Position numbers and translations under genes: made by a program | Notes under the pieces: model-generated | What the model saw: only the letters and a program-made list of their open reading frames with translations | What the model was told of the DNA's origin: nothing | Databases searched by the model: none | In this document: positions 1 to 64,000 of the stretch, piece by piece | Numbering within the stretch: position 1 is the stretch's first letter | Layout: each line of letters begins with the position of its first letter | Assembly: GCA_965226495.1 (NCBI GenBank) | Contig: OZ245365.1 | Location: 4,736,001-4,800,000 of the forward strand | Direction: 5' to 3' | DNA length: 64,000 nucleotides | Source of the DNA: Candidatus Marinacidobacterales bacterium | Lineage (GTDB): Bacteria > Acidobacteriota > Vicinamibacteria > Marinacidobacterales > DATDRI01

Positions 1-1
1 C

Positions 2-112
2 GACTACATTATTTACCCGGCAGGAGGGGCGTCCCTCTTTTTCCTGATCGGGGTGAGCCTGCTCACACCACCCTCACCCGAAGAGAAGTGGAAGCCGTTC
101 ATGAACCAATAG
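2..112 (+). CDS. C-terminal fragment of a membrane protein, probably sodium:solute symporter family (runs off window start)
   Basis: Frame 2 reads DYIIYPAGGASLFFLIGVSLLTPPSPEEKWKPFMNQ*; a hydrophobic helix followed by VSLLTPP is typical of SSS C-termini. Confidence 0.6.
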   Translation, partial: DYIIYPAGGASLFFLIGVSLLTPPSPEEKWKPFMNQ

Positions 113-132
113 AAGATTCTTAGTCCTTTAAC

Positions 133-166
133 CCCTCTCCCTCTGGGAGAGGGCCTGCGTGAGGGT
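133..166. repeat. REP-like hairpin CCCTCTCCC-tct-GGGAGAGGG ... GTGAGGG
   Basis: Perfect 9-bp intergenic stem of a widespread REP type. Confidence 0.6.
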
Positions 167-192
167 ATGAGGCTAAGGGTAGGAGGACAATC

Positions 193-969
193 ATGACATA
201 CGAAAAGATTCGCGTCGAAGCAACGGCGCCTATAGCCCGCGTCACCATGGCTTGGCCCGAAAAGCGCAACGCCCTTTCTATCCAAATGATGAGCGAGCTG
301 ACCGACGCCCTGTCCAAGGTCGGTGCCGACTCGAGCTTTCGCACCGTGATCCTGGCGGCCGAGGGCACAGTGTTCTCCGCGGGGCACTTCCTGAGTGAAA
401 TGATCGGGAAGGACATCTCCCATCAACGTCGGATCTTCCAGGCTTGCGTGGACTTGATGCAAGCGGTGCAGAAGATCCCGCAGCCGGTGATCGCCGAAGT
501 TCATGGAACCGCCACTGCCGCAGGCTGCCAGCTCGTGGCGACGTGCGACTTAGCGGTGGCCTCTGAGCAAGCGAGTTTCGCCACTCCGGGCGTGAAGATC
601 GGGCTCTTCTGTACGACGCCTATGGTTGCTCTCACGCGCGCCATCGGCAGGAAGCGCGCCCTGGAGATGCTCCTAACTGGTGAGCGTATCGACGCTCGGA
701 CGGCTGTCGAATGGGGGCTCATCAACCGAGCCGTGCCCGCGGAGCAGCTCAGAAAAGAGACCGAGGAACTGGCCCGCAAGACAACGGATGCCAGCTCTCT
801 GGTCCTATCACTCGGGAAACAGGCCTTCTACAGTCAGATCGAGCTGGAACAACCCAAAGCCTACGACTACGCCAAGGAGGTCATGAGCCTCAACGCTATG
901 GCAGCCGACGCGCAAGAAGGAATGTCGGCGTTCCTCGAAAAGAGGAAGCCGGCCTGGACGGGAAAGTAA
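193..969 (+). CDS. enoyl-CoA hydratase/isomerase (crotonase family, ECHDC3-like)
   Basis: FSAGH, PQPVIAEVHG.ATAAGCQLVATCDL, FATPGVKIGLFC, AFLEKRKPAW; RBS AGGAGG. Confidence 0.93.
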   Translation: MTYEKIRVEATAPIARVTMAWPEKRNALSIQMMSELTDALSKVGADSSFRTVILAAEGTVFSAGHFLSEMIGKDISHQRRIFQACVDLMQAVQKIPQPVIAEVHGTATAAGCQLVATCDLAVASEQASFATPGVKIGLFCTTPMVALTRAIGRKRALEMLLTGERIDARTAVEWGLINRAVPAEQLRKETEELARKTTDASSLVLSLGKQAFYSQIELEQPKAYDYAKEVMSLNAMAADAQEGMSAFLEKRKPAWTGK

Positions 970-975
970 CTCGTG

Positions 976-1059
976 CTAGCAATCAGTCATCAGTAAGCAG
1001 TAATCAGTACATCCTTACTAAGTTGTACTGTTCACCGGTTACTGTTTACTGATCACTAG
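976..1059. repeat. heptamer (AGTNAWC-like) tandem repeats forming an imperfect hairpin, copy 1
   Basis: agcaatc agtcatc agtaagc agtaatc agtac ... gtactg ttcaccg gttactg tttactg atcactag; right arm contains the GNAT stop codon. Confidence 0.85.
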
Positions 1060-1909
1060 CATCATCTGACAGTAGATTCTCCGCCGTAGTCGGCGCCTTC
1101 TCCAGCCGATAGAAGTACCGCCCCTCGGATTCGTGAAAATCAACGACCGCGTAGCGGCGCTCGAAGTAGCCTTGGAACAGCTGCCGCGTCTTCATCCGCC
1201 AGTCGATAGCCAAGTCACGGGCACGGGCCATCATCAACGTGGTATCGGCCGGGTTTTCCACCAGGATCTCGTCTTCTTCCAGATCCAGGCGGAGATCATC
1301 TTCGCAGTGGCGGAATCCGCCGCCACCCTCGCGTGTGCTATTGGCGCGAGGGAGTTCCTCCCAGCCTGAGCGCTCTGGGCGTTGCCCGTTCCTCACCGCA
1401 ACCACCCGGGGGCTATCGATCCACCATTGCACTTCGAAACGGTCGGTCGGAATCCCTCCATGGAGTGGACTCACGCTCTCCCCGTACAGATTCACGATGT
1501 ATTGGCTCGCGACCACTCCTAGTTTGACGATATTGAGCTTCGCATTCAGTGATTGAAGCGGATCGAACGTCCAGTTGATGAGTTCCATCCCCTGAGCCAG
1601 CACCCTGTCCCGTTGGGTCCACTTCAACGTCTCGCCAATCCGTTGGCCTCGATACTCGGGAAGCACTCCCATCATGTGCGAATGGTGGAAAACCTCGCCA
1701 TCCCTCCAACTTACGAGACCGCACACGAACCCGACCATTTTGTTCCCATCGAAGGCACCGATGCAGGTTCCACCGGTGTGGTGCATCACTATCAGATGCA
1801 TGGCGGGCACGAGCTCGCGATCTGGAAATTCCCAAACCTCTCGTTGCAACTCGACGCACGAGTCGTATTCGGAGAGGCTCTTGAAGTCCCGGATCTCGAT
1901 CTTCCCCAT
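1046..1909 (-). CDS. GNAT N-acyltransferase (COG3375-like, putative D-amino acid N-succinyltransferase)
   Basis: HSHMMGV.PEYRG..IG..LK..QR, WTFDPL...NA.LNI.KLG, Y..NLYG, PTDRF...W. Confidence 0.85.
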   Translation of the reverse strand: MGKIEIRDFKSLSEYDSCVELQREVWEFPDRELVPAMHLIVMHHTGGTCIGAFDGNKMVGFVCGLVSWRDGEVFHHSHMMGVLPEYRGQRIGETLKWTQRDRVLAQGMELINWTFDPLQSLNAKLNIVKLGVVASQYIVNLYGESVSPLHGGIPTDRFEVQWWIDSPRVVAVRNGQRPERSGWEELPRANSTREGGGGFRHCEDDLRLDLEEDEILVENPADTTLMMARARDLAIDWRMKTRQLFQGYFERRYAVVDFHESEGRYFYRLEKAPTTAENLLSDDASDQ

Positions 1910-1932
1910 AGTTCGCTCTTACTAGTGAATCC

Positions 1933-3411
1933 CTAAGAGGCTAGCTCTTGGCGGGCGAGTTCCATCAGTGCATCGATGTCTTTCGCCTCCCTCGGGAAAG
2001 CGGCGATACCGAAGCGAAGGGCGGGAACTATGGCGGGAAGCCCCTCGCCAACTCTAAACGGCTGACGCGCGACCGCCCGTTTGACTCGAGAAACGATCCG
2101 CCGCCCCCCGTAACGGCCGGATGCGAAGGCGATGAGCCCTACAAGCTCCTGGGAGGCTAACTCGCCCGCCACATCGACGTCCCGGAGGCTTTCCAAAGCC
2201 TGCTCCGCAACGTGCCAGAGAACTTGACGACGGAAACCGGCGCCGACGAGTTCCACGATCTGGTCCAAATCCATGATCCGGATCAAAATCAACGTTAGGG
2301 GCCTCCCGAGACGCTCGCACTTGGCGACTTCGCGCCGGAGCTCGAAATGAAAGCCTTCCTCTTCGTATATGGGAACGCCCTTGTGAATCGCCTGGGGCCG
2401 CGGGGCTCCTTCAGTCCGGAGAGGCTCCGGCGGAGGCGGGCTCACCAGCTCGCCCGCGTCGACTTCCTCGATCTCCTCCATCGTCTCGACTTCCCTGATC
2501 TCGGTGACCTCGGTGACGTCGTCGACCTCTGCGGCCGCGTCAAGCTGGCCAACCTCCTCAACCGGGCCAAGTTCGTCGGCTTTGCCAATATTGTCAGCCG
2601 CCGTGGGAAGGTTCGCCAATCGGGAGTCGGTCGGCAACAGACGCAGCGTGGTTTCCTCTTCTTCTTGAGGATGCACGACTTCTTGTTTGTCCTTTCCGTC
2701 TCCTTCTGGAGACAGCTTTTCTTCCGATGCCGTGTCCACACTTACGGCGAGTTCGGCAGGCTCATCAGGTTTCGCTATGTCTGTCGGTGCCAGCTCGGGC
2801 TCGGCTTTCTCAAGTTCGGGTTTGTCTATTTTGTCTTCCGGGCCTTCCGACTCGCTCGTCGGCTCCACCGTTTCGGAAGAAGTCAACGTCAGGCTCGCGG
2901 GTCGTTCTCCCTTTAACTTTCCCCAGAGCCGCCCCAGCCAGCCTGTTTCCTCGACTAGCTCTCCCGGCGGTGGCTCCGCGACCGGTGGCTTTACTTTCCC
3001 CGCCAGAGCTGAAGGAGTCGTATCGTGTTTCTTCGCCAGCAAGCCCAATACGACACGTTGCAGCTCCACCGGCCGGCATGGCTTGGTAAGGAAGCCGTCC
3101 GCCTTAAAGGAATGGAGTGCGTCCTTCCGATACTGCTCTTTGAGATAAACGCCGGTGATGATGACAACGAGCGTATCTTGAACCTTGGAGTCAGTCTTGA
3201 TCTGTTTGCAGAGATCGAAACCAGAAATCCCTGGTAGCAAGGCATCAAGGACGATCAGATCGGGCCGCTGCGATTCGACCTCGCTCAACACCTTCTCGGG
3301 ATCGTCCAGAGTTCGAAGCCGAGTACCGAGAGGAAGAAGACTTTCCTTCAACCCGAGCAAGTCCTTCGGGTCGTCGTCCACGATCAAAACCGTCAGATCG
3401 CCTGCTCGCAT
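1933..3411 (-). CDS. response regulator: REC domain + acidic low-complexity linker + degenerate GGDEF-like domain
   Basis: VLIVDDD, LIVLD, SGFDLC, FLTKP; C-terminal RPLTLILI..DLD and LRFGIAAFP...LMELA, with no GGDEF motif. Confidence 0.8.
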   Translation of the reverse strand: MRAGDLTVLIVDDDPKDLLGLKESLLPLGTRLRTLDDPEKVLSEVESQRPDLIVLDALLPGISGFDLCKQIKTDSKVQDTLVVIITGVYLKEQYRKDALHSFKADGFLTKPCRPVELQRVVLGLLAKKHDTTPSALAGKVKPPVAEPPPGELVEETGWLGRLWGKLKGERPASLTLTSSETVEPTSESEGPEDKIDKPELEKAEPELAPTDIAKPDEPAELAVSVDTASEEKLSPEGDGKDKQEVVHPQEEEETTLRLLPTDSRLANLPTAADNIGKADELGPVEEVGQLDAAAEVDDVTEVTEIREVETMEEIEEVDAGELVSPPPPEPLRTEGAPRPQAIHKGVPIYEEEGFHFELRREVAKCERLGRPLTLILIRIMDLDQIVELVGAGFRRQVLWHVAEQALESLRDVDVAGELASQELVGLIAFASGRYGGRRIVSRVKRAVARQPFRVGEGLPAIVPALRFGIAAFPREAKDIDALMELARQELAS

Positions 3412-3792
3412 TCACTCCCTCACGTGGAACGCTCGAGGCAATCCGAGAGAATCTGGCCTCGTGGGTCGCCGTCGGACCCGAGCCTAGCCAACACGCCCGC
3501 ACCCCGAATCCAGTGTTGTGTGTCAAGCAGATCGGCGGGAGTGATCGACATTAGCGGAAGATCTTCTAGGATGGTTCCGGCTCGGACGGCACAAACAGTG
3601 CAACTCGAGGTGGCTAATATAGATCACGGCTGGCACCCATGGCAAGACGGGTGGATGAAACGGCCAAGGCGTCAGGTCTGCGAGCAGATTTTGAATCTGC
3701 TGCGGGTGGTGCTAGTGTACCAAGCTGAGGGGGGTCTATCCCCCCATTAGGGTGTATCTTACAGACGGATCGACGATAGGGATTTTGACTAT

Positions 3793-4305
3793 ATGTCCAC
3801 TCGACTCGGATTGGCTACGATCATTTTGATCGTCCTCGCGCTGGATCAGGCCAGCAAGCTCCTGGTGAGCTCGAACATGGGTTTAGGGGAATCCATTCCC
3901 GTCATCCCCGGGCTCTTCCACCTCACCCTGGTGCGCAACAGTGGGATGGCGTTCGGTCTGTTGTCGGCCCACGCTATACCTTATAAACCGATCCTGGTGA
4001 CTCTCCTCTCCGTCGTCGCATTGGGTGCGGTGGCGGTTTACGCGATTCGGACTCCCTCCTACGAAAGGCTCAGCCACTTTGGCCTCGCCTTCATCCTGGG
4101 AGGGGCGGCGGGCAATATCATCGACCGCATCCGGCTAGGCCACGTCGTGGACTTCCTCGACGTTTTCTACCGAGGAACTCACTGGCCGGCTTTCAACGTA
4201 GCCGACGCCTCCATTTGCACGGGTGTGGGGTTGCTCTTGCTGGATACGTTGTTGCACCGTGAGCCGAAAGAGGCAGTCGCGCCATCCCGCGCACACGAGA
4301 GTTGA
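3793..4305 (+). CDS. lspA: lipoprotein signal peptidase II
   Basis: DQASK, NSGMAFG, GGAAGNIIDR, VVDF, WPAFNVAD. Confidence 0.97.
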   Translation: MSTRLGLATIILIVLALDQASKLLVSSNMGLGESIPVIPGLFHLTLVRNSGMAFGLLSAHAIPYKPILVTLLSVVALGAVAVYAIRTPSYERLSHFGLAFILGGAAGNIIDRIRLGHVVDFLDVFYRGTHWPAFNVADASICTGVGLLLLDTLLHREPKEAVAPSRAHES

Positions 4306-4339
4306 TGACCCTGATATTGCCTCCTAGACCGCAATAAAA

Positions 4340-5146
4340 ATGTATCCAAAACTCATCGATTTCGGTCAGCTCAAGCTATTCGGCCAGACATTCCAGCCGA
4401 TTCTTCATACCTACGGCTTTCTCCTCGCCGCAGGGTTTCTCATCGCGCTCCGGCTCGCGGCAACGAGAGCAAAGAAGATCGGTGTCGAGACCCGAATGAC
4501 GATGGATCTCGGCCTTTATATTCTCGTCGCGGCGCTGGTGGGAGCCAAGCTTCTCTTGCTCATTGTCGACTGGGATCATTATCGGCACGATCCATGGAGT
4601 CTTCTGCGCTCGGGCGGGATCTTCTACGGTGGTTTGGTCGCCGCGATCCTCACGGCTCTTTGGTACCTTCGCAAGCACCGCCTGCCCCCCTGGAAAATGG
4701 GAGATATCCTAGCTCCGTCCATCCCTCTCGGACACGGCATCGGAAGGTTGGGGTGTTTCGCCGCCGGTTGTTGCTACGGCAAACCCACGACGTCGTTGCT
4801 AGGAGTTACGTTCACCAACGACTATGCCCATCAAGTCGTGGGCGTGCCGCTAGGCGTTGCACTTCACCCCACCCAGCTCTATGAAGCCGGTGCCGAATTT
4901 GCGATTGCCGCTTTTCTGATGTGGCTGTCTACTAGGAAACGTTTCGACGGTCAGATATTCTGGACCTACGTTGCCCTCTATTCGGTAGCACGTTTCATCA
5001 TCGAGATGTTCCGAGGTGACCTAGGTCGAGGCTCGGTCCTCTCCGGGGCACTGTCGACATCACAGTTCATCGCCTTGATCATGTTCGGAGTCTCTCTCCT
5101 CGCCCTGTTCTTTCTCCGAAAGAGGCCTCGAGCAAAACTGGCCTAG
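4340..5146 (+). CDS. lgt: prolipoprotein diacylglyceryl transferase
   Basis: GGIFYGG, GRLGCFAAGCCYG, HPTQLYE, RFIIEMFRGD. Confidence 0.96.
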   Translation: MYPKLIDFGQLKLFGQTFQPILHTYGFLLAAGFLIALRLAATRAKKIGVETRMTMDLGLYILVAALVGAKLLLLIVDWDHYRHDPWSLLRSGGIFYGGLVAAILTALWYLRKHRLPPWKMGDILAPSIPLGHGIGRLGCFAAGCCYGKPTTSLLGVTFTNDYAHQVVGVPLGVALHPTQLYEAGAEFAIAAFLMWLSTRKRFDGQIFWTYVALYSVARFIIEMFRGDLGRGSVLSGALSTSQFIALIMFGVSLLALFFLRKRPRAKLA

Positions 5147-5147
5147 T

Positions 5148-6131
5148 TTGACCCCTGACAACTCGACCACCGCCCCCGACCGAACAATACGCTGGACGGT
5201 TGTCGCCGAAGAGGAAAACGAACGCCTCGATCGAGCCCTGCCCGCCCACGTCCGCAACGCAAGCCGGGCCCAGGCCAAGCGATGGATCGAAGACGGCTTG
5301 GTGAGTGTGGGGGGCAAACGGGTTCGTCCGTCGCACATCCTTCACAAGGGAGAAGAAGTGGTCGTCGAGTTGTTGCCACCGCGGCCCGCGGAGGCAATGC
5401 CCGAGCCGATTCCCCTTGACGTCGTATACGAGGACGACGACTTTCTCGTGGTCAACAAACCTCCCTTCTTGGTCGTTCATCCGGCACCTGGACACCGTAC
5501 AGGTACACTGGTGAATGCCTTGCTGCACCACTGTCCCAACTTGAGCGGGGTCGGGGGTGTCGCACGTCCGGGGATCGTCCATCGATTGGACCGCGGTACT
5601 TCGGGATTACTGGTAGTGGCCAAGAACGACTTCTCTCACCAGGACATTGCCCGCCAGTTCGCTCGCCGCTCGGTCGAGAAACAATACCTGGCCCTCGTCC
5701 ACGGGCGACCACCGTCTACACTTCGAATCGAAAAACCGCTCGGCCGCGACGTCCACAATCGCAAGAAGTTCTCGAGTCGCTCTCGTCGCGCCAAACCAGC
5801 CGTTACCGAGGCCACGAGGCTGGAAGTCCTCCCGCTATCGACCCTCCTGTCCGTCCGCATCGAGACCGGCCGAACACACCAGATCCGCGTCCACCTCTCG
5901 GAAGCAGGATTCTCGATCGTAGGAGACCAGGACTACGGCCGCGCGCGTCGCCCGCCCGCCGGCGCTCAGGCTGTATTCCAGATCCTCAAGGCGTTCGCTC
6001 GACCGGCGCTCCACGCCGCAGTTCTGGGTTTCCAGCACCCGCGCACCGGCGAGCCCTTGCGGTTCGAGGCGCCGCTGCCACCGGACCTTGAAGCGCTCCT
6101 GGAGCGCCTGAAAGAGTCTGAGAGAGGCTGA
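5148..6131 (+). CDS. rluD: RluA-family 23S rRNA pseudouridine synthase with S4 domain
   Basis: RLD S4 region, VNKP...VHP, GIVHRLDRGTSG, TGRTHQIRVH, GDQDYG, ALHA. Confidence 0.93.
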   Translation: MTPDNSTTAPDRTIRWTVVAEEENERLDRALPAHVRNASRAQAKRWIEDGLVSVGGKRVRPSHILHKGEEVVVELLPPRPAEAMPEPIPLDVVYEDDDFLVVNKPPFLVVHPAPGHRTGTLVNALLHHCPNLSGVGGVARPGIVHRLDRGTSGLLVVAKNDFSHQDIARQFARRSVEKQYLALVHGRPPSTLRIEKPLGRDVHNRKKFSSRSRRAKPAVTEATRLEVLPLSTLLSVRIETGRTHQIRVHLSEAGFSIVGDQDYGRARRPPAGAQAVFQILKAFARPALHAAVLGFQHPRTGEPLRFEAPLPPDLEALLERLKESERG

Positions 6132-6188
6132 GCAGGCGAGCTAAAATGTGGTTGCGGTGAGAGAGATGGAAGAGATGGACAGGCATCG

Positions 6189-8039
6189 ATGAGACGACTC
6201 ACCAATAGCTTGCTGGGCGGCTTTCTCGCTGCATTGCTCCTGACTCAAGCGCTCCTCCTCCTGAATCCCGAAGTACCACTCGGCATCACAACCGTGTGGC
6301 GAGTTTGGGGAACGCTCGCCATGACGTATGGGCTGGCGGCGGGACTTTCCTTTTGGCTCCTCTTGGTCGCGGTCGAGGCGATACGGGGTCAACCTCTGCA
6401 CGCGGCCTGGTTCTCATTCCGGCTCTTGACGTGGCTCCTGATGCTCGTCCTGGCCTTGGGCGCGCTACTGCTTTGGCACAACCTGTTCCACTTTCGCCTC
6501 TATCTCGCGGACGGAGCCATACGAGCCATTGCCGCCGCAGCAACCACACTAACCGCCGCCGCCGCCATCCTCCTCGTGCTCGGTTTGTTCCGCTACTCGT
6601 TCGGCCGACGCGGCGCCGTGATCGGTTATGCACTCGTTCTTCTTGCAATAGCAGCTTCGAGCCTCCTCCCCTTTTACTTCCGACCGCCCAGCCCGGAACG
6701 CGCCCGTGTGGTGCCGCGTCTCCCGCTCGCGGACAACCCTCTCCCTCGTCGTCTGACAGTAATCGGCATCGAGGGCGCGTCAATGTCTTACGTCCTCCCC
6801 GCGGTTGCGGCGGGGAGGCTTCCGAACTTCGCGAGACTCATCGAAGGCGGTGCGGCGGGTGCCCTCAGGACTCTCTATCCGACCGAGTCGTTGGCGATAT
6901 GGACGAGCATCGCCACCGGAAAACTGCCTCGACAGCACGGGCTCTTCGGTTTCTACCGATATCGGTTCCCCGGCGTAGAACCACTCTTCTCCCGTCTTCC
7001 GGACGGAATCTATTTGCGGTCGCTGGAACGGACCGGGCTAATGACGAGAGCGGCGGTATCATCGCAGCAACGACTCTGCCAAAGTTTCTGGAACATCCTG
7101 AGCAGCTTCGGGGTCGACTTGGGCCTCGTCCGGTGGTGGGCAACATATCCCGCCGAGAAGGTGAACGGTTTCATCGTTTCCGAGCTATTTCATCGCCAAG
7201 TGCGAGAGAGCTTCGATCCCGCGCTGCCTCGACTCACGTATCCACCGGAGCTTTTCGAAGTGTTGAAGGAATACGTCGTCTCACCGTCCGAGATCGACGA
7301 GACGCAGATCGCACGGTTCATCGACGACTCGGAGACGGTCCCCGACGACGACTTCGATTGGGAGCAGGACTTGAAGAGACGTGCGCTCGCGGACGACGCG
7401 ACGTACCACCGTATCGGTGGAATGCTCCGAGCGATGTACGACCCACAGGTTTACGGGATTTACTTTTTTGGGTTGGACGTGGTGGGACATTCCTTTATGC
7501 GCTACCACAACCCGGATGAATTCGGAGACGTCAGCGAAGCGGAGGCGAGGAAATATGGCCGAGTGGTCGACGCCTACTACAATCATCTGGACGCCATTTT
7601 GGGCGAGCACCTGCAGTCCATACGACCCAACGAGATCCTCGTCGTCATGTCCGGGCACGGAATCGAGCCGCTGCCCTTGGCACGACGCATCGTGGAGTCG
7701 GTGAAAGGGAATCCACATCGATCGGGCTACCACGATCAAGGCCCGGATGGTTTGGTTCTCTTCTACGGTCCGGGCATCGCAACCGGTGCGAAGATCCAAG
7801 GGGCTTCCGTGGTAGACATCACTCCCACTTTTCTCTACCTGATGGGGCTACCTTTAGGGCAAGACATGGATGGGGAGCTGCTGACCGGCGTTCTAGAGGA
7901 ATCGCTTGTCCGGAACCAACCGGTGGCGTTCATTTCTTCCTACCATAATTTCCTCATCGAGCCCCGGAGCAGCGAAGTGCCCTACGAATTTCCGTCTCCA
8001 CTCGACCTCCTTCCGGGAATTCTGGACGAGGGAGAATAG
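6189..8039 (+). CDS. membrane-anchored alkaline phosphatase superfamily protein (NPP/phosphodiesterase type)
   Basis: About 5 N-terminal TM helices; VIGIEG, LPNF, PTES..IWTSIATG, LDVVGH, SGHG, VDITPT.LYLMGLP. Confidence 0.8.
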   Translation: MRRLTNSLLGGFLAALLLTQALLLLNPEVPLGITTVWRVWGTLAMTYGLAAGLSFWLLLVAVEAIRGQPLHAAWFSFRLLTWLLMLVLALGALLLWHNLFHFRLYLADGAIRAIAAAATTLTAAAAILLVLGLFRYSFGRRGAVIGYALVLLAIAASSLLPFYFRPPSPERARVVPRLPLADNPLPRRLTVIGIEGASMSYVLPAVAAGRLPNFARLIEGGAAGALRTLYPTESLAIWTSIATGKLPRQHGLFGFYRYRFPGVEPLFSRLPDGIYLRSLERTGLMTRAAVSSQQRLCQSFWNILSSFGVDLGLVRWWATYPAEKVNGFIVSELFHRQVRESFDPALPRLTYPPELFEVLKEYVVSPSEIDETQIARFIDDSETVPDDDFDWEQDLKRRALADDATYHRIGGMLRAMYDPQVYGIYFFGLDVVGHSFMRYHNPDEFGDVSEAEARKYGRVVDAYYNHLDAILGEHLQSIRPNEILVVMSGHGIEPLPLARRIVESVKGNPHRSGYHDQGPDGLVLFYGPGIATGAKIQGASVVDITPTFLYLMGLPLGQDMDGELLTGVLEESLVRNQPVAFISSYHNFLIEPRSSEVPYEFPSPLDLLPGILDEGE

Positions 8040-8076
8040 CGTTTGCGGCCCGGAGGGCCGCCCGGCCGTGCCTTTT

Positions 8077-8159
8077 GGCCCGAGCGCAGCCTTGAGCCCA
8101 AGCGCAGTCGCTGCGCGACTGCGCTTGGGGCGTGGGGGTGGGGTCCCCGCGCCACTGAT
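8077..8159 (+). repeat. modular REP-like element (CAGCCTTGAGCCC head, palindrome, GGGGTGGGG hairpin + ACTGA)
   Basis: Shares modules with copies near 11.9, 26.0, 49.9 and 53.5 kb. Confidence 0.85.
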
Positions 8160-8197
8160 GGCCGCCGTGCTAGAATTGCCCGGCCTCGCACCCGGAT

Positions 8198-8746
8198 ATG
8201 CCGAATAGCAAAGTCTCCACACTGATGGACCCGGACGCGATCGCCGAGGCGATCTCCCGAGTCGCCGATGAGATCATCGCACGCGCTGGAGGCGCCGAGA
8301 AACTGGCACTTGTCGGTATCCGGAGCCGCGGCGTTCCGTTAGCCAGGCGACTCTCCAAGCTCATCGGCCCCCGCGCCGGAATCGAAATCCCGGTGGGAAT
8401 CCTCGACATCACGCTCTATCGAGACGATTTGACGGACATCGGCTCTCAGCCGCTAGTAAGGGAGACCCAACTCCCCTTCCCCATCGACGGCCAGCGCATC
8501 GTACTCGTGGACGACGTGCTGTTCACGGGTCGCACGGTAAGAGCCGCCCTCGATCAACTCATCGACTTCGGTCGACCGGAAAGGATCGAGCTCATGGTGT
8601 TGGTAGACCGGGGCGGCCGTGAGCTTCCCATCCGGGCGGATTATGTGGGTAAAGAAGTCTCGACCTCGAAACGCCAAATGGTCGATGTCCTTCTCGAAGA
8701 GGAAGATGACCGCGACGAGGTCGTCCTCACGGAGGAGGGCGGATGA
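8198..8746 (+). CDS. pyrR: bifunctional pyr regulator / uracil phosphoribosyltransferase
   Basis: [45 protein letters not shown]. Confidence 0.96.
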
Positions 8747-9732
8747 GGCTCGAGCGAAAGGACCTTCTCGGCATCGAAGAGCTTTCCCCCGAAGAAATCC
8801 TCCTTATCTTGGATACGGCATCCTCCTTCAAAGAGATCGCGAGCCGGCCTATCAAGAAGGTCCCGACCTTGAGGGGTCGGACGGTCGTCAACCTCTTCTT
8901 CGAGTCGAGCACCCGAACCCGAGCCTCCTTCGAAATCGCCGAGAAACGACTCTCCGCCGATAGCCTCAACTTCGGCTCTGCCGGCAGCTCCCTTTCCAAG
9001 GGAGAGAGTCTGCTCGACACCGTGCGTACGTTGGAAGCTATGGCACCCGACATTCTGATCATGCGACACGCGTCCTCGGGCGCACCGCACCTGGTCGCCC
9101 GTATATGCCAGTCGTCGGTAGTGAACGCCGGCGACGGAATGCACGAGCACCCAACGCAGGCACTGTTAGACGCCTTCACAATCAGGGAACGAAAAGAAAA
9201 ACTGGACGGGCTTCGGGTCGCGATGGTTGGCGACATCCTCCACAGTCGGGTGGCGAGATCCAATTTGTGGTTACTCAACAAGATGGGAGCAGAGGTGATA
9301 GTTTGCGGTCCGCCCGCTCTCATGCCGCCCGGCATCGAGAGGCTCGGCGCCCGCGTGGTCCGGACCCTGGACGAGGCGGTCGAGGGTGTCGACGTCGTGA
9401 TGATGCTGCGCATCCAAATGGAGCGAATGGCCGGGAACAACTTCCCCTCGGTACGCGAGTACTCCCGACTCTACGGGCTCACGTCGGAAAGGTTGGGGCG
9501 GGCCAAGCCAGATGTCATTTTGATGCATCCCGGCCCGATGAATCGCGGCGTCGAGATCGACTCGGATGTCGCGGATGGGCCTTACTCCGTGATTCTCGAT
9601 CAGGTCAGTAACGGCGTCGCGGTTCGCATGGCGGTGCTCTACCTTCTCACGGGCGCCGGTCCGGGGCGCAACGAGCCAAGTAAACGGAGTAAGAAAGAAG
9701 CGAGAGCTGAAGACGATGCGCCTTCTCGTTAA
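8743..9732 (+). CDS. pyrB: aspartate carbamoyltransferase catalytic subunit
   Basis: [42 protein letters not shown]. Confidence 0.98.
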
Positions 9733-11020
9733 AAACGGACGGGTGGTAGATCCGGTCTCCAAGGTGGACGCGGTGGTCGACGTCCTCATCGAGGAGGGTC
9801 GCGTCGCCGCTGTAGGGGCAGTGGGTTCACAGCTCGCGGCTTCCGACGCGGAGACGCTCGACGCCAGCAATCGGGTCGTCGTTCCCGGATTAATCGACAT
9901 GCATGTTCACTTCCGTGAGCCCGGATTCGAGTACAAGGAGACGATCGAAAGCGGCGCCGCGGCGGCGGCGGCCGGTGGTTTCACCTCCGTGGCAGCCATG
10001 GCAAATACCTCACCTACCAACGACACGGCTGCCGTGACCGAGTTCATACTTCGACGAGCCGCCGAAGTCGGCACGGTGAACGTTTATCCAGTGGGAGCGA
10101 TCTCGAAGGGCCTCGAAGGAAAGCGGCTCACCGAGATCGGCGAGCTCGTGTCCGCCGGAGCGGTCGCGGTATCGGATGACGGACGCCCGGTCGAAGACCC
10201 TCACCTGATGCGGCGCGCCATGGAGTACTCCACCCTCTTCGACATCCCCATCATCGAGCATTGTGAGACCCTCGCGCTTCATCCCGAGGGAACGATGCAC
10301 GAAGGCTTCTGGTCGACTTCGCTCGGTCTGAGGGGAATCCCGGCGGCATCGGAAGAGATCGCGGTGCGACGGAACATCATCCTCGCGGAGCTCACCGGCG
10401 CCAAGCTCCACATCGCCCATCTTTCCACTAGCGGCGCCCTCGACGCGGTCCGACAGGCTAAGAGTAAAGGGCTACCCATCACCTGCGAGGTGACGCCGCA
10501 TCACTTATTGTTGACGGACGAAGCGGTTCGAAGCTACGACCCCAACACGAAGATGAAGCCGCCGCTGCGCTCAGAAGAGGATCGGCAGGCGATGATTTCC
10601 GGACTCGCCGATGGGACCATCGACGCCATTGCCACCGACCATGCTCCACATCACGCCGACGACAAGTGCGTCGAGTACGACCAGGCTGACTTCGGAATCG
10701 TTGGCCTGGAGACCGCGGTGGCCTTGTGCCTGGATCGCTTGGTGAAACCAGGTATCGTGTCCCTTCTCCGGCTCATCGAGCTCCTTGCCCCGAATCCTGC
10801 CCACATACTCGGCATACCCAAGGGGAGTCTTGCGGTTGGCGCCGATGCCGACCTCACGATTCTCGATCTCGACCGATCGTTCACCGTTCGGCCAGAAACG
10901 TTTCGCTCCAAAGGCCGCAACACTCCGTTCGGCGAGTGGAATCTCATAGGGTGCCCGGTAGCCACTTTGGTCGGTGGCCGCGTCGTTTGGGAAGCTGAGA
11001 ACGAGGATGCGAGCCGATAA
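9716..11020 (+). CDS. pyrC: dihydroorotase
   Basis: [36 protein letters not shown]. Confidence 0.97.
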
Positions 11021-11891
11021 GCTAGCGCGATGGCGTGTCGGACTCGATGCTCTACGCGCGCGTTACGACCGGCGTTACCTTTCCCCCGACCCGCTAGAGT
11101 TCCCGCGCCGTTTCACGAGAGCCGAAGATCGGGAGGTGGTGGGGCTCGTAGCCTCGAGTCTCGCCTACGGGAATGTAACGACGATTCGCCAGAGTGTGGA
11201 GAGGGTTCTCTCACGGATGGGACCCTACCCGGCTCAATTCGTGCTTGAAATCGAAGCAGGTCGTCAGCTGGAACGCTTCTCTGATTTCCGACACCGCTGG
11301 AGCAGCGGAAGAGACGTCGTTTGCTTGCTATTGTTCGCCCGTCAAATGTTGGAGCACGCCGGTTCCATCGGAGCCTTCTTCCGAGAAGCCTACGACCCGT
11401 CAGAAGAAAACGTGGGACCGTCTTTGGCTCGCTTCTGCGTGCGAGTGACCGAGCTCGACCATCAAGGTCTCTACGGAGGGAAGACCCTTCCTCGGTCCGC
11501 TGGTGTCCGCTATTTCTTCCCCAGCCCGGCAACCGGTAGTGCTTGCAAGAGACTCAACATGTACTTGCGTTGGATGGTGCGGCGGGACGACGGCCTCGAT
11601 CTAGGGCTATGGGATTTCGTATCGCCAGCCCAGCTGGTGATCCCTCTAGACACCCACATCGCGCGCATTGGGCAACATCTTGGTTGGGCACGGAGGAAAA
11701 CACCGGATTGGAAGATGGCGGTGGAGATAACGGACTTCTTGGCGCGGCTCGATCGTGACGACCCTACGAAGTACGACTTCGCCCTTTCTCGCATGGGAAT
11801 CCTAAAGCGTTGCCCTCGTCACCCGCGCACGCTCCAATGTGATCTATGCGATCTTCGACGAGCTCTTCGTCTCAGGAGACGGGCGGCTTGA
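11007..11891 (+). CDS. TIGR02757/DUF2400 family protein (HhH-GPD related)
   Basis: DPLEFP, LAYG.V, SACKRLNMYLRWMVR.D..DLG.W, IPLDTH, DPTKYDFAL. Confidence 0.92.
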   Translation: MRADKLARWRVGLDALRARYDRRYLSPDPLEFPRRFTRAEDREVVGLVASSLAYGNVTTIRQSVERVLSRMGPYPAQFVLEIEAGRQLERFSDFRHRWSSGRDVVCLLLFARQMLEHAGSIGAFFREAYDPSEENVGPSLARFCVRVTELDHQGLYGGKTLPRSAGVRYFFPSPATGSACKRLNMYLRWMVRRDDGLDLGLWDFVSPAQLVIPLDTHIARIGQHLGWARRKTPDWKMAVEITDFLARLDRDDPTKYDFALSRMGILKRCPRHPRTLQCDLCDLRRALRLRRRAA

Positions 11892-11898
11892 AGTCTAA

Positions 11899-12062
11899 GC
11901 GCGCGAACACAGCCATGAGCCCATGCGAAGTCGTCCACCGACGAAGCATGAGGCGTGGCAGGCAGATCGTGCCGGCCGCCAAAAAACGTGGTTGCTTTGA
12001 CCGGAGCCAGCCAGACGGCGGTGGGGCCCCGCGCTTCTAATCGAAGAGTGAGCGCGCATTGA
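11899..12062 (+). repeat. degenerate modular REP-like element
   Basis: cagccatgagcccatgcgaagtcg..., ggcggtggggcccc and gagtgagcgcgca modules match other copies. Confidence 0.7.
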
Positions 12063-12069
12063 GGAACTA

Positions 12070-12273
12070 ATGAACGACTGCTGCCTGAAAGAAGCTAAGC
12101 TCCATCTCAACAGGCACAGGGATGTAGCCCGTTGTGACGAGTGCGGCGCGCTGATCCTCGCGTACGGGAACGAGCGTGATTTCCGCAGCACGGTAGAGGA
12201 GCTCGAAGGCCAAGGCATCGGCTACCAAACGGAACGTGTCGGCGAGCTCTTCATTCTCGCGAAACTTTCCTAA
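12070..12273 (+). CDS. small hypothetical protein, possibly Zn-binding (CC...CxxC)
   Basis: RBS GAGGAA; fills the gap in operon orientation; MNDCC...CDECG. Confidence 0.7.
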   Translation: MNDCCLKEAKLHLNRHRDVARCDECGALILAYGNERDFRSTVEELEGQGIGYQTERVGELFILAKLS

Positions 12274-12281
12274 GTAACTTC

Positions 12282-13259
12282 TTGCGACTCTCGAAGCCTT
12301 TTCGCCCCCTGCCCCTGCTCACCGGTGGCCACAGACAAACCTTGGCCGGTCATTTCGCACGATCACGCTTGAGCTGGACTCGTTCTACCGAGGACGTGAT
12401 CGTGGACGCCCCCGATGGCGTGAAGTTACTTCTTCGCGTCAGCTGGCAAGAGGGCCCACGACACCAGAAACCGGCACTGATCTTGCTGCATGGGCTCGAA
12501 GGATGCGACACCTCAGGGTATGTCTTGAGTGCGGGCGAGTTGGCCTGCCGTGCCGGTTATCACGTGATCCGGATGAACCTTCGCGGCTGCGGCGATGCGC
12601 TGGGCGTGTGCCCAATCCTTTACAACGCGGGTGTGAGCCGAGACTTGCTAGCGGTGATGGACTGGGTGTCTTCCCAAGTAAGCCAAGCGTTCATCCTCGG
12701 TTTCTCACTAGGCGCTAACTTGACCCTTCTTTCGCTCGCACGACATCGTGCCGCTATTCCTCGGCAGGTTATTGGGGCGGTCGCCATCTCTCCTCCACTC
12801 GACCTGGCCGCGGTGGCGGACGCGCTCGATCGTCCTCGCAACACTATGTATCGACGGTACTTCCTGAGGCGACTCCGGGCTTCCTATCGACGTCGGCAGA
12901 AACTCTTGCCAGACCTTTATGAACACGGCGTGGAGCGGGATTGCCACAACCTCTGGGGGTACGACGAACTGATTACCGCAAGATACGCTGGCTACCAAGG
13001 CGCGGCCGATTATTACGCGCGCTCGAGCGCGGGGCCGGTGATGGTGGACATCGATCGCCCTACATTGATCGTGTCGGCTGGAGACGACCCACTCATTCCT
13101 GCTGAGTCCGTCACTCGATGGCCCGTCACGACACAAGTTCGCCGCGAGCTAACGCACACAGGTGGCCACGTCGGTTTCGTGGCTGGGTCGAGCGCGCCGG
13201 GTCTCTTTTGGGCCGCCGAGCGTGCGATCGATTTTTTAGATGAATGTTCGAAACAATGA
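12282..13259 (+). CDS. YheT-like alpha/beta hydrolase
   Basis: GHRQTL, HGLEG, NLRGCG, GFSLGAN, DYY.RSS, DDP, GGHVGF. Confidence 0.92.
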   Translation: MRLSKPFRPLPLLTGGHRQTLAGHFARSRLSWTRSTEDVIVDAPDGVKLLLRVSWQEGPRHQKPALILLHGLEGCDTSGYVLSAGELACRAGYHVIRMNLRGCGDALGVCPILYNAGVSRDLLAVMDWVSSQVSQAFILGFSLGANLTLLSLARHRAAIPRQVIGAVAISPPLDLAAVADALDRPRNTMYRRYFLRRLRASYRRRQKLLPDLYEHGVERDCHNLWGYDELITARYAGYQGAADYYARSSAGPVMVDIDRPTLIVSAGDDPLIPAESVTRWPVTTQVRRELTHTGGHVGFVAGSSAPGLFWAAERAIDFLDECSKQ

Positions 13260-13348
13260 TGACGTCGTATTACTCGTGGCGATTCAGCACTTACGAGGGC
13301 GCGCGAACTGCTTATTAGTGCCAGAAACGCTCGATTGGAAACTACTTG

Positions 13349-13525
13349 TTATGCGTGGCCAGCAGGTGGCGGGGCGGGTGGTCGAAGTGAAGGTAAAAAC
13401 GCTTCACCTTGTTGCTTTTGCGGACGGGCCGCTACTTTCCTTCGCTCGGCGGCTTTTTCCATGATGGCTTTGCGTCGACTGGCTAGAAACTCTAGAGACT
13501 CCGACTTGCGGGCTTTCTCCCCCAT
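13349..13525 (-). CDS. small orphan protein, 58 aa (MGEKARKSESLEFLASRRKAIMEKAAERRK...PPAPPPAGHA)
   Basis: Absent from the ORF track (<60 aa); AGGAGG 8 nt before ATG; upstream TTGACA-N18-TATCTT. Confidence 0.6.
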   Translation of the reverse strand: MGEKARKSESLEFLASRRKAIMEKAAERRKVAARPQKQQGEAFLPSLRPPAPPPAGHA

Positions 13526-13581
13526 TTTTGTTTCCTCCTAGGCGGGTCCTGGGTGAAAAGGATGCTAGTAAGGACGGAACA

Positions 13582-13611
13582 AAGATAAGCCCGCTAAACA
13601 CTCCGTGTCAA
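13582..13611 (-). promoter_or_regulatory. sigma70-type promoter for the 58-aa ORF
   Basis: TTGACA (13611-13606), N18, TATCTT (13587-13582). Confidence 0.5.
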
Positions 13612-13659
13612 GTTCTCCCAGGTAGAAAACAGAGTCGAGGAAGACAAGACGCCACGGTC

Positions 13660-15237
13660 TTACCTAACGTTGATTTGATGTTTGTCTAGAATGGTCCCCG
13701 TCACGCGTCGATAGGCCACGATCGATTTGTTGTAGTCGATCACCGATTGTAGATACTCGCCGGCGGCAACGGCGAGGTCACGTTGCGCTTGGACGATGAG
13801 GAAGCTGGTCGACATCCCCACTTTGAATTTCTTTTGCTCCGCCTCCATTCGCCTGAGCATGAGCTCTTGTGCCACGCGGTTAGACTCGATGCGTTTGCGG
13901 TTGGTCTGCACCAATCGCGCCGTGATACGAACTTGCTGGGCGATGACGAGCTCCTGGCTTTCGAGGACGGCTCGCTGTCGCCGGTAGTCCGCTTGTGCTT
14001 GAGCATGGGCCGCATCGGCAGAGCTGTTGCCCAATGGATAAGAAAAGACGAGGCCGAGGGACCAGTCTCGAAACTCGTTACTAAAGACTTGCTCCAAGGT
14101 ATCGTTGTAGCCTCCGGGGATCTCTTCGATAATTCCGCCTCCGAATCCTTGGTCGCGGATTATCTGATCGCCACCTAGACCATTGAGAGTATACGAGCCG
14201 ACTAGGTCCACTTGAGGCAGTTTCTGGTTTTTGGTATAGCGCACGTTGAAGTTACGCGTGTCCAGCTCGACATGAGATTCGGCAATCGTGGGCCTTCGGG
14301 CCAGCGCCGTTCGGACCGACTCGTCGAGATCGATCTCGACTTCCGACAGCTGGGGCGCGTCGGCGGGCTCTATTTGGAGACCCCAGAAATCCAAAGAGCT
14401 TGGATCGTTGATGAGGCGCCTCATCTCATCGGTGGTCCGCGCGATCGCTTCTTCCGAGATAATCACCGCATTCTCGCGGGCCGCCACTTCCGCCTGGGCC
14501 TCCAGCACATCGATGGGTGCCATCGTGCCCACCTCGACCTGAATCCGATTGTTGCGGAGTAGGTCCCTCGCCAGCTGAAGCGACTTCTGGTTCACGTCGA
14601 GATCGCGGATGCTAAAGACCCAGTCCCAATAGGCCTGCTCCACGCCGCTCACAAGATCCATCACCTCGGCTTCAAATTGGTGACGGGCGACTCGTTCGCC
14701 GTTCTGCGCAACCACGATCTGCTGCTTGATCGGGTTCAACTGTCGATTCTGCAAGATCGGTTGCGCGATCTGTGCACTGAGCCCGGTTCTGTAGCTGGGA
14801 TTGAACAAGAAAAAGATGTTGTTAGTGCTGGCGCGGACGTTGTCGAAGGCGATGAAGTAGTTCCCTCCCGTGGAAATCTCCTGCTGCCAAGAGAAGTTGT
14901 ATGCGGTATTGAAATTGGTCAGAGTCGTGGCACCGGCCAGCTGACTCCCACCCGGGGTACGGCTTCTCAAGTTGTTGAAATCGGCCCTGAAGAGTGGGTT
15001 GTACGCTCCCTTGGCACGACCGACATTCTCTCCCTGGGCCTGATAGCCGAGCCGGGCAATGACGACATCCAGGTTGTTCTCCAGAGCCATTTCAATGGCC
15101 TGCTGCATGGTGAGCTTTGTCGTACCCGCCACATCGGCTTGGGTAGGCGCCTGGGTCGAGGTTTGGGCATCTAGAGGAATGCCCATGAAGAGTAAGCTTA
15201 AGGCGACACCAAGATGTAAGAAGTGGTTCCGTTTCAT
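13660..15237 (-). CDS. TolC-family outer membrane protein
   Basis: Signal peptide, AIEMALENN, two OEP repeats, LPQVDL, FKVGMST...VQAQ. Confidence 0.92.
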   Translation of the reverse strand: MKRNHFLHLGVALSLLFMGIPLDAQTSTQAPTQADVAGTTKLTMQQAIEMALENNLDVVIARLGYQAQGENVGRAKGAYNPLFRADFNNLRSRTPGGSQLAGATTLTNFNTAYNFSWQQEISTGGNYFIAFDNVRASTNNIFFLFNPSYRTGLSAQIAQPILQNRQLNPIKQQIVVAQNGERVARHQFEAEVMDLVSGVEQAYWDWVFSIRDLDVNQKSLQLARDLLRNNRIQVEVGTMAPIDVLEAQAEVAARENAVIISEEAIARTTDEMRRLINDPSSLDFWGLQIEPADAPQLSEVEIDLDESVRTALARRPTIAESHVELDTRNFNVRYTKNQKLPQVDLVGSYTLNGLGGDQIIRDQGFGGGIIEEIPGGYNDTLEQVFSNEFRDWSLGLVFSYPLGNSSADAAHAQAQADYRRQRAVLESQELVIAQQVRITARLVQTNRKRIESNRVAQELMLRRMEAEQKKFKVGMSTSFLIVQAQRDLAVAAGEYLQSVIDYNKSIVAYRRVTGTILDKHQINVR

Positions 15238-15389
15238 TTCGCTTCCTCTTGAATGCAAAGTGTTAGTTGGTCATGGTCCCCACGGGTCCGGCCCCACTAA
15301 GAGAGATACGCTCCAAACATATGATTTGTTTCGGCCATTCTAGTACGGATGACCTTTCATTTGGAATGCCGAGTTGGTAGGCTCTCACC

Positions 15390-15983
15390 ATGTCGCCCGA
15401 AGAACTGATCGACCGTGCGAAGCGGGAGGGAGCCCTCTTGGAGGGGCACTTTCTGCTGTCCTCCGGCCTTCACAGCCCGTCCTACTTCCAATGTGCCCGC
15501 CTTCTCGCGCGGCCTGAGCTCGCCAGTGAGCTCGGCGGCGCGCTGGCCCAGATGATTGGACCGCGGGGCGCGGACTTCGTCATCGCTCCGGCTCTCGGTG
15601 GAATTCTGGTCGCGCACGAGGTGGCGCGAGCCCTAGGGGTGAGGGCGCTCTTCGCGGAGCGGGATGCCGCGTCCGGACGGCTGGCCCTTCGGCGCGGGTT
15701 CGCGATCGAGCCGGGCGAGACGGCCATCGTTCTCGAGGACGTCGTCACGACGGGTCGCTCCCTTCGCGAAACGATGGAGGTCGTCGAGGCCTATGGCGGG
15801 AAAGTCATCGCGACCGGCGCACTGGTGGATCGTGGCGGGGAACGAAAGGGCACCGACGGCACGCCCTTCTTTTCACTTGCCCAACTGGACTTTCCCACTT
15901 ACGAACCGACCGATTGTCCTCACTGCCGAGAAGGCTCGATCCCAATCAAACCTGGGAGCCGCCACCAGCAAGCCGGTGCCTAG
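15390..15983 (+). CDS. pyrE: orotate phosphoribosyltransferase
   Basis: GHFLLSSGLHS..Y.QC, PALGG, FAER, VLEDVVTTG.S, KPGSR. Confidence 0.96.
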   Translation: MSPEELIDRAKREGALLEGHFLLSSGLHSPSYFQCARLLARPELASELGGALAQMIGPRGADFVIAPALGGILVAHEVARALGVRALFAERDAASGRLALRRGFAIEPGETAIVLEDVVTTGRSLRETMEVVEAYGGKVIATGALVDRGGERKGTDGTPFFSLAQLDFPTYEPTDCPHCREGSIPIKPGSRHQQAGA

Positions 15984-16036
15984 CAGATTGACGGGCAGAT
16001 AGTCTGACATTCTGACAGGGGCCAAGCCGGATCGAT

Positions 16037-16774
16037 ATGCCTCTCTACAGGGTAACCCTCTCCTATGACGGCACCCTTTATTTAGGGTGGCAACTCCAAC
16101 CGCAGGGCGAGACTATTGCGAACCAGCTGCAGGCAGCGCTCGAAACCATGAACGGTGAGCCGGTCACGGTCGTCGGCGCCGGAAGAACCGACGCCGGCGT
16201 TCATGCACACGGGCAGGTTGCACATTTTCAGCTCGAAACAAACATTCCCCCTTCCGGTCTATTGAAAGGAATGAACTCGATCCTGCCGGCCGACATCCGA
16301 GTCCTCGAAGCCGAGCTCGCACCAGAGGACTTTCACGCGCGCTACAGCGCTCGATCGAAGGTCTATCAATACTTCATCGATCCCTCCTTGGTCGCATCGC
16401 CTTTTCGGACCCGTTACACGCTGCATCATCCTTATTCACTCGATCGAGACGCTATGTCCCGAGCCGCCGAGGCGTTTCTCGGCAGACGGGGCTTCGAAGC
16501 GTTCCGCGCGTCTTCCTGCGAAGCCAAGAGCGCGGTAAGAGAGTGCACCACATCCCGTTTCTTCGAGGACGGGACGGAGCTGGTGTACGAGATCGCGGCC
16601 AACGGATTCCTACACCATATGGTGCGAAACATCATGGGCACGCTTCTCGAGGTCGGCCGTGGAAAGCTGTCGCCCGAAGACATGGATGGACTCTTCGAGG
16701 CGCGTGACAGATCCCGATCGGGCCCCACGGCACCGGCTCGTGGCCTGCACCTGATCCGGGTCAGCTACGATTAG
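16037..16774 (+). CDS. truA: tRNA pseudouridine(38-40) synthase
   Basis: YDGT.Y.GWQ.Q, GAGRTDAGVHA.GQ, FHAR, GFLHHMVR, GPTAPA.GL. Confidence 0.97.
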   Translation: MPLYRVTLSYDGTLYLGWQLQPQGETIANQLQAALETMNGEPVTVVGAGRTDAGVHAHGQVAHFQLETNIPPSGLLKGMNSILPADIRVLEAELAPEDFHARYSARSKVYQYFIDPSLVASPFRTRYTLHHPYSLDRDAMSRAAEAFLGRRGFEAFRASSCEAKSAVRECTTSRFFEDGTELVYEIAANGFLHHMVRNIMGTLLEVGRGKLSPEDMDGLFEARDRSRSGPTAPARGLHLIRVSYD

Positions 16775-16997
16775 CCACCGCCGATAGCGGCTCACCATCG
16801 AGGATCTGTATCGTCGTGGACGCGCGAACCTCCTCGTCACTGGCGCCGGGAGCCAAGATCGGTGTCTTTAAAACGAAGACCGTTCCCTCCGGCAGGCTCG
16901 CGGCGGCGGAGCGGATCACCCGGGCTCGCGTCTCGATAAACGGATCCTCGCCGTCGAATCGAACCCCTGACGTCACACAGACTTCTGATTGTTTCAT
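16761..16997 (-). CDS. small hypothetical protein (78 aa), convergent with and overlapping the truA end
   Basis: AGGAGG 8 nt before the ATG of MKQSEV; occupies the truA-uvrA gap. Confidence 0.6.
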   Translation of the reverse strand: MKQSEVCVTSGVRFDGEDPFIETRARVIRSAAASLPEGTVFVLKTPILAPGASDEEVRASTTIQILDGEPLSAVANRS

Positions 16998-17139
16998 TCT
17001 CATCACCTCCTACCGAGGAGTGACGACAAAAACGAGCCTTCACCTCCTCCACTGACGTCAGGGTCGACCGATAGTGGCAACTGCCTGTTTTGGCGTCCCG
17101 TCCTTGATCCGCTCCTAGGCACAAGGCTAGTCTGTCGGG

Positions 17140-20100
17140 ATGGGTTCTAAACCAAACAGACGTCCATTACGAAGTGAAAAGAACTCTCCCGACGCCGTGA
17201 TCAGGGTCCGCGGAGCCCGTCAGAACAACCTCAAAGGCATCGACCTAGACCTGCCGCTTGGCGCGCTCGTGGCGGTGACCGGGGTCTCCGGCTCGGGCAA
17301 GTCCTCACTGGCGTTCGACACGCTCTACGCTGAGGGCCAGCGACGCTACGTGGAGAGCTTTTCCACCTACGCTCGTCAGTTCCTCGACCGCATGGATAAG
17401 CCGGCCGTCGACCGCATCGAAGGAATCCCGCCCGCCATTGCAATCAACCAAAGCAATCCGGTGAAGAACTCTCGCTCCACCGTCGGCACGATGACCGAGA
17501 TCACCGACCACGTGAAATTGCTCTTCTCCAAGCTAGCGGAGTTGTTCTGCCGCAAATGTGGGCAAAAGGTCGAGCGGGACTCGGTAGATACGATCCTCGA
17601 AAAATTGCTCAGTGAATTCGGAGGCACTCGACTCTTCATCACCTTCCCACTTCGAGTACCGGAAAAGACAAGTACCGAGGATGTCGAGTCCAGTCTGGAG
17701 GGACTGGGCCTACGCCGTCTTCTCGTCAACGGGAAGATCGAGGAGGTCTCCCGCAAGCTGCTGGCGCGACTCCGCGAGAAACCGATAGCCGTTGTCGTTG
17801 ACCGAACGACCAGCAAACCCGAAGGCCGGGAGAGGCTAGCGGATTCCCTGGGCCAGGCGCTTCATTTCGGCAAGGGGCACGTCAGCGTTTGGATTGATGG
17901 AGGGCAAGAGCTCGAAGAAGTTCCCTTTAGCGAGCATTTCCACTGTGCAACGTGTGACATCCACTACCCCGACCCGGTTCCGAACCTCTTTTCCTTCAAC
18001 AACCCCCTGGGAGCCTGCGAAAACTGCAAGGGCTTCGGCCGGACGATTGGCATCGATCTCGAGTTGGTCATCCCCGATCCTAGAAAAACATTGCGACAAG
18101 GAGCCATAAAACCGTGGACCACCGCCTCCTACCGCGAGGGCCAAGAAGATCTGCTCGCCTATTGTCGCCGCAAACGCATTCCTGAGGACGTCCCGTGGGC
18201 AAAATTGCCCCCAAAGCAACAACGCCATGTCATCGAAGGCGACCAAAGCTTCTACGGCATCCAAGGCTTCTTCGAGTGGCTGGAAACTCGTACATACAAA
18301 ATGCACATCCGAGTGCTTCTGTCGAAGTACCGGAGTTATGTGCGTTGCGAGTCGTGCGGCGGCACTCGATTCAGGAAAGAAACGCTGCTCTATCGCGTGG
18401 AAGGAAGAACCATCGCCGAGATCTACGCGGCGGACATCGAGGAAGCACTTGATTTCTTCACTCAGTCGCCGAGTCGTCCAGGCGATCGCGTCGCGGAGAT
18501 GCTGCTCGACGAGATCGAAAACCGGCTAACTTACCTACGCGACGTCGGCCTCGGGTATCTGACGCTCGATCGTCAGTCGCGCACACTTTCCGGAGGGGAG
18601 GTCCAGAGGGTGGATTTGACTACCGCCCTCGGATCCTCCCTGGTGAACACGCTCTACGTCTTGGACGAGCCTTCGGTAGGCTTGCATCCCAGAGATACCT
18701 CGCGGTTGATGGACATCTTGAAGCGGCTGCGTGACAACGACAACACCGTCGTGGTCGTGGAGCACGAACCGGAAGTGATTCGGCGTGCCGATCGAGTCGT
18801 GGACCTTGGCCCTGGTGCCGGCGAACGAGGCGGTGAGCTGGCGTTTTTTGGAGCGCCGGCCGAGCTCGTGAAATCGGCGAACACTTTGACCGGGAAGTAC
18901 CTCTCCGGACAGCTGCGTATTCCATGGCGGGGCTCACGCCGCAAAGGGCGCGAAGGTCACGCGATTCACATCCGCGGGGCCAAACAGAACAATCTCCACA
19001 ACGTCGATGTCGAGATCCCGCTCGGTGTCATGGTGGCGGTCACCGGGGTCTCGGGCTCCGGCAAGAGCACTTTGATCGAGGACATCCTCTACCGCGGGTA
19101 CCGAAAATGGAAAGGCAAAGGGATGGGTGAGCCGGGCGCCTGTGACGGCCTCGACGGTTTGGAGCTCGTTCAAGAACTGGTCCTCGTCGATCAATCGCCT
19201 ATCGGTAGAACGCCTCGTTCGAACGCCCTCACGTATCTCAAGACGTATGCGCCCATCCGACAGCTCTTTGCCTCCACCCGTGCGGCTCACGACCGCGGCT
19301 TCTCAGCAAGCACCTTCAGCTTCAACGTGGACGGTGGTCGCTGCCCGCTGTGCTCTGGAGAGGGGTTCGAAAAAGTCGAGATGCAGTTCCTCTCCGACGT
19401 CTACGTGACCTGCGAGTCGTGCGGCGGAGCCCGATTCAAACAAGAGGTGCTCGAGGTCCGGTTTCGCGGCAAGAACATCCAAGACGTGCTCGGAATGACG
19501 GTGACGGAAGGAATTCGCTTCTTCGCCGGGTGGGAGAAGATCGTTACTCCGCTGGAAGTTCTGCGCGGTGTAGGGCTCGGGTATCTGCGCCTCGGTCAGC
19601 CGGTCAACACGCTATCCGGCGGCGAAGCCCAACGATTGAAGCTGGCCTACCACATGAGCGGTGCGGTCGCGGAAGGAACGCTTTTCTTGTTCGACGAGCC
19701 GACCACCGGACTACACTTCGACGACATCCGCGTCCTCCTGTCCGCCTTCGACAAACTTCTCGAGCAAGGCGCCAGCATCCTGATTATCGAGCACAACATG
19801 GACGTCGTGAAAAACGCCGATTGGGTAATCGATCTGGGGCCGGAGGGAGGCGAAGCCGGCGGACGGGTCGTTGCCATCGGGACTCCGGAACAAATAGTGA
19901 GATCGCGTGCGTCCCACACCGGGAAATATCTGGCGCCGTACTTGAAACAGAAACCACCTCGCATCGCATCTTCACCACTTCCTCGGCAGGAGCTCGACAC
20001 TGGCACGGTTCGCGTCATTGGCGCCCGACATCACAACCTCAAGAACGTCACCGTCGACACGCCACGCGACCAAATGGTCGTTATCACTGGCCTCTCCGGC

Positions 20101-22788
20101 TCGGGAAAAAGCACGTTGGCATTCGACATTCTGTTCGCGGAAGGCCAGCGGCGATTCATCGAAAGCCTCTCCGCCTACGCTCGCCAGTACATCCGTGTGA
20201 TGGACAAACCGGAGCTCGATTTACTCTTGGGTATCCCGCCCACTGTTTCGATCGAGCAAAGACTCACGCAGGGCGGTCGCACGTCCACCGTCGCTACCGC
20301 CACCGAGATTTACCACTATCTGCGGCTGCTGTACTCCAAGGTGGGTGTTCAGCATTGTGCGGAATGCGACACACCGATCACGCCGCAGACTGAAGATCAA
20401 ATCGCCAGTGATATAGCTCGTCGGTTCAAGAAGGGACGCGTGATGCTCCTAGCCCCATTGGTGCGTGCGCGGAAGGGTTCACATAGAGAGATCTTGGAGC
20501 GCGCCGCCAAGGAGGGCTTCGAAAAACTGCGCATCGACGGTCGGATGATCCGTACCGCGGCGGCACGCCCTCTTCGTCGCTACGTCGAACACGACATCGA
20601 AGCCGTCGTTGCGGAACTAACTATGAAAGCGGCGACTGCCGCGATCGGGCGCGACCAACTTCGGCGAGCTCTAGAATTGGGGCGGGGCGCAGTCGTGGTG
20701 GTAACCGCCAAGGAGTCCCGCTATTACAATCTGAGACGAGCTTGTCCGCGTTGCGAGACCAGTTATGAAGAGCTCGATCCAAGACTCTTCTCATTCAACA
20801 GCCGCTACGGCGGGTGCCCAAGCTGCCGCGGCATGGGTTATCGGGAAGCGTTCGATCCGGATCTCGTCATTTCAGACCGGCGCCTCTCGTTGGATGAAGG
20901 GGCGATCGTACCCCTCGCCAAAAACTCCAAGAAGTTCCCCCGAAGTGCCTCGTACAGGGCACGAGTGCTTCGCATGGCAACGAGGCTGAGAATCCATAGG
21001 CGACGCGCTTTCAATAAAGTGGCGCGCAAGCAAAGGGAACTTTTTCTTTTCGGCACCGCCGAAATAGAAGGCGTCCTTCCCTACCTAGAGCGAATCTATC
21101 GAGACGCGACGGGCGAGCTAGCCACGCACCTGGAGCAGTTTCGTTCTCAAACGCCTTGCTCCGAGTGTGAAGGTGCGCGGCTCAACCGCGTCGCCCGTGC
21201 CGTTCGCTTGGGCGGCCTCGGCATCGATCGCGTCGCAGACATGACGCCCGAAGGAGCGCTCCAGTTCTTGTCTAGTGTGGATCTTCAGGGGAGAACCGGC
21301 ATCATCGCCGAGAACATCCTGAAGGAGATTACCGCGCGCCTTTCGTTTCTCTTGCAAATTGGTCTTTCCTATCTTCAATTGTCCCGCCGGAGCGACACGC
21401 TCTCAGGAGGAGAGGCACAGCGGATTCGACTCGCGGCGCAGCTCGGTTCGAACCTTAGAGGCGTTTGCTACATTCTCGACGAACCGACCATCGGTCTTCA
21501 CGCGCGAGACAATCGGGTGCTTCTGAAGACGCTGCGTCAACTTCAACGGGCTGGCAACTCAGTGATCATCGTCGAGCACGACGAGGACACGATTCGGCAT
21601 GCGGACCATGTCATCGACCTCGGGCCCGGGGGAGGGGCTGAGGGTGGCGAAGTGGTGGCGGTGGGAAGCCCCGCCGAAATCGAGGCCAATCCCAGATCGT
21701 TGACTGGCCGATTTCTAAAACGCAAGGACAGTGGACCAACGAGGCGACCGCGGCCGCTCGACGGGTGTTCCTTCGTAACCATACGCGGAGCGAAAGAGCA
21801 CAACCTGAAGAATATCCGCGTACGATTCCCCGCCGGTCGGCTGAGCGTCGTCACCGGTGTTTCGGGATCGGGGAAGAGTACGTTGGTCCGCGACATCCTC
21901 TATCGCGCCGTTCGCCGCAAGCTGACGGGGAGCGGAGGACGGGTCGGCGAGCACCGAGAAATCACCGGGGCCAATGTCTTCACTAGGGTTCTCGAGGTCG
22001 ATCAAACCCCGATTGGAAAAACACCGCGTTCCATCCCCGCCTCTTATGTCGGGTTTTTCGATGAGATCAGAAGGCTATTCGCTTCGACTCCAGAAGCCCG
22101 CATGCTCGGATACCAGCCCAGTCGGTTCTCGTTCAACGTCAAAGGCGGCCGATGCGAGAACTGTGGGGGCCAGGGTCGGATCAAAATGGAGATGAGCTTC
22201 CTCCCCAACGTCTACGTCCACTGCGCGATCTGTGACGGACGGAGATACACGCAAGAAACCCTCTCGGTCACCTACCGCGGCAAGAACATTCACGAGGTTC
22301 TGGAGATGACGCTCGTCGAAGCCGAGGAGCTCTTCCGTCCGGTAGAACCGATACATCGGCCGCTTCGAATCCTCAACGAGATGGGGCTCGGCTACCTTAC
22401 CCTCGGGCAACCGTCCAACACCTTGTCCGGCGGCGAAGCGCAACGGATCAAGCTTGCCTACGAGCTTGCGAAATCCAACCGCGGTTCGACGCTGTATGTA
22501 CTCGATGAGCCAACCACCGGTCTTCACATGGCGGACATCGAGAAGTTAGTTGGTTCGCTACAGTCATTGGTAGATCAGGGGAACACGGTGGTCGTGATAG
22601 AGCACAATCTGGAAGTCATCCGAGAGGCCGATTGTGTCGTCGATCTGGGGCCCGAAGGGGGAGAGCAGGGAGGCCACTTGGTGGCCTGGGGACCACCGGC
22701 CGAGGTAGCCGCCTTGGGTGAGACCTCCTACACCGCTCGCTTCCTGAAGGAGTACCTCAAGGGCTTTCCTGTCTCGGTCTCCGCCTAG
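17140..22788 (+). CDS. uvrA: excinuclease ABC subunit A, tandem-duplicated (double-length) form
   Basis: 1882 aa with four GxSGSGKS Walker A, four LSGGE signatures and repeated Zn fingers, i.e. two fused UvrA units. Confidence 0.96.
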
Positions 22789-22968
22789 CAACGACGCTGC
22801 GTAAGTCCCTGAAACTGACGCCAAAATATCGCGTTGTTATTTGTCGAACGCAGCAGAGCGTCCAGTAGACGGTGGCTGCTTGAATCGGACTCGGCAAGAC
22901 GCCACTATCAAGTTGGCCAGGCGCTAGTCCGCGGCCTGGCATGTATGTTAAAGTTATGGATCGGGAAA

Positions 22969-23805
22969 ATGAGTCTCGCCGATATAGACAAAATCGTCCG
23001 CAAAGGCTCCGTCGAGGACGAGCTCGTCCACCGCATCGATTTCGAGCGTCTGCCCGCCCACATCGCCATCATCATGGATGGCAACGGTCGTTGGGCTCAA
23101 GGACGCAGCCTTCCCCGCGTGGAAGGCCACCGTGCGGGTATCGCGTCGGTGCGAGAAGCCGTGGAAACTTGCGCGCGGATGGATATTCAAGTCCTGACCC
23201 TCTATGCATTTTCTCAAGAGAATTGGAAACGCCCCAAGAGAGAAGTCGACACGCTGATGAAGCTACTGAAGCGTTATCTAGGGCTCGAGCTTTCCTCTCT
23301 CGAGAAAAACAACATTCGCTTCCAAGTGATCGGACGGCTCAACGAGCTCCCGGACGACGTCGTGTCGGTGCTCGAGACGGGAATGGAAAGGACACACGAC
23401 AACACGGGTCTCGTGTTTAACATCGCTCTCAACTACGGGGGGCGAGCGGAGATCGTGGACGCCTGTCGCTCGCTGATCCGCGAAGCGTTGGAGGAACACT
23501 CACGTTCCGACACGTCGCTCGACCCATCCATCAACCCATCTATCAACGTTGACGAGCAAATGCTTTCGGAGCACATGTACACCGCCGGCATGCCGGACCC
23601 GGATCTGTTGATCCGAACGAGTGGCGAGCTACGGGTATCCAACTTTCTGCTCTGGCAGATCGCCTACGCCGAAATCTGGGTTACCGATACCTTATGGCCC
23701 GACTTCCGGAAGAGGGACCTCTTCGAAGCCGTCATTGATTTCCAGAAACGCGATCGTCGCTATGGCGGACTACACGTCCTGTCTCCTAAACGAAGCTACG
23801 CCTGA
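22969..23805 (+). CDS. uppS: undecaprenyl diphosphate synthase (isoprenyl transferase)
   Basis: HIAIIMDGNGRWA, YAFSQENW.RP, ALNYGGR, DPDLLIRTSGE.R.SNFLLWQ. Confidence 0.97.
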   Translation: MSLADIDKIVRKGSVEDELVHRIDFERLPAHIAIIMDGNGRWAQGRSLPRVEGHRAGIASVREAVETCARMDIQVLTLYAFSQENWKRPKREVDTLMKLLKRYLGLELSSLEKNNIRFQVIGRLNELPDDVVSVLETGMERTHDNTGLVFNIALNYGGRAEIVDACRSLIREALEEHSRSDTSLDPSINPSINVDEQMLSEHMYTAGMPDPDLLIRTSGELRVSNFLLWQIAYAEIWVTDTLWPDFRKRDLFEAVIDFQKRDRRYGGLHVLSPKRSYA

Positions 23806-23808
23806 CGA

Positions 23809-24612
23809 ATGAGCCGGGTTGTCACCGCGCTCGTTCTCATACCTCCTCTTGTCGCCATCATTCTCCTTGCACCCGCATGGGGACTTCTCTTGCTCGCCGA
23901 GGTCGTAGGTTTACTCGGCGTGCGCGAGCTCTTCGAGATGGCGGGAAAAAGCGGTTACCGAGTGTTTCGTGCTCCGGCATACCTCGCAACCCTTTTGCTC
24001 GTCGCAGCTTTCTATCCACAATCGCCAAGACCGGTTTGGGTCGTCATGGGGCTGGTGATCGCGGTGGGGCTGGCCGCCATTTGGCGCGGAGCTCCAAAAC
24101 GCGAGACGACCACGGAGGTGGCAATCACCATCCTCGGGCCGTTGTACGCCGGGCTACTGCTCGGAACCGTCGTCGGCTTGAGGCTGGCACCACCAGAGCC
24201 GGTGGGTCGGCACTGGGTAGTGTTCCTCCTCATCGTCATCATGTTGGGCGATACCGGCGCCTATTATGTTGGACGGTCGCTGGGGAAGAGGCGACTCGCA
24301 CCGGCGCTCAGCCCGAAAAAGACCGTCGAGGGTCTAATCGGCGGGCTGACTGCCTCGGTCGCCGCGGCGCTCGTCGCCGGCCGCCTGCTGCTTCCCCACA
24401 TCGGACTTCTCCACGCGGCACTCCTGGGAGCCGTCCTGGCGCTGCTGGGAGTGGGCGGGGATCTCTTCCAGTCGCTTTTGAAGCGAGGCGCTGGGGTCAA
24501 GGACTCCGGAAATCTGATGCCCGGGCATGGAGGGGTCCTAGACCGGCTGGACAGCCTCTATTTCAGCGCCCCTGCCCTTCTGGCCTACGTCCGCCTGACG
24601 ACGGGCGTGTGA
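23809..24612 (+). CDS. cdsA: phosphatidate cytidylyltransferase
   Basis: DTGAYY.G, SPKKT.EG, GDL..S..KR..GVKDSG..PGHGG.LDR.DS. Confidence 0.96.
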   Translation: MSRVVTALVLIPPLVAIILLAPAWGLLLLAEVVGLLGVRELFEMAGKSGYRVFRAPAYLATLLLVAAFYPQSPRPVWVVMGLVIAVGLAAIWRGAPKRETTTEVAITILGPLYAGLLLGTVVGLRLAPPEPVGRHWVVFLLIVIMLGDTGAYYVGRSLGKRRLAPALSPKKTVEGLIGGLTASVAAALVAGRLLLPHIGLLHAALLGAVLALLGVGGDLFQSLLKRGAGVKDSGNLMPGHGGVLDRLDSLYFSAPALLAYVRLTTGV

Positions 24613-24776
24613 TAGACCTGTGCGACCTTGCTCGGGCAACTTCTGCCCGTTCAAAAAAGCCCAGGCAAAGAAATGGCGCGTCAGACGCCTGTCCGCTAGA
24701 ATGTTGTCTTGAGAGAGGTTTTCCTGGCCAGCTGGCCCGATCCACGCACCGACAATAATGTAGGAGTCTCTTTTCT

Positions 24777-25931
24777 TTGAAGGGCATCGCTATTCTCGGC
24801 TCCACCGGTTCCATCGGGACCAACACCCTTCGGGTCGTGGAGCGTCTCGCCGATCGGTTTTCGGTGGTAGGACTGGCCGCCGGGACTCGGGTCGATGAGC
24901 TATCCGAGCAGGTCACTCGCTTCCGCCCGAAAATCGTTTCGATCCAGAGCGAGGGCGATGCGGGCACGTTGAAAACTCGTTTCGGTGACGTCGCGGTTGG
25001 CAGCGGGATTCAGGGGATGGTGGATGTCGCCACCCATCCGGAAGTTGATATCGTCGTTTCCGGAACGGTGGGCGCGATTGGTCTGGTGCCGACCCTCCGC
25101 GCTCTCGAGGCCGGCAAAACGGTCGCCCTGGCGAACAAAGAAACGTTAGTCATCGCCGGAGAGATCATGACAAGAGCGCTTGCGAGCTCTGGTGCCAAGC
25201 TGCTCCCGGTGGACAGCGAACACAACGCGATCCATCAATGCCTAGCCGGACGCGAAGACACCGTGCAGCGCATCTGGCTTACCGCTTCCGGTGGCCCTTT
25301 CCGGCGCGCGAATCGCGAAGAGATGCGGCGAGCCCGTCCCGCGGATGCACTCAAACATCCCACGTGGGAAATGGGACCCAAGATCAGCATCGACTCTGCA
25401 ACAATGATGAACAAGGGATTCGAGGTCATCGAAGCCCGTTGGCTCTTCGGTTTGGCGCCGTCGCAAGTCCGCATCGTCGTGCATCCACAATCAACGATCC
25501 ACTCGATGGTCGAGTTCGAAGACGGATCCCTGCTCGCGCAGCTCGGGGTAACCGACATGAGGTTGCCGATCCAATACGCGCTGACATACCCGGAGCGTTT
25601 GACCAGCGATCTCCCGCCGCTCGATCTGGATCGACCCATGTCGTTGGAGTTCCATCCCCCGGACCTCGAGCGTTTCCCTTGTGTGGGGTTAGCCTACCAG
25701 GCCATCGAGACTGGTGGCACCGCTCCAGCGGTTCTCAATGCTGCCAACGAGATAGCGGTGGCAGCCTACCTCGAAGAGCGCATCGGCTTTCTTCAGATAC
25801 CCGAGATTCTGGGCGAGACCTTGAGCCGCCACGACAGCCAGGACGCGAATGATTTGGACACCGTCTTGGGTGCCGACCAATGGGCACGGGAAGAAGCCCG
25901 ACGACTGGTCGCCGCCCCAACGTTGAGTTAA
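24777..25931 (+). CDS. dxr: 1-deoxy-D-xylulose 5-phosphate reductoisomerase
   Basis: LGSTGSIG, LANKE, PVDSEH, TASGGPF, HPTW.MG.KISIDSATMMNKG. Confidence 0.98.
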   Translation: MKGIAILGSTGSIGTNTLRVVERLADRFSVVGLAAGTRVDELSEQVTRFRPKIVSIQSEGDAGTLKTRFGDVAVGSGIQGMVDVATHPEVDIVVSGTVGAIGLVPTLRALEAGKTVALANKETLVIAGEIMTRALASSGAKLLPVDSEHNAIHQCLAGREDTVQRIWLTASGGPFRRANREEMRRARPADALKHPTWEMGPKISIDSATMMNKGFEVIEARWLFGLAPSQVRIVVHPQSTIHSMVEFEDGSLLAQLGVTDMRLPIQYALTYPERLTSDLPPLDLDRPMSLEFHPPDLERFPCVGLAYQAIETGGTAPAVLNAANEIAVAAYLEERIGFLQIPEILGETLSRHDSQDANDLDTVLGADQWAREEARRLVAAPTLS

Positions 25932-25959
25932 GAAAAGCGGCATTAGAGGATTAACACGA

Positions 25960-26150
25960 TGGAAGAGCCCTCATCCGTCGCGCAGTCGCCGAAGCTCAAG
26001 GGAACCTGGCCGGGTTTTAGGCCCGAGCGCAGCCTTGAGCCGATGCGAAGTCGCCAGGTCGACGGAGCATCCAGGCTTGGGGATGGGGCCCCAAGCCACT
26101 AACAAAGTTCGAGGTCCGCTCGTGGGGGTGGGGCCCCACGAGCACTAAGC
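25960..26150 (+). repeat. modular REP-like cluster with two GGGG(G/A)TGGGGCCCC hairpins
   Basis: gcttggggatggggccccaagc-cactaa and ctcgtgggggtggggccccacgag-cactaa. Confidence 0.85.
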
Positions 26151-26165
26151 AATGGAGAAAGCATC

Positions 26166-27479
26166 TTGTTTCTAAGCGCACTAGCGTTCATCTTCGTTCT
26201 CGGGGTCATGATCTTCATTCATGAGCTCGGCCACTTCCTCACCGCCAAGTGGATCGGCGTCAAGGTCCATGTCTTCTCCCTCGGCTTTCCACCCAAGCTC
26301 ATCGGTAGAAAGTGGGGCGACACCGAGTACCGAATCGGCATGCTCCCCCTGGGCGGCTACGTGAAGATGGCCGGAGAAAACCCTGATGAGGTTTCCGGCA
26401 ATAAGGACGAGTTCTACTCGAGGACGAAGCTAGAGAGAATCGCCATCCTGACGATGGGACCGGCGATGAACATCTTTCTCACCGTCTTTCTTTTCACGAT
26501 CCTTTTCATGGTCGGGATCGATCGGCCGGTAGGCCTCGAGGATCCACCGGTAGTCCGCTTCGTCTCCGCGGACTCCCCGGCGATCGCCGCGGGCGTCGAG
26601 CCCGGTGACCGGATCGTAGCTATCGACGGCGAACCGGTCGATAGCTGGATGAAGACCTTAGACACCTTCCACATCAGCCCCAACCAAACTGTGGCCCTCA
26701 CCTTGGAGCGTGCCGGTCACGCCGTCGAAACCGAGCTGGTGATCGAGGCCCGAGGCGAGGAACAGATCGGGTACACCGGGCTGTTTCCGGCGGTTCAACC
26801 GCGCGTCGAAGGGTTGAGTGAAGGCTTCCCGGCCGAGCTCGCCGGTCTCCTCGAGGGTGACCTGATCGTCAAAGTCGACGACAAAACCATCTACAGCAAC
26901 CAAGAGCTCATCGAGGCCATCGGAAAAAAAGAGGGGGCGCCCGTCACGCTCGCGATCCTGCGGAGCGGAACCCTGCAGGAGATAACCGTCACCCCCAAGA
27001 AAGAGGGGGAGCGCTTCCTCATCGGTATCGAGCTTCCCTCCCCGGTGGCGATGCAGCAGATCAGCAATCCCGTCAAGGCGTTCGGCGCCGCAGTGAGCGA
27101 ATCCGCCCGCATTACCAAGCTCACCTTCGTCGTCTTGGGTCGTTTGATTCAGAGGAAGCTCTCGATGCGGCAGATGATGGGCCCCATCGGGATCGCGCGA
27201 GCCTCGGGGCGGGCCGCAAGAAGCGGGGCACGCAACCTCTTCACCCTCATGGCCGTGATCAGCCTTCAGCTCGGTATCTTCAATCTTCTACCAATTCCCG
27301 TCTTGGACGGCGGCCACATTGCGATCATCTTAGTGGAGGGCCTCGCCCGTCGCGACTTTAGTCTGCAAATGAAAGAACGCGTGCTGCAAGTGGGCTTCGT
27401 ACTTTTGTTGCTCTTGATGGTAACGGTCATCTACATCGACCTTAGCAAAATCGAGTCCATCGGCCGCTTCCTCCCTTAG
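26166..27479 (+). CDS. rseP: RIP metalloprotease RseP with two PDZ domains
   Basis: HELGH, PLGGYVKMAGE, GP..N, FNLLPIPVLDGGH. Confidence 0.96.
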   Translation: MFLSALAFIFVLGVMIFIHELGHFLTAKWIGVKVHVFSLGFPPKLIGRKWGDTEYRIGMLPLGGYVKMAGENPDEVSGNKDEFYSRTKLERIAILTMGPAMNIFLTVFLFTILFMVGIDRPVGLEDPPVVRFVSADSPAIAAGVEPGDRIVAIDGEPVDSWMKTLDTFHISPNQTVALTLERAGHAVETELVIEARGEEQIGYTGLFPAVQPRVEGLSEGFPAELAGLLEGDLIVKVDDKTIYSNQELIEAIGKKEGAPVTLAILRSGTLQEITVTPKKEGERFLIGIELPSPVAMQQISNPVKAFGAAVSESARITKLTFVVLGRLIQRKLSMRQMMGPIGIARASGRAARSGARNLFTLMAVISLQLGIFNLLPIPVLDGGHIAIILVEGLARRDFSLQMKERVLQVGFVLLLLLMVTVIYIDLSKIESIGRFLP

Positions 27480-27480
27480 T

Positions 27481-27558
27481 GCGAGTGAACAGTAAACAGT
27501 GAACAGTAATCAGTACTTCCAACTGATCACTGATGACTGCTTACTGACCACTTCTCGC
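27481..27558. repeat. heptamer tandem-repeat hairpin, copy 2 (inverted relative to copy 1)
   Basis: agtgaac agtaaac agtgaac agtaatc agt ... actgatc actgatg actgctt actgacc. Confidence 0.85.
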
Positions 27559-27589
27559 TCTTCGACCGGCTCGCCCTGAGAAAGGCCCT

Positions 27590-28702
27590 GTGAAGATCGA
27601 AACGATTGAGATCCAAGAACTGAAGCTTGAGCTACTCTTCCCCTTCGAGACCAGCTTTGCTCGTGTCGACTACCAGCACTTCTTGGTCCTGAAAGTCCGG
27701 GTGGACGGGGTCGTCGGCTGGAGCGAATGCGTGGCCGACGAGGCGCCGAGTTATTCTTCCGAGACCATCCGCACCGCCTGGCACGTCATCGAAGATTTCA
27801 TCGCACCGGTGGTCTTCCAACGAGAATTCTCGCACCCGCGTGAGATCGTGTCTTCCCTAGATCTGATTCGGGGACACAATATGGCAAAGGCCGCGGTGGA
27901 GATGGCGTGCTGGGACGCTTACTCCCGCCAACAAGGAGAACCGCTTTCCAAAACGCTGGGAGGCACGAGAGCTGAGATCGAGTCAGGAGTTTCGATCGGA
28001 ATTCAAAAAAGCGTGGGGCAACTGCTGGAGAAGATAGAGACTGAATTAGCCAGTGGCTATCGACGAATTAAGATCAAGGTCAAACCGGGCTGGGATCGCG
28101 ATGTCGTCGCTGCCATCCGGAAGCGATTTCCCGACACTCCCCTTATGATCGATGCGAATTCCGCGTACAGTCTCGACGACATTCCGCTCTTCAAAGATCT
28201 CGACCAGTTCGATCTCATGATGATCGAGCAGCCTCTAGCGTACGACGACATTTGGGACCATGCGAAGCTCCAACGAGAGATACGAACTCCTATTTGTCTC
28301 GACGAGTCAATCCACTCTCCAGAAGACGCCCGGAAGGCGTTCGAAATGGGCGCCTGCCGCATCATTAACATCAAGGCCGGGCGGGTCGGGGGCCTGGTCC
28401 GAGCGAAGGCGATTCACGACGTGGCGGCTTCTCACGGTGCGGCGGTCTGGTGCGGCGGTATGCTGGAAAGTGGAATCGGCCGGGCGCACAACGTCCACCT
28501 TTCCACCCTCGAGAACTTCGCTCTGCCTGGCGACGTGTCCGACAGCAAGCGTTATTTCAAGGAGGAGGTCATCGAGCCGCGGGTGGAAGTCAGATCCGAC
28601 GGCACGATCGCCGTCCCCACCGAGGCCGGCATCGGCTACCGAGTGTTGGAGGATCGCATCCAGCGCCACTCGTTGAGTTCTGCTGTCCTGAAACGGACTT
28701 AA
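27590..28702 (+). CDS. menC: o-succinylbenzoate synthase / N-succinylamino acid racemase (NSAR/OSBS, enolase superfamily)
   Basis: PFETSF, RIKIK, DAN, IEQP, LDESI, NIK.GRVGG, WCGGMLE.GIGR, PGD.S. Confidence 0.92.
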   Translation: MKIETIEIQELKLELLFPFETSFARVDYQHFLVLKVRVDGVVGWSECVADEAPSYSSETIRTAWHVIEDFIAPVVFQREFSHPREIVSSLDLIRGHNMAKAAVEMACWDAYSRQQGEPLSKTLGGTRAEIESGVSIGIQKSVGQLLEKIETELASGYRRIKIKVKPGWDRDVVAAIRKRFPDTPLMIDANSAYSLDDIPLFKDLDQFDLMMIEQPLAYDDIWDHAKLQREIRTPICLDESIHSPEDARKAFEMGACRIINIKAGRVGGLVRAKAIHDVAASHGAAVWCGGMLESGIGRAHNVHLSTLENFALPGDVSDSKRYFKEEVIEPRVEVRSDGTIAVPTEAGIGYRVLEDRIQRHSLSSAVLKRT

Positions 28703-28707
28703 AACCC

Positions 28708-29800
28708 TTGCCTAGCTGTCACGCCGCGGTCATACCCGCTCCCGGTGTCGCGCCGGAGACGAGAGAAATCGCGATCCCCGATTTGGTACCAGGAGCGATT
28801 CTCCTGAGAACAATAGCCAGCGAGGTCTGCGGCACCGACGTCCACCTGTATCACGGGCGGTTGGACGGTGTTCCCTATCCCCTCATTCCCGGCCATATCT
28901 CGATCGGGCACGTCGAGGAGATGATCTCCGAAGTGCAAGACGCCGAGGGCAATCTCATCCGCCCCGGCGACACCGTCGTGTTCTATGACGTCATCGGAGC
29001 TTGTGGGGGCCTGCTATGTCTGCTCGGTCGCCGCGACACCGACACGCTGCCCACACCGCAGGGTGTATGGCATCACATTGCCGGGCGACAGGCCGTCTGG
29101 TGGTTGGGCGACCCACATCTATCTCGAGCCGGGAACGAAGACACTCAAGCTGACCGAGGGGCTCTCGGTCGAGGATTACATGGGTGGGGGATGCGGCCTC
29201 CACACCGGCTACCGAGCCGTTGAACGGGCGGACATCGAAATCGGGTCTTCGGTCTTGGTCATGGGCGCGGGACCGGTAGGGCTCTCCGCCACCGCGTTCG
29301 CACGTTTGGCCGGTGCGGGACTGGTTCTGGTCACGGGAGCGCCGGAAGCGCGACTCGAAGCAGCCCGTCACATGGAAGCGAACGCCACGATGGATATCAC
29401 CGGCTCCGAAAAAAAGGACCGGGTCGCATGGTCGCGTGAGCAAACGGAGGGACGGGGTCCCGACGTCGTGATCGAAGCGGCGGGACGACCGGAGGCGGTC
29501 GTCGAAGCGTTCGAGATTGTGCGGGAAGGCGGCACCGTCGTGATCGCAGGACAGTACACGGATGCGGGGGATGCAGTCTTCAATCCTCACCACCACCTGA
29601 ACCGCAAGCAGCTCGATGTGCGGGGCTGCTTCGGGTTCGAGTTCCGGCATTTCTATCGGGCCACGCGCTCGCTCACGACCATCGCCAAACGCTTTCCATG
29701 GCGAGAACTCATCACCCGGGAGTACACACTTGACGAAGCAGCTCAGGCTCTGGAAGACGTGGCAGCGCTCAAGGTTGTCAAGGCTTTGATACGCCCCTGA
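28708..29800 (+). pseudogene. Zn-dependent medium-chain dehydrogenase/reductase with a +1 frameshift (pseudogene or sequencing error)
   Basis: CGTD...PGH in one frame; CYVC...C, GAGPVG and IEAAG in the next; removing one G from the G5 run at 29005-29009 restores the C-x2-C-x2-C-x7-C Zn site. Confidence 0.85.
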
Positions 29801-29829
29801 AGGACCGCCATGCCAAGCCCTATCACGGG

Positions 29830-30636
29830 ATGACCGCCCCGCGCTTTTTGTCTCTGAAGGAGGCGGTCTCCCTCATTCCGAGTGAAGCTTCACTGAGCCT
29901 CGGGGGATTCGATATCGTCCGGGCTCCGATGGCTCTCGTTTTCGAGCTCGTCCGCCAGGGAGGCCGACGGATCGAACTGATCACCGCTCCCAACCCCTTA
30001 GCGATGGACGTCCTCATTGGGGCGAAAGTAGCCTGCAAAGTGACCGCGGGTTTTTCCGGCTTCCAATACCAGCATGGGTTCGCGGTAGGGCCGATGTGGA
30101 AGCAGGCCGTCGAGTCGAACGAGGTCGATTACCGTGAGGTCGACGTTTACGCGATCCTCAGCGGCCTTCGGGCCTCGGCCCTCGGATTGCCGTTCCTTCC
30201 TTTGACCGATATCGATGGCTCCGAACTCACCGACCCCGAGCGATGGACCCGCGTGGAACATCCATTCGATGCGAAGCAGAAAGTGACGGTGACGCGCCCC
30301 ATACGGCCCGACTTCGCACTCATCCACGCCCAAGCGGCGGACCGAACGGGGAACCTTCGCATCGACGACCCGATCGTGGACGAGCTCGTCGCCAAGGCAA
30401 GTACTCGTGTCATTGCGACGGTGGAAACGATCACGGACCAAGTGGAGCGCCCCTCGGTACCTTTCTACCGCGTCGACGCCCTGGTCGAGGCTCCGCGGGG
30501 AGCGTGGCCGTCCGCTTGCCCAGGATACTATCCCGTCGATGAGGAGCACCTTCATCTATATATAGGGATGGCGGAAGGGGGACGCTTCGCCGACTACCGA
30601 CGCCAATTCATCGACCCCAAGGAAGGCACCTCATGA
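29830..30636 (+). CDS. aibA: CoA-transferase-fold alpha subunit, AibA-like (3-methylglutaconyl-CoA decarboxylase A)
   Basis: GGF...RAPMALV.EL..QG, PNPL, LRA...GLPF, PD.A..HA..AD..GNL; resembles recalled M. xanthus AibA. Confidence 0.7.
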   Translation: MTAPRFLSLKEAVSLIPSEASLSLGGFDIVRAPMALVFELVRQGGRRIELITAPNPLAMDVLIGAKVACKVTAGFSGFQYQHGFAVGPMWKQAVESNEVDYREVDVYAILSGLRASALGLPFLPLTDIDGSELTDPERWTRVEHPFDAKQKVTVTRPIRPDFALIHAQAADRTGNLRIDDPIVDELVAKASTRVIATVETITDQVERPSVPFYRVDALVEAPRGAWPSACPGYYPVDEEHLHLYIGMAEGGRFADYRRQFIDPKEGTS

Positions 30637-31355
30637 GCTTTGCGGTCGACACCATGCTTTCGGCCATGGCTCGTCTCATCCGCAATGGTGACGTGGTAAC
30701 GACCGGCGTCGCCTCCCTTCTCCCGATGCTCGCGGTAGGGTTGGCAAAAGAGACTCATGCTCCCGAGCTCACGTATTTGAACTGCGTCGGCGCGGTGAAC
30801 CCGGAGTGGACCGAGCTCCCCCACACGTCGGTCGAGCCGACGCTCCTCCCGGGTGCCGCGTTCATCCGACTCGACGAAATCTGGGAAATGGCCAACCAAG
30901 GAAGGGTCGACTTGATGTTCTTCGGTGCTTTTCAGATCGATGCCCGAGGCCGCACGAACCTCCACCGTCTTCGGTCGGGGCGCAAACTACCCGGCATAGC
31001 TGGCGCCTCCACGATGCGGAGGAAGGTCAAGTGGCCCGTCTTGTTTACGACGCGCCACGATCGCCGGACCTTCGTGGAAGGCGTCGACGCCGTAACGACT
31101 TCTGCTCGAGGCGACGAAACGACGCAGGTGGTGACGCCGCTCGGAATCTTGTCGCTGGGCGCGATGGAGTCCCGGATCGACTCCCTTCTGGCCGGTCGCA
31201 CTCTGCAGGAGATTCGGGACCGAACGGGCTTCCCGCTCACAACGCTCGAGACCCTCCAAACACTCGCCCCACCGAGTCGGGAAGAAGTCGAGGCTCTCGA
31301 CCGTCTGGACCCGGAAGGCAAGAGGCGAGTCTTCCTCAAAAACGACGGTGAATAG
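30633..31355 (+). CDS. aibB: CoA-transferase-fold beta subunit, AibB-like
   Basis: TGVAS, THAPELTYLNCVG (Cys where family I CoA-transferases have Glu), GRVD..FFGA...D..GRTN, PG.AGA. Confidence 0.7.
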   Translation: MSFAVDTMLSAMARLIRNGDVVTTGVASLLPMLAVGLAKETHAPELTYLNCVGAVNPEWTELPHTSVEPTLLPGAAFIRLDEIWEMANQGRVDLMFFGAFQIDARGRTNLHRLRSGRKLPGIAGASTMRRKVKWPVLFTTRHDRRTFVEGVDAVTTSARGDETTQVVTPLGILSLGAMESRIDSLLAGRTLQEIRDRTGFPLTTLETLQTLAPPSREEVEALDRLDPEGKRRVFLKNDGE

Positions 31356-31404
31356 CCTCTCTCGGAGAGGCTCCCCGCACTTCGGGATATAATCCCTCTC
31401 TACG

Positions 31405-33480
31405 ATGAGATACGGTCTCGGCATTTTGCTCAGCGCTTCGCTGGCTGGTGGTTGCGCGTCGCTCGACTACACCGAACTCCGCCCCGACCAGAAGTTCGCT
31501 CGCCTGATGATGCTCGAAGACGAGCGGTCCCTGGGCGCCGGGGAGGTCGTCACCCGACTGAGCGACCCGAGCCATCGGATTAGGCTTCGCGCCGCTCTCG
31601 CCCTCGGCCGGATCGGCTACACGGCGGGAGAACCGCATTTGGTCGCCACGCTGTCGGACTCCGATCCGGACATGCGAGCAGTAGCGGCTTTCTCCTTGGG
31701 ACTTCTCGAAGGACCTCTTTCCGACGAGGCCTTGGCGGCCCTCGAAAATGCCTTGTCCGACGTCGATGCAGAGGTCCGAGGCCGGGCGGCAGAAGCCCTC
31801 GGTCGAAAAGGAACCGACCCGGTAGCCTTTCAGATCGGTGCCGGGCTTCGAGCCCGTCTGCCTCGCGGAACGCCCCCCCGGGAATGGGGTGAGGACATAG
31901 AGCGTTCCCAACCGAAGATGCCTCATCCGGATCTCCGGCTCGGTCTATTTGCACTCGCGCGGAAGAACAATCTCCGATCGGCGTGGAGCATTTTGGCCAC
32001 CGAGCAAAGTCAGCCTCGCTTCATTTGGTGGCCTGCGGCTTGGTCTAGCGCGCAGTTCAAAGCCGAAGAGCTCGCACCGCTTCTACTTCACTATGCGGGC
32101 TCGAGCGACCCCTACTTACGAGCGCTGGGAGCGAGAGGGCTGGCGCGTCTTCCGCGCGAGCAATCCGCGCAAGCCATCGTCCAACTGCTCACCGACCCCG
32201 ACGAGAAAGTCAGGGTCGAGGCGGTGCGCGCCGCCGGGACGTTGGGTCTCAGCACTTCCGTCCCCCGCCTGCTTCAGCTCGTGGCAGAGGACACCCCTTA
32301 TGTGAAAGTGGAAGCGATCCGTGCGTTGGCAACCTTGCCGGATCCACGAGCGGTCGACCCGCTCATCTACCAAATGTCGGACCCCAATCCGTGGATCCGT
32401 TCCGCCGCGCTCCGGGCGGTCGCCTTTCAGGACCGAGCGAGCTTCTGGCTCCTCCTGTCAGGGATGGATCCAGACGGTGACTGGAGCGTGCGGGTCACCT
32501 TGGCCAGCCTACTCGGTCAAATCAGGGGAGACCGAGCTACCGCTCTGCTCAAAGAGATGGTTGACGATCGAGACTTCCGCGTGCGTCCGGCTGCGATCGA
32601 CGGGCTCGTTCAAGCGTCTCCGTCCGAGGCAAGGCCGATCGTCTTGGAGCATCTCAAGAGCGAGGACCCGTTTGAGCGAGCCGCCGCTGCACGCGGCCTC
32701 GGCGAGCTCAAACCCGAAGGGGGTGTCGCTCGGCTCCTTTCCGCGCTCGAATCCTCGCTCCGGGAGGACGTCTCCGATCCGGGGCTCGCGATCCTGAGCG
32801 CCCTCGAACGCTATGGGACCGAGGCACTCAAGCCAGGGGCGCAGTTAGCCCTTCAAGATCGCTCCTGGCTCGTTCGCAAACGCGCCGCCGAAGTATTGAG
32901 GGACCTCGGAGAGGAAACCGCCCGCGCCGAGACTTTGGAGACTGATCGAAACCTCTATGACTATATGGACCTTCTCAATCCGCCCTACACACCCCACGCG
33001 TTCATCCGCACCGAAAAAGGAATCATCGAGGTCGAGCTCTTCATCATCGATGCACCGGTAACGGTTGCCAACTTCATGAAGCTGGCCCGTGAGGGGTTCT
33101 ACAACGGCCTGAGCATCGACCGAGTCGTCCCAAATTTCCTCATCGAGGGGGGCGATCCAAGAGGCGACGGACACGGCGGCCCGGGTTATACCGTGCGTTC
33201 CGAGGTCAACCGTCGGCCTTTCCTTCGAGGAACGCTGGGCATGACGCTCCCAGGTGGCAAAGACACAGCGGCTAGCCAGTTCTTCATCACTCACCTCCCA
33301 CAACCTCAGCTGGCGGGGACCTACACTCCCTTTGGACAGGTCATCAAAGGGATGGACCTAGTGGACCGATTGGTGCGCGGCGACGTCATTCAGAAGGTGA
33401 TCATCTGGGACGGAGTCACGGCCCCTTCCGGCCCGACTACTAGCGCCGGTCAGCCCCCGTCGAATAATTCCATCTTCTAG
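31405..33480 (+). CDS. lipoprotein with HEAT repeats + C-terminal cyclophilin-type PPIase
   Basis: Lipobox LAGGC; many VR..AA.ALG repeats; AP.TV.NF..LA..GFY, RVVPNF...GGDP.GDG.GGPG, SQFFITH. Confidence 0.9.
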   Translation: MRYGLGILLSASLAGGCASLDYTELRPDQKFARLMMLEDERSLGAGEVVTRLSDPSHRIRLRAALALGRIGYTAGEPHLVATLSDSDPDMRAVAAFSLGLLEGPLSDEALAALENALSDVDAEVRGRAAEALGRKGTDPVAFQIGAGLRARLPRGTPPREWGEDIERSQPKMPHPDLRLGLFALARKNNLRSAWSILATEQSQPRFIWWPAAWSSAQFKAEELAPLLLHYAGSSDPYLRALGARGLARLPREQSAQAIVQLLTDPDEKVRVEAVRAAGTLGLSTSVPRLLQLVAEDTPYVKVEAIRALATLPDPRAVDPLIYQMSDPNPWIRSAALRAVAFQDRASFWLLLSGMDPDGDWSVRVTLASLLGQIRGDRATALLKEMVDDRDFRVRPAAIDGLVQASPSEARPIVLEHLKSEDPFERAAAARGLGELKPEGGVARLLSALESSLREDVSDPGLAILSALERYGTEALKPGAQLALQDRSWLVRKRAAEVLRDLGEETARAETLETDRNLYDYMDLLNPPYTPHAFIRTEKGIIEVELFIIDAPVTVANFMKLAREGFYNGLSIDRVVPNFLIEGGDPRGDGHGGPGYTVRSEVNRRPFLRGTLGMTLPGGKDTAASQFFITHLPQPQLAGTYTPFGQVIKGMDLVDRLVRGDVIQKVIIWDGVTAPSGPTTSAGQPPSNNSIF

Positions 33481-33488
33481 ACTCGTTC

Positions 33489-34322
33489 ATGCCCCGCTTC
33501 CGCCTCTTGGCGATTGATCTGGACGGAACTCTCCTCAACTCGCAACGAACGGTGCCGGAAGCAAATCGGCGCGCGCTGGAACGAGCGCAGCGACAGGGAG
33601 TGAAGCTCGCGGTGGTGACGGGGCGGCGACTTCCCGCCACCCGACCTTCTCTGGGCGGGCTGAGCCTAGAGATGACGATGGTTCTGAACGGAGGCGCGTT
33701 GATCAGCGAAAGCCTCGACGGGCCGATCGTGAAACGAAACCTGATGCCCCTCGCACTGGGCAAAGAGGTTCTCGGTTTGGCACACCGGGTCGGAGTCGCT
33801 CCCGTCGTCCACGATGGCCCTAACGGAGAAGGCCGCCTGCTGATCCAATCAGGGACTCCTGTGAGTCGCCCGCTCGAGCTCTACCTGGACAAGACGACGC
33901 CTCCCCCCGAATGGGTTCCAGACCTCGCCGCGGCCCTCTCGCGCGATCCTGTCCAAATCATGTTTGCCGGCACCGTCCAGGAGATTCGCGCCGCAGCCAG
34001 CAAGCTCGAGGATGCACTCGGCGCCCGGGTCAGTGTCGCTCGAACGGAGTACGAGATTCCCGATTTTGCTCTGCTGGACATTCTCGCACCGGGTGCTGAC
34101 AAAGCCGAGGCCCTGCGTTTCCTATCGGCAGCGGAAGGTGTGCCGTTCGCCGAGATCATGGCGATTGGAGACAACTGGAATGATCTGGGAATGCTGGAGG
34201 CGGCAGGATTCGCGGTCGTGATGGCCAACGCCGCTCCCGAGCTCCGTGCGCGTGGTTTCGTGGTAACGGGAAGCAACGACGAGGGCGGTGTAGCACAGGC
34301 GATCGATCGATATATTTTGTAG
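33489..34322 (+). CDS. Cof-type HAD-IIB hydrolase
   Basis: DLDGTLLN, VTGR, NGG, DKAEAL, AIGD.WND..ML, MANA. Confidence 0.93.
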   Translation: MPRFRLLAIDLDGTLLNSQRTVPEANRRALERAQRQGVKLAVVTGRRLPATRPSLGGLSLEMTMVLNGGALISESLDGPIVKRNLMPLALGKEVLGLAHRVGVAPVVHDGPNGEGRLLIQSGTPVSRPLELYLDKTTPPPEWVPDLAAALSRDPVQIMFAGTVQEIRAAASKLEDALGARVSVARTEYEIPDFALLDILAPGADKAEALRFLSAAEGVPFAEIMAIGDNWNDLGMLEAAGFAVVMANAAPELRARGFVVTGSNDEGGVAQAIDRYIL

Positions 34323-34343
34323 CTAGCTAGAACCGCCGAGCAC

Positions 34344-34373
34344 AAAAAAAAGGGGGTGAGTTCATCACCCCCC
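34344..34373 (-). terminator. Rho-independent terminator of the Lys-rich micropeptide gene
   Basis: Minus strand GGGGGTGA-tgaac-TCACCCCC followed by T8. Confidence 0.9.
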
Positions 34374-34399
34374 GCTCTCGGTACCCCTGAGAGAGTCAG

Positions 34400-34462
34400 T
34401 TACTTCTTTTTCTTGCTCGCCTTTTTCTTGGCTGTCTTGGCTTTCTTTCTGCGCTTTGCCAT
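34400..34462 (-). CDS. 20-aa Lys/Arg-rich micropeptide MAKRRKKAKTAKKKASKKKK
   Basis: AGAGGAGG 8 nt upstream of ATG; own promoter and terminator; 13 of 20 residues K/R. Confidence 0.8.
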   Translation of the reverse strand: MAKRRKKAKTAKKKASKKKK

Positions 34463-34658
34463 AATTGTCGCCTCCTCTCTATTTAGGGGTTAGGCATTGG
34501 TCGCGACGTACGGCGCGAGCTGAAAAGTGAGCTTTCTTTTCGAAAACTATCATCATTTCAACTTTTGCCATGCGTCTCATGCCTGCCAGCTCCTGGACTC
34601 AAACAAACTGCACGTCGACCCTCCCCAAGACCCCTCATGGACCTCGAGGAAGTCCGAA

Positions 34659-34729
34659 CAACTAGCAGTTGATTGAGCCTGAGCTTGACATACTATATGT
34701 AGGATAAGGAAGCTCCCGGAACCTGTCAA
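34659..34729 (-). promoter_or_regulatory. sigma70 promoter with two NrdR-box-like operators
   Basis: TTGACA (34729-34724), N17, TATCCT (34706-34701); cores CTATATGTAG (34693) and CTAGCAGTTG (34662) are 31 bp apart. Confidence 0.65.
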
Positions 34730-34876
34730 GCATTTTTTGCACCCCGAGAGAATTGCGTCTTTGGATTGAGAGTCTTAGCCGAATGGCGTTTTACGAAACG
34801 AGAAAAAAGCAGTAAAATAGAGGGTTGGGCGAGTCGGATTATTTTTTGGGGATAGAAAAGAGAAAGTCGAGTCCGA

Positions 34877-36019
34877 TTATTCTTCGGTTTCACTGGCAGA
34901 ATATTTCGTTTCTAGCTTCGTTTTTTGTGAAGCTCGTTCTAATGCGAGCGCGATCAAACGATCGACTAACTCGGAAAACGAAAGACCGCTCGCTTCCCAA
35001 AGTTTCGGATACATGCTGATCGAAGTAAAGCCAGGAATGGTGTTGACTTCGTTCACGAAGAGCTCCCCCGTCGACCGTGAAAGGAAAAGATCGGCGCGAG
35101 CCATGCCCGCGGCGTCTACGGCAGTGAACGCGTCGATCGCCAATTGCTGAGCGCGAGACGTCGTCTCTTCATCCAAGGGCGCGGGGATCAGAAGTTCCGA
35201 GTCGTCGTCAATGTATTTTGCTCGGTAGTCATAGAACTCTCGCGAAGGAACTATCTCACCAGGCAGAGAAGCTCGCGGCTCGTCGTTGCCGAGCACGCTG
35301 ACTTCTATCTCCCTCGCGTCAATCCCCTGCTCGACGATCGCTTTACGATCGTAGCGGAAGGCTTCCCGCAGAGCAGGCGTGAGCTCGGCAAACGTCTTGA
35401 CCTTGCTCACACCGACACTCGAGCCGAGGTTGGCCGGTTTGACGAAGAGCGGATAGGAAAGGGCTTTTTCGATGACCGCGAGTACCTGTTTCGCGGCTCG
35501 ATCCCATACGTGACTGGAGACAACTTCATACGCAAGAACCGGCAGGCCGCAGTCGCGGAAGACGGATTTCATGAGCGCCTTATCCATGGCGACCGCCGAC
35601 GCCGCCACGCCAGCTCCGACGTAGGCGATTCCGGTTAGCTCGAGAAACCCTTGCACGGTACCGTCTTCGCCATAGGTTCCGTGGAGCACAGGAAACACCA
35701 CGTCCAACTGTCCCGGTCCCGCTTGAGGTCGCCAACTCGCTTGCGGTTTCTCTTGAACAAGAAGCTCCGAAGAAGTGGGGTCGGCCAGCAGCCCGATTGG
35801 CTTGGCTTCTTCACCGGCGACCCCTTCGAGGAACGGGTGCTCCCTTGCCGCGGGAAGCCGCCAACCTCCGTCTCGCCCGATCTTGAGCGGGATCACTTCG
35901 TACTTCTCACGATCGAGGGCTGCCACTATCGCCGCCGCTGAACGCAGCGAGACTTCGTGCTCCGCGGAACGGCCTCCGAAGAGCACTCCGACCTTCAGAC
36001 GCTTGGCCATTGGGATCAT
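34877..36019 (-). CDS. ddl: D-alanine--D-alanine ligase
   Basis: GGRSAEHEVS, LHG.YGEDG.VQG, MDK, FVKPANLGSSVG, FYDY.AKY, NEVNTIPGFT..SMYP. Confidence 0.98.
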   Translation of the reverse strand: MIPMAKRLKVGVLFGGRSAEHEVSLRSAAAIVAALDREKYEVIPLKIGRDGGWRLPAAREHPFLEGVAGEEAKPIGLLADPTSSELLVQEKPQASWRPQAGPGQLDVVFPVLHGTYGEDGTVQGFLELTGIAYVGAGVAASAVAMDKALMKSVFRDCGLPVLAYEVVSSHVWDRAAKQVLAVIEKALSYPLFVKPANLGSSVGVSKVKTFAELTPALREAFRYDRKAIVEQGIDAREIEVSVLGNDEPRASLPGEIVPSREFYDYRAKYIDDDSELLIPAPLDEETTSRAQQLAIDAFTAVDAAGMARADLFLSRSTGELFVNEVNTIPGFTSISMYPKLWEASGLSFSELVDRLIALALERASQKTKLETKYSASETEE

Positions 36020-36099
36020 CTCGATTCTAGCATCTCTTCCATTTCAGGCGGCCCGGTTCGTTCGGGTTCTAAGCCGCCCCCCTTTCCGGAAAGTCCTGA

Positions 36100-37233
<1,134 letters not shown>

Positions 37234-37265
37234 TGCGATCGTGGAGCTTGAACTATGATTAAAAA

Positions 37266-37589
37266 ATGTTTCCTATACTGATGGCCGCTGCGGGTGGTGA
37301 AGGACCCGGATTCGCCGATCAGCTCATGCTGATCCTCATCATCTTTAGCATCTTCTACTTCATCGTCTTCCGACCGATGCGCAAGGGGCAAAGGGACACC
37401 GAGGAAATGCGATCGGGTTTGAAGAACGGCGATCGCATCGTGACCAACGGCGGAATCTACGGGACGGTAGTCGGTGTCTCGGAAGACATCGTTCAGGTTA
37501 GAATCGCCGACCAGGTAAAGATTCAACTCGCCAAGTCTGCCGTGGCGCGCCGCGTCGAAGAATCGGCAGGCAAGGGATCCGGCGCGTAA
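37266..37589 (+). CDS. yajC: preprotein translocase subunit YajC
   Basis: FYF...RP, LKNGD..VT.GGI.G; tgt-yajC-secD synteny. Confidence 0.95.
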   Translation: MFPILMAAAGGEGPGFADQLMLILIIFSIFYFIVFRPMRKGQRDTEEMRSGLKNGDRIVTNGGIYGTVVGVSEDIVQVRIADQVKIQLAKSAVARRVEESAGKGSGA

Positions 37590-37616
37590 ACAGGATCCAC
37601 GGAGAATTAGCACCCC

Positions 37617-39167
37617 ATGAAAAAAAACTTGAAGTGGAAGGCCGCCCTCATCGCCTTGGTGGTGGTCGTCTTCGGTTTATCGATGAACCCGCCCGAGGAA
37701 AAAATAAAGCTCGGCCTCGATCTTCGAGGGGGCATCCATCTCATCATGAAGGTCAACACCGTGGACGCATTGGTGGCAGTGACCGATGAGACGGTGGACG
37801 CGCTCGGCACTTTGCTCGACGCCGAGAGCATCTCCTTCGACAACGTCGAGTCCGACGAGCCAGGGAGCGTTCGCGTCGTCGGACTCGACGTCAACAAGGA
37901 TCAAGAGTTTCGGACTTTGGTCGAAACGAATCATCCGAGCTGGGATCCCACGCGACCCGAGCCAGGGGTGTGGGAACTCCGCATGCGGCCCGCCGATCTC
38001 AATCGCGTCCGAGAGGAAACGGTCACGCAAGCCATCGAGACCATTCGACGGAGAGTGGATGGGCTGGGGGTGGCAGAACCGGTCATCGCACCGCATGGGG
38101 ATCGAGGGGACCAGATCTTGGTTCAACTGCCCGGTTACGGCAACGTGGCCAACGCCAAGGAGGTCATTCGCTCCACGGCAAAGCTGGACCTCAAGCTCGT
38201 TCAGTCGGCGGCGGCGACAAAAGAGCAATTACTTCAGGGACGCGAGCAGGCGCCCGCAGGCATGGAGGTTCTTCCCGGAAAGGCCGAGACCGGTGCCACC
38301 GACGAAGTCTGGTACATGGTTGAAAAGGTGCCCATGATTACCGGTCGCGACCTGAAGAACGCTCGGCAGTCGATCGACTACGAGACCAACACACCGAATG
38401 TGTCCTTCTTACTGAAGCCAGAGGGCGCAAACAAGTTCCGTCGTGCAACGCAAGAGAACATCGGTCGACAGCTGGCGATCATCCTCGACGACAGAGTCTT
38501 CTCGGCGCCGGTCATCCAATCGTCGATCTACGATGAGGGGCAAATCACGGGCCAATTCACGCTGGAAGAGGCTCAGAATCTGGCGCTCACTTTGAGGTCG
38601 GGCGCCCTACCTGCTTCCCTCGAGTATCAGGAAGAGCGCACGGTCGGACCCAGTTTGGGCGCCGATTCCATTCGCACCGGCGTCATGGCTTCCGCGGTCG
38701 GCCTCGCGGGCGTCGTACTCTTCATCCTTTTCTACTATCGGCTCTCTGGCATCAACGCGGTCGTGGCACTGCTGCTGAACCTGCTCATGCTGTTGGGTGC
38801 CATGGCCTACTTCGGGGCAACGCTGACGCTGCCCGGCATCGCGGGGGTCATTTTGACTATCGGCATCGGCGTCGACTCCAACGTGCTCATCTTCGAGCGT
38901 ATCAAGGAAGAAATGCGGGGTGGAAAGACACCTCGGACTGCGATTTCGGCTGGGTTCAGCAAGGTCTTCTGGACGATCTTCGACACGCACCTTACTAGTT
39001 TGGTGGCTGCTGCCATCCTCTTCCAGTTCGGGACCGGTCCGGTGCAAGGCTTTGCCGTCACCCTCAGCATCGGTTTGATGGCCAACGTTTTCACCGCCAT
39101 CTTCGTCTCGCGCTTCATTTTCGACCTCGTCCTTGGACGTCGACAGGTCGAAGCGCTGTCCATTTAA
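37617..39167 (+). CDS. secD: protein translocase subunit SecD
   Basis: LGLDLRGG, LGVAEP, LRSGALP, VGPSLG, LTLPGIAG, VD.NVLIFERI.EE. Confidence 0.98.
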   Translation: MKKNLKWKAALIALVVVVFGLSMNPPEEKIKLGLDLRGGIHLIMKVNTVDALVAVTDETVDALGTLLDAESISFDNVESDEPGSVRVVGLDVNKDQEFRTLVETNHPSWDPTRPEPGVWELRMRPADLNRVREETVTQAIETIRRRVDGLGVAEPVIAPHGDRGDQILVQLPGYGNVANAKEVIRSTAKLDLKLVQSAAATKEQLLQGREQAPAGMEVLPGKAETGATDEVWYMVEKVPMITGRDLKNARQSIDYETNTPNVSFLLKPEGANKFRRATQENIGRQLAIILDDRVFSAPVIQSSIYDEGQITGQFTLEEAQNLALTLRSGALPASLEYQEERTVGPSLGADSIRTGVMASAVGLAGVVLFILFYYRLSGINAVVALLLNLLMLLGAMAYFGATLTLPGIAGVILTIGIGVDSNVLIFERIKEEMRGGKTPRTAISAGFSKVFWTIFDTHLTSLVAAAILFQFGTGPVQGFAVTLSIGLMANVFTAIFVSRFIFDLVLGRRQVEALSI

Positions 39168-39179
39168 GCAGGAAGGTCC

Positions 39180-40133
39180 ATGGATATTCTCCGCGACACC
39201 AACATCAATTGGTTGAAGTACCGCTGGTACTTCCTCTCCTTTTCGCTCGTCGTGTTTCTGGTGGGAGCCTTCAACGTCTATCGCGAAGGCGGCCTGCGAT
39301 TCGGCATCGATTTCTCGGAAGGCACCATCGTCTACGCGAAGTTCGAGAACACACCACAAGTCGACTCCATCCGTCAGGCGCTCGGCGGCTCCGGCTTGGG
39401 CGAGGCCGTCATCCAGCGCTACGACCAACCCAGCATGAATCAGGTCATGATTCGCGTGGAGCGTGAAGCCCAGCAAACCGGTGAGCTCGATACCACCGCA
39501 AATCAGATCCTGACTACCCTCAGGGAGCAGTACCCGGAAAACACGCTCATCGACTCCAGCACCGAGATCGTGGGCCCGGTGGTGGGGCAAGAGCTTCGTC
39601 GCAAGGCGACCAACGCGACTCTACTCGCGCTGATAGCCATGCTGGTTTACATCGGATTCCGTTTCGAGTTCATCTATGGGGTCGGTGCAACCATCGCCGT
39701 CCTGCATGACGTGTTACTCACCGTGGGACTGGTCTCGATCTTCGGGTACGAAATAAGCTTGAACGTGATCGCGGCCTTCCTAACGTTGGTGGGTTATTCG
39801 GTTAACGACACGATCGTCATATTCGATCGGGTGCGGGAGAATCGGCGGCTCCTGCGACGCAAACCGCTCGACGAGATCATCAATCTCTCTATTAACCAGA
39901 CCCTCCGAAGAACCGTCCTCACCTCGGGAATTACGTTCATCACCGTGGCCTGCTTGTATGTACTCGGCGGCGAGGTATTGCGCTCGTTCGCTTTCGTGCT
40001 GGTCTCGGGCATCATCGTGGGAACGTATTCCTCGATAGCCATCGCCTCGCCGATCGTGAGTTGGTGGCGGAAGTTCCGGGAGAAGCGTGCTTCCAGAAAG
40101 GCGAAGGCGTCGGCCAGAGCCGCCCGCGCCTAG
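39180..40133 (+). CDS. secF: protein translocase subunit SecF
   Basis: GIDF..G, VGP.VG.EL, HDV, GYSVNDTIVIFDR.REN, GTYSS. Confidence 0.98.
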   Translation: MDILRDTNINWLKYRWYFLSFSLVVFLVGAFNVYREGGLRFGIDFSEGTIVYAKFENTPQVDSIRQALGGSGLGEAVIQRYDQPSMNQVMIRVEREAQQTGELDTTANQILTTLREQYPENTLIDSSTEIVGPVVGQELRRKATNATLLALIAMLVYIGFRFEFIYGVGATIAVLHDVLLTVGLVSIFGYEISLNVIAAFLTLVGYSVNDTIVIFDRVRENRRLLRRKPLDEIINLSINQTLRRTVLTSGITFITVACLYVLGGEVLRSFAFVLVSGIIVGTYSSIAIASPIVSWWRKFREKRASRKAKASARAARA

Positions 40134-40309
40134 CCGGGAGGTATCGTCACCTCCGTCGTCGCCGGTTCCGCGACTCTCCCCGACTCATTGATTATCTTTC
40201 TGGCGGTTTATTTATAATTTCACATTGAAGCTATTGGATTGCCAAATACATAATTTTTGACATACAATCCCCCGGCGCGAAGTGGGGGTATCGGACTGAG
40301 CCAAAAGGC

Positions 40310-40338
40310 TTGACAGCGCCACCGGTCGAAGCTAGCAT
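40310..40338 (+). promoter_or_regulatory. sigma70 promoter for the tonB-exbB-exbD-exbD operon
   Basis: TTGACA-N17-TAGCAT, implying a leader of about 365 nt. Confidence 0.6.
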
Positions 40339-40710
40339 TAGCGGCTCACAGGGCTAGGTGGTTTCCCAAACCACGCCCAAGATATTGACCCGAGGCTTTA
40401 ATCATTGTAAGCATAGGCAGTCCGGCGCCTTTCCGGAACGGTCCCCATCCCGTCCGAGGCATTGAGAGATGATCGATCCTGTTTTGCCCGTCTTGCCCGC
40501 CAGGGGAGCACAGGTTGTCCGGTCGATACCATCCGTCGTACCCTCCCAAGCCTCGCGGGAACCATTTGCCCTCAATCGGTGTCTAATGGGGTGCCCCGGC
40601 TTTACCAAGCCCTTGGTCTGGAGCGAAACAGGCAGGCTTGGATTTCTGAGGGGAGGCCGGAATTGATCATTGCCGGCCCCTCGAGACTCGAGAAAGGAGC
40701 ATAGAAGCCC

Positions 40711-41430
40711 GTGGCCAAGGAAATGATGACGTTTCTGGTCGAATCTTCTCAGCATCACAGGGGGATGGGGAGGTCGACGGCAAGCTTCGTGACCTCCTTT
40801 GCTATTCAAACCGCCCTTCTCGCCGCCATTATCATCGTTCCGCTGATGGCAACCGACGCGCTGCCCACACCGGCAGGAATCATGACCTTCATGGCGTCCG
40901 CGCCTCCACCCCCACCCCCTCCACCGCCGCCACCGGCGCCGAAAAAGAAGCGGCGTCGGCCGACCGCTCCAAAGCCCGTCCTGAGCTCCACCCCCAAATT
41001 CGTCGCCCCGGTCGAGATCCCTGATGAAATCGGATTAGGGGACTTTGGCGTACCGGGGGGCGTGGAAGGTGGCGTCCCGGGCGGAATGCTCGGCGGCATC
41101 GTGGGTGGTCTTCCCGATGCTCCGGCCATCGACACCTCGCAACCGGTGCGAGTGGGCGGAGATATCAAGCCGCCCAAGAAGATCAAAGATGCGAACCCCG
41201 TCTACCCAGACATCGCAAGGCAGGCCCGCGTTCAAGGAATCGTCATCTTGGAAGCGATTATCGACCCAGCAGGCAACGTCACGAACGTGCGCGTTCTGCG
41301 GTCCATCCCCCTGCTGGATCAGTCGGCCGTCCATGCGGTGAAGCAATGGAAGTACGAGCCAACGAGGCTGAATGGCGTGCCCGTCCCCATCGTCATGACG
41401 GTGACCGTTAATTTTGCCCTACAGAGTTAA
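40711..41430 (+). CDS. tonB: energy transducer TonB
   Basis: N-terminal TM, poly-Pro, GGVEGGVPGG, YP..A..ARVQG.V, AVKQWKY.P. Confidence 0.93.
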   Translation: MAKEMMTFLVESSQHHRGMGRSTASFVTSFAIQTALLAAIIIVPLMATDALPTPAGIMTFMASAPPPPPPPPPPPAPKKKRRRPTAPKPVLSSTPKFVAPVEIPDEIGLGDFGVPGGVEGGVPGGMLGGIVGGLPDAPAIDTSQPVRVGGDIKPPKKIKDANPVYPDIARQARVQGIVILEAIIDPAGNVTNVRVLRSIPLLDQSAVHAVKQWKYEPTRLNGVPVPIVMTVTVNFALQS

Positions 41431-41476
41431 AACGAGCTGATTTCGTAATTCAAAGTCCCCAACCGAGGAGGAGAAC

Positions 41477-42154
41477 ATGCAGTTTGGAATGATTGAGATG
41501 ATTGAATCGATGGGTCCGGCGGCTATTGCCACCAACGTCGTCTTGCTAATCATGTCCATGTACTCGATCGGCCTCATGATCGAGCGGGCATGGGCGTTTC
41601 ATCAGGCTAAGACCCAGTCCCGCGCCTACGCGCCTCAGGTCGCCAAGCTGCTGAAGGACGGCAAGATCGGCGACGCCATCAAGCTCAGCGGTAAGAAGGA
41701 CAACCGTTATAGCCACCTGGCGAAAGTACTCTTGGCCGGCCTGCAGGAATATGAGTTCCAGCAGGAAAGTGGTGGAACGAACCGCGAGGACATGATGGAA
41801 GCAGCGCACCGGGCCATCGAGCGGGCCACCGCGGTGAACCTCGCCGATCTCAAGAAGGGACTATCCGGACTGGCCACCATCGGCGCCACGGCCCCCTTCG
41901 TGGGACTGTTCGGAACGGTGCTCGGTATCATCAATGCATTCCGCGGCATGGCGTTGACCGGCTCCGGAGGTATCGGCGCGGTCTCGGCGGGTATTTCCGA
42001 GGCTCTGGTCGCGACTGCTTTCGGTCTCTTCGTGGCCGTGCCTGCGGTGTGGTCCTTCAACTACTTCATCACCCGGGTCGAGGGCTTCACGATAGAGATG
42101 GACAACAGCTCCTCCGAGCTCATCGACTACATGGCCAAGAAAACCACGGGCTAA
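41477..42154 (+). CDS. exbB: MotA/TolQ/ExbB proton channel
   Basis: LATIG.TAPFVGLFGTV.GI..AF, GISEALVATA.GL.VA.PA. Confidence 0.93.
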   Translation: MQFGMIEMIESMGPAAIATNVVLLIMSMYSIGLMIERAWAFHQAKTQSRAYAPQVAKLLKDGKIGDAIKLSGKKDNRYSHLAKVLLAGLQEYEFQQESGGTNREDMMEAAHRAIERATAVNLADLKKGLSGLATIGATAPFVGLFGTVLGIINAFRGMALTGSGGIGAVSAGISEALVATAFGLFVAVPAVWSFNYFITRVEGFTIEMDNSSSELIDYMAKKTTG

Positions 42155-42182
42155 GCCCCTTTTTCCAGGAGGATATTAACCC

Positions 42183-42614
42183 ATGGGTATGAGTGGAGGA
42201 GGAGACAGAAGCCCGCTTAACAGCAATATCAATGTGACGCCGCTCGTCGACGTGATGTTGGTGTTACTCATCATCTTCATGGTGGTGACGCCGCTGCTGC
42301 AAAAAGGTGTCGACGTCAAGCTGCCGGTCGCGGAGTATCCAAGCGACCACCCAGACAACGAAAGTGTGGTCACCGTAGCCGTGAAGCGGGATCGCACCCT
42401 CTATCTCGACATGATCCCCGTTGCCAAGAGCGAGCTCCAGGCCAAGGTGCGAGAGAAGTTCGCCGGTCGCGCCGAAAAACTTCTCTTCCTGAAGGCCGAC
42501 GAGGAACTCGAGTATGGCGCGGTGTTGGAGGTCATGGACATCTGCCGCGATGGTGGTGCCGAGGAGATCGGTCTCATTACCGACGTGAAGACGACTGGCA
42601 TAGGCGGCCGCTAG
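42183..42614 (+). CDS. exbD: ExbD/TolR biopolymer transport protein
   Basis: INVTPLVDVMLVLLIIFMVVTP, LKAD..L.YG.V. Confidence 0.93.
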   Translation: MGMSGGGDRSPLNSNINVTPLVDVMLVLLIIFMVVTPLLQKGVDVKLPVAEYPSDHPDNESVVTVAVKRDRTLYLDMIPVAKSELQAKVREKFAGRAEKLLFLKADEELEYGAVLEVMDICRDGGAEEIGLITDVKTTGIGGR

Positions 42615-42654
42615 GGTCGCCTCGCTCGTTCATACATAAAAGGAGTAACGACTT

Positions 42655-43065
42655 ATGGCGATGTCATCAGGGGGGGCTAAAGGCCCCAGCTCAGACATCA
42701 ATGTAACGCCTCTCATCGACGTGATGCTGGTGCTGCTCATCATCTTCATGGTGGTGACGCCGCTCACGCAGAAGGGGCTGGACGTAGAGTTGCCGGAGTC
42801 GGAAGACAACATCGTTCAGGAGCAACAGGAGCCAAACCCCAATCAGCTGGTTCTCAATATCGACGAGGATCTGCTGGTTACCATCAACAAACAACCGGTC
42901 ACTCGGGAAGAGCTTCCGTTGAGGATACGGGACATCTTCGAGACCCGTGCCGACAAGACCATTTTCCTTCGCGCTGCGTCCACCCTGACCTATGGCCAGG
43001 TCGTGGATGTGTTGGACGTCGCCAAGGGCAATGGTGTCGAGCGGGTGGGAATTGTCCCGCCTTAG
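42655..43065 (+). CDS. exbD: second ExbD/TolR protein
   Basis: INVTPLIDVMLVLLIIFMVVTP. Confidence 0.93.
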   Translation: MAMSSGGAKGPSSDINVTPLIDVMLVLLIIFMVVTPLTQKGLDVELPESEDNIVQEQQEPNPNQLVLNIDEDLLVTINKQPVTREELPLRIRDIFETRADKTIFLRAASTLTYGQVVDVLDVAKGNGVERVGIVPP

Positions 43066-43085
43066 GATTTCTGAGTTTCGATTTC

Positions 43086-43118
43086 GGAGTGAGGGGAGCC
43101 TCTGACTCCCCTCACTCC
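43086..43118. terminator. perfect 13-bp hairpin after exbD2 (terminator or REP-like)
   Basis: GGAGTGAGGGGAG-cctctga-CTCCCCTCACTCC; only a weak U-tract. Confidence 0.6.
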
Positions 43119-43249
43119 AGCCTTTCCCTCGCGTAATTAGCCGGTTATTAGCATCAGCGGCCCGCGCCAGAGGTCTCATGCGCCGCAGGCGGGCAGGGTC
43201 AGCCGAGCGCCCCCAAGCTCTTTGACACCCACCGGGATATCTCCGGGCA

Positions 43250-45196
43250 ATCAGGTAGCGAGGGGCGGTTGCCCACCCCCGGCTCCTACACCACCGTGCG
43301 TACGGTCCGTACACGGCGGTTCAAGAAGAACACGCAAGCCTCCGATGCTCGGCGAGGAAGCTCAAGAGACCGTGAGCGTGCAAATAACGAGTAGGGATGG
43401 CCTGGTTCATGTGAGACGCGCCGGCGTTCCACCACGGACCGTGGCCGTTGAAGGCGGAAACGCTAGCTGGAGCCTCAGCCAAGCCACGCGCCATGAGCCC
43501 TCGCCCGCCGGGTCCAGGGTCGCTTCCACTGCCTCCATAACAAGCAGCGCAGCTTCCGGCGAATCCACTTATCCAGCTCCTCGAAGCTCACACGCACGTC
43601 CGACATCCGAAAATACGCCACCCAACCGCGAATCACCGGGTTGAGTTCCTGGATGACGTGGTCGAGCCGACGGCCGCGACCGCGTCGAAAGACCAGCTTC
43701 AGTTTCTCCTTCAGTCGTTTCACCGACTCCGGAGCCACTTTCAGCCAAGGCGTACGGTTCACCGTGACGCTATACCCCAGAAACTTCCGTCGCCAGGGAC
43801 GCGCCACCGCGCTTTTGTCCCGGTTCACCTTGAGCCGGAGCCGCTCCCACACAAACGTCTCCAGCGATGCCTTCACTCGCTCGCCTGCTCGCTGTGACGC
43901 CACGTACACGTTACAGTCGGCGGCGTAGCGACAGAAGCGATGACCTCGTTTTTCGAGTTCCTTATCTAGCTCGTCGAGCAAGACGTTGCTCAAAAGCGGA
44001 GACAGCGGGCCGCCTTGCGGCGTCCCTTCGCTTCGGGCTGACACCACTCCACCCTCCATCAGACCCGCTTGCAGATACCGGCGAATCAGACGAAGCACCT
44101 GTTTGTCCTTCACCCGTCGCGCGACCCGCAACATCAGAATGTCGTGGTTCACTCGGTCAAAGAACTTTTCCAGGTCCAGATCCACAACCCACCGGTAACC
44201 CGCCGCGACATGAAGCCGCGACCAGCTCACCGCTCCCAGAGCGCTCCGCCCCGGACGGAAGCCGAAGCTCCAGTTCGAGAACGTAGACTCGAAGATCGGG
44301 CTGAGGACCTGAAGCAGGCCTTGTTGGATCATTCGCTCCAACACCGTCGGGATACCCAGCCGGCGCGTTCCTTTCCCTCCCGGCTTCGGTATCTCTACAC
44401 ACCTTACCGGTTGAGGTCGGTACCCACCGCTTCGTATCTCTTCTCGGAGGCGCGGCCAATGCGCCCGACAGTGCGCCATGAGCTCGTCGACGGTCATCCC
44501 GTCGAACCCAGCCGCTCCACCGTTTGCAACTACCCGTTGGTACGCTTTCAGCACGTTCTCTCGGCGAAACACCTCCTCGATGAGCGACCGAGCCTCGGGT
44601 TTGGCTTTCTCTCCACGTGCCGTGAGTGCTTGACGCGCGGGGGTCGTACCCTCAGCGGTTCCGCCGCCTACTTTCCGACTCCGCTCCGGCTTCTCAGCCT
44701 TCTTCTCTACGTCTTCTTCACTCATCGAACGCTTCGAGCCAAATCGGCTCCTCCTGTTAGGCCCTTCACCGCTGTGCGCGGCGGCTACTATGGCCTCGGC
44801 TGACTTCTGCTCCTCCTTCGCTACGCCTCTCAGCGGCGCTAGCCACAACGGCAGATGAGCAGACCTCCCAGGGTAAGGCGCGTGACTTTCTTCCCATACA
44901 CCCGTCGCATTTACGCCCCTTCCGTCCGCATGGCATCGGGCTTCGGGTCTTCATGCCCCCTCGCCCACTTCCAGGACGCCTCTATGCGCTTCGTGTTCCT
45001 CGGACACCGGGAGTTTGCTTACAGCTTCCTTCCCACCTCACCTCGCGGTGACGCGGTTGCTGTTCGGCTAGGGGTTCCTGCCATCGAGACCCCCAGAGGA
45101 CTTCCCTTGCGGGGCACCTCCTAGTCACTTCCCGTTTCGCTTTCGCTCTGCGGTTGACAGCGCCAGTCACGGCGCTGCGCGCCATGCCTGGCGCAC
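43250..45196 (-). mobile_element. group II intron, class IIC
   Basis: 5' GTGCG at 45196 directly after a terminator; short domain V GAACCGCCGTGTACGGACCGTACGCACGGTGGTGT (43322-43288); domain VI ending CTACCTGAT; encodes an RT. Confidence 0.95.
43321..44725 (-). pseudogene. ltrA: group II intron reverse transcriptase/maturase, inactivated
   Basis: IPKPG, GIPT, SFGFRPGR, DLEKFFD, GTPQGGPLSPLL, catalytic YAAD instead of YADD; frameshift near 43500, domain X tail (GPWWNAG...) continues in another frame. Confidence 0.9.
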
Positions 45197-45198
45197 AT

Positions 45199-45234
45199 AA
45201 AAAAAGGGGTGAAACGGCTCGCCGTCCCACCCCT
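45199..45234 (-). terminator. Rho-independent terminator of the TPR gene; intron target
   Basis: AGGGGTGGGACGG-cgag-CCGTTTCACCCCT followed by a T-run, then AT|GTGCG. Confidence 0.9.
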
Positions 45235-45304
45235 CAAAAGAAACTTCTTCTCTCTGGACTCTCTACCCGCAGTGCTCTTTTCTTATAGGAGGTCTTGGGG
45301 GGTC

Positions 45305-46312
45305 TTAGGAGGTCTCCTCAGTGCCTGATGCCGCCGCTCTCGCCGCCTCTTCCTGGGCCTCCTTCTTGATCTCCAACGCCTGATCACGTAGCGCGTTCGC
45401 CTGCTCCTCTAGCTCGGCCCTTCTCCTGGCATTCGGCTCGATCTTCGCTTCCTCTCGCAGCAGCAGATTCTTGTACACGAGCGCGTCAACGTACTGCTCG
45501 TTGAGCTCCAAGGCCTTGTCGAGCTCCTCCTGCCCCAGAACGATGTACTCTTTCCTCTGCGTGTTCGTTAGGTCCGGATCGCGGTACACCTTGTCCCAAT
45601 AGTGCGTGGCCACGATGTAGTAGCCCTCGGGATCGTTGGGGTTGACGTCCCGGGCCCTATTCTGCCACTGCATGGTCTCGTCGAACCGCCCGTACTTGTT
45701 CAGCAGGGCCGCTACGTGCCGATATCCCACCGCGTCCTCCGGGTTCCTCACCACCGGCTGCTGATACGCCTCGATGGCCTTTTCGAGAAGGGGCAGCTCC
45801 TCCTGATCGTCGAAGCGCTCGTACAGATCACCGAGAGCGTAGTACCGTTCCGGCTTTTCCGCATCCAGCGCGATGAGCTCGAGGTAATACTCCTCGGCTA
45901 CCTGGAAATCGTCCTTGATGTCGCGATAAATGGCACCCAGCTGCTCGTAGGCGTACTGTCGAATGGGATCCGCCTCTTCCGTGATATCCAACGTTTTCTC
46001 GTAGAGCTCGATGGCCTTTTCCAGATGGGCATTGTTCTCCGGATCGTCCTTGGTCGGGCGGTAAATTAAGTGATGCGAACTACCCAAATAAAAAAAGGCG
46101 GGCACGATCACTCGCGGATCCCCCTCCGGGTCCAGCTCGAGCACCCGATTATATTTCTCGATGGCCACCTCGTAATCTTTAGCGGCGTATGCGCCGTTGG
46201 CTTCTTTGAAGGCTTGCCGCGCCTTGAGCATGTTGAGTTGCCCCGAACATCCGCCAATTGCCAGAGCACCAACCACGATGACTCCCACGACGTAACCACG
46301 GTGGGTCTTCAT
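45305..46312 (-). CDS. TPR-repeat lipoprotein
   Basis: Lipobox IGGC; multiple TPR motifs; RBS AAGGGG. Confidence 0.88.
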   Translation of the reverse strand: MKTHRGYVVGVIVVGALAIGGCSGQLNMLKARQAFKEANGAYAAKDYEVAIEKYNRVLELDPEGDPRVIVPAFFYLGSSHHLIYRPTKDDPENNAHLEKAIELYEKTLDITEEADPIRQYAYEQLGAIYRDIKDDFQVAEEYYLELIALDAEKPERYYALGDLYERFDDQEELPLLEKAIEAYQQPVVRNPEDAVGYRHVAALLNKYGRFDETMQWQNRARDVNPNDPEGYYIVATHYWDKVYRDPDLTNTQRKEYIVLGQEELDKALELNEQYVDALVYKNLLLREEAKIEPNARRRAELEEQANALRDQALEIKKEAQEEAARAAASGTEETS

Positions 46313-46357
46313 AACCGTATCCCCCTTATTCTCATAGCCTTACGCAAACGGGGTTGT

Positions 46358-46386
46358 ATTATATTACGCGGTTTTCAGCAAGTCAA
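46358..46386 (-). promoter_or_regulatory. sigma70 promoter of the TPR gene
   Basis: TTGACT-N17-TATAAT. Confidence 0.75.
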
Positions 46387-46435
46387 GAAAAGGACACACC
46401 CCATTTCGCTCTTTCCGGACGCCATGTAGTGTATG

Positions 46436-46517
46436 GCTCCTTCAGCAGTGCGGCGGGGCCCCACCCCCACCGCGGTCCCTTCGCCGGCAAGCGGCTTCGG
46501 GACAGCTGATGGCTCCT
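46436..46517 (-). repeat. 82-bp REP-like element, left of relA
   Basis: 80/82 identical to the reverse complement of 48810-48891. Confidence 0.92.
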
Positions 46518-46521
46518 TAGG

Positions 46522-46550
46522 TTGATCCTATAGTCCAGCCGGCCTATGAT
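46522..46550 (+). promoter_or_regulatory. sigma70 promoter of relA/spoT
   Basis: TTGATC-N17-TATGAT. Confidence 0.6.
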
Positions 46551-46595
46551 GGAGGGAGGCAAACCCTTTGGGTCTGGGAGTTTGCCCCCTCCAAC

Positions 46596-48761
46596 ATGAA
46601 CATGATTCGTTTCGAAGACATCCTGGAAAAGGTGCGCTCCTACCAACCGGAAGGAGACCTCGATCTCCTGCGACGCGCCTATGTGTTCTCGGCGCGAGAA
46701 CACCGAGACCAGATGCGGTTGTCCGGCGAGCCCTACTTGGTACACCCGCTGGCGGTGGCGGACATCCTCGCGGACATGAAACTCGATGTGGTCTGTGTGG
46801 CCTGTGGGCTGCTCCACGATGTGGTCGAGGACACACTGACTTCGCTGGATAGCCTCGAAGAACACTTCGGCTCGGAGGCGGCTCATATCATCGATGGACT
46901 AACCAAGCTCGGGAAGATTCAGTTTTCTTCCACCGAGGAGCACCAGGCGGAGAATTTCCGCAAGATGCTGATGGCGATGATCGATGACATTCGCATCATC
47001 CTCATCAAGCTCGCCGATCGACTTCACAACATGCGAACCCTCCAGCACTTGCCGGAGGAAAAACGGCACCGCATCGCCAACGAGACGCTGGAAATCTACG
47101 CGCCGCTGGCGGGCCGGTTAGGCATGGGGCGGATCCGGTCCGAGCTCGAGGATCTCTGCTTCCGCTTCCTCCAGCCCGAGGCATATGGCACCCTGGCCAA
47201 GCGCGTGGAATCGAAACGCAAGTGGACGGAAGGCTTCATCTCCGAAATCAAAAGCATCTTGGAGAAAAAGCTCACCGAGAACGGAATCCCAGCCGAAGTG
47301 AGCGGTCGCATCAAGCGCACCTATAGCGTCTACCAGAAGATGCAGCGCCAGGGCATCGAGCTGGACCAAGTCTATGACCTGGTCGCCCTACGGGTGGTTA
47401 CCGACACCGTGCGCAACTGCTACGGCGCCCTCGGCATCATTCACAATACTTGGCGCCCGGTTCCTGGTCGCATCAAGGACTTCATCGCCATGCCGAGACC
47501 AAACGGCTACCGCTCGCTTCACTCCAGCGTGATTCCTGCCTCCAGCGTTCCCTTCGAGATCCAAATCCGAACACCCGAAATGCACCAGATCGCCGAAGAA
47601 GGCATCGCCGCGCATTGGAAGTACAAGGAAGGCAAACCTCTCGAAGAAGGCGACGTCCGCAATTTCGCCTGGCTCCGCCAAATCATCGAATGGCAGCGGG
47701 AAGTCAAGGATCCGCACGAGTTCCTCAATAGCCTCAAGATCGATCTCTACCCCGAAGACGTCTACTGCTTCACACCCAAGGGTGAAGTGAAGTCGTTCGC
47801 GCGCGGCGCGACCCCCATTGATTTCGCCTACGCCATTCACACCGACGTCGGTCACCAATGTGTCGGCGCTAAAGTCAACGGGAAATTGGTCCCCCTCCGT
47901 TATCGGCTAAAGAATGGCGACATCGTCGAGGTCGTTACCACCGCCGGGCACCGACCCAGCCGCGACTGGTTGTCCTTGGCCGTCACCTCTCGCGCCCGTA
48001 GCAAGATCAAGATTTTCCTCAACACCAACGAGAAGCAGCGCAGCATAGAGATCGGCAAAAAGGTGATGGAGAAGGAAGCTCGCCGCTTCGGCCTGGCCCT
48101 CAAAGGCATCACCGAGTCCGAAGGGTTTCCGGAGCTCCTCAAGGATTACGGGAGTGGTAAGGCCGACGATCTATACGCGGCGGTCGGCTACGGTAAAGTC
48201 TCCCCCCGGCAAGTCATCGCTCGCTTCGTGCCGGCGGAGAAGATGGACAAAAAGGACGGTGCCAGAACCAGCCTCGCCCAGGTCGTACGCCGCGTTCTCC
48301 GCGTTCCGGAAGACAAAATCCTCGTGAGGGGAATCAACGATTTGCTGGTGTTTCGGGCCAAATGCTGCAATCCGATTCCGGGAGAGAAGATTACCGGCTA
48401 CATCACGCGCGGGAAGGGAGTATCGGTCCATTCCGTTAAATGTCCGAACGTGGTCAATCTGTTGTACGATCCGGAACGGAAGATAGAAGTCGAGTGGGAG
48501 CGTGACAGAGAAGCGAGGTACGATGTCACGATCTCGGTGGACGTTGACGACCGACAAGGGATCCTGGCGGATATCACTTCCATCATCGCCAGCAGCAACA
48601 CCGATATCCGAAACATCGAGGCCAAGACCTTCGAGGAGGATCACAAGGGGGCGATCGACGTTACTTTGTCCATCAACAACTTGAAACATCTGGAACGCAT
48701 CACTCGCTCGATTCTATCGGTCCAAGGCGTCCGAGACATCGCACGGCATACTCCCCACTAG
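46596..48761 (+). CDS. relA: bifunctional (p)ppGpp synthetase/hydrolase
   Basis: HD domain (R.SGEPY..HP, LLHDVVED), synthetase (GRIK, YRSLH, EIQIRT), TGS (FTPKG), CC and ACT domains. Confidence 0.97.
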   Translation: MNMIRFEDILEKVRSYQPEGDLDLLRRAYVFSAREHRDQMRLSGEPYLVHPLAVADILADMKLDVVCVACGLLHDVVEDTLTSLDSLEEHFGSEAAHIIDGLTKLGKIQFSSTEEHQAENFRKMLMAMIDDIRIILIKLADRLHNMRTLQHLPEEKRHRIANETLEIYAPLAGRLGMGRIRSELEDLCFRFLQPEAYGTLAKRVESKRKWTEGFISEIKSILEKKLTENGIPAEVSGRIKRTYSVYQKMQRQGIELDQVYDLVALRVVTDTVRNCYGALGIIHNTWRPVPGRIKDFIAMPRPNGYRSLHSSVIPASSVPFEIQIRTPEMHQIAEEGIAAHWKYKEGKPLEEGDVRNFAWLRQIIEWQREVKDPHEFLNSLKIDLYPEDVYCFTPKGEVKSFARGATPIDFAYAIHTDVGHQCVGAKVNGKLVPLRYRLKNGDIVEVVTTAGHRPSRDWLSLAVTSRARSKIKIFLNTNEKQRSIEIGKKVMEKEARRFGLALKGITESEGFPELLKDYGSGKADDLYAAVGYGKVSPRQVIARFVPAEKMDKKDGARTSLAQVVRRVLRVPEDKILVRGINDLLVFRAKCCNPIPGEKITGYITRGKGVSVHSVKCPNVVNLLYDPERKIEVEWERDREARYDVTISVDVDDRQGILADITSIIASSNTDIRNIEAKTFEEDHKGAIDVTLSINNLKHLERITRSILSVQGVRDIARHTPH

Positions 48762-48778
48762 CAGGGTGCAGTACGGTT

Positions 48779-48980
48779 CACTGCACTGCACTGCACTGCA
48801 CTCTGCGCGAGGAGCCATCAGCTGTCCCGAAGCCGCTTGCCGGCGAAGGGACGGCGGTGGGGGTGGGGCCCCGCCGCACTGATGAAGGAGCGAGCCCGGC
48901 CCGAGTGGGCCGACGACAGGTGCGCCGAGCGAGGAGCGAGGCGCCAAGCGCGCGAACGAGGAGTGAGCGCGCACTGATGC
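48779..48980 (+). repeat. (CTGCA)n microsatellite + 82-bp element (48810-48891) + further modules
   Basis: cactgcactgcactgcactgcact, then the inverted copy of 46436-46517, then gagtgagcgcgcactga. Confidence 0.88.
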
Positions 48981-49043
48981 ACCGGATGTCGGCTTTGTTT
49001 CAGACTTACCTAGTCTCACACATCAAACGTAACGGGAGCACTA

Positions 49044-49427
49044 ATGGACAAAAAAGCCCTGTTTACCGACAAAGCCCCACGCCCCATCGGTCCCTATAGC
49101 CAGGCGATCAAAGCGGGGAATTTTCTTTTCATCGCCGGCCAAGTATCGCTGGATCCTGCCACCAATGAGTTCATTGAGGGCGACATCGCGGCTCAGACCA
49201 GGCACGCGATGGACAACATTATGGCGATCCTCGACAACGCGGGACTCGGATCTGAAAACGTCGTCAAGGCCACGGTGTACCTCGCAGACATGGACGACTT
49301 TGCCGCCATGAACGAAGTCTACGGCACCTATTTCAAGGAGACGCCACCAGCCAGGGCGGCTGTTGAGGTGGCGCGCCTACCGAAAGACGCTAAGGTCGAA
49401 ATCGACATAATCGCCCTAACTGCCTGA
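49044..49427 (+). CDS. ridA: RidA family reactive intermediate deaminase
   Basis: [36 protein letters not shown]. Confidence 0.95.
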
Positions 49428-49507
49428 CAAAAACAGGCTCAGGATCCGAGCTAGGGTGTCGGGTTGAAAGAGAGCCCTTGAGGGCTGGCAGTACTAGGCG
49501 GGTTTGT

Positions 49508-49699
49508 TCACGCCGCTTTGACGACTTTGCCGGACCGGATGCAGCGCGTGCAGACGCGGATGCGTTTCCGAACGCCCTCGACGAGGGCATGAACCCGCTG
49601 AAGGTTCGGATACCACTTCCTTCTCGTCAAATTGTGGGCATGGCTAACCCGGTTGCCACTCAGGGGACCCTTGCCACAAATCTCACAAACTCTTGCCAT
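49508..49699 (-). CDS. rpmB: 50S ribosomal protein L28
   Basis: [10 protein letters not shown]...GN.VSHA...T.R...PNLQ...VCTRC. Confidence 0.97.
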
Positions 49700-49730
49700 A
49701 CTTCGTAAATCCTTTCCGCAACAAACGCCT

Positions 49731-49759
49731 ATGATAACGGAGCTTGATGGTTGGTGCAA
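49731..49759 (-). promoter_or_regulatory. sigma70 promoter of rpmB
   Basis: TTGCAC-N17-TATCAT. Confidence 0.55.
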
Positions 49760-49772
49760 GTATTGGGAAATC

Positions 49773-49990
49773 TATCAGCGGCGTTGGGGCCCCACCCCCA
49801 TGCTCGTCGCTTCGGCAACCGGTGCCTGCGCGACAGCTGAAGGCTCCCCCGCTCGCTACTCGCTACGCGACTCGCTTCGCTCGCGCTGCGCTCGGGCTCA
49901 GGGCTGTTATCAGTGGCGTTGGGGCCCCACCCCCAACGCCCCATGCTCCGTCGGCAAGCGACTGCGCATGGGCTCAAGGCTGTGCGCATT
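49773..49990 (-). repeat. tandem pair of modular REP-like elements
   Basis: Two ACAGCCYTGAGCCC heads and two GGGGGTGGGGCCCC hairpins; the first head supplies the mrp stop codon. Confidence 0.9.
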
Positions 49991-51416
49991 TCTCGCAGGG
50001 GCAGAGCTCTCGCAAACTACTGAAGCTGTATATTCCCGTATTGTGTCCGTCCGACCAGGAGGGCTGGATGGCGTAGTTCCCCACCGGATTGATACCGAGG
50101 GGACGGAAGTCCGACGGCAAGAGCAAGATGAGGTTCTTTCGCTTCCCTGTCCACTCATCGACACAAACCGCACAGGGACAGTGGTTGCGCAGCAGCTCGA
50201 ACGAATAACGCGAGTCGTGACCGTCCGCCCACACGATCCGTAATTTGCCCTCGCCTTCACTGATTTCCTTCGGCTTCGCCGAACTGCCACTCTCGTGGTT
50301 CACGACCGAGGCGGCGGCGGCCACACGTTTAGCGATCGTAAGATAGGCCTGAGAGGTGGGAGAGTCAGGATTCCTAGCCACGATCGGCTCGCCTTCGTCC
50401 CCGCTGGCAACGATTTCCGGGTCGATGGGGATACCACCCAGGAAAGGCAGGCCGAGCTCGCTGCAGATTCTTTGGCCTCCGCCCTGGCTAAAGATGTGAG
50501 TACGCTCCTGGCAGTGGGAACACTCGAAATAACTCATGTTCTCGATGATGCCGAGCACCGGGACCTGGACCGGTTGGAACATCCGAAGCCCCTTCTCCGC
50601 GATCGTGCGCGCAACGTCCTGGGGGGTCGTAACGATGACCGCACCGGTCAACGGCACACTCTGTGTCAGGGTGAGCTGAACGTCACCCGTTCCCGGCGGC
50701 AAGTCGATGATCAGGTAATCGAGCGCTCCCCAAGCGACGCCGGCGAGGAATTGCTGAATCAGCTTGGTGGCCATCGGGCCTCGCCAAATCACCGGAGTCT
50801 CCTTGTTGGTGAGTAGGCCCATCGACATGAGCTTCACGCCGTGGGCCTCCACCGGGATCAAGCGGCGATCCGGATCGGCCTCCGGTCTCTGGTCCACGCC
50901 GAACATCGTTCCTTGTGAAGGTCCGTACACGTCGGCGTCACACAATCCGACAGAAGCCCCCGTCCGTTGGAGAGCCACCGCCAGGTTCGCGGCGACGGTG
51001 GACTTCCCGACTCCGCCTTTCCCCGACGCTATGGCGATCATGCTCTGGATCTCCGACAACGGAGCCGCCTGGGCATGCTGGCCAGGCTGTCCGGCCGGTC
51101 TGGGATCGCGAACCGGCGGGGTCGAGGAAATCTGAACATTCACTTCTTCGATTCCAGGAAGCCCTTTGACCGCCGCTTCAGCGTCTGTCTTCAGCCGTTC
51201 TTTCACCAAACTCGCGGGTGAGCTGCGTTCTATATCGAAGCTAATAATGGGGGAGCAAATCTTGATGTTCTTCACGAACCCCAACGACACGATATCTCGT
51301 CGTAGATCCGGGTCCTGAACCGTTTTCAGCTTCTCTAAGACGTCGGCCTCATCAATACTGTCAGGTTTTCCAGACCTGTCAGAGGAGTCCGCGGTGTCGG
51401 CCTTGCCCTGCTGCAT
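49974..51416 (-). CDS. mrp: Mrp/ApbC Fe-S cluster carrier ATPase with N-terminal DUF59-like and C-terminal DUF971 domains (HCF101-like)
   Basis: V.DPDL..DIVSLG, GKGGVGKST, WRGPM, DLPPGTGD, ENMS...C..C, W.DGH...LR..CPCA.C, GNYA. Confidence 0.93.
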   Translation of the reverse strand: MQQGKADTADSSDRSGKPDSIDEADVLEKLKTVQDPDLRRDIVSLGFVKNIKICSPIISFDIERSSPASLVKERLKTDAEAAVKGLPGIEEVNVQISSTPPVRDPRPAGQPGQHAQAAPLSEIQSMIAIASGKGGVGKSTVAANLAVALQRTGASVGLCDADVYGPSQGTMFGVDQRPEADPDRRLIPVEAHGVKLMSMGLLTNKETPVIWRGPMATKLIQQFLAGVAWGALDYLIIDLPPGTGDVQLTLTQSVPLTGAVIVTTPQDVARTIAEKGLRMFQPVQVPVLGIIENMSYFECSHCQERTHIFSQGGGQRICSELGLPFLGGIPIDPEIVASGDEGEPIVARNPDSPTSQAYLTIAKRVAAAASVVNHESGSSAKPKEISEGEGKLRIVWADGHDSRYSFELLRNHCPCAVCVDEWTGKRKNLILLLPSDFRPLGINPVGNYAIQPSWSDGHNTGIYSFSSLRELCPCEKCAQP

Positions 51417-51528
51417 ATTCCCTCCGTGTGAATCGCCGACCATTATAGTCACAATGTCGACAGTCCCCCATTCGGAGCGGATCCCTCCCCTTGGCCTCAG
51501 CCGAGTCGCCGGACTATGATGTTGAGCG

Positions 51529-52455
51529 ATGCCAGCCATCCGTTGTCACAATCTCTACAAAACCTACGATGGGCACGTCGAGGCGGTTCGAGGCCTGGAC
51601 CTGACGGTCGAAGAGGGCGAGTGCTTCGGCCTTTTGGGGCCCAACGGTGCCGGCAAGACGACCACGATCGAGATCCTAGAAGGATTGCTCCCGCCTACCG
51701 CCGGCGACGTGGAAGTGCTAGGTCGGCGCTGGGGAGAGCACGATCAAGAGATCAGGGAACGGCTAGGGATCTCCCTTCAAGAGACCCAGCTCTCGGAGAA
51801 GCTCTCCGTCGCCGAAACCCTCAGCCTCTTCGGCAGCTTCTATCGGAGGCCTCGCGAAATGGACGGGCTGATGAAGGAAGTTGGATTGCTCGAGAAGCGC
51901 TCGAGTTGGGTGGGAAAACTCTCCGGGGGCCAAAAACAGCGCCTCGCGGTAGCGAGTGCTCTAGTCGGCGATCCGGAGCTCTTGTTCCTGGACGAACCGA
52001 CCACCGGGCTCGATCCCCAGTCGCGCCTACAATTGTGGGACATCGTTCGCGGCTTCAAGCGACGTGGCCGAACCGTCCTGTTCACAACCCACTATATGGA
52101 GGAAGCGGAAAGACTCTGCGACCGTGTGGCAATCGTGGACCACGGCAAGGTCATCGCGCTCGGCTCGCCGAACGATCTCATTGCGCGGTTGGGAGCAGAA
52201 CATGTGGTGGAGTTTTCGGTGGACCCCATGACCGGACTCGAGCCGGAGGCGTTTGCTTCTTTACCGGCGGTGCGCTCCGTGCATTTCGAGAACGGCATCG
52301 GCGCACTCACAGTAACCGAAGTCCACGTCGCCCTACCCGCGTTGCTAGAGAATCTGCGTTCTCAGGGAAAGAAGCTAGTGGGTCTTAGCACGCGACACGC
52401 AAGCCTCGAGGATGTCTTCGTCTCTCTCACCGGAAGGCATTTGCGTGATGATTAG
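51529..52455 (+). CDS. ABC-2 type transporter ATP-binding protein
   Basis: [33 protein letters not shown]. Confidence 0.95.
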   Translation: MPAIRCHNLYKTYDGHVEAVRGLDLTVEEGECFGLLGPNGAGKTTTIEILEGLLPPTAGDVEVLGRRWGEHDQEIRERLGISLQETQLSEKLSVAETLSLFGSFYRRPREMDGLMKEVGLLEKRSSWVGKLSGGQKQRLAVASALVGDPELLFLDEPTTGLDPQSRLQLWDIVRGFKRRGRTVLFTTHYMEEAERLCDRVAIVDHGKVIALGSPNDLIARLGAEHVVEFSVDPMTGLEPEAFASLPAVRSVHFENGIGALTVTEVHVALPALLENLRSQGKKLVGLSTRHASLEDVFVSLTGRHLRDD

Positions 52456-53482
52456 ATTCCGACCCTTTTCCCAACTACTGACCGCTCGTTTGCGTGAGGC
52501 ACTCCGGGAGCCGGAAGTCATTTTCTGGGTCTTTGGGTTTCCCATCCTTATCGCCCTCGGATTGGGAATCGCGTTTCGCAACAAACCTCCGGAGCGAATC
52601 TCCCTAGCGGTGCAAGAGCACACCGAGGCGGCCGCGATCGTAGAGCTTCTGAACGAAAGTCCCCAATTCGACGCGCGGCTGCTCTCCAACCAGAATAGCG
52701 CCTCGCAACTTCGCCTTGGCAAGGTGGCACTGGTCCTCGTGCCCGGCCGCAGTTTCGAGTATCGATTCGACCCCAACCGGCCGGACAGCCTCCTCGCGCG
52801 GGCGCTCGTCGATCAATTCCTCCAAGAAGCCGCAGGCAGAGAGGACCCCATCGAGAAAATCGAAACACCGGTAAGCGAGCCCGGGGCCCGCTATATCGAC
52901 TTCCTTATTCCCGGTCTCATCGGTTTGAACCTTATGAGCGGGGGCATGTGGGGCGTAGGTTTCGTCACGGTGGACATGAGAAGCCGCAAGCTGCTCAAGC
53001 GCCTGGTCGCGACTCCCATGCGCAAGGGCGAGTTCCTCTCCGCATTGATCGCGAGTCGCATTGTTTTTATGTTCATCGAGGTCCTGCTTCTGCTCGCCTT
53101 TGGATGGCTGGTCTTCGACTTGGTCTTGCGAGGCTCGTTTCTCCTCACGTTGGCCATCGGTCTCTTGGGAGCGTTGTGTTTCGGCAGCCTGGGGTTGTTA
53201 GTGGCGAGTCGGGCCCGGAAGGTCGAAGCGGTTTCTGGACTCATGAATCTAGTGATGCTTCCTATGTTCGTCTTCTCCGGAATCTTTTTCTCGTCCGATA
53301 GGTTCCCCGACGTGATCCAACCTGTCATCCGCGCGCTTCCCCTATCTGCACTGAACGACGCCTTGCGGGCGGTCATCATCGAGGGGGCGGACTTCTCCTC
53401 CCAAATCGGAAGGCTCGCTATCCTAGTAGCGTGGATGGTGGTGAGTTTCGCAGTGTCTCTGCGAATTTTTAGATGGAGTTAG
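52448..53482 (+). CDS. ABC-2 type transporter permease
   Basis: FW...FP, YIDFLIPG, LKRL..TP, SGIFF. Confidence 0.92.
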   Translation: MIRFRPFSQLLTARLREALREPEVIFWVFGFPILIALGLGIAFRNKPPERISLAVQEHTEAAAIVELLNESPQFDARLLSNQNSASQLRLGKVALVLVPGRSFEYRFDPNRPDSLLARALVDQFLQEAAGREDPIEKIETPVSEPGARYIDFLIPGLIGLNLMSGGMWGVGFVTVDMRSRKLLKRLVATPMRKGEFLSALIASRIVFMFIEVLLLLAFGWLVFDLVLRGSFLLTLAIGLLGALCFGSLGLLVASRARKVEAVSGLMNLVMLPMFVFSGIFFSSDRFPDVIQPVIRALPLSALNDALRAVIIEGADFSSQIGRLAILVAWMVVSFAVSLRIFRWS

Positions 53483-53503
53483 ACAGGAAATTCATCAGGG
53501 GCG

Positions 53504-53695
53504 GACAGCCTTGAGCCCGAGCGCAGCGCGAACGGAGTGAGACGCGGAGCGAGTAGCGAGCGGGGAGAGCCGTCCGCCGTCGCGCAGGCACCGGTTGCCG
53601 AAGCGACGAGCATGGGGGTGGGGCCCCGTGCAACTGAGAGATTGCGGCCCGCGAGCGCTAATAAATGCCTGCAGGCGCGCCGGCTCAGGGCTGTC
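53504..53695 (+). repeat. modular REP-like element (about 123 bp, inverted copy of 49786-49907) plus an opposing head
   Basis: Direct alignment by eye, about 90% identity. Confidence 0.9.
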
Positions 53696-53714
53696 CTTCG
53701 CCTCCGAGCACACC

Positions 53715-54764
53715 CTATTTCAGCGAGTCCATCACCTCATCCAAGGCTTCCTTGGGAGGTCGGAGCTTTTCCTGAGAAAGGTGCGCCAGCGGTTCATCCA
53801 CGAGATTGAGAAGCTCCAGAAAGTTCTGGCGGTTAGGATCCACGTAGAGCAAGCCGGTAATAAACTGCTGGTCCTGCATCGCCCCGCGCAGTAGATCCAA
53901 GGCACGGCGGGCATCGGTGGGATCGTAGCTGCGCTCGAGCTTCTTGAGCACGATACGAGAACCATCGTGAAGCTCCACTTCCATGGCAGTTCCCTCCTCG
54001 TAGTCCACTTCAATTTGCTCGAAGTAAGGAACGAAATCCACCTCATGAAGCATATCTTCGTTCTCTTTGCCCCAAGTGTAACTCTTGGTGGAGCCAGGGT
54101 GATTGTTGAAGGTCACGCAAGGACTGATGATGTCCAGAACCGCCGTTCCTTTGTGAGAGAGAGCGCCCTCGAGTAGAGCCAAGACCTGCTTCGGATCGCC
54201 CGCGAACGATCTAGCGACGTACGTGGCGCCCAGCTCAACGGCCATCGTGCACAAATCGATCGCCGGCAAATCGTTGACCACTCCTGTTTTCAATTTGGAG
54301 CCAAGGTCCGCAGTTGCGGAAAACTGACCCTTGGTGAGTCCGTAAACGCCATTGTTCTCGACGATATAGACGATGGGCAAATTCCGACGCATCAAATGAA
54401 CGAACTGGCCAACACCGATCGAAGCGGTGTCACCGTCCCCGGAAACGCCGACCGCCCTCAGGCTCCGATTGGCGAGCACGGTCCCAGTGGCGACCGAGGG
54501 CATGCGGCCGTGAACCCCGTTGAACCCATGGCTCTTGCCCAAGAAATAGGCCGGTGTCTTTGAGGAACAACCGATCCCCGAGAGCTTCGCCACTTGGTGC
54601 GGGCGAACACCCAGTTCGTAGAACGCCTTGGTGAGCTGGCTACTGATGGAATCGTGGCCGCAGCCGCTGCACAACGTCGAAGGTTGCCCCTTGTAGTCGA
54701 GCAGCGCGAGGCCAATGCGATTCGTCTTCTTGGGGGGGCCGGGGCGATCTGTTACGGTGGCCAT
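53715..54764 (-). CDS. korB: 2-oxoacid:ferredoxin oxidoreductase beta subunit
   Basis: C.GCGH, SGIGCS, HGR, GDGD, NNGVYGLTKGQ.S.T, SPCVTFN. Confidence 0.94.
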   Translation of the reverse strand: MATVTDRPGPPKKTNRIGLALLDYKGQPSTLCSGCGHDSISSQLTKAFYELGVRPHQVAKLSGIGCSSKTPAYFLGKSHGFNGVHGRMPSVATGTVLANRSLRAVGVSGDGDTASIGVGQFVHLMRRNLPIVYIVENNGVYGLTKGQFSATADLGSKLKTGVVNDLPAIDLCTMAVELGATYVARSFAGDPKQVLALLEGALSHKGTAVLDIISPCVTFNNHPGSTKSYTWGKENEDMLHEVDFVPYFEQIEVDYEEGTAMEVELHDGSRIVLKKLERSYDPTDARRALDLLRGAMQDQQFITGLLYVDPNRQNFLELLNLVDEPLAHLSQEKLRPPKEALDEVMDSLK

Positions 54765-54773
54765 CTTGAGCTC

Positions 54774-56654
54774 CTATATTTTTTTCTTGGAAGGGGAAGA
54801 GTTGGACGTCGTCTTTTCCCGACCCGCGATCTCATCGGTCACAGAGCGTGCATCGATGGGCAGGCCGTTGTAGTGAAGAACGCTTCTGATCTTGTCCTGC
54901 GCTCCGGGCTCGCTCGAGACCTCGAGACGCAGGAGCTGTGCCATTTGCGCATCACGATTCTGCTCCACGACGTAAACTCGTTTGCAGGATCGAATGAACG
55001 ATGCGACCTCTTCGTTGAAAGGCAGGGCGCGGAGACGAAGATAGCGTGTCTTGAGGTTTTCATCCGCCTCTAACTGATCTCGTGACTCCATCACCGCCCA
55101 GTGCGAACTACCGAATGCAATGATCCCGATCTCCACATCGGCCTCACCAACAACCTCGGGAGCGGGGACGTACTTCCGCGCCGTCTCGAACTTGCGGGCC
55201 AGTCGATCCATATTGTTTTGATAATCGCCGGGTCGCTCGGTGTACTGGGCGTTCTCGTTGTGGCCGCTCCCGCGCGTAAAGTAGGCGGCCGCAGGATGGT
55301 CGGTTCCGGGAAGCGTTCGATACGGGATTCCGTCGCCGTCGACGTCACGATAGCGCCCAAAGCTGCCCAGCTTTTCCAAATCTTCCGCTGTCAGAACTTT
55401 CCCGCGGTCGAAGGGCTTTTCCGGATATGGGAACGGATCCGACATCCAGTAATTCATTCCCAAATCCAGGTCGGAAAGGACAAACACGGGGGTCTGCAGA
55501 CGTTCGGCGAGATTGAACGATTCGGTACCGAACTCGAAACACTCCTCGACCGAAGCCGGGAGAAGGCAAACATGCTTGGTGTCGCCATGCGATAGAAGAT
55601 GGGTCGACATGACGTCTCCTTGTGCCGTTCGCGTAGGAAGACCGGTGGATGGACCCACCCGCTGGATATTCCAGATAACGACCGGGATCTCGGCGTAGTA
55701 TCCGAACCCGACGAATTCCGACATCAACGAAATGCCCGGCCCACTGGTGGCGGTCATGGAACGCGCGCCCGTCCAGCCAGCGCCGAGCGCCATGCCGATG
55801 GCGGCCAATTCGTCTTCTGCCTGCACAATGGCAAAGGTGGCTTTGCCCGTCTCTTTGTCGACCCGATATTCCCTCATGAAATCGATGAGCTGCTCGCAAA
55901 CACTGGAAGAGGGTGTGATGGGGTACCAGGTCACCACGCTTACACCGCCGAACATCGCTCCCAGCGCGGCCGCTGCGTTACCATCGATCAAGACCTTGCC
56001 CTCGGTTTTGTTCATGCGTTCCACGCGAAGGGGATCGGTTTTGGTGAAATTTTGCTGGGCATAATCGAAACCCATGTCGATGGCATTTTGATTGAGCTCG
56101 ATCGCCTTTTTCTTCGACTTGAACTGTTTGCTGACCGTGGTCTGGATCTCTCCCCTGTCGATAGACAGCAACTGACCGACGACACCGACGTAGATCATGT
56201 TAGCCAAGAGTTTTCGGAGCTTGACTTCCGGTATCAATTCTTTGGCTAGCTCTGCGAACGGAACGGGGTAGTACACCAGATCAGAACGCGAACCCTCGAG
56301 CTTGAGCGTTTGCTCGTAGACAACGGCCGCACCCGGCCTCAGGCTCGCAACGTCCTCGTGCGCCGTCTGAGGATTCATCGCCACCAGGAAATCGACCTCC
56401 TTGCGGCGAGCGAGGTACCCGTGCTTGCTGGCTCGAATCGTGAACCAGGTGGGGAGGCCGGCGATGTTCGAAGGAAACAGGTTCTTGCCGCTGACCGGAA
56501 CACCCATGCGAAAGATGGAACGCATGAGGACGTTGTTGGAGGATTGACTTCCCGAGCCGTTAACGGTCGCTACTTGAATCGAAAAGTCGTTGATGACTGG
56601 CTCTGGCTGAGCCTCCCGCTTATGCTTCTCACTCACCGCCGCTTCTGTAGTCAA
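54774..56654 (-). CDS. korA: 2-oxoacid:ferredoxin oxidoreductase alpha subunit (gamma-alpha fusion)
   Basis: NGSGSQ, YPITP, QAEDE, TATSGPG.SL, QR.GPSTGLPT, VEQN. Confidence 0.94.
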   Translation of the reverse strand: MTTEAAVSEKHKREAQPEPVINDFSIQVATVNGSGSQSSNNVLMRSIFRMGVPVSGKNLFPSNIAGLPTWFTIRASKHGYLARRKEVDFLVAMNPQTAHEDVASLRPGAAVVYEQTLKLEGSRSDLVYYPVPFAELAKELIPEVKLRKLLANMIYVGVVGQLLSIDRGEIQTTVSKQFKSKKKAIELNQNAIDMGFDYAQQNFTKTDPLRVERMNKTEGKVLIDGNAAAALGAMFGGVSVVTWYPITPSSSVCEQLIDFMREYRVDKETGKATFAIVQAEDELAAIGMALGAGWTGARSMTATSGPGISLMSEFVGFGYYAEIPVVIWNIQRVGPSTGLPTRTAQGDVMSTHLLSHGDTKHVCLLPASVEECFEFGTESFNLAERLQTPVFVLSDLDLGMNYWMSDPFPYPEKPFDRGKVLTAEDLEKLGSFGRYRDVDGDGIPYRTLPGTDHPAAAYFTRGSGHNENAQYTERPGDYQNNMDRLARKFETARKYVPAPEVVGEADVEIGIIAFGSSHWAVMESRDQLEADENLKTRYLRLRALPFNEEVASFIRSCKRVYVVEQNRDAQMAQLLRLEVSSEPGAQDKIRSVLHYNGLPIDARSVTDEIAGREKTTSNSSPSKKKI

Positions 56655-56747
56655 CTTGGGAATCTCCGGATAGGCCTGCTCGAGCTTAGGGCATTAAGAC
56701 ATGATAACAAATCACTTAGGCTTATTGAACCCGCTTCGACAAGAATC

Positions 56748-56802
56748 TTGTCGGCAAGCGGCTTCGGTACAGCCGATGGCTCCTCGCGCAGGGTGCAGTG
56801 AG
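56748..56802 (-). repeat. partial copy of the relA-flanking element
   Basis: Reverse complement cactgcaccctgcgcgaggagccatcggctgtaccgaagccgcttgccg matches 48795-48843. Confidence 0.8.
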
Positions 56803-56905
56803 TCTTCAAGCACCCTGCTATCCACCCTGGTGAGGGAGAGCCTCTTCTGAGCCCCTCGGTTTCCAGCATACAAAGTGCCTCTGTTCGTCGCAAGAGTTCG
56901 TGGGC

Positions 56906-58313
56906 CTATTTCCGACGAGCTCGACCCAATTCCGGGTTGCGCCTCGGTACAGGCTTCCGAGATACGCCGTACCGGGCGATCTTGTAGTGAAGGGCCCGCG
57001 GACTGATGCCGAGGATTCTCGCCGCCTTCTGGCGATGGTCGGTGACCTCTTCCAAGGTCTTCCGGATCATGATTTCCCACCTTGCGCAGGGGTGTCCCGA
57101 GGGGAACGTAGACGTCCCGGGCGGTTCCGTCGGAGCTCACCAGTTCGGGTGGCAGGTGCTCCGGGCGGATGGAGGTCGAATGCACCGTGACCGTCATGCG
57201 CTCGATGACGTTCCGCAGCTCCCGAATATTGCCCGGCCAGCCATAGCGCATCAAGATCTCTAGAGCCTCCCGACTCAGCTTCTTGGCTCGCTTTCGGTTC
57301 ATTCGCGCGAACTCCTTCAAGAAGCCGTCGGCCAACAGCGGGATGTCTTCTCGCCGCTCGCGTAGGGACGGCAAGTGAATCGGCACCACTGCCAACCGAT
57401 AGTAGAGGTCCTGACGGAAACGGCCTGCCTCGACTTCTTCCTTCAAGTCCTTGATGGTGGCGGTGATGATGCGGACGTCGACCCGGATCGTCTTGCCGCC
57501 GCCCAGCCGCAACAACTCTTTCTCTTGCAGCACCCTCAAGAACTCCACCTGCGTCTTGGCGGTCATTTGGCCCACTTCGTCCAGAAGCAGAGTGCCGCTG
57601 TGAGCGAGCTCGATCTTCCCCGCCTTGGTTTCGCCCCCGCCGCTGAACGCTCCCCGCTCGAAGCCGAAGAGCTCGCTCTCCAAGAGCCCTTCGGGAAGCG
57701 CACCGCAGTTGATCGTGACGAACGGACCGTCGCGGCGATCTCCACGCTTATGGATTGCCTTGGCCACCAGCTCCTTCCCGGTACCACTTTCCCCGGTGAG
57801 AAGCACGGTGGCATTGGTAGCAGCCACCTGAGTAGCCACTTCGTAGACTTCCGTGATGAGTCGACTCTTCCCCACTACCTTGCCATACTCGTCTTTCAAG
57901 GACAGCCGTTGCCTGAGACTGCGGTTTTCCTGCGCGAGGCCCCGCTTCTCCAGCGCCCGCTCTACCAGAACCGAAAGTCTCGCGAGGTCGAGTGGCTTGA
58001 GAAGATAGTCATAAGCCCCCTCCCTCATCGCCGCCACGGCGGCCTCAATGGAACCGTGTGAGGCGGTAACCATGACTTCCGTTTCGGGTGATCGCTGCTT
58101 GAGCTGCGCGAGGCGTTCCGCCCAGTCGTTGCCGAGAGTTCCAAGATCCAAGATCACCAGACCGTACTCGTTTCTCGAAGCTCGCTCCGTGGCACCGTCG
58201 ATCCGCTCAGGGGCATTCACGGAAAACCCTCGAGGACTCAAGGCCTCGACGATCGATTGTCGTTCCCGCTGCGATGGCTCGATGACCAGAATCCGCTCTC
58301 GCAGCGAAGGCAT
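56906..58313 (-). pseudogene. NtrC-family sigma54-dependent response regulator; frameshift before the Fis HTH
   Basis: REC + GESGTGKE, ESELFG, GAFSGG, LLDE, FRQDLYYRL, WPGNIREL; HTH (KAARILGIS..ALHYK) lies in another frame after about 57078. Confidence 0.85.
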
Positions 58314-58879
58314 GGGCTTACTGTCCCCGTCGGCGGCTGGAGGCGATTTCCGCTACTCCAAACTCTCCCGCATAACGACCGAACCGTCGCAATGGGAGCG
58401 CGGATAGCTGGGTCCGGGACGGCCCACTAACGTCTTTTGAAAGAAGGACTTCTGCCCGTTCGCCCCGGGTCCCTTTCCTGACCTGCATTGTTTGCACTCG
58501 ACCCAAAACTAGCCCATACCGAGTAGGTGGTCAAATGACTCCGGGAGGACTGTGATTTGGGCCAAAATGGTGTGAGATCGATCGATCAGCACCTCTGCAT
58601 TTCTTGCGTTGTAGACATGACGAGTGTCGGGCGTCGTTGGTCGCGCTGGTTCACATTACCTGAAGCCGCCTCCACGCTTGCCGCCAAAACGGAACATCGG
58701 CAAGGTCCACACGTGGCCGGGCGGCGGTTCAGTTCGTTGACAGCGACTCTGTGCCGACTCTACACTGGCACCTGGCTAAGCCGATGGAGGCAACCAGACA
58801 TTTTGGTGCCCTTCACATTTTGGGCGGCGTTGCGGCCTTCTCGGCTTTATCGATAGAGGATCACGAAAGGGAGTTGATC

Positions 58880-59704
58880 GTGAGGCCTACGTGGAAAGGT
58901 TTTCTCAAGCTATCGTTGGTCAATATACCGGTGCGAATGTATCCGGCCGCCCGCTCACAGTCACTTCACTTCAATCAGATTCACAAGACCTGCAGTACAC
59001 GAATCAAATACGACAAGAAATGCCCCACGTGTAATTGCAGTGTGAGCAACGATGACATCGTCAAGGGCTATGAGCTCGCGAAGGACCAATACGTAATCCT
59101 CGACGCCGAGGACTTCGACAAGGTCCAGCTGGAGTCCACCAAGTCCATCTCCATCGTCCAGTTCGTGAGCGACGGCGACATCGACCCTGTGTACTACCAC
59201 GGATCCCATTTTTTGGTTCCGGACGGACCGGTTGCGATCGAGAGTTACGCAACGATCCGTATGGTAATGGAGGAAAAGCGACGCGTGGCACTCGCCAAAG
59301 TCGTCCTCAGCGGAAAGGAACAGGTCATGGCCATCCGCCCGAAAGATGATGGCCTTGTCATGTCCGGCCTTTACTACGGAGACGAAGTGCGGAGCATGAG
59401 CGCCCTCGAGGAGCTCCAGAACCAACCGGATGCCACCCCACAAGAGGTCGAGCTCGCCGGCCAGCTCATCGACAGCATCACCAAGCCGTTCCACCCCGAG
59501 TCGTTCGAAGACGAGTACCGCAAGCAGTTGCTCGACATCATCACTGCGAAGGCGGATGGCAAGGAGATCGTGGAGCCACCCCAAGTCGAAACAGGAAAGG
59601 TCATCAATCTCATGGACGCTCTCAAGAACAGCCTCGAGCGGGCACGAACCCCTGCCGCAGAAAGCGACAACGAGGAGCTCCCGGCCACCGGCACGACTCC
59701 ATGA
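58880..59704 (+). CDS. ku: non-homologous end joining protein Ku
   Basis: GTG start with GAAAGGGA RBS; W.G...SLV.IPV, IVKGYE, ID..Y, F.P..F.D.Y, VINLMDAL..SL. Confidence 0.95.
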   Translation: MRPTWKGFLKLSLVNIPVRMYPAARSQSLHFNQIHKTCSTRIKYDKKCPTCNCSVSNDDIVKGYELAKDQYVILDAEDFDKVQLESTKSISIVQFVSDGDIDPVYYHGSHFLVPDGPVAIESYATIRMVMEEKRRVALAKVVLSGKEQVMAIRPKDDGLVMSGLYYGDEVRSMSALEELQNQPDATPQEVELAGQLIDSITKPFHPESFEDEYRKQLLDIITAKADGKEIVEPPQVETGKVINLMDALKNSLERARTPAAESDNEELPATGTTP

Positions 59705-59735
59705 AGTAGAACACTGAGGTGGGTCGGCTCCTCGA

Positions 59736-60689
59736 ATGACAGACTGGCTTGACAAGAAGATCACCCCCATGCTGGCCTCCTCGGGCCAGCCCTTCGACTC
59801 CAGTAAGCATCTCTACGAGATCAAGTGGGATGGGATTAGGGTCCTCGCCTTTTTCGGGAAAGACCGGATACGACTCCAAACGCGCCGCCATCTAGATACG
59901 ACACACCGATATCCAGAGATCGTCCGCGCCCTCAGCGAGCTCCCCGGAGAAGGGATCTTGGACGGCGAGGTCGTCGTCTTCGACGGAGACAAACCGAGTT
60001 TCGAACGGGCGCTCGAGCGCGAGCTGGTGTCCAATCCGGCCCGGATCGCGCAGCGTTCTCGCGACATCCCTGCGTACTACGTCGCCTTCGACCTTCTCTA
60101 CCTGGACGGACGCGTGCCCATGGAAGAGCCTCTATCCGAACGGAAGCGGCTTCTGTCGGGGCTCCTCACGGCAAGCCCTCCCCAACCCATTGTCGAGTCC
60201 GCCTACATTCTGGAGCGCGGATCCGCGTACTACCAGGAAGCCGCCGAACGGGGGCTCGAGGGCATCGTGGCCAAGACCCTCGACGGCCGTTACCTTCCAG
60301 GCAAACGCACGCGAGACTGGATCAAAATCAAAACCCGTCGCACAATCGATTGCGTCGTCTTGGGAACCGTCCGCGAGAAAGGCACGGGACGAGTGAAGTC
60401 CTTAGTGCTTGGTGCCTACCGAAACGGTGAGCTCACCTGGATCGGCAATGTTGGAAGCGGCTTGGATGGAAAGACACTGCAAGCGCTCAAGCAGGAGCTG
60501 GGTCCGCTCGAAAGTGGCCCGCCGGAAGGGCTCAAGGTCGTCGCGCCGGGCCACGTCCGCTGGCTCATGCCTGCCCTCGTTGCCCGCGTCGAGTACGCCG
60601 AGACGACCCGGGAAGGAAGGCTGAGGGCGCCGGTCTTCTTGGGGTTCGTGGACTCCCCACTCGAGAAATGCCTGGCCCCCAGCCAATGA
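59736..60689 (+). CDS. ligD: ATP-dependent DNA ligase (stand-alone LigD ligase domain)
   Basis: PMLA, EIKWDGIR, LDGE, FDLL, EGIVAK, Y.PG.R..W.KIK, VGSG, LRAP.F. Confidence 0.9.
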   Translation: MTDWLDKKITPMLASSGQPFDSSKHLYEIKWDGIRVLAFFGKDRIRLQTRRHLDTTHRYPEIVRALSELPGEGILDGEVVVFDGDKPSFERALERELVSNPARIAQRSRDIPAYYVAFDLLYLDGRVPMEEPLSERKRLLSGLLTASPPQPIVESAYILERGSAYYQEAAERGLEGIVAKTLDGRYLPGKRTRDWIKIKTRRTIDCVVLGTVREKGTGRVKSLVLGAYRNGELTWIGNVGSGLDGKTLQALKQELGPLESGPPEGLKVVAPGHVRWLMPALVARVEYAETTREGRLRAPVFLGFVDSPLEKCLAPSQ

Positions 60690-60690
60690 C

Positions 60691-61260
60691 TCAACTCCCC
60701 ACAGGCAGAAGCTCTATCAGCTCTTTCACCAAACGCCCGGTGATTCCCCAGATGTCGTGCTCCCCGTGACGATAGTGATAGATGGGAATCCTTTGACCTG
60801 GCGATATCTCTCGCCGTTCTATGGAAAGCACGTCCGGTTCCCGAAGCGCGGCCAGAGGCACGAGTAACAGTTCTTCCACCTCGTGGTTAGTTCGAAATGC
60901 ATAGGGACCTTTTACCAAACCGACGAAGGGCGTGATGCAAAACCCAGTGATCGTTGGCATTTCGTCCATCTGTCCGAGAATATGGACGTCCGACGCTTTG
61001 AGTCCTACCTCTTCCTCGCTCTCTCTCAACGCCGCGGCCAGTGGAGAGGCGTCGCCCGGATCGATGGCCCCGCCGGGAAAAGAGATGTCGCCTGGCTGCC
61101 GCCGCAAGGAAGCGGCTCGGACCGTCAAGAGAAGCTTGTAGTCGCCCTCCTCCGAAACTAGTGGCAGAAGAACGGCTGCCGGCCGCAGATCGTCACTTAC
61201 CGCGTGTCGCGGCTTGCGGGCCTCCAGGCGACGACGTATCTCCTGCTCTATCTCGGCCAT
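60691..61260 (-). CDS. Nudix CoA pyrophosphatase (NudL-like)
   Basis: AAVL, LLTVRA..LR..PG.ISFPGG, ALRESEEEVG, IWG.TG. Confidence 0.92.
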   Translation of the reverse strand: MAEIEQEIRRRLEARKPRHAVSDDLRPAAVLLPLVSEEGDYKLLLTVRAASLRRQPGDISFPGGAIDPGDASPLAAALRESEEEVGLKASDVHILGQMDEMPTITGFCITPFVGLVKGPYAFRTNHEVEELLLVPLAALREPDVLSIERREISPGQRIPIYHYRHGEHDIWGITGRLVKELIELLPVGS

Positions 61261-61396
61261 GGCCCGTATTATGTTCCATCGACCGACGACTTTGATTGCG
61301 GAGGGTTGCTGCTGTTGGCTATAATGTCGATCCTCTCGAAGAGTCGGGCTGCCTTCGGCGGTCCCGACAGCGAACGAATGAGCCAGGAAATCCCCC

Positions 61397-62416
61397 GTGC
61401 CGAAGAATGTACCGAAGAGCCTCCGAGCCCGCGCGCCTACCCGTATCGATCTGGCGGGCGGGACCCTCGACATTTGGCCGGTCTATATGATGCTGGAACA
61501 GGCGGCCACCGTGAATGTCGCTATCGACCTCTATGCCGGGGCGACCATCGAGCCGTCCACTTCCACATGGCGCGTTACGGTCGAGGACGGCGGGCGGCAG
61601 ATCGAATCTCTGTCACCAGGGGAGCTCTCTAAGCAGATCGGCGCTGAGATCGCCGGTACGCTTCTCAGTTTCTTCACACCCGACGAGCCCGTCTCGGTCA
61701 CAACCCGCAGCCAAGCACCTTCACAATCGGGACTCGGAGCTTCCTCAGCGCTTGGAATCGCGCTGGCCGGTGGCCTGAACGAATGGACCGGCTCTCGGTA
61801 CGAGCCTTCGGACCTTATCGAGATCGTGAAGAACACTGAGGTAAAGATACTCGGGACGATGACAGGAGCGCAGGATCACTACCCTCCCGTCTACGGCGGT
61901 GCCAGCTGTCTCTGGTGGGGTATGAGCGGCGATCGACGCGAGCCGCTGCCCCTCGATGCCTCGAGTTTCGAGGACCGCTTCTTGCTCGCCTACACGCACC
62001 AACCGCACCGCTCGGGCGTCAACAATTGGGCAGTCGTAAAACGCTTCCTCGACGGAAATGCGGCAACACGCCTAGCTTTCGAGACCATCGGGGCCATCGC
62101 GGTTCAGATGCGGGAGGCGCTCGTAAACGGGGACCTGGAGCGCGCGACAGAGCTAGTCGGTGAAGAATGGGAGGCCCGTCAACGGCTGGCTCCCGCCGTC
62201 TCAAGCCCCGAAGTCGAACGGATCCTGAGCGCCGCGCTACAGTCTGGGGCCGATAGCGGGAAGGCGTGTGGCGCGGGTGGCGGCGGGTGCCTCCTCATCG
62301 CGGCACGGCCCGATAAGCGGGCGGCGGTTGAGGATGCGATTCGCGCCGCCGGAGGTTCCCTGGTAGCCTTTCACGTCGACACCCAGGGATTGCAACTGGA
62401 TTCAGCAGGAGGATAA
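61397..62416 (+). CDS. GHMP-family sugar kinase (HddA/galactokinase-like)
   Basis: APTRIDLAGG..D, P..SGLG.SSA, G.QD, GK.CGAGGGG. Confidence 0.88.
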   Translation: MPKNVPKSLRARAPTRIDLAGGTLDIWPVYMMLEQAATVNVAIDLYAGATIEPSTSTWRVTVEDGGRQIESLSPGELSKQIGAEIAGTLLSFFTPDEPVSVTTRSQAPSQSGLGASSALGIALAGGLNEWTGSRYEPSDLIEIVKNTEVKILGTMTGAQDHYPPVYGGASCLWWGMSGDRREPLPLDASSFEDRFLLAYTHQPHRSGVNNWAVVKRFLDGNAATRLAFETIGAIAVQMREALVNGDLERATELVGEEWEARQRLAPAVSSPEVERILSAALQSGADSGKACGAGGGGCLLIAARPDKRAAVEDAIRAAGGSLVAFHVDTQGLQLDSAGG

Positions 62417-62417
62417 T

Positions 62418-62981
62418 TTGGCCACCGCAACACAAATACGCAAAGGCTGGGTGATCAAACTGAACGACGAGCTTTTCTTAGTGCTCGCCATGGATCACAT
62501 CACGCCCGGCAAGGGTAAAGCCTTCGTTCAAACCAAACTACGAGGTCTCAAAAGCGGTCGGCTCCTCGACCACCGGTTCCGCTCTGCCGATAGCGTCGAG
62601 AAGGCCATCCTGACAAACGTCGAAATGAACTACCTGTACGGCTCGGGCGGAGAGCACCACTTCATGAACAACGAGACCTATGAGCAGCTCATCCTCACAG
62701 AGGTGATCCTCGGCGATGCGATGAACTATCTGGTGCCCAATAGCACCCTGAAGGTACAGATGCACGAGGGCACGGCGGTCGGCATCGAGCTTCCGGGCTC
62801 GGTGGAGCTCAAGGTCGTCGATACCGAGCCGGGGATCAAGGGTGCCTCGGCGCAGCAGCAATCCAAACCGGCCACTCTCGAGACGGGCCTGGTGGTGCAG
62901 GTTCCTTACTTCATAAACAAGGACGAAGTGATTCGGATCGACACCTTCGAAAGTAAGTACGTCGAGCGAGTCAAGTCGTGA
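62418..62981 (+). CDS. efp: translation elongation factor P
   Basis: TPGKG, YLY, ETYEQ, KPA.LETG....VP.FI. Confidence 0.97.
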   Translation: MATATQIRKGWVIKLNDELFLVLAMDHITPGKGKAFVQTKLRGLKSGRLLDHRFRSADSVEKAILTNVEMNYLYGSGGEHHFMNNETYEQLILTEVILGDAMNYLVPNSTLKVQMHEGTAVGIELPGSVELKVVDTEPGIKGASAQQQSKPATLETGLVVQVPYFINKDEVIRIDTFESKYVERVKS

Positions 62982-63659
62982 GTGACCATTGAGGGGAGAT
63001 CGACATTGATAGTTGCCATTGGCTCCACACGGGGTCCCAAGGTCGAGGCGGTCAGACGCGCACTGTCCATACTCAAGGAGCGATTCCCCGGTTTTTTTCG
63101 AGACGAACTCCGTCTCATCGCGAGGGCCGTACCCTCGGGGACCGCATCTACTCCCCTTTCGACGGCCGAGCTCATGCAAGGCGCCCAAACACGCGCGCAG
63201 GGACTCTTCGAGATTCTCTCCGAAGAGGGAACCGTCCCCAAGCTGTCGATCGGGCTCGAGGGAGGACTACGACGTGAAATCTTTGCGGGACTCGAGGAGC
63301 CGGTGGTTTCGTTAGAGGCATGGGCCTACGTCACCGACGGAGTGAGCGGTTTCTTTGGAAGCAGCGGTTGTTTGCCGCTTCCCGGCGAGCTCGTTCAAGC
63401 GGTGGTCGAACGAGGCGAAGACCTCGGGAACGCGGCAGACAAATTCTACGGCCAACAGGATGTAGCTGGACGGCAAGGAACGTTCGGGGTCCTAACTGCC
63501 GATCTAGTGACACGCGAGGAAGCGTTCGTGCGCGCTCTTCTCCACACCTTGGCCCCCTTCTACAACGCTTCCGCGTACGCAGAACGGGTTACCGAGAAGC
63601 CGACGAAGAAACGTCCGGGGGCATCGCCACAGGCGCCGCCAGCGCCTCACGAAGCTTAG
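62982..63659 (+). CDS. yjjX: non-canonical purine NTP phosphatase (YjjX/DUF84)
   Basis: GST...K..AV, VPSG...P, GA..RA, GLEGG, G.FG.LT...TR. Confidence 0.85.
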   Translation: MTIEGRSTLIVAIGSTRGPKVEAVRRALSILKERFPGFFRDELRLIARAVPSGTASTPLSTAELMQGAQTRAQGLFEILSEEGTVPKLSIGLEGGLRREIFAGLEEPVVSLEAWAYVTDGVSGFFGSSGCLPLPGELVQAVVERGEDLGNAADKFYGQQDVAGRQGTFGVLTADLVTREEAFVRALLHTLAPFYNASAYAERVTEKPTKKRPGASPQAPPAPHEA

Positions 63660-63671
63660 GGCCGATCGCAC

Positions 63672-64000
63672 ATGGATGTTGTTCGCTCTCGCACGGGGTG
63701 GATCGAGGTCATCACCGGGAGCATGTTCAGTGGTAAGAGCGAGGAGCTGATCCGCCGCATACGTCGCGCCCAGATCGCTCGGCAACGGGTCCAGGTCTTC
63801 AAACCGAGCATCGATGGCCGCTACAGTCTGGAGCATATCGTCTCCCACAACGACCAGCGACTCGAGGCGGAGCTAGTCCCCAACGCGGATGAAATCGAGA
63901 AACGCCTCGAGCACCGAACCGAGGTCGTTGGCATCGACGAGGCCCAGTTCTTCGATCCCGAACTGGCCAATGTGTGTAACCAATTGGCTAACATGGGCAA
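63672..64000 (+). CDS. tdk: thymidine kinase (partial, runs off window end)
   Basis: [29 protein letters not shown]...FKP..D.RY...IVSH...[10 protein letters not shown]. Confidence 0.95.

Follow-up and report, generated by a model that had tools for sequence, protein, structure and literature searches.

The locus examined here raises the question of whether two adjacent genes encoding the alpha and beta subunits of a family I CoA-transferase fold (the A/B pair) transfer CoA at all or belong, as a sequence-only reading had proposed, to the AibA/AibB type of decarboxylase and to a route to isovaleryl-CoA outside the myxobacteria. To our knowledge, AibA/AibB is the sole characterised decarboxylase on the CoA-transferase fold and the activity of the family is known from the Myxococcus xanthus member only; the searchable literature discusses AibA/AibB for myxobacteria only. 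The analysis covered the window, i.e. the whole 64-kb stretch of DNA presented, the closed, one-contig genome of 6.3 Mb to which it belongs, and related loci and genomes. Judged by sequence comparison, the A/B pair is probably a functional heterodimeric decarboxylase of the AibA/AibB family, detached from a complete AIB route.

The features of the locus are collected in Table 1. The alpha stop and the beta start overlap as ATGA, with AAGGAAGG about 10 nt upstream of the beta start, and the alignments of the two subunits to the AibA (5mzw_A) and AibB (5mzw_D) chains are full-length. The alpha translation carries RAPMALVFELVRQG and PNPL, both of which had been pointed out beforehand, and the beta translation carries THAPELTYLNCVG. 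Promoter and terminator scans returned no more sites than shuffled controls.

Table 1. Coordinates of the A/B pair, its active-site codons and the neighbouring genes within the window.
Feature	Position	Strand	Basis
Enolase-superfamily gene, NSAR/OSBS type (menC-like)	27590..28702	+	TIGR01928, 374 bits
Zn-MDR, TM0436 (1vj0) type, split by a frameshift	28720..29800	+	Frames P0003 and P0004; 1vj0 match
Alpha subunit, AibA-like, 268 aa (P0001)	29830..30636	+	PF01144, 68 bits; 5mzw_A match
Beta subunit, AibB-like, 240 aa (P0002)	30633..31355	+	PF01144, 31.5 bits; 5mzw_D match
Cys51 codon of beta, at the place of the family I catalytic Glu and of Cys56B of AibB	30783..30785	+	Alignments, column count
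Ala123-Gly124 codons of beta (PGIAGAS), aligned with Ala133B-Gly134B of AibB	30999..31004	+	5mzw_D alignment

The best solved match for both subunits is AibA/AibB of M. xanthus (PDB 5MZW-5N03), with which the pair shares the two-subunit CoA-transferase fold and the change from Glu to Cys in beta. Alpha matched AibA with an E value of 3.1e-58, as against 1e-21 for 1poi_A and 1e-16 for 6coj_A, and beta matched AibB at 9.5e-43, as against 4.3e-5 for 1poi_B and 1.2e-4 for 6con_B, which places AibA/AibB 37 orders of magnitude ahead of glutaconate CoA-transferase for both subunits. The latter, GctAB (PDB 1POI), has the same fold and subunit arrangement and is the second-best solved relative of alpha, but GctB keeps the catalytic Glu where the beta subunit has Cys, and its match to beta is far poorer. 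The 6CO6/6COJ/6CON chains (named 'CoA-transferase subunit alpha/beta'), which we take to be IpdAB of actinobacterial steroid degradation, are much farther off, with E values of 1e-13 to 1e-16 against alpha and of 1e-4 against beta. In a careful tree, beta falls within a bacterial Cys-type clade (support 98/89) that includes a genuine myxobacterial AibB nearly identical to 5mzw_D (402 bits). Beta and its orthologues form a subclade of their own (100/100), apart from the myxobacterial one; the sister of this subclade consists of L016 and P0029 (95/85), and the L016 locus carries HMG-CoA synthase, thiolase, DUF35, A, B and an AibC-type MDR. The stem of the subclade is long, at 0.8 changes per column, and only 37-40% (beta) and 39-44% (alpha) of residues are identical to those of the myxobacterial orthologues. 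By these structure matches, AibA/AibB is a much nearer relative of the A/B pair than GctAB or the putative IpdAB chains are; together, the E values, the change from Glu to Cys and the nesting with genuine myxobacterial AibB support the proposed AibA/AibB type over a CoA-transferase. The pair nevertheless differs from AibA/AibB in forming a separate, long-stemmed subclade and in its shortened beta loop between Asn109 and Lys118, which adjoins the PGIAGA segment.

In AibB, a Cys (Cys56B) takes the place of the catalytic Glu, the backbone of Ala133B-Gly134B contacts the enolate, and Glu72B has been proposed as the final proton source and as proton relay to the Cys (PMC7756340); the comparison of pocket residues covered these four. 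In the present beta subunit, NCVG stands at the place of the transferase (S)E(N/S)G motif, and Cys51 pairs in the alignment with the Cys of 'YLACVG' of 5mzw_D, which is Cys56B by residue count along the printed AibB chain; at this column, the mutant chain 5n00_B carries Ala. The earlier observation of a Cys and no catalytic Glu in beta stands. Among 120 listed homologues, this column holds Cys in 27, Ile in 91, Val in 2 and Glu in none. The Ala-Gly of PG(V/I)AGA is also retained, Gly124 being invariant (120/120 listed homologues). Glu72B may not be conserved in register: it aligns with Val67, with Glu68 next (SSVEP as against SSEDL) in a loop whose register is uncertain, and 2 of 24 close homologues have Ala in place of Glu68. 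When the columns at least 95% conserved among 64-65 cluster-associated and myxobacterial sequences were considered, 40 of 46 in beta and 38 of 47 in alpha, i.e. 78 of 93 (84%), were identical in the A/B pair and its two orthologues; non-conservative changes were found at A100 of beta and at Q111 and P126 of alpha.

These residues bear directly on the possibility of a true glutaconate-type CoA-transferase. Both ORFs matched the Pfam CoA_trans family (PF01144), and homologues are named 'glutaconate CoA-transferase subunit B' by JGI, just as automated naming had been expected to do. Such a function is nonetheless extremely improbable, because Glu occupies the catalytic position neither in beta nor in any of the listed homologues and the scores fall far short of the NCBIfam 3-oxoacid CoA-transferase cut-offs (35 vs 128.5 and 26 vs 243.6 bits). 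The genome also encodes two paralogous, real transferase-like pairs whose beta subunits keep Glu at the Cys51 column (IYESG and LYENG), so that only the A/B pair has lost it.

The A/B pair would thus be viewed as a CoA-transferase-fold heterodimer unable to transfer CoA, because the Glu that forms the enzyme-CoA thioester is replaced by Cys. By homology, its substrate would most likely be an acyl-CoA of the glutaconyl type, either 3-methylglutaconyl-CoA itself or a closely similar ester, from which the gamma-carboxylate would be removed as CO2 without a cofactor; the resulting enolate would then be protonated by Cys51 or water to give an enoyl-CoA, which in Myxococcus is 3,3-dimethylacrylyl-CoA. 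Both the reaction and the substrate suggested for A/B are drawn by analogy.

Whether such a decarboxylase could feed isovaleryl-CoA synthesis depends on its partners. AIB-like clusters are frequent among related loci: TetR, archaeal-type HMG-CoA synthase, thiolase, DUF35, AibA, AibB and AibC occur in 36 of 45 loci with sufficient flank, most of them from Acidobacteriota and Gemmatimonadota, and HMG-CoA synthase, thiolase, DUF35, A, B and an AibC-type MDR in 39 of 70. The A/B genes are homologous to those of the AIB operon (aibR-aibA-aibB-aibC-mvaS) and of its Acidobacteriota/Gemmatimonadota variant, whereas the A/B locus and two orthologous loci have no partner gene nearby. The sequence-only reading had stated that mvaS and aibR are absent from the 64-kb window, which is correct, and HMG-CoA synthase proved to be missing genome-wide too: across the whole one-contig genome, TIGR01835 reached at best 31 bits, NF003274 at best 43 bits (for an ORF identified as FabH by NCBIfam), and the cluster-type (archaeal-type) synthase at best 25 bits. 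The same genome yielded no HMG-CoA lyase over cut-off and no HMG-CoA reductase. No TetR (AibR-type) gene was found at the A/B locus, and one TetR_C_24 homologue lies 0.53 Mb from A/B among unrelated genes; AibC-like MDR paralogues (about 190 bits) and a thiolase and DUF35 pair are present elsewhere in the genome, in contexts that are not AIB-like. Four E1-alpha genes were found in a search for Bkd, none at an NCBIfam equivalog cut-off. A candidate LiuC-like hydratase is present in the genome, with PRK07468 and gamma-carboxygeranoyl-CoA hydratase as the best matches of this LiuC/AtuE-like crotonase, both below cut-off, but it sits in an Atu/Liu-type cluster comprising carboxylase beta, AtuA, hydratase and carboxylase alpha. 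This Atu/Liu-type carboxylase is the only visible source of 3-methylglutaconyl-CoA in the genome, and running its reaction backwards would amount to a futile cycle.

An AibC-like Zn-MDR, the reductase of the Myxococcus route, is likewise not borne out by the MDR gene that ends 29 nt upstream of alpha. The best structure match of this split MDR is 1vj0 (E 4e-31), with 5k1s at only 1e-10, and its intact orthologue in L015 matches 1vj0 at 1e-56. By contrast, the MDRs of AIB-like clusters match 5k1s at 3e-145, and at L086, a myxobacterial locus, the MDR encoded directly beside aibB reaches 627 bits with 5k1s, a gene position by which 5k1s is taken to be AibC. On sequence grounds, the adjoining Zn-MDR is not AibC-like and belongs to another subfamily. 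It is also retained without A/B in two genomes of the same genus (G001 and G002), and a functional link between the MDR and A/B is doubtful.

A route to isovaleryl-CoA in this organism that starts from acetyl-CoA, is independent of leucine, consists of A/B, the adjoining Zn-MDR and the LiuC-type hydratase and supplies primers for iso-fatty acids would accord with the family assignment of A/B, the proximity of the MDR, the presence of a LiuC/AtuE-like enoyl-CoA hydratase in the genome and the complete clusters of many other Acidobacteriota. The complete route is unlikely here, however, because the genome is without the feeding enzyme, HMG-CoA synthase of either bacterial or archaeal type, and the MDR is of the 1vj0 rather than the AibC type and kept by relatives that have no A/B. 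The other two genomes of the A/B clade point in the same direction, as no HMG-CoA synthase was found in G043 (73% complete) and homology to the synthase and to thiolase is spread over three and two reading frames, respectively, in G044. The existence of AIB-like clusters in Acidobacteria is borne out (39/70 related loci), whereas the route is not supported for this organism.

The absence of the usual pathway partners may also be read as a sign that the pair has taken up another reaction, for instance hydrolysis, ring opening or isomerisation, with a CoA ester or free acid as substrate and perhaps in concert with the NSAR/OSBS-like enzyme and the MDR next door. Such reactions are performed by other members of the CoA-transferase fold that lack the glutamate, IpdAB among them; the long stem and the remodelled loop near the active site would also fit. 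The menC-like gene, which matches N-acylamino acid racemase structures at E 1e-102 and is a conserved neighbour of the MDR, is found together with the MDR, A and B in all three genomes that have this A/B clade, and it may not serve menaquinone synthesis because no MenB was found over cut-off in the genome. This explanation is nevertheless rather improbable, given that the 84% of conserved family positions retained include the Cys, that the 6co6/6con chains are far more distant (1e-16, 1e-4), and that the menC-like gene and the MDR both persist without A/B in G001 and G002 and are therefore not dependent on A/B. An AibA/AibB-type decarboxylase remains the favoured reading of the pair.

The distribution of A/B among relatives raises the further question of whether the genes are still in use. 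In species of the same genus, where the flanking genes are 87-94% identical, A/B is missing from G001 and shrunk in G002 to a relic covering residues 144-240 (48% identical), which marks the pair as an accessory unit lost by sister species. Two close metagenome loci, both from one near-identical strain, served for the analysis of dN/dS and of the G run in the MDR gene. The dN/dS of alpha was 0.14 against a metagenome relative 96.7% identical, that of beta 0.11 and 0.15 over its two covered parts and that of the MDR 0.16 and 0.21, as compared with 0.17 for an adjoining housekeeping gene. The MDR frameshift consists of one extra G in the run at 29005-29009, which is missing in contigs from 2 of 4 sequencing runs and in the relative L116; it is polymorphic, not fixed. 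A decaying, functionless remnant of a lost AIB cluster could account for the missing HMG-CoA synthase, the deleted or relic A/B of same-genus genomes and the frameshifted MDR copy, but it is very unlikely in view of the intact frames of both A/B genes, a dN/dS as low as that of the flanking housekeeping gene, the retention of conserved positions and the polymorphic state of the MDR frameshift. The A/B genes are under purifying selection, with their reading frames intact.

What the conserved pair does in a genome with no HMG-CoA synthase can be addressed more tentatively. It is conceivable, if not the likelier case, that A/B is a cofactor-free acyl-CoA decarboxylase of AIB-cluster ancestry, detached from HMG-CoA synthase, that now has another purpose; it could act on a different gamma-carboxy-enoyl-CoA, or be connected with the Atu/Liu-type carboxylase module or with the conserved island of the NSAR/OSBS-like gene and the MDR. 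If true, the AibA/AibB fold would have a second role in physiology. A conserved and selected copy in a genome unable to make the expected precursor is in any case well suited to testing whether members of the family act on more than one substrate, and the assignment corrects the annotation of proteins that sources call glutaconate CoA-transferase. More broadly, AibA/AibB relatives are common in Acidobacteriota and Gemmatimonadota, usually with the full isovaleryl-CoA gene set, and iso-branched lipids are abundant in both phyla. If these bacteria do make their primers independently of leucine, the reading of their lipids and isotope signatures would change.

The four co-directional genes of the locus lie in a window of 57-63% G+C, flanked by a conserved uppS-cdsA-dxr-rseP block and by genes for a HEAT-repeat cyclophilin, a Cof-type phosphatase, ddl, tgt and secDF. 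The alpha and beta ORFs overlap by ATGA, with AAGGAAGG upstream of the beta start, and all motifs quoted in the sequence-only reading were recovered on translation. Both ORFs fell far under the NCBIfam cut-offs for 3-oxoacid CoA-transferase subunits. In a search of both subunits against all solved structures, alpha matched the Myxococcus xanthus AibA/AibB decarboxylase (5mzw_A) at E 3.1e-58, followed by glutaconate CoA-transferase (1poi; 1e-21) and the 6coj/6con chains, titled CoA-transferase subunits (1e-16), and beta matched 5mzw_D at E 9.5e-43, followed by succinyl-CoA transferase (2e-6), 1poi (4e-5) and the 6coj/6con chains (1e-4). Identity to Myxococcaceae proteins was 39-44% for alpha and 37-40% for beta. 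The genome, one contig of 6.34 Mb, encodes three such pairs; since the corresponding residues of the other two are IYESG and LYENG, the catalytic Glu has been lost specifically in the window pair.

Features at the AibA/AibB-like locus and at related loci (window coordinates unless a locus or contig is named)
Feature	Position	Strand	Remarks
menC-like gene (NSAR/OSBS type, enolase superfamily)	27590-28702		possible N-succinylamino-acid racemase or enzyme of other function
Zn-MDR gene	about 28720-29800		
G run in the MDR gene	29005-29009		G5/G4
Alpha subunit (AibA-like)	29830-30636	+	268 aa; Pfam CoA_trans match
Beta subunit (AibB-like)	30633-31355	+	240 aa; Pfam CoA_trans match
Carboxylase cluster L107	G000:C1:5050327-5056773		window's genome, 0.28 Mb off
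Second CoA-transferase-fold pair	L036:3878-5607		between DUF35 and AibA
Methyltransferase and PlsC-type acyltransferase	L058:7196-8783		after MDR
Methyltransferase and PlsC-type acyltransferase	L071:8515-10074		after MDR

In the structure-search alignment, Cys51 of the beta subunit aligned with the Cys of YLACVG, which is Ala in the mutant chain 5n00_B, and Ala123-Gly124 matched the Ala-Gly of AibB's PGVAGA. The reacting group in AibB is surrounded by Cys56B, Glu72B, Ala133B and Gly134B, and the favoured mechanism is a direct decarboxylation to an enolate that is protonated by Cys56B (PMC7756340). Glu72B stands opposite Val67, followed by Glu68, in a loop of uncertain register, so the alignment does not confirm a proton relay by this residue in the window protein. 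Among the 120 homologues listed by protein search, the Cys51 column holds Ile in 91, Cys in 27, Val in two and Glu in none, and NCVGA is present in all 24 closest (60-98% identity). The Ile-type proteins (P0031-P0124, including the two with Val) form a clade of their own, about 40% identical, with source names from Chloroflexota, Thermomicrobiales and Methylomirabilota/Methylomirabilis. Among columns with a conservation of 95% or more in 65 beta and 64 alpha sequences, all cluster-associated or myxobacterial, 40 of 46 (beta) and 38 of 47 (alpha) are identical in the window pair and its orthologues L014 and L015, from other genera of the same family. F-to-W, D-to-E and L-to-I replacements are among the conservative differences. 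Non-conservative ones comprise the shortening of a loop that precedes Lys118, the replacement of beta A100 by F/Y/I and, in alpha, of Q111 by S/C and of P126 by T.

Scanning species-representative genomes gave 70 loci, by source names mostly from Acidobacteriota classes, with three from Gemmatimonadota, two from Myxococcaceae and four from archaeal Acidilobaceae. Recurrent neighbours were first named with Pfam and NCBIfam, and each locus was then scored in tblastn comparisons with reference proteins. A thiolase, a DUF35 protein (OB_ChsH2_C) and an HMG-CoA synthase of archaeal type (NF003274, 488 bits; TIGR00748, 461 bits) occur together in 36 of the 45 loci whose flank upstream of beta reaches 5.5 kb or more, an MDR matching 5k1s at E 3e-145 in 54 of the 61 with at least 2 kb downstream, a TetR_C_24 regulator in 43 of 70, and the complete set from synthase to MDR in 39 of 70. 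The synthase module is missing despite enough flank from nine loci, L014 and L015 among them. Genomes of the family Myxococcaceae yielded loci ordered TetR, A, B, MDR. We take 5k1s to be AibC, because at one of these, L086, a beta subunit with few differences from 5mzw_D (402 bits) adjoins an MDR scoring 627 bits against 5k1s; a literature search found no paper naming 5k1s as AibC.

Three further arrangements were observed among these loci. In a subclade of the AIB-like clusters (L036 and 15-16 more, e.g. L073, L022, L018, L025) there is a second CoA-transferase-fold pair whose beta subunit has THAPDLIIRHG at the Cys/Glu position and thus neither of the two residues; as no hydratase was found in these clusters, this pair may supply the dehydration step. 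At L058 and L071, where TetR, A, B and AibC occur with no synthase nearby, the genes after the MDR hint at a direct tie to lipid synthesis. The pairs of the archaeal Acidilobaceae MAGs (L078, L079, L080, L082) are 30-33% identical to the window's and sit on a very long branch, and locus scoring found no partner genes there.

A careful tree was built from 54 beta sequences, made up of a subset of 90 rows and six myxobacterial rows, with Glu-bearing paralogues as outgroup and the Ile-type proteins as a separate group. The bacterial Cys-type clade is supported at 98/89 and the window clade, whose stem measures 0.8, at 100/100; the sister group of the window clade (95/85) pairs L016, which has the full synthase-to-MDR cluster, with P0029, and genuine AibB falls in a neighbouring 100/100 clade. 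Structure search, Cys51 alignment and tree together confirm that the pair is of the AibA/AibB type, as the sequence-only reading had proposed.

The neighbouring MDR is of the 1vj0 (TM0436) type (window fragment, E 4e-31; intact L015 orthologue, 1e-56), and the L015 protein had no structure match to 5k1s better than E 1e-25. The window gene is split by one extra G. The stretch is present in twenty public runs from seven studies; in the four compared, contigs of two equalled the window and contigs of two lacked one G, restoring the frame, and the full-length contigs were otherwise identical over 2.8 kb. Because the runs split two to two and a metagenome relative (96.9% identical) has an in-frame MDR, the break is a polymorphism, neither an assembly artefact nor a fixed loss, and represents either on/off switching at a homopolymer or a mutation that arose recently in stocks in circulation. 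The MDR dN/dS is 0.16 and 0.21. The menC-like gene adjoins the MDR in five genomes and scores as an o-succinylbenzoate synthase (TIGR01928, 374 bits); its alternative assignment is considered because the window's genome has no MenB above cut-off (best 151 bits vs 342.7).

In the interval from rseP to the HEAT-cyclophilin gene, menC-like, MDR, A and B follow one another in the window, L014 and L015, whereas, in the window's genus, G001 retains menC-like and MDR, and G002 has both of these and then a relic of beta residues 144-240 (48% identical); all that is left in G003 is a 48-residue remnant of the menC-like gene. G001 and G002 thus keep the MDR without intact A/B, amid flanking genes that share 87-94% identity with those of the window. 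This makes A/B an accessory unit under loss within the genus, and the MDR is independent of it. Two of the seven other family genomes searched contained close orthologues, with 62% and 67% identity, a tally taking in one unpublished genome used for no other result; all other matches were at most 38% identical. Measured against the metagenome relative, alpha has a dN/dS of 0.14 and the two covered parts of beta have 0.11 and 0.15, vs 0.17 for the HEAT-cyclophilin gene, so the A/B genes are under purifying selection.

The alternative route to isovaleryl-CoA that had been proposed alongside the decarboxylase is unsupported for this organism, as no HMG-CoA synthase was found in its genome: the bacterial model gave at most 31 bits, the cluster-type synthase as query 25 bits, and the archaeal-type model 43 bits, on an ORF that is FabH by NCBIfam (425 bits). 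No HMG-CoA lyase over cut-off (best 52 bits, ORFs of 547 and 573 aa) and no HMG-CoA reductase domain were found there either. G044, the source of L015, has synthase, thiolase and DUF35 on a contig other than that of A/B, and no HMG-CoA reductase was found in it; the synthase homology spans three reading frames and that of the thiolase two, which may reflect decay or assembly error, whereas the five A/B-locus genes are each in a single frame. With no synthase found in the window's genome or in G043 (73% complete), and the frames broken in G044, none of the three clade genomes has a clearly intact precursor supply. The AIB-pathway papers found in literature searches concern M. xanthus or engineered hosts only, and none of them links the pathway to Acidobacteria.

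The window pair most likely encodes a functional decarboxylase that needs no cofactor and acts on a glutaconyl-type acyl-CoA. Encoded in cluster L107 are a carboxyltransferase beta subunit, AtuA, a gamma-carboxygeranoyl-CoA-type enoyl-CoA hydratase and the alpha subunit of a biotin carboxylase; other relatives of AIB-cluster genes in this genome lie in unrelated contexts. AtuA might act in the lyase role in this genome, which has no recognisable HMG-CoA lyase. L107 could be a source of 3-methylglutaconyl-CoA or a homologue, only via ATP-driven carboxylation, a step that the window enzyme would reverse.
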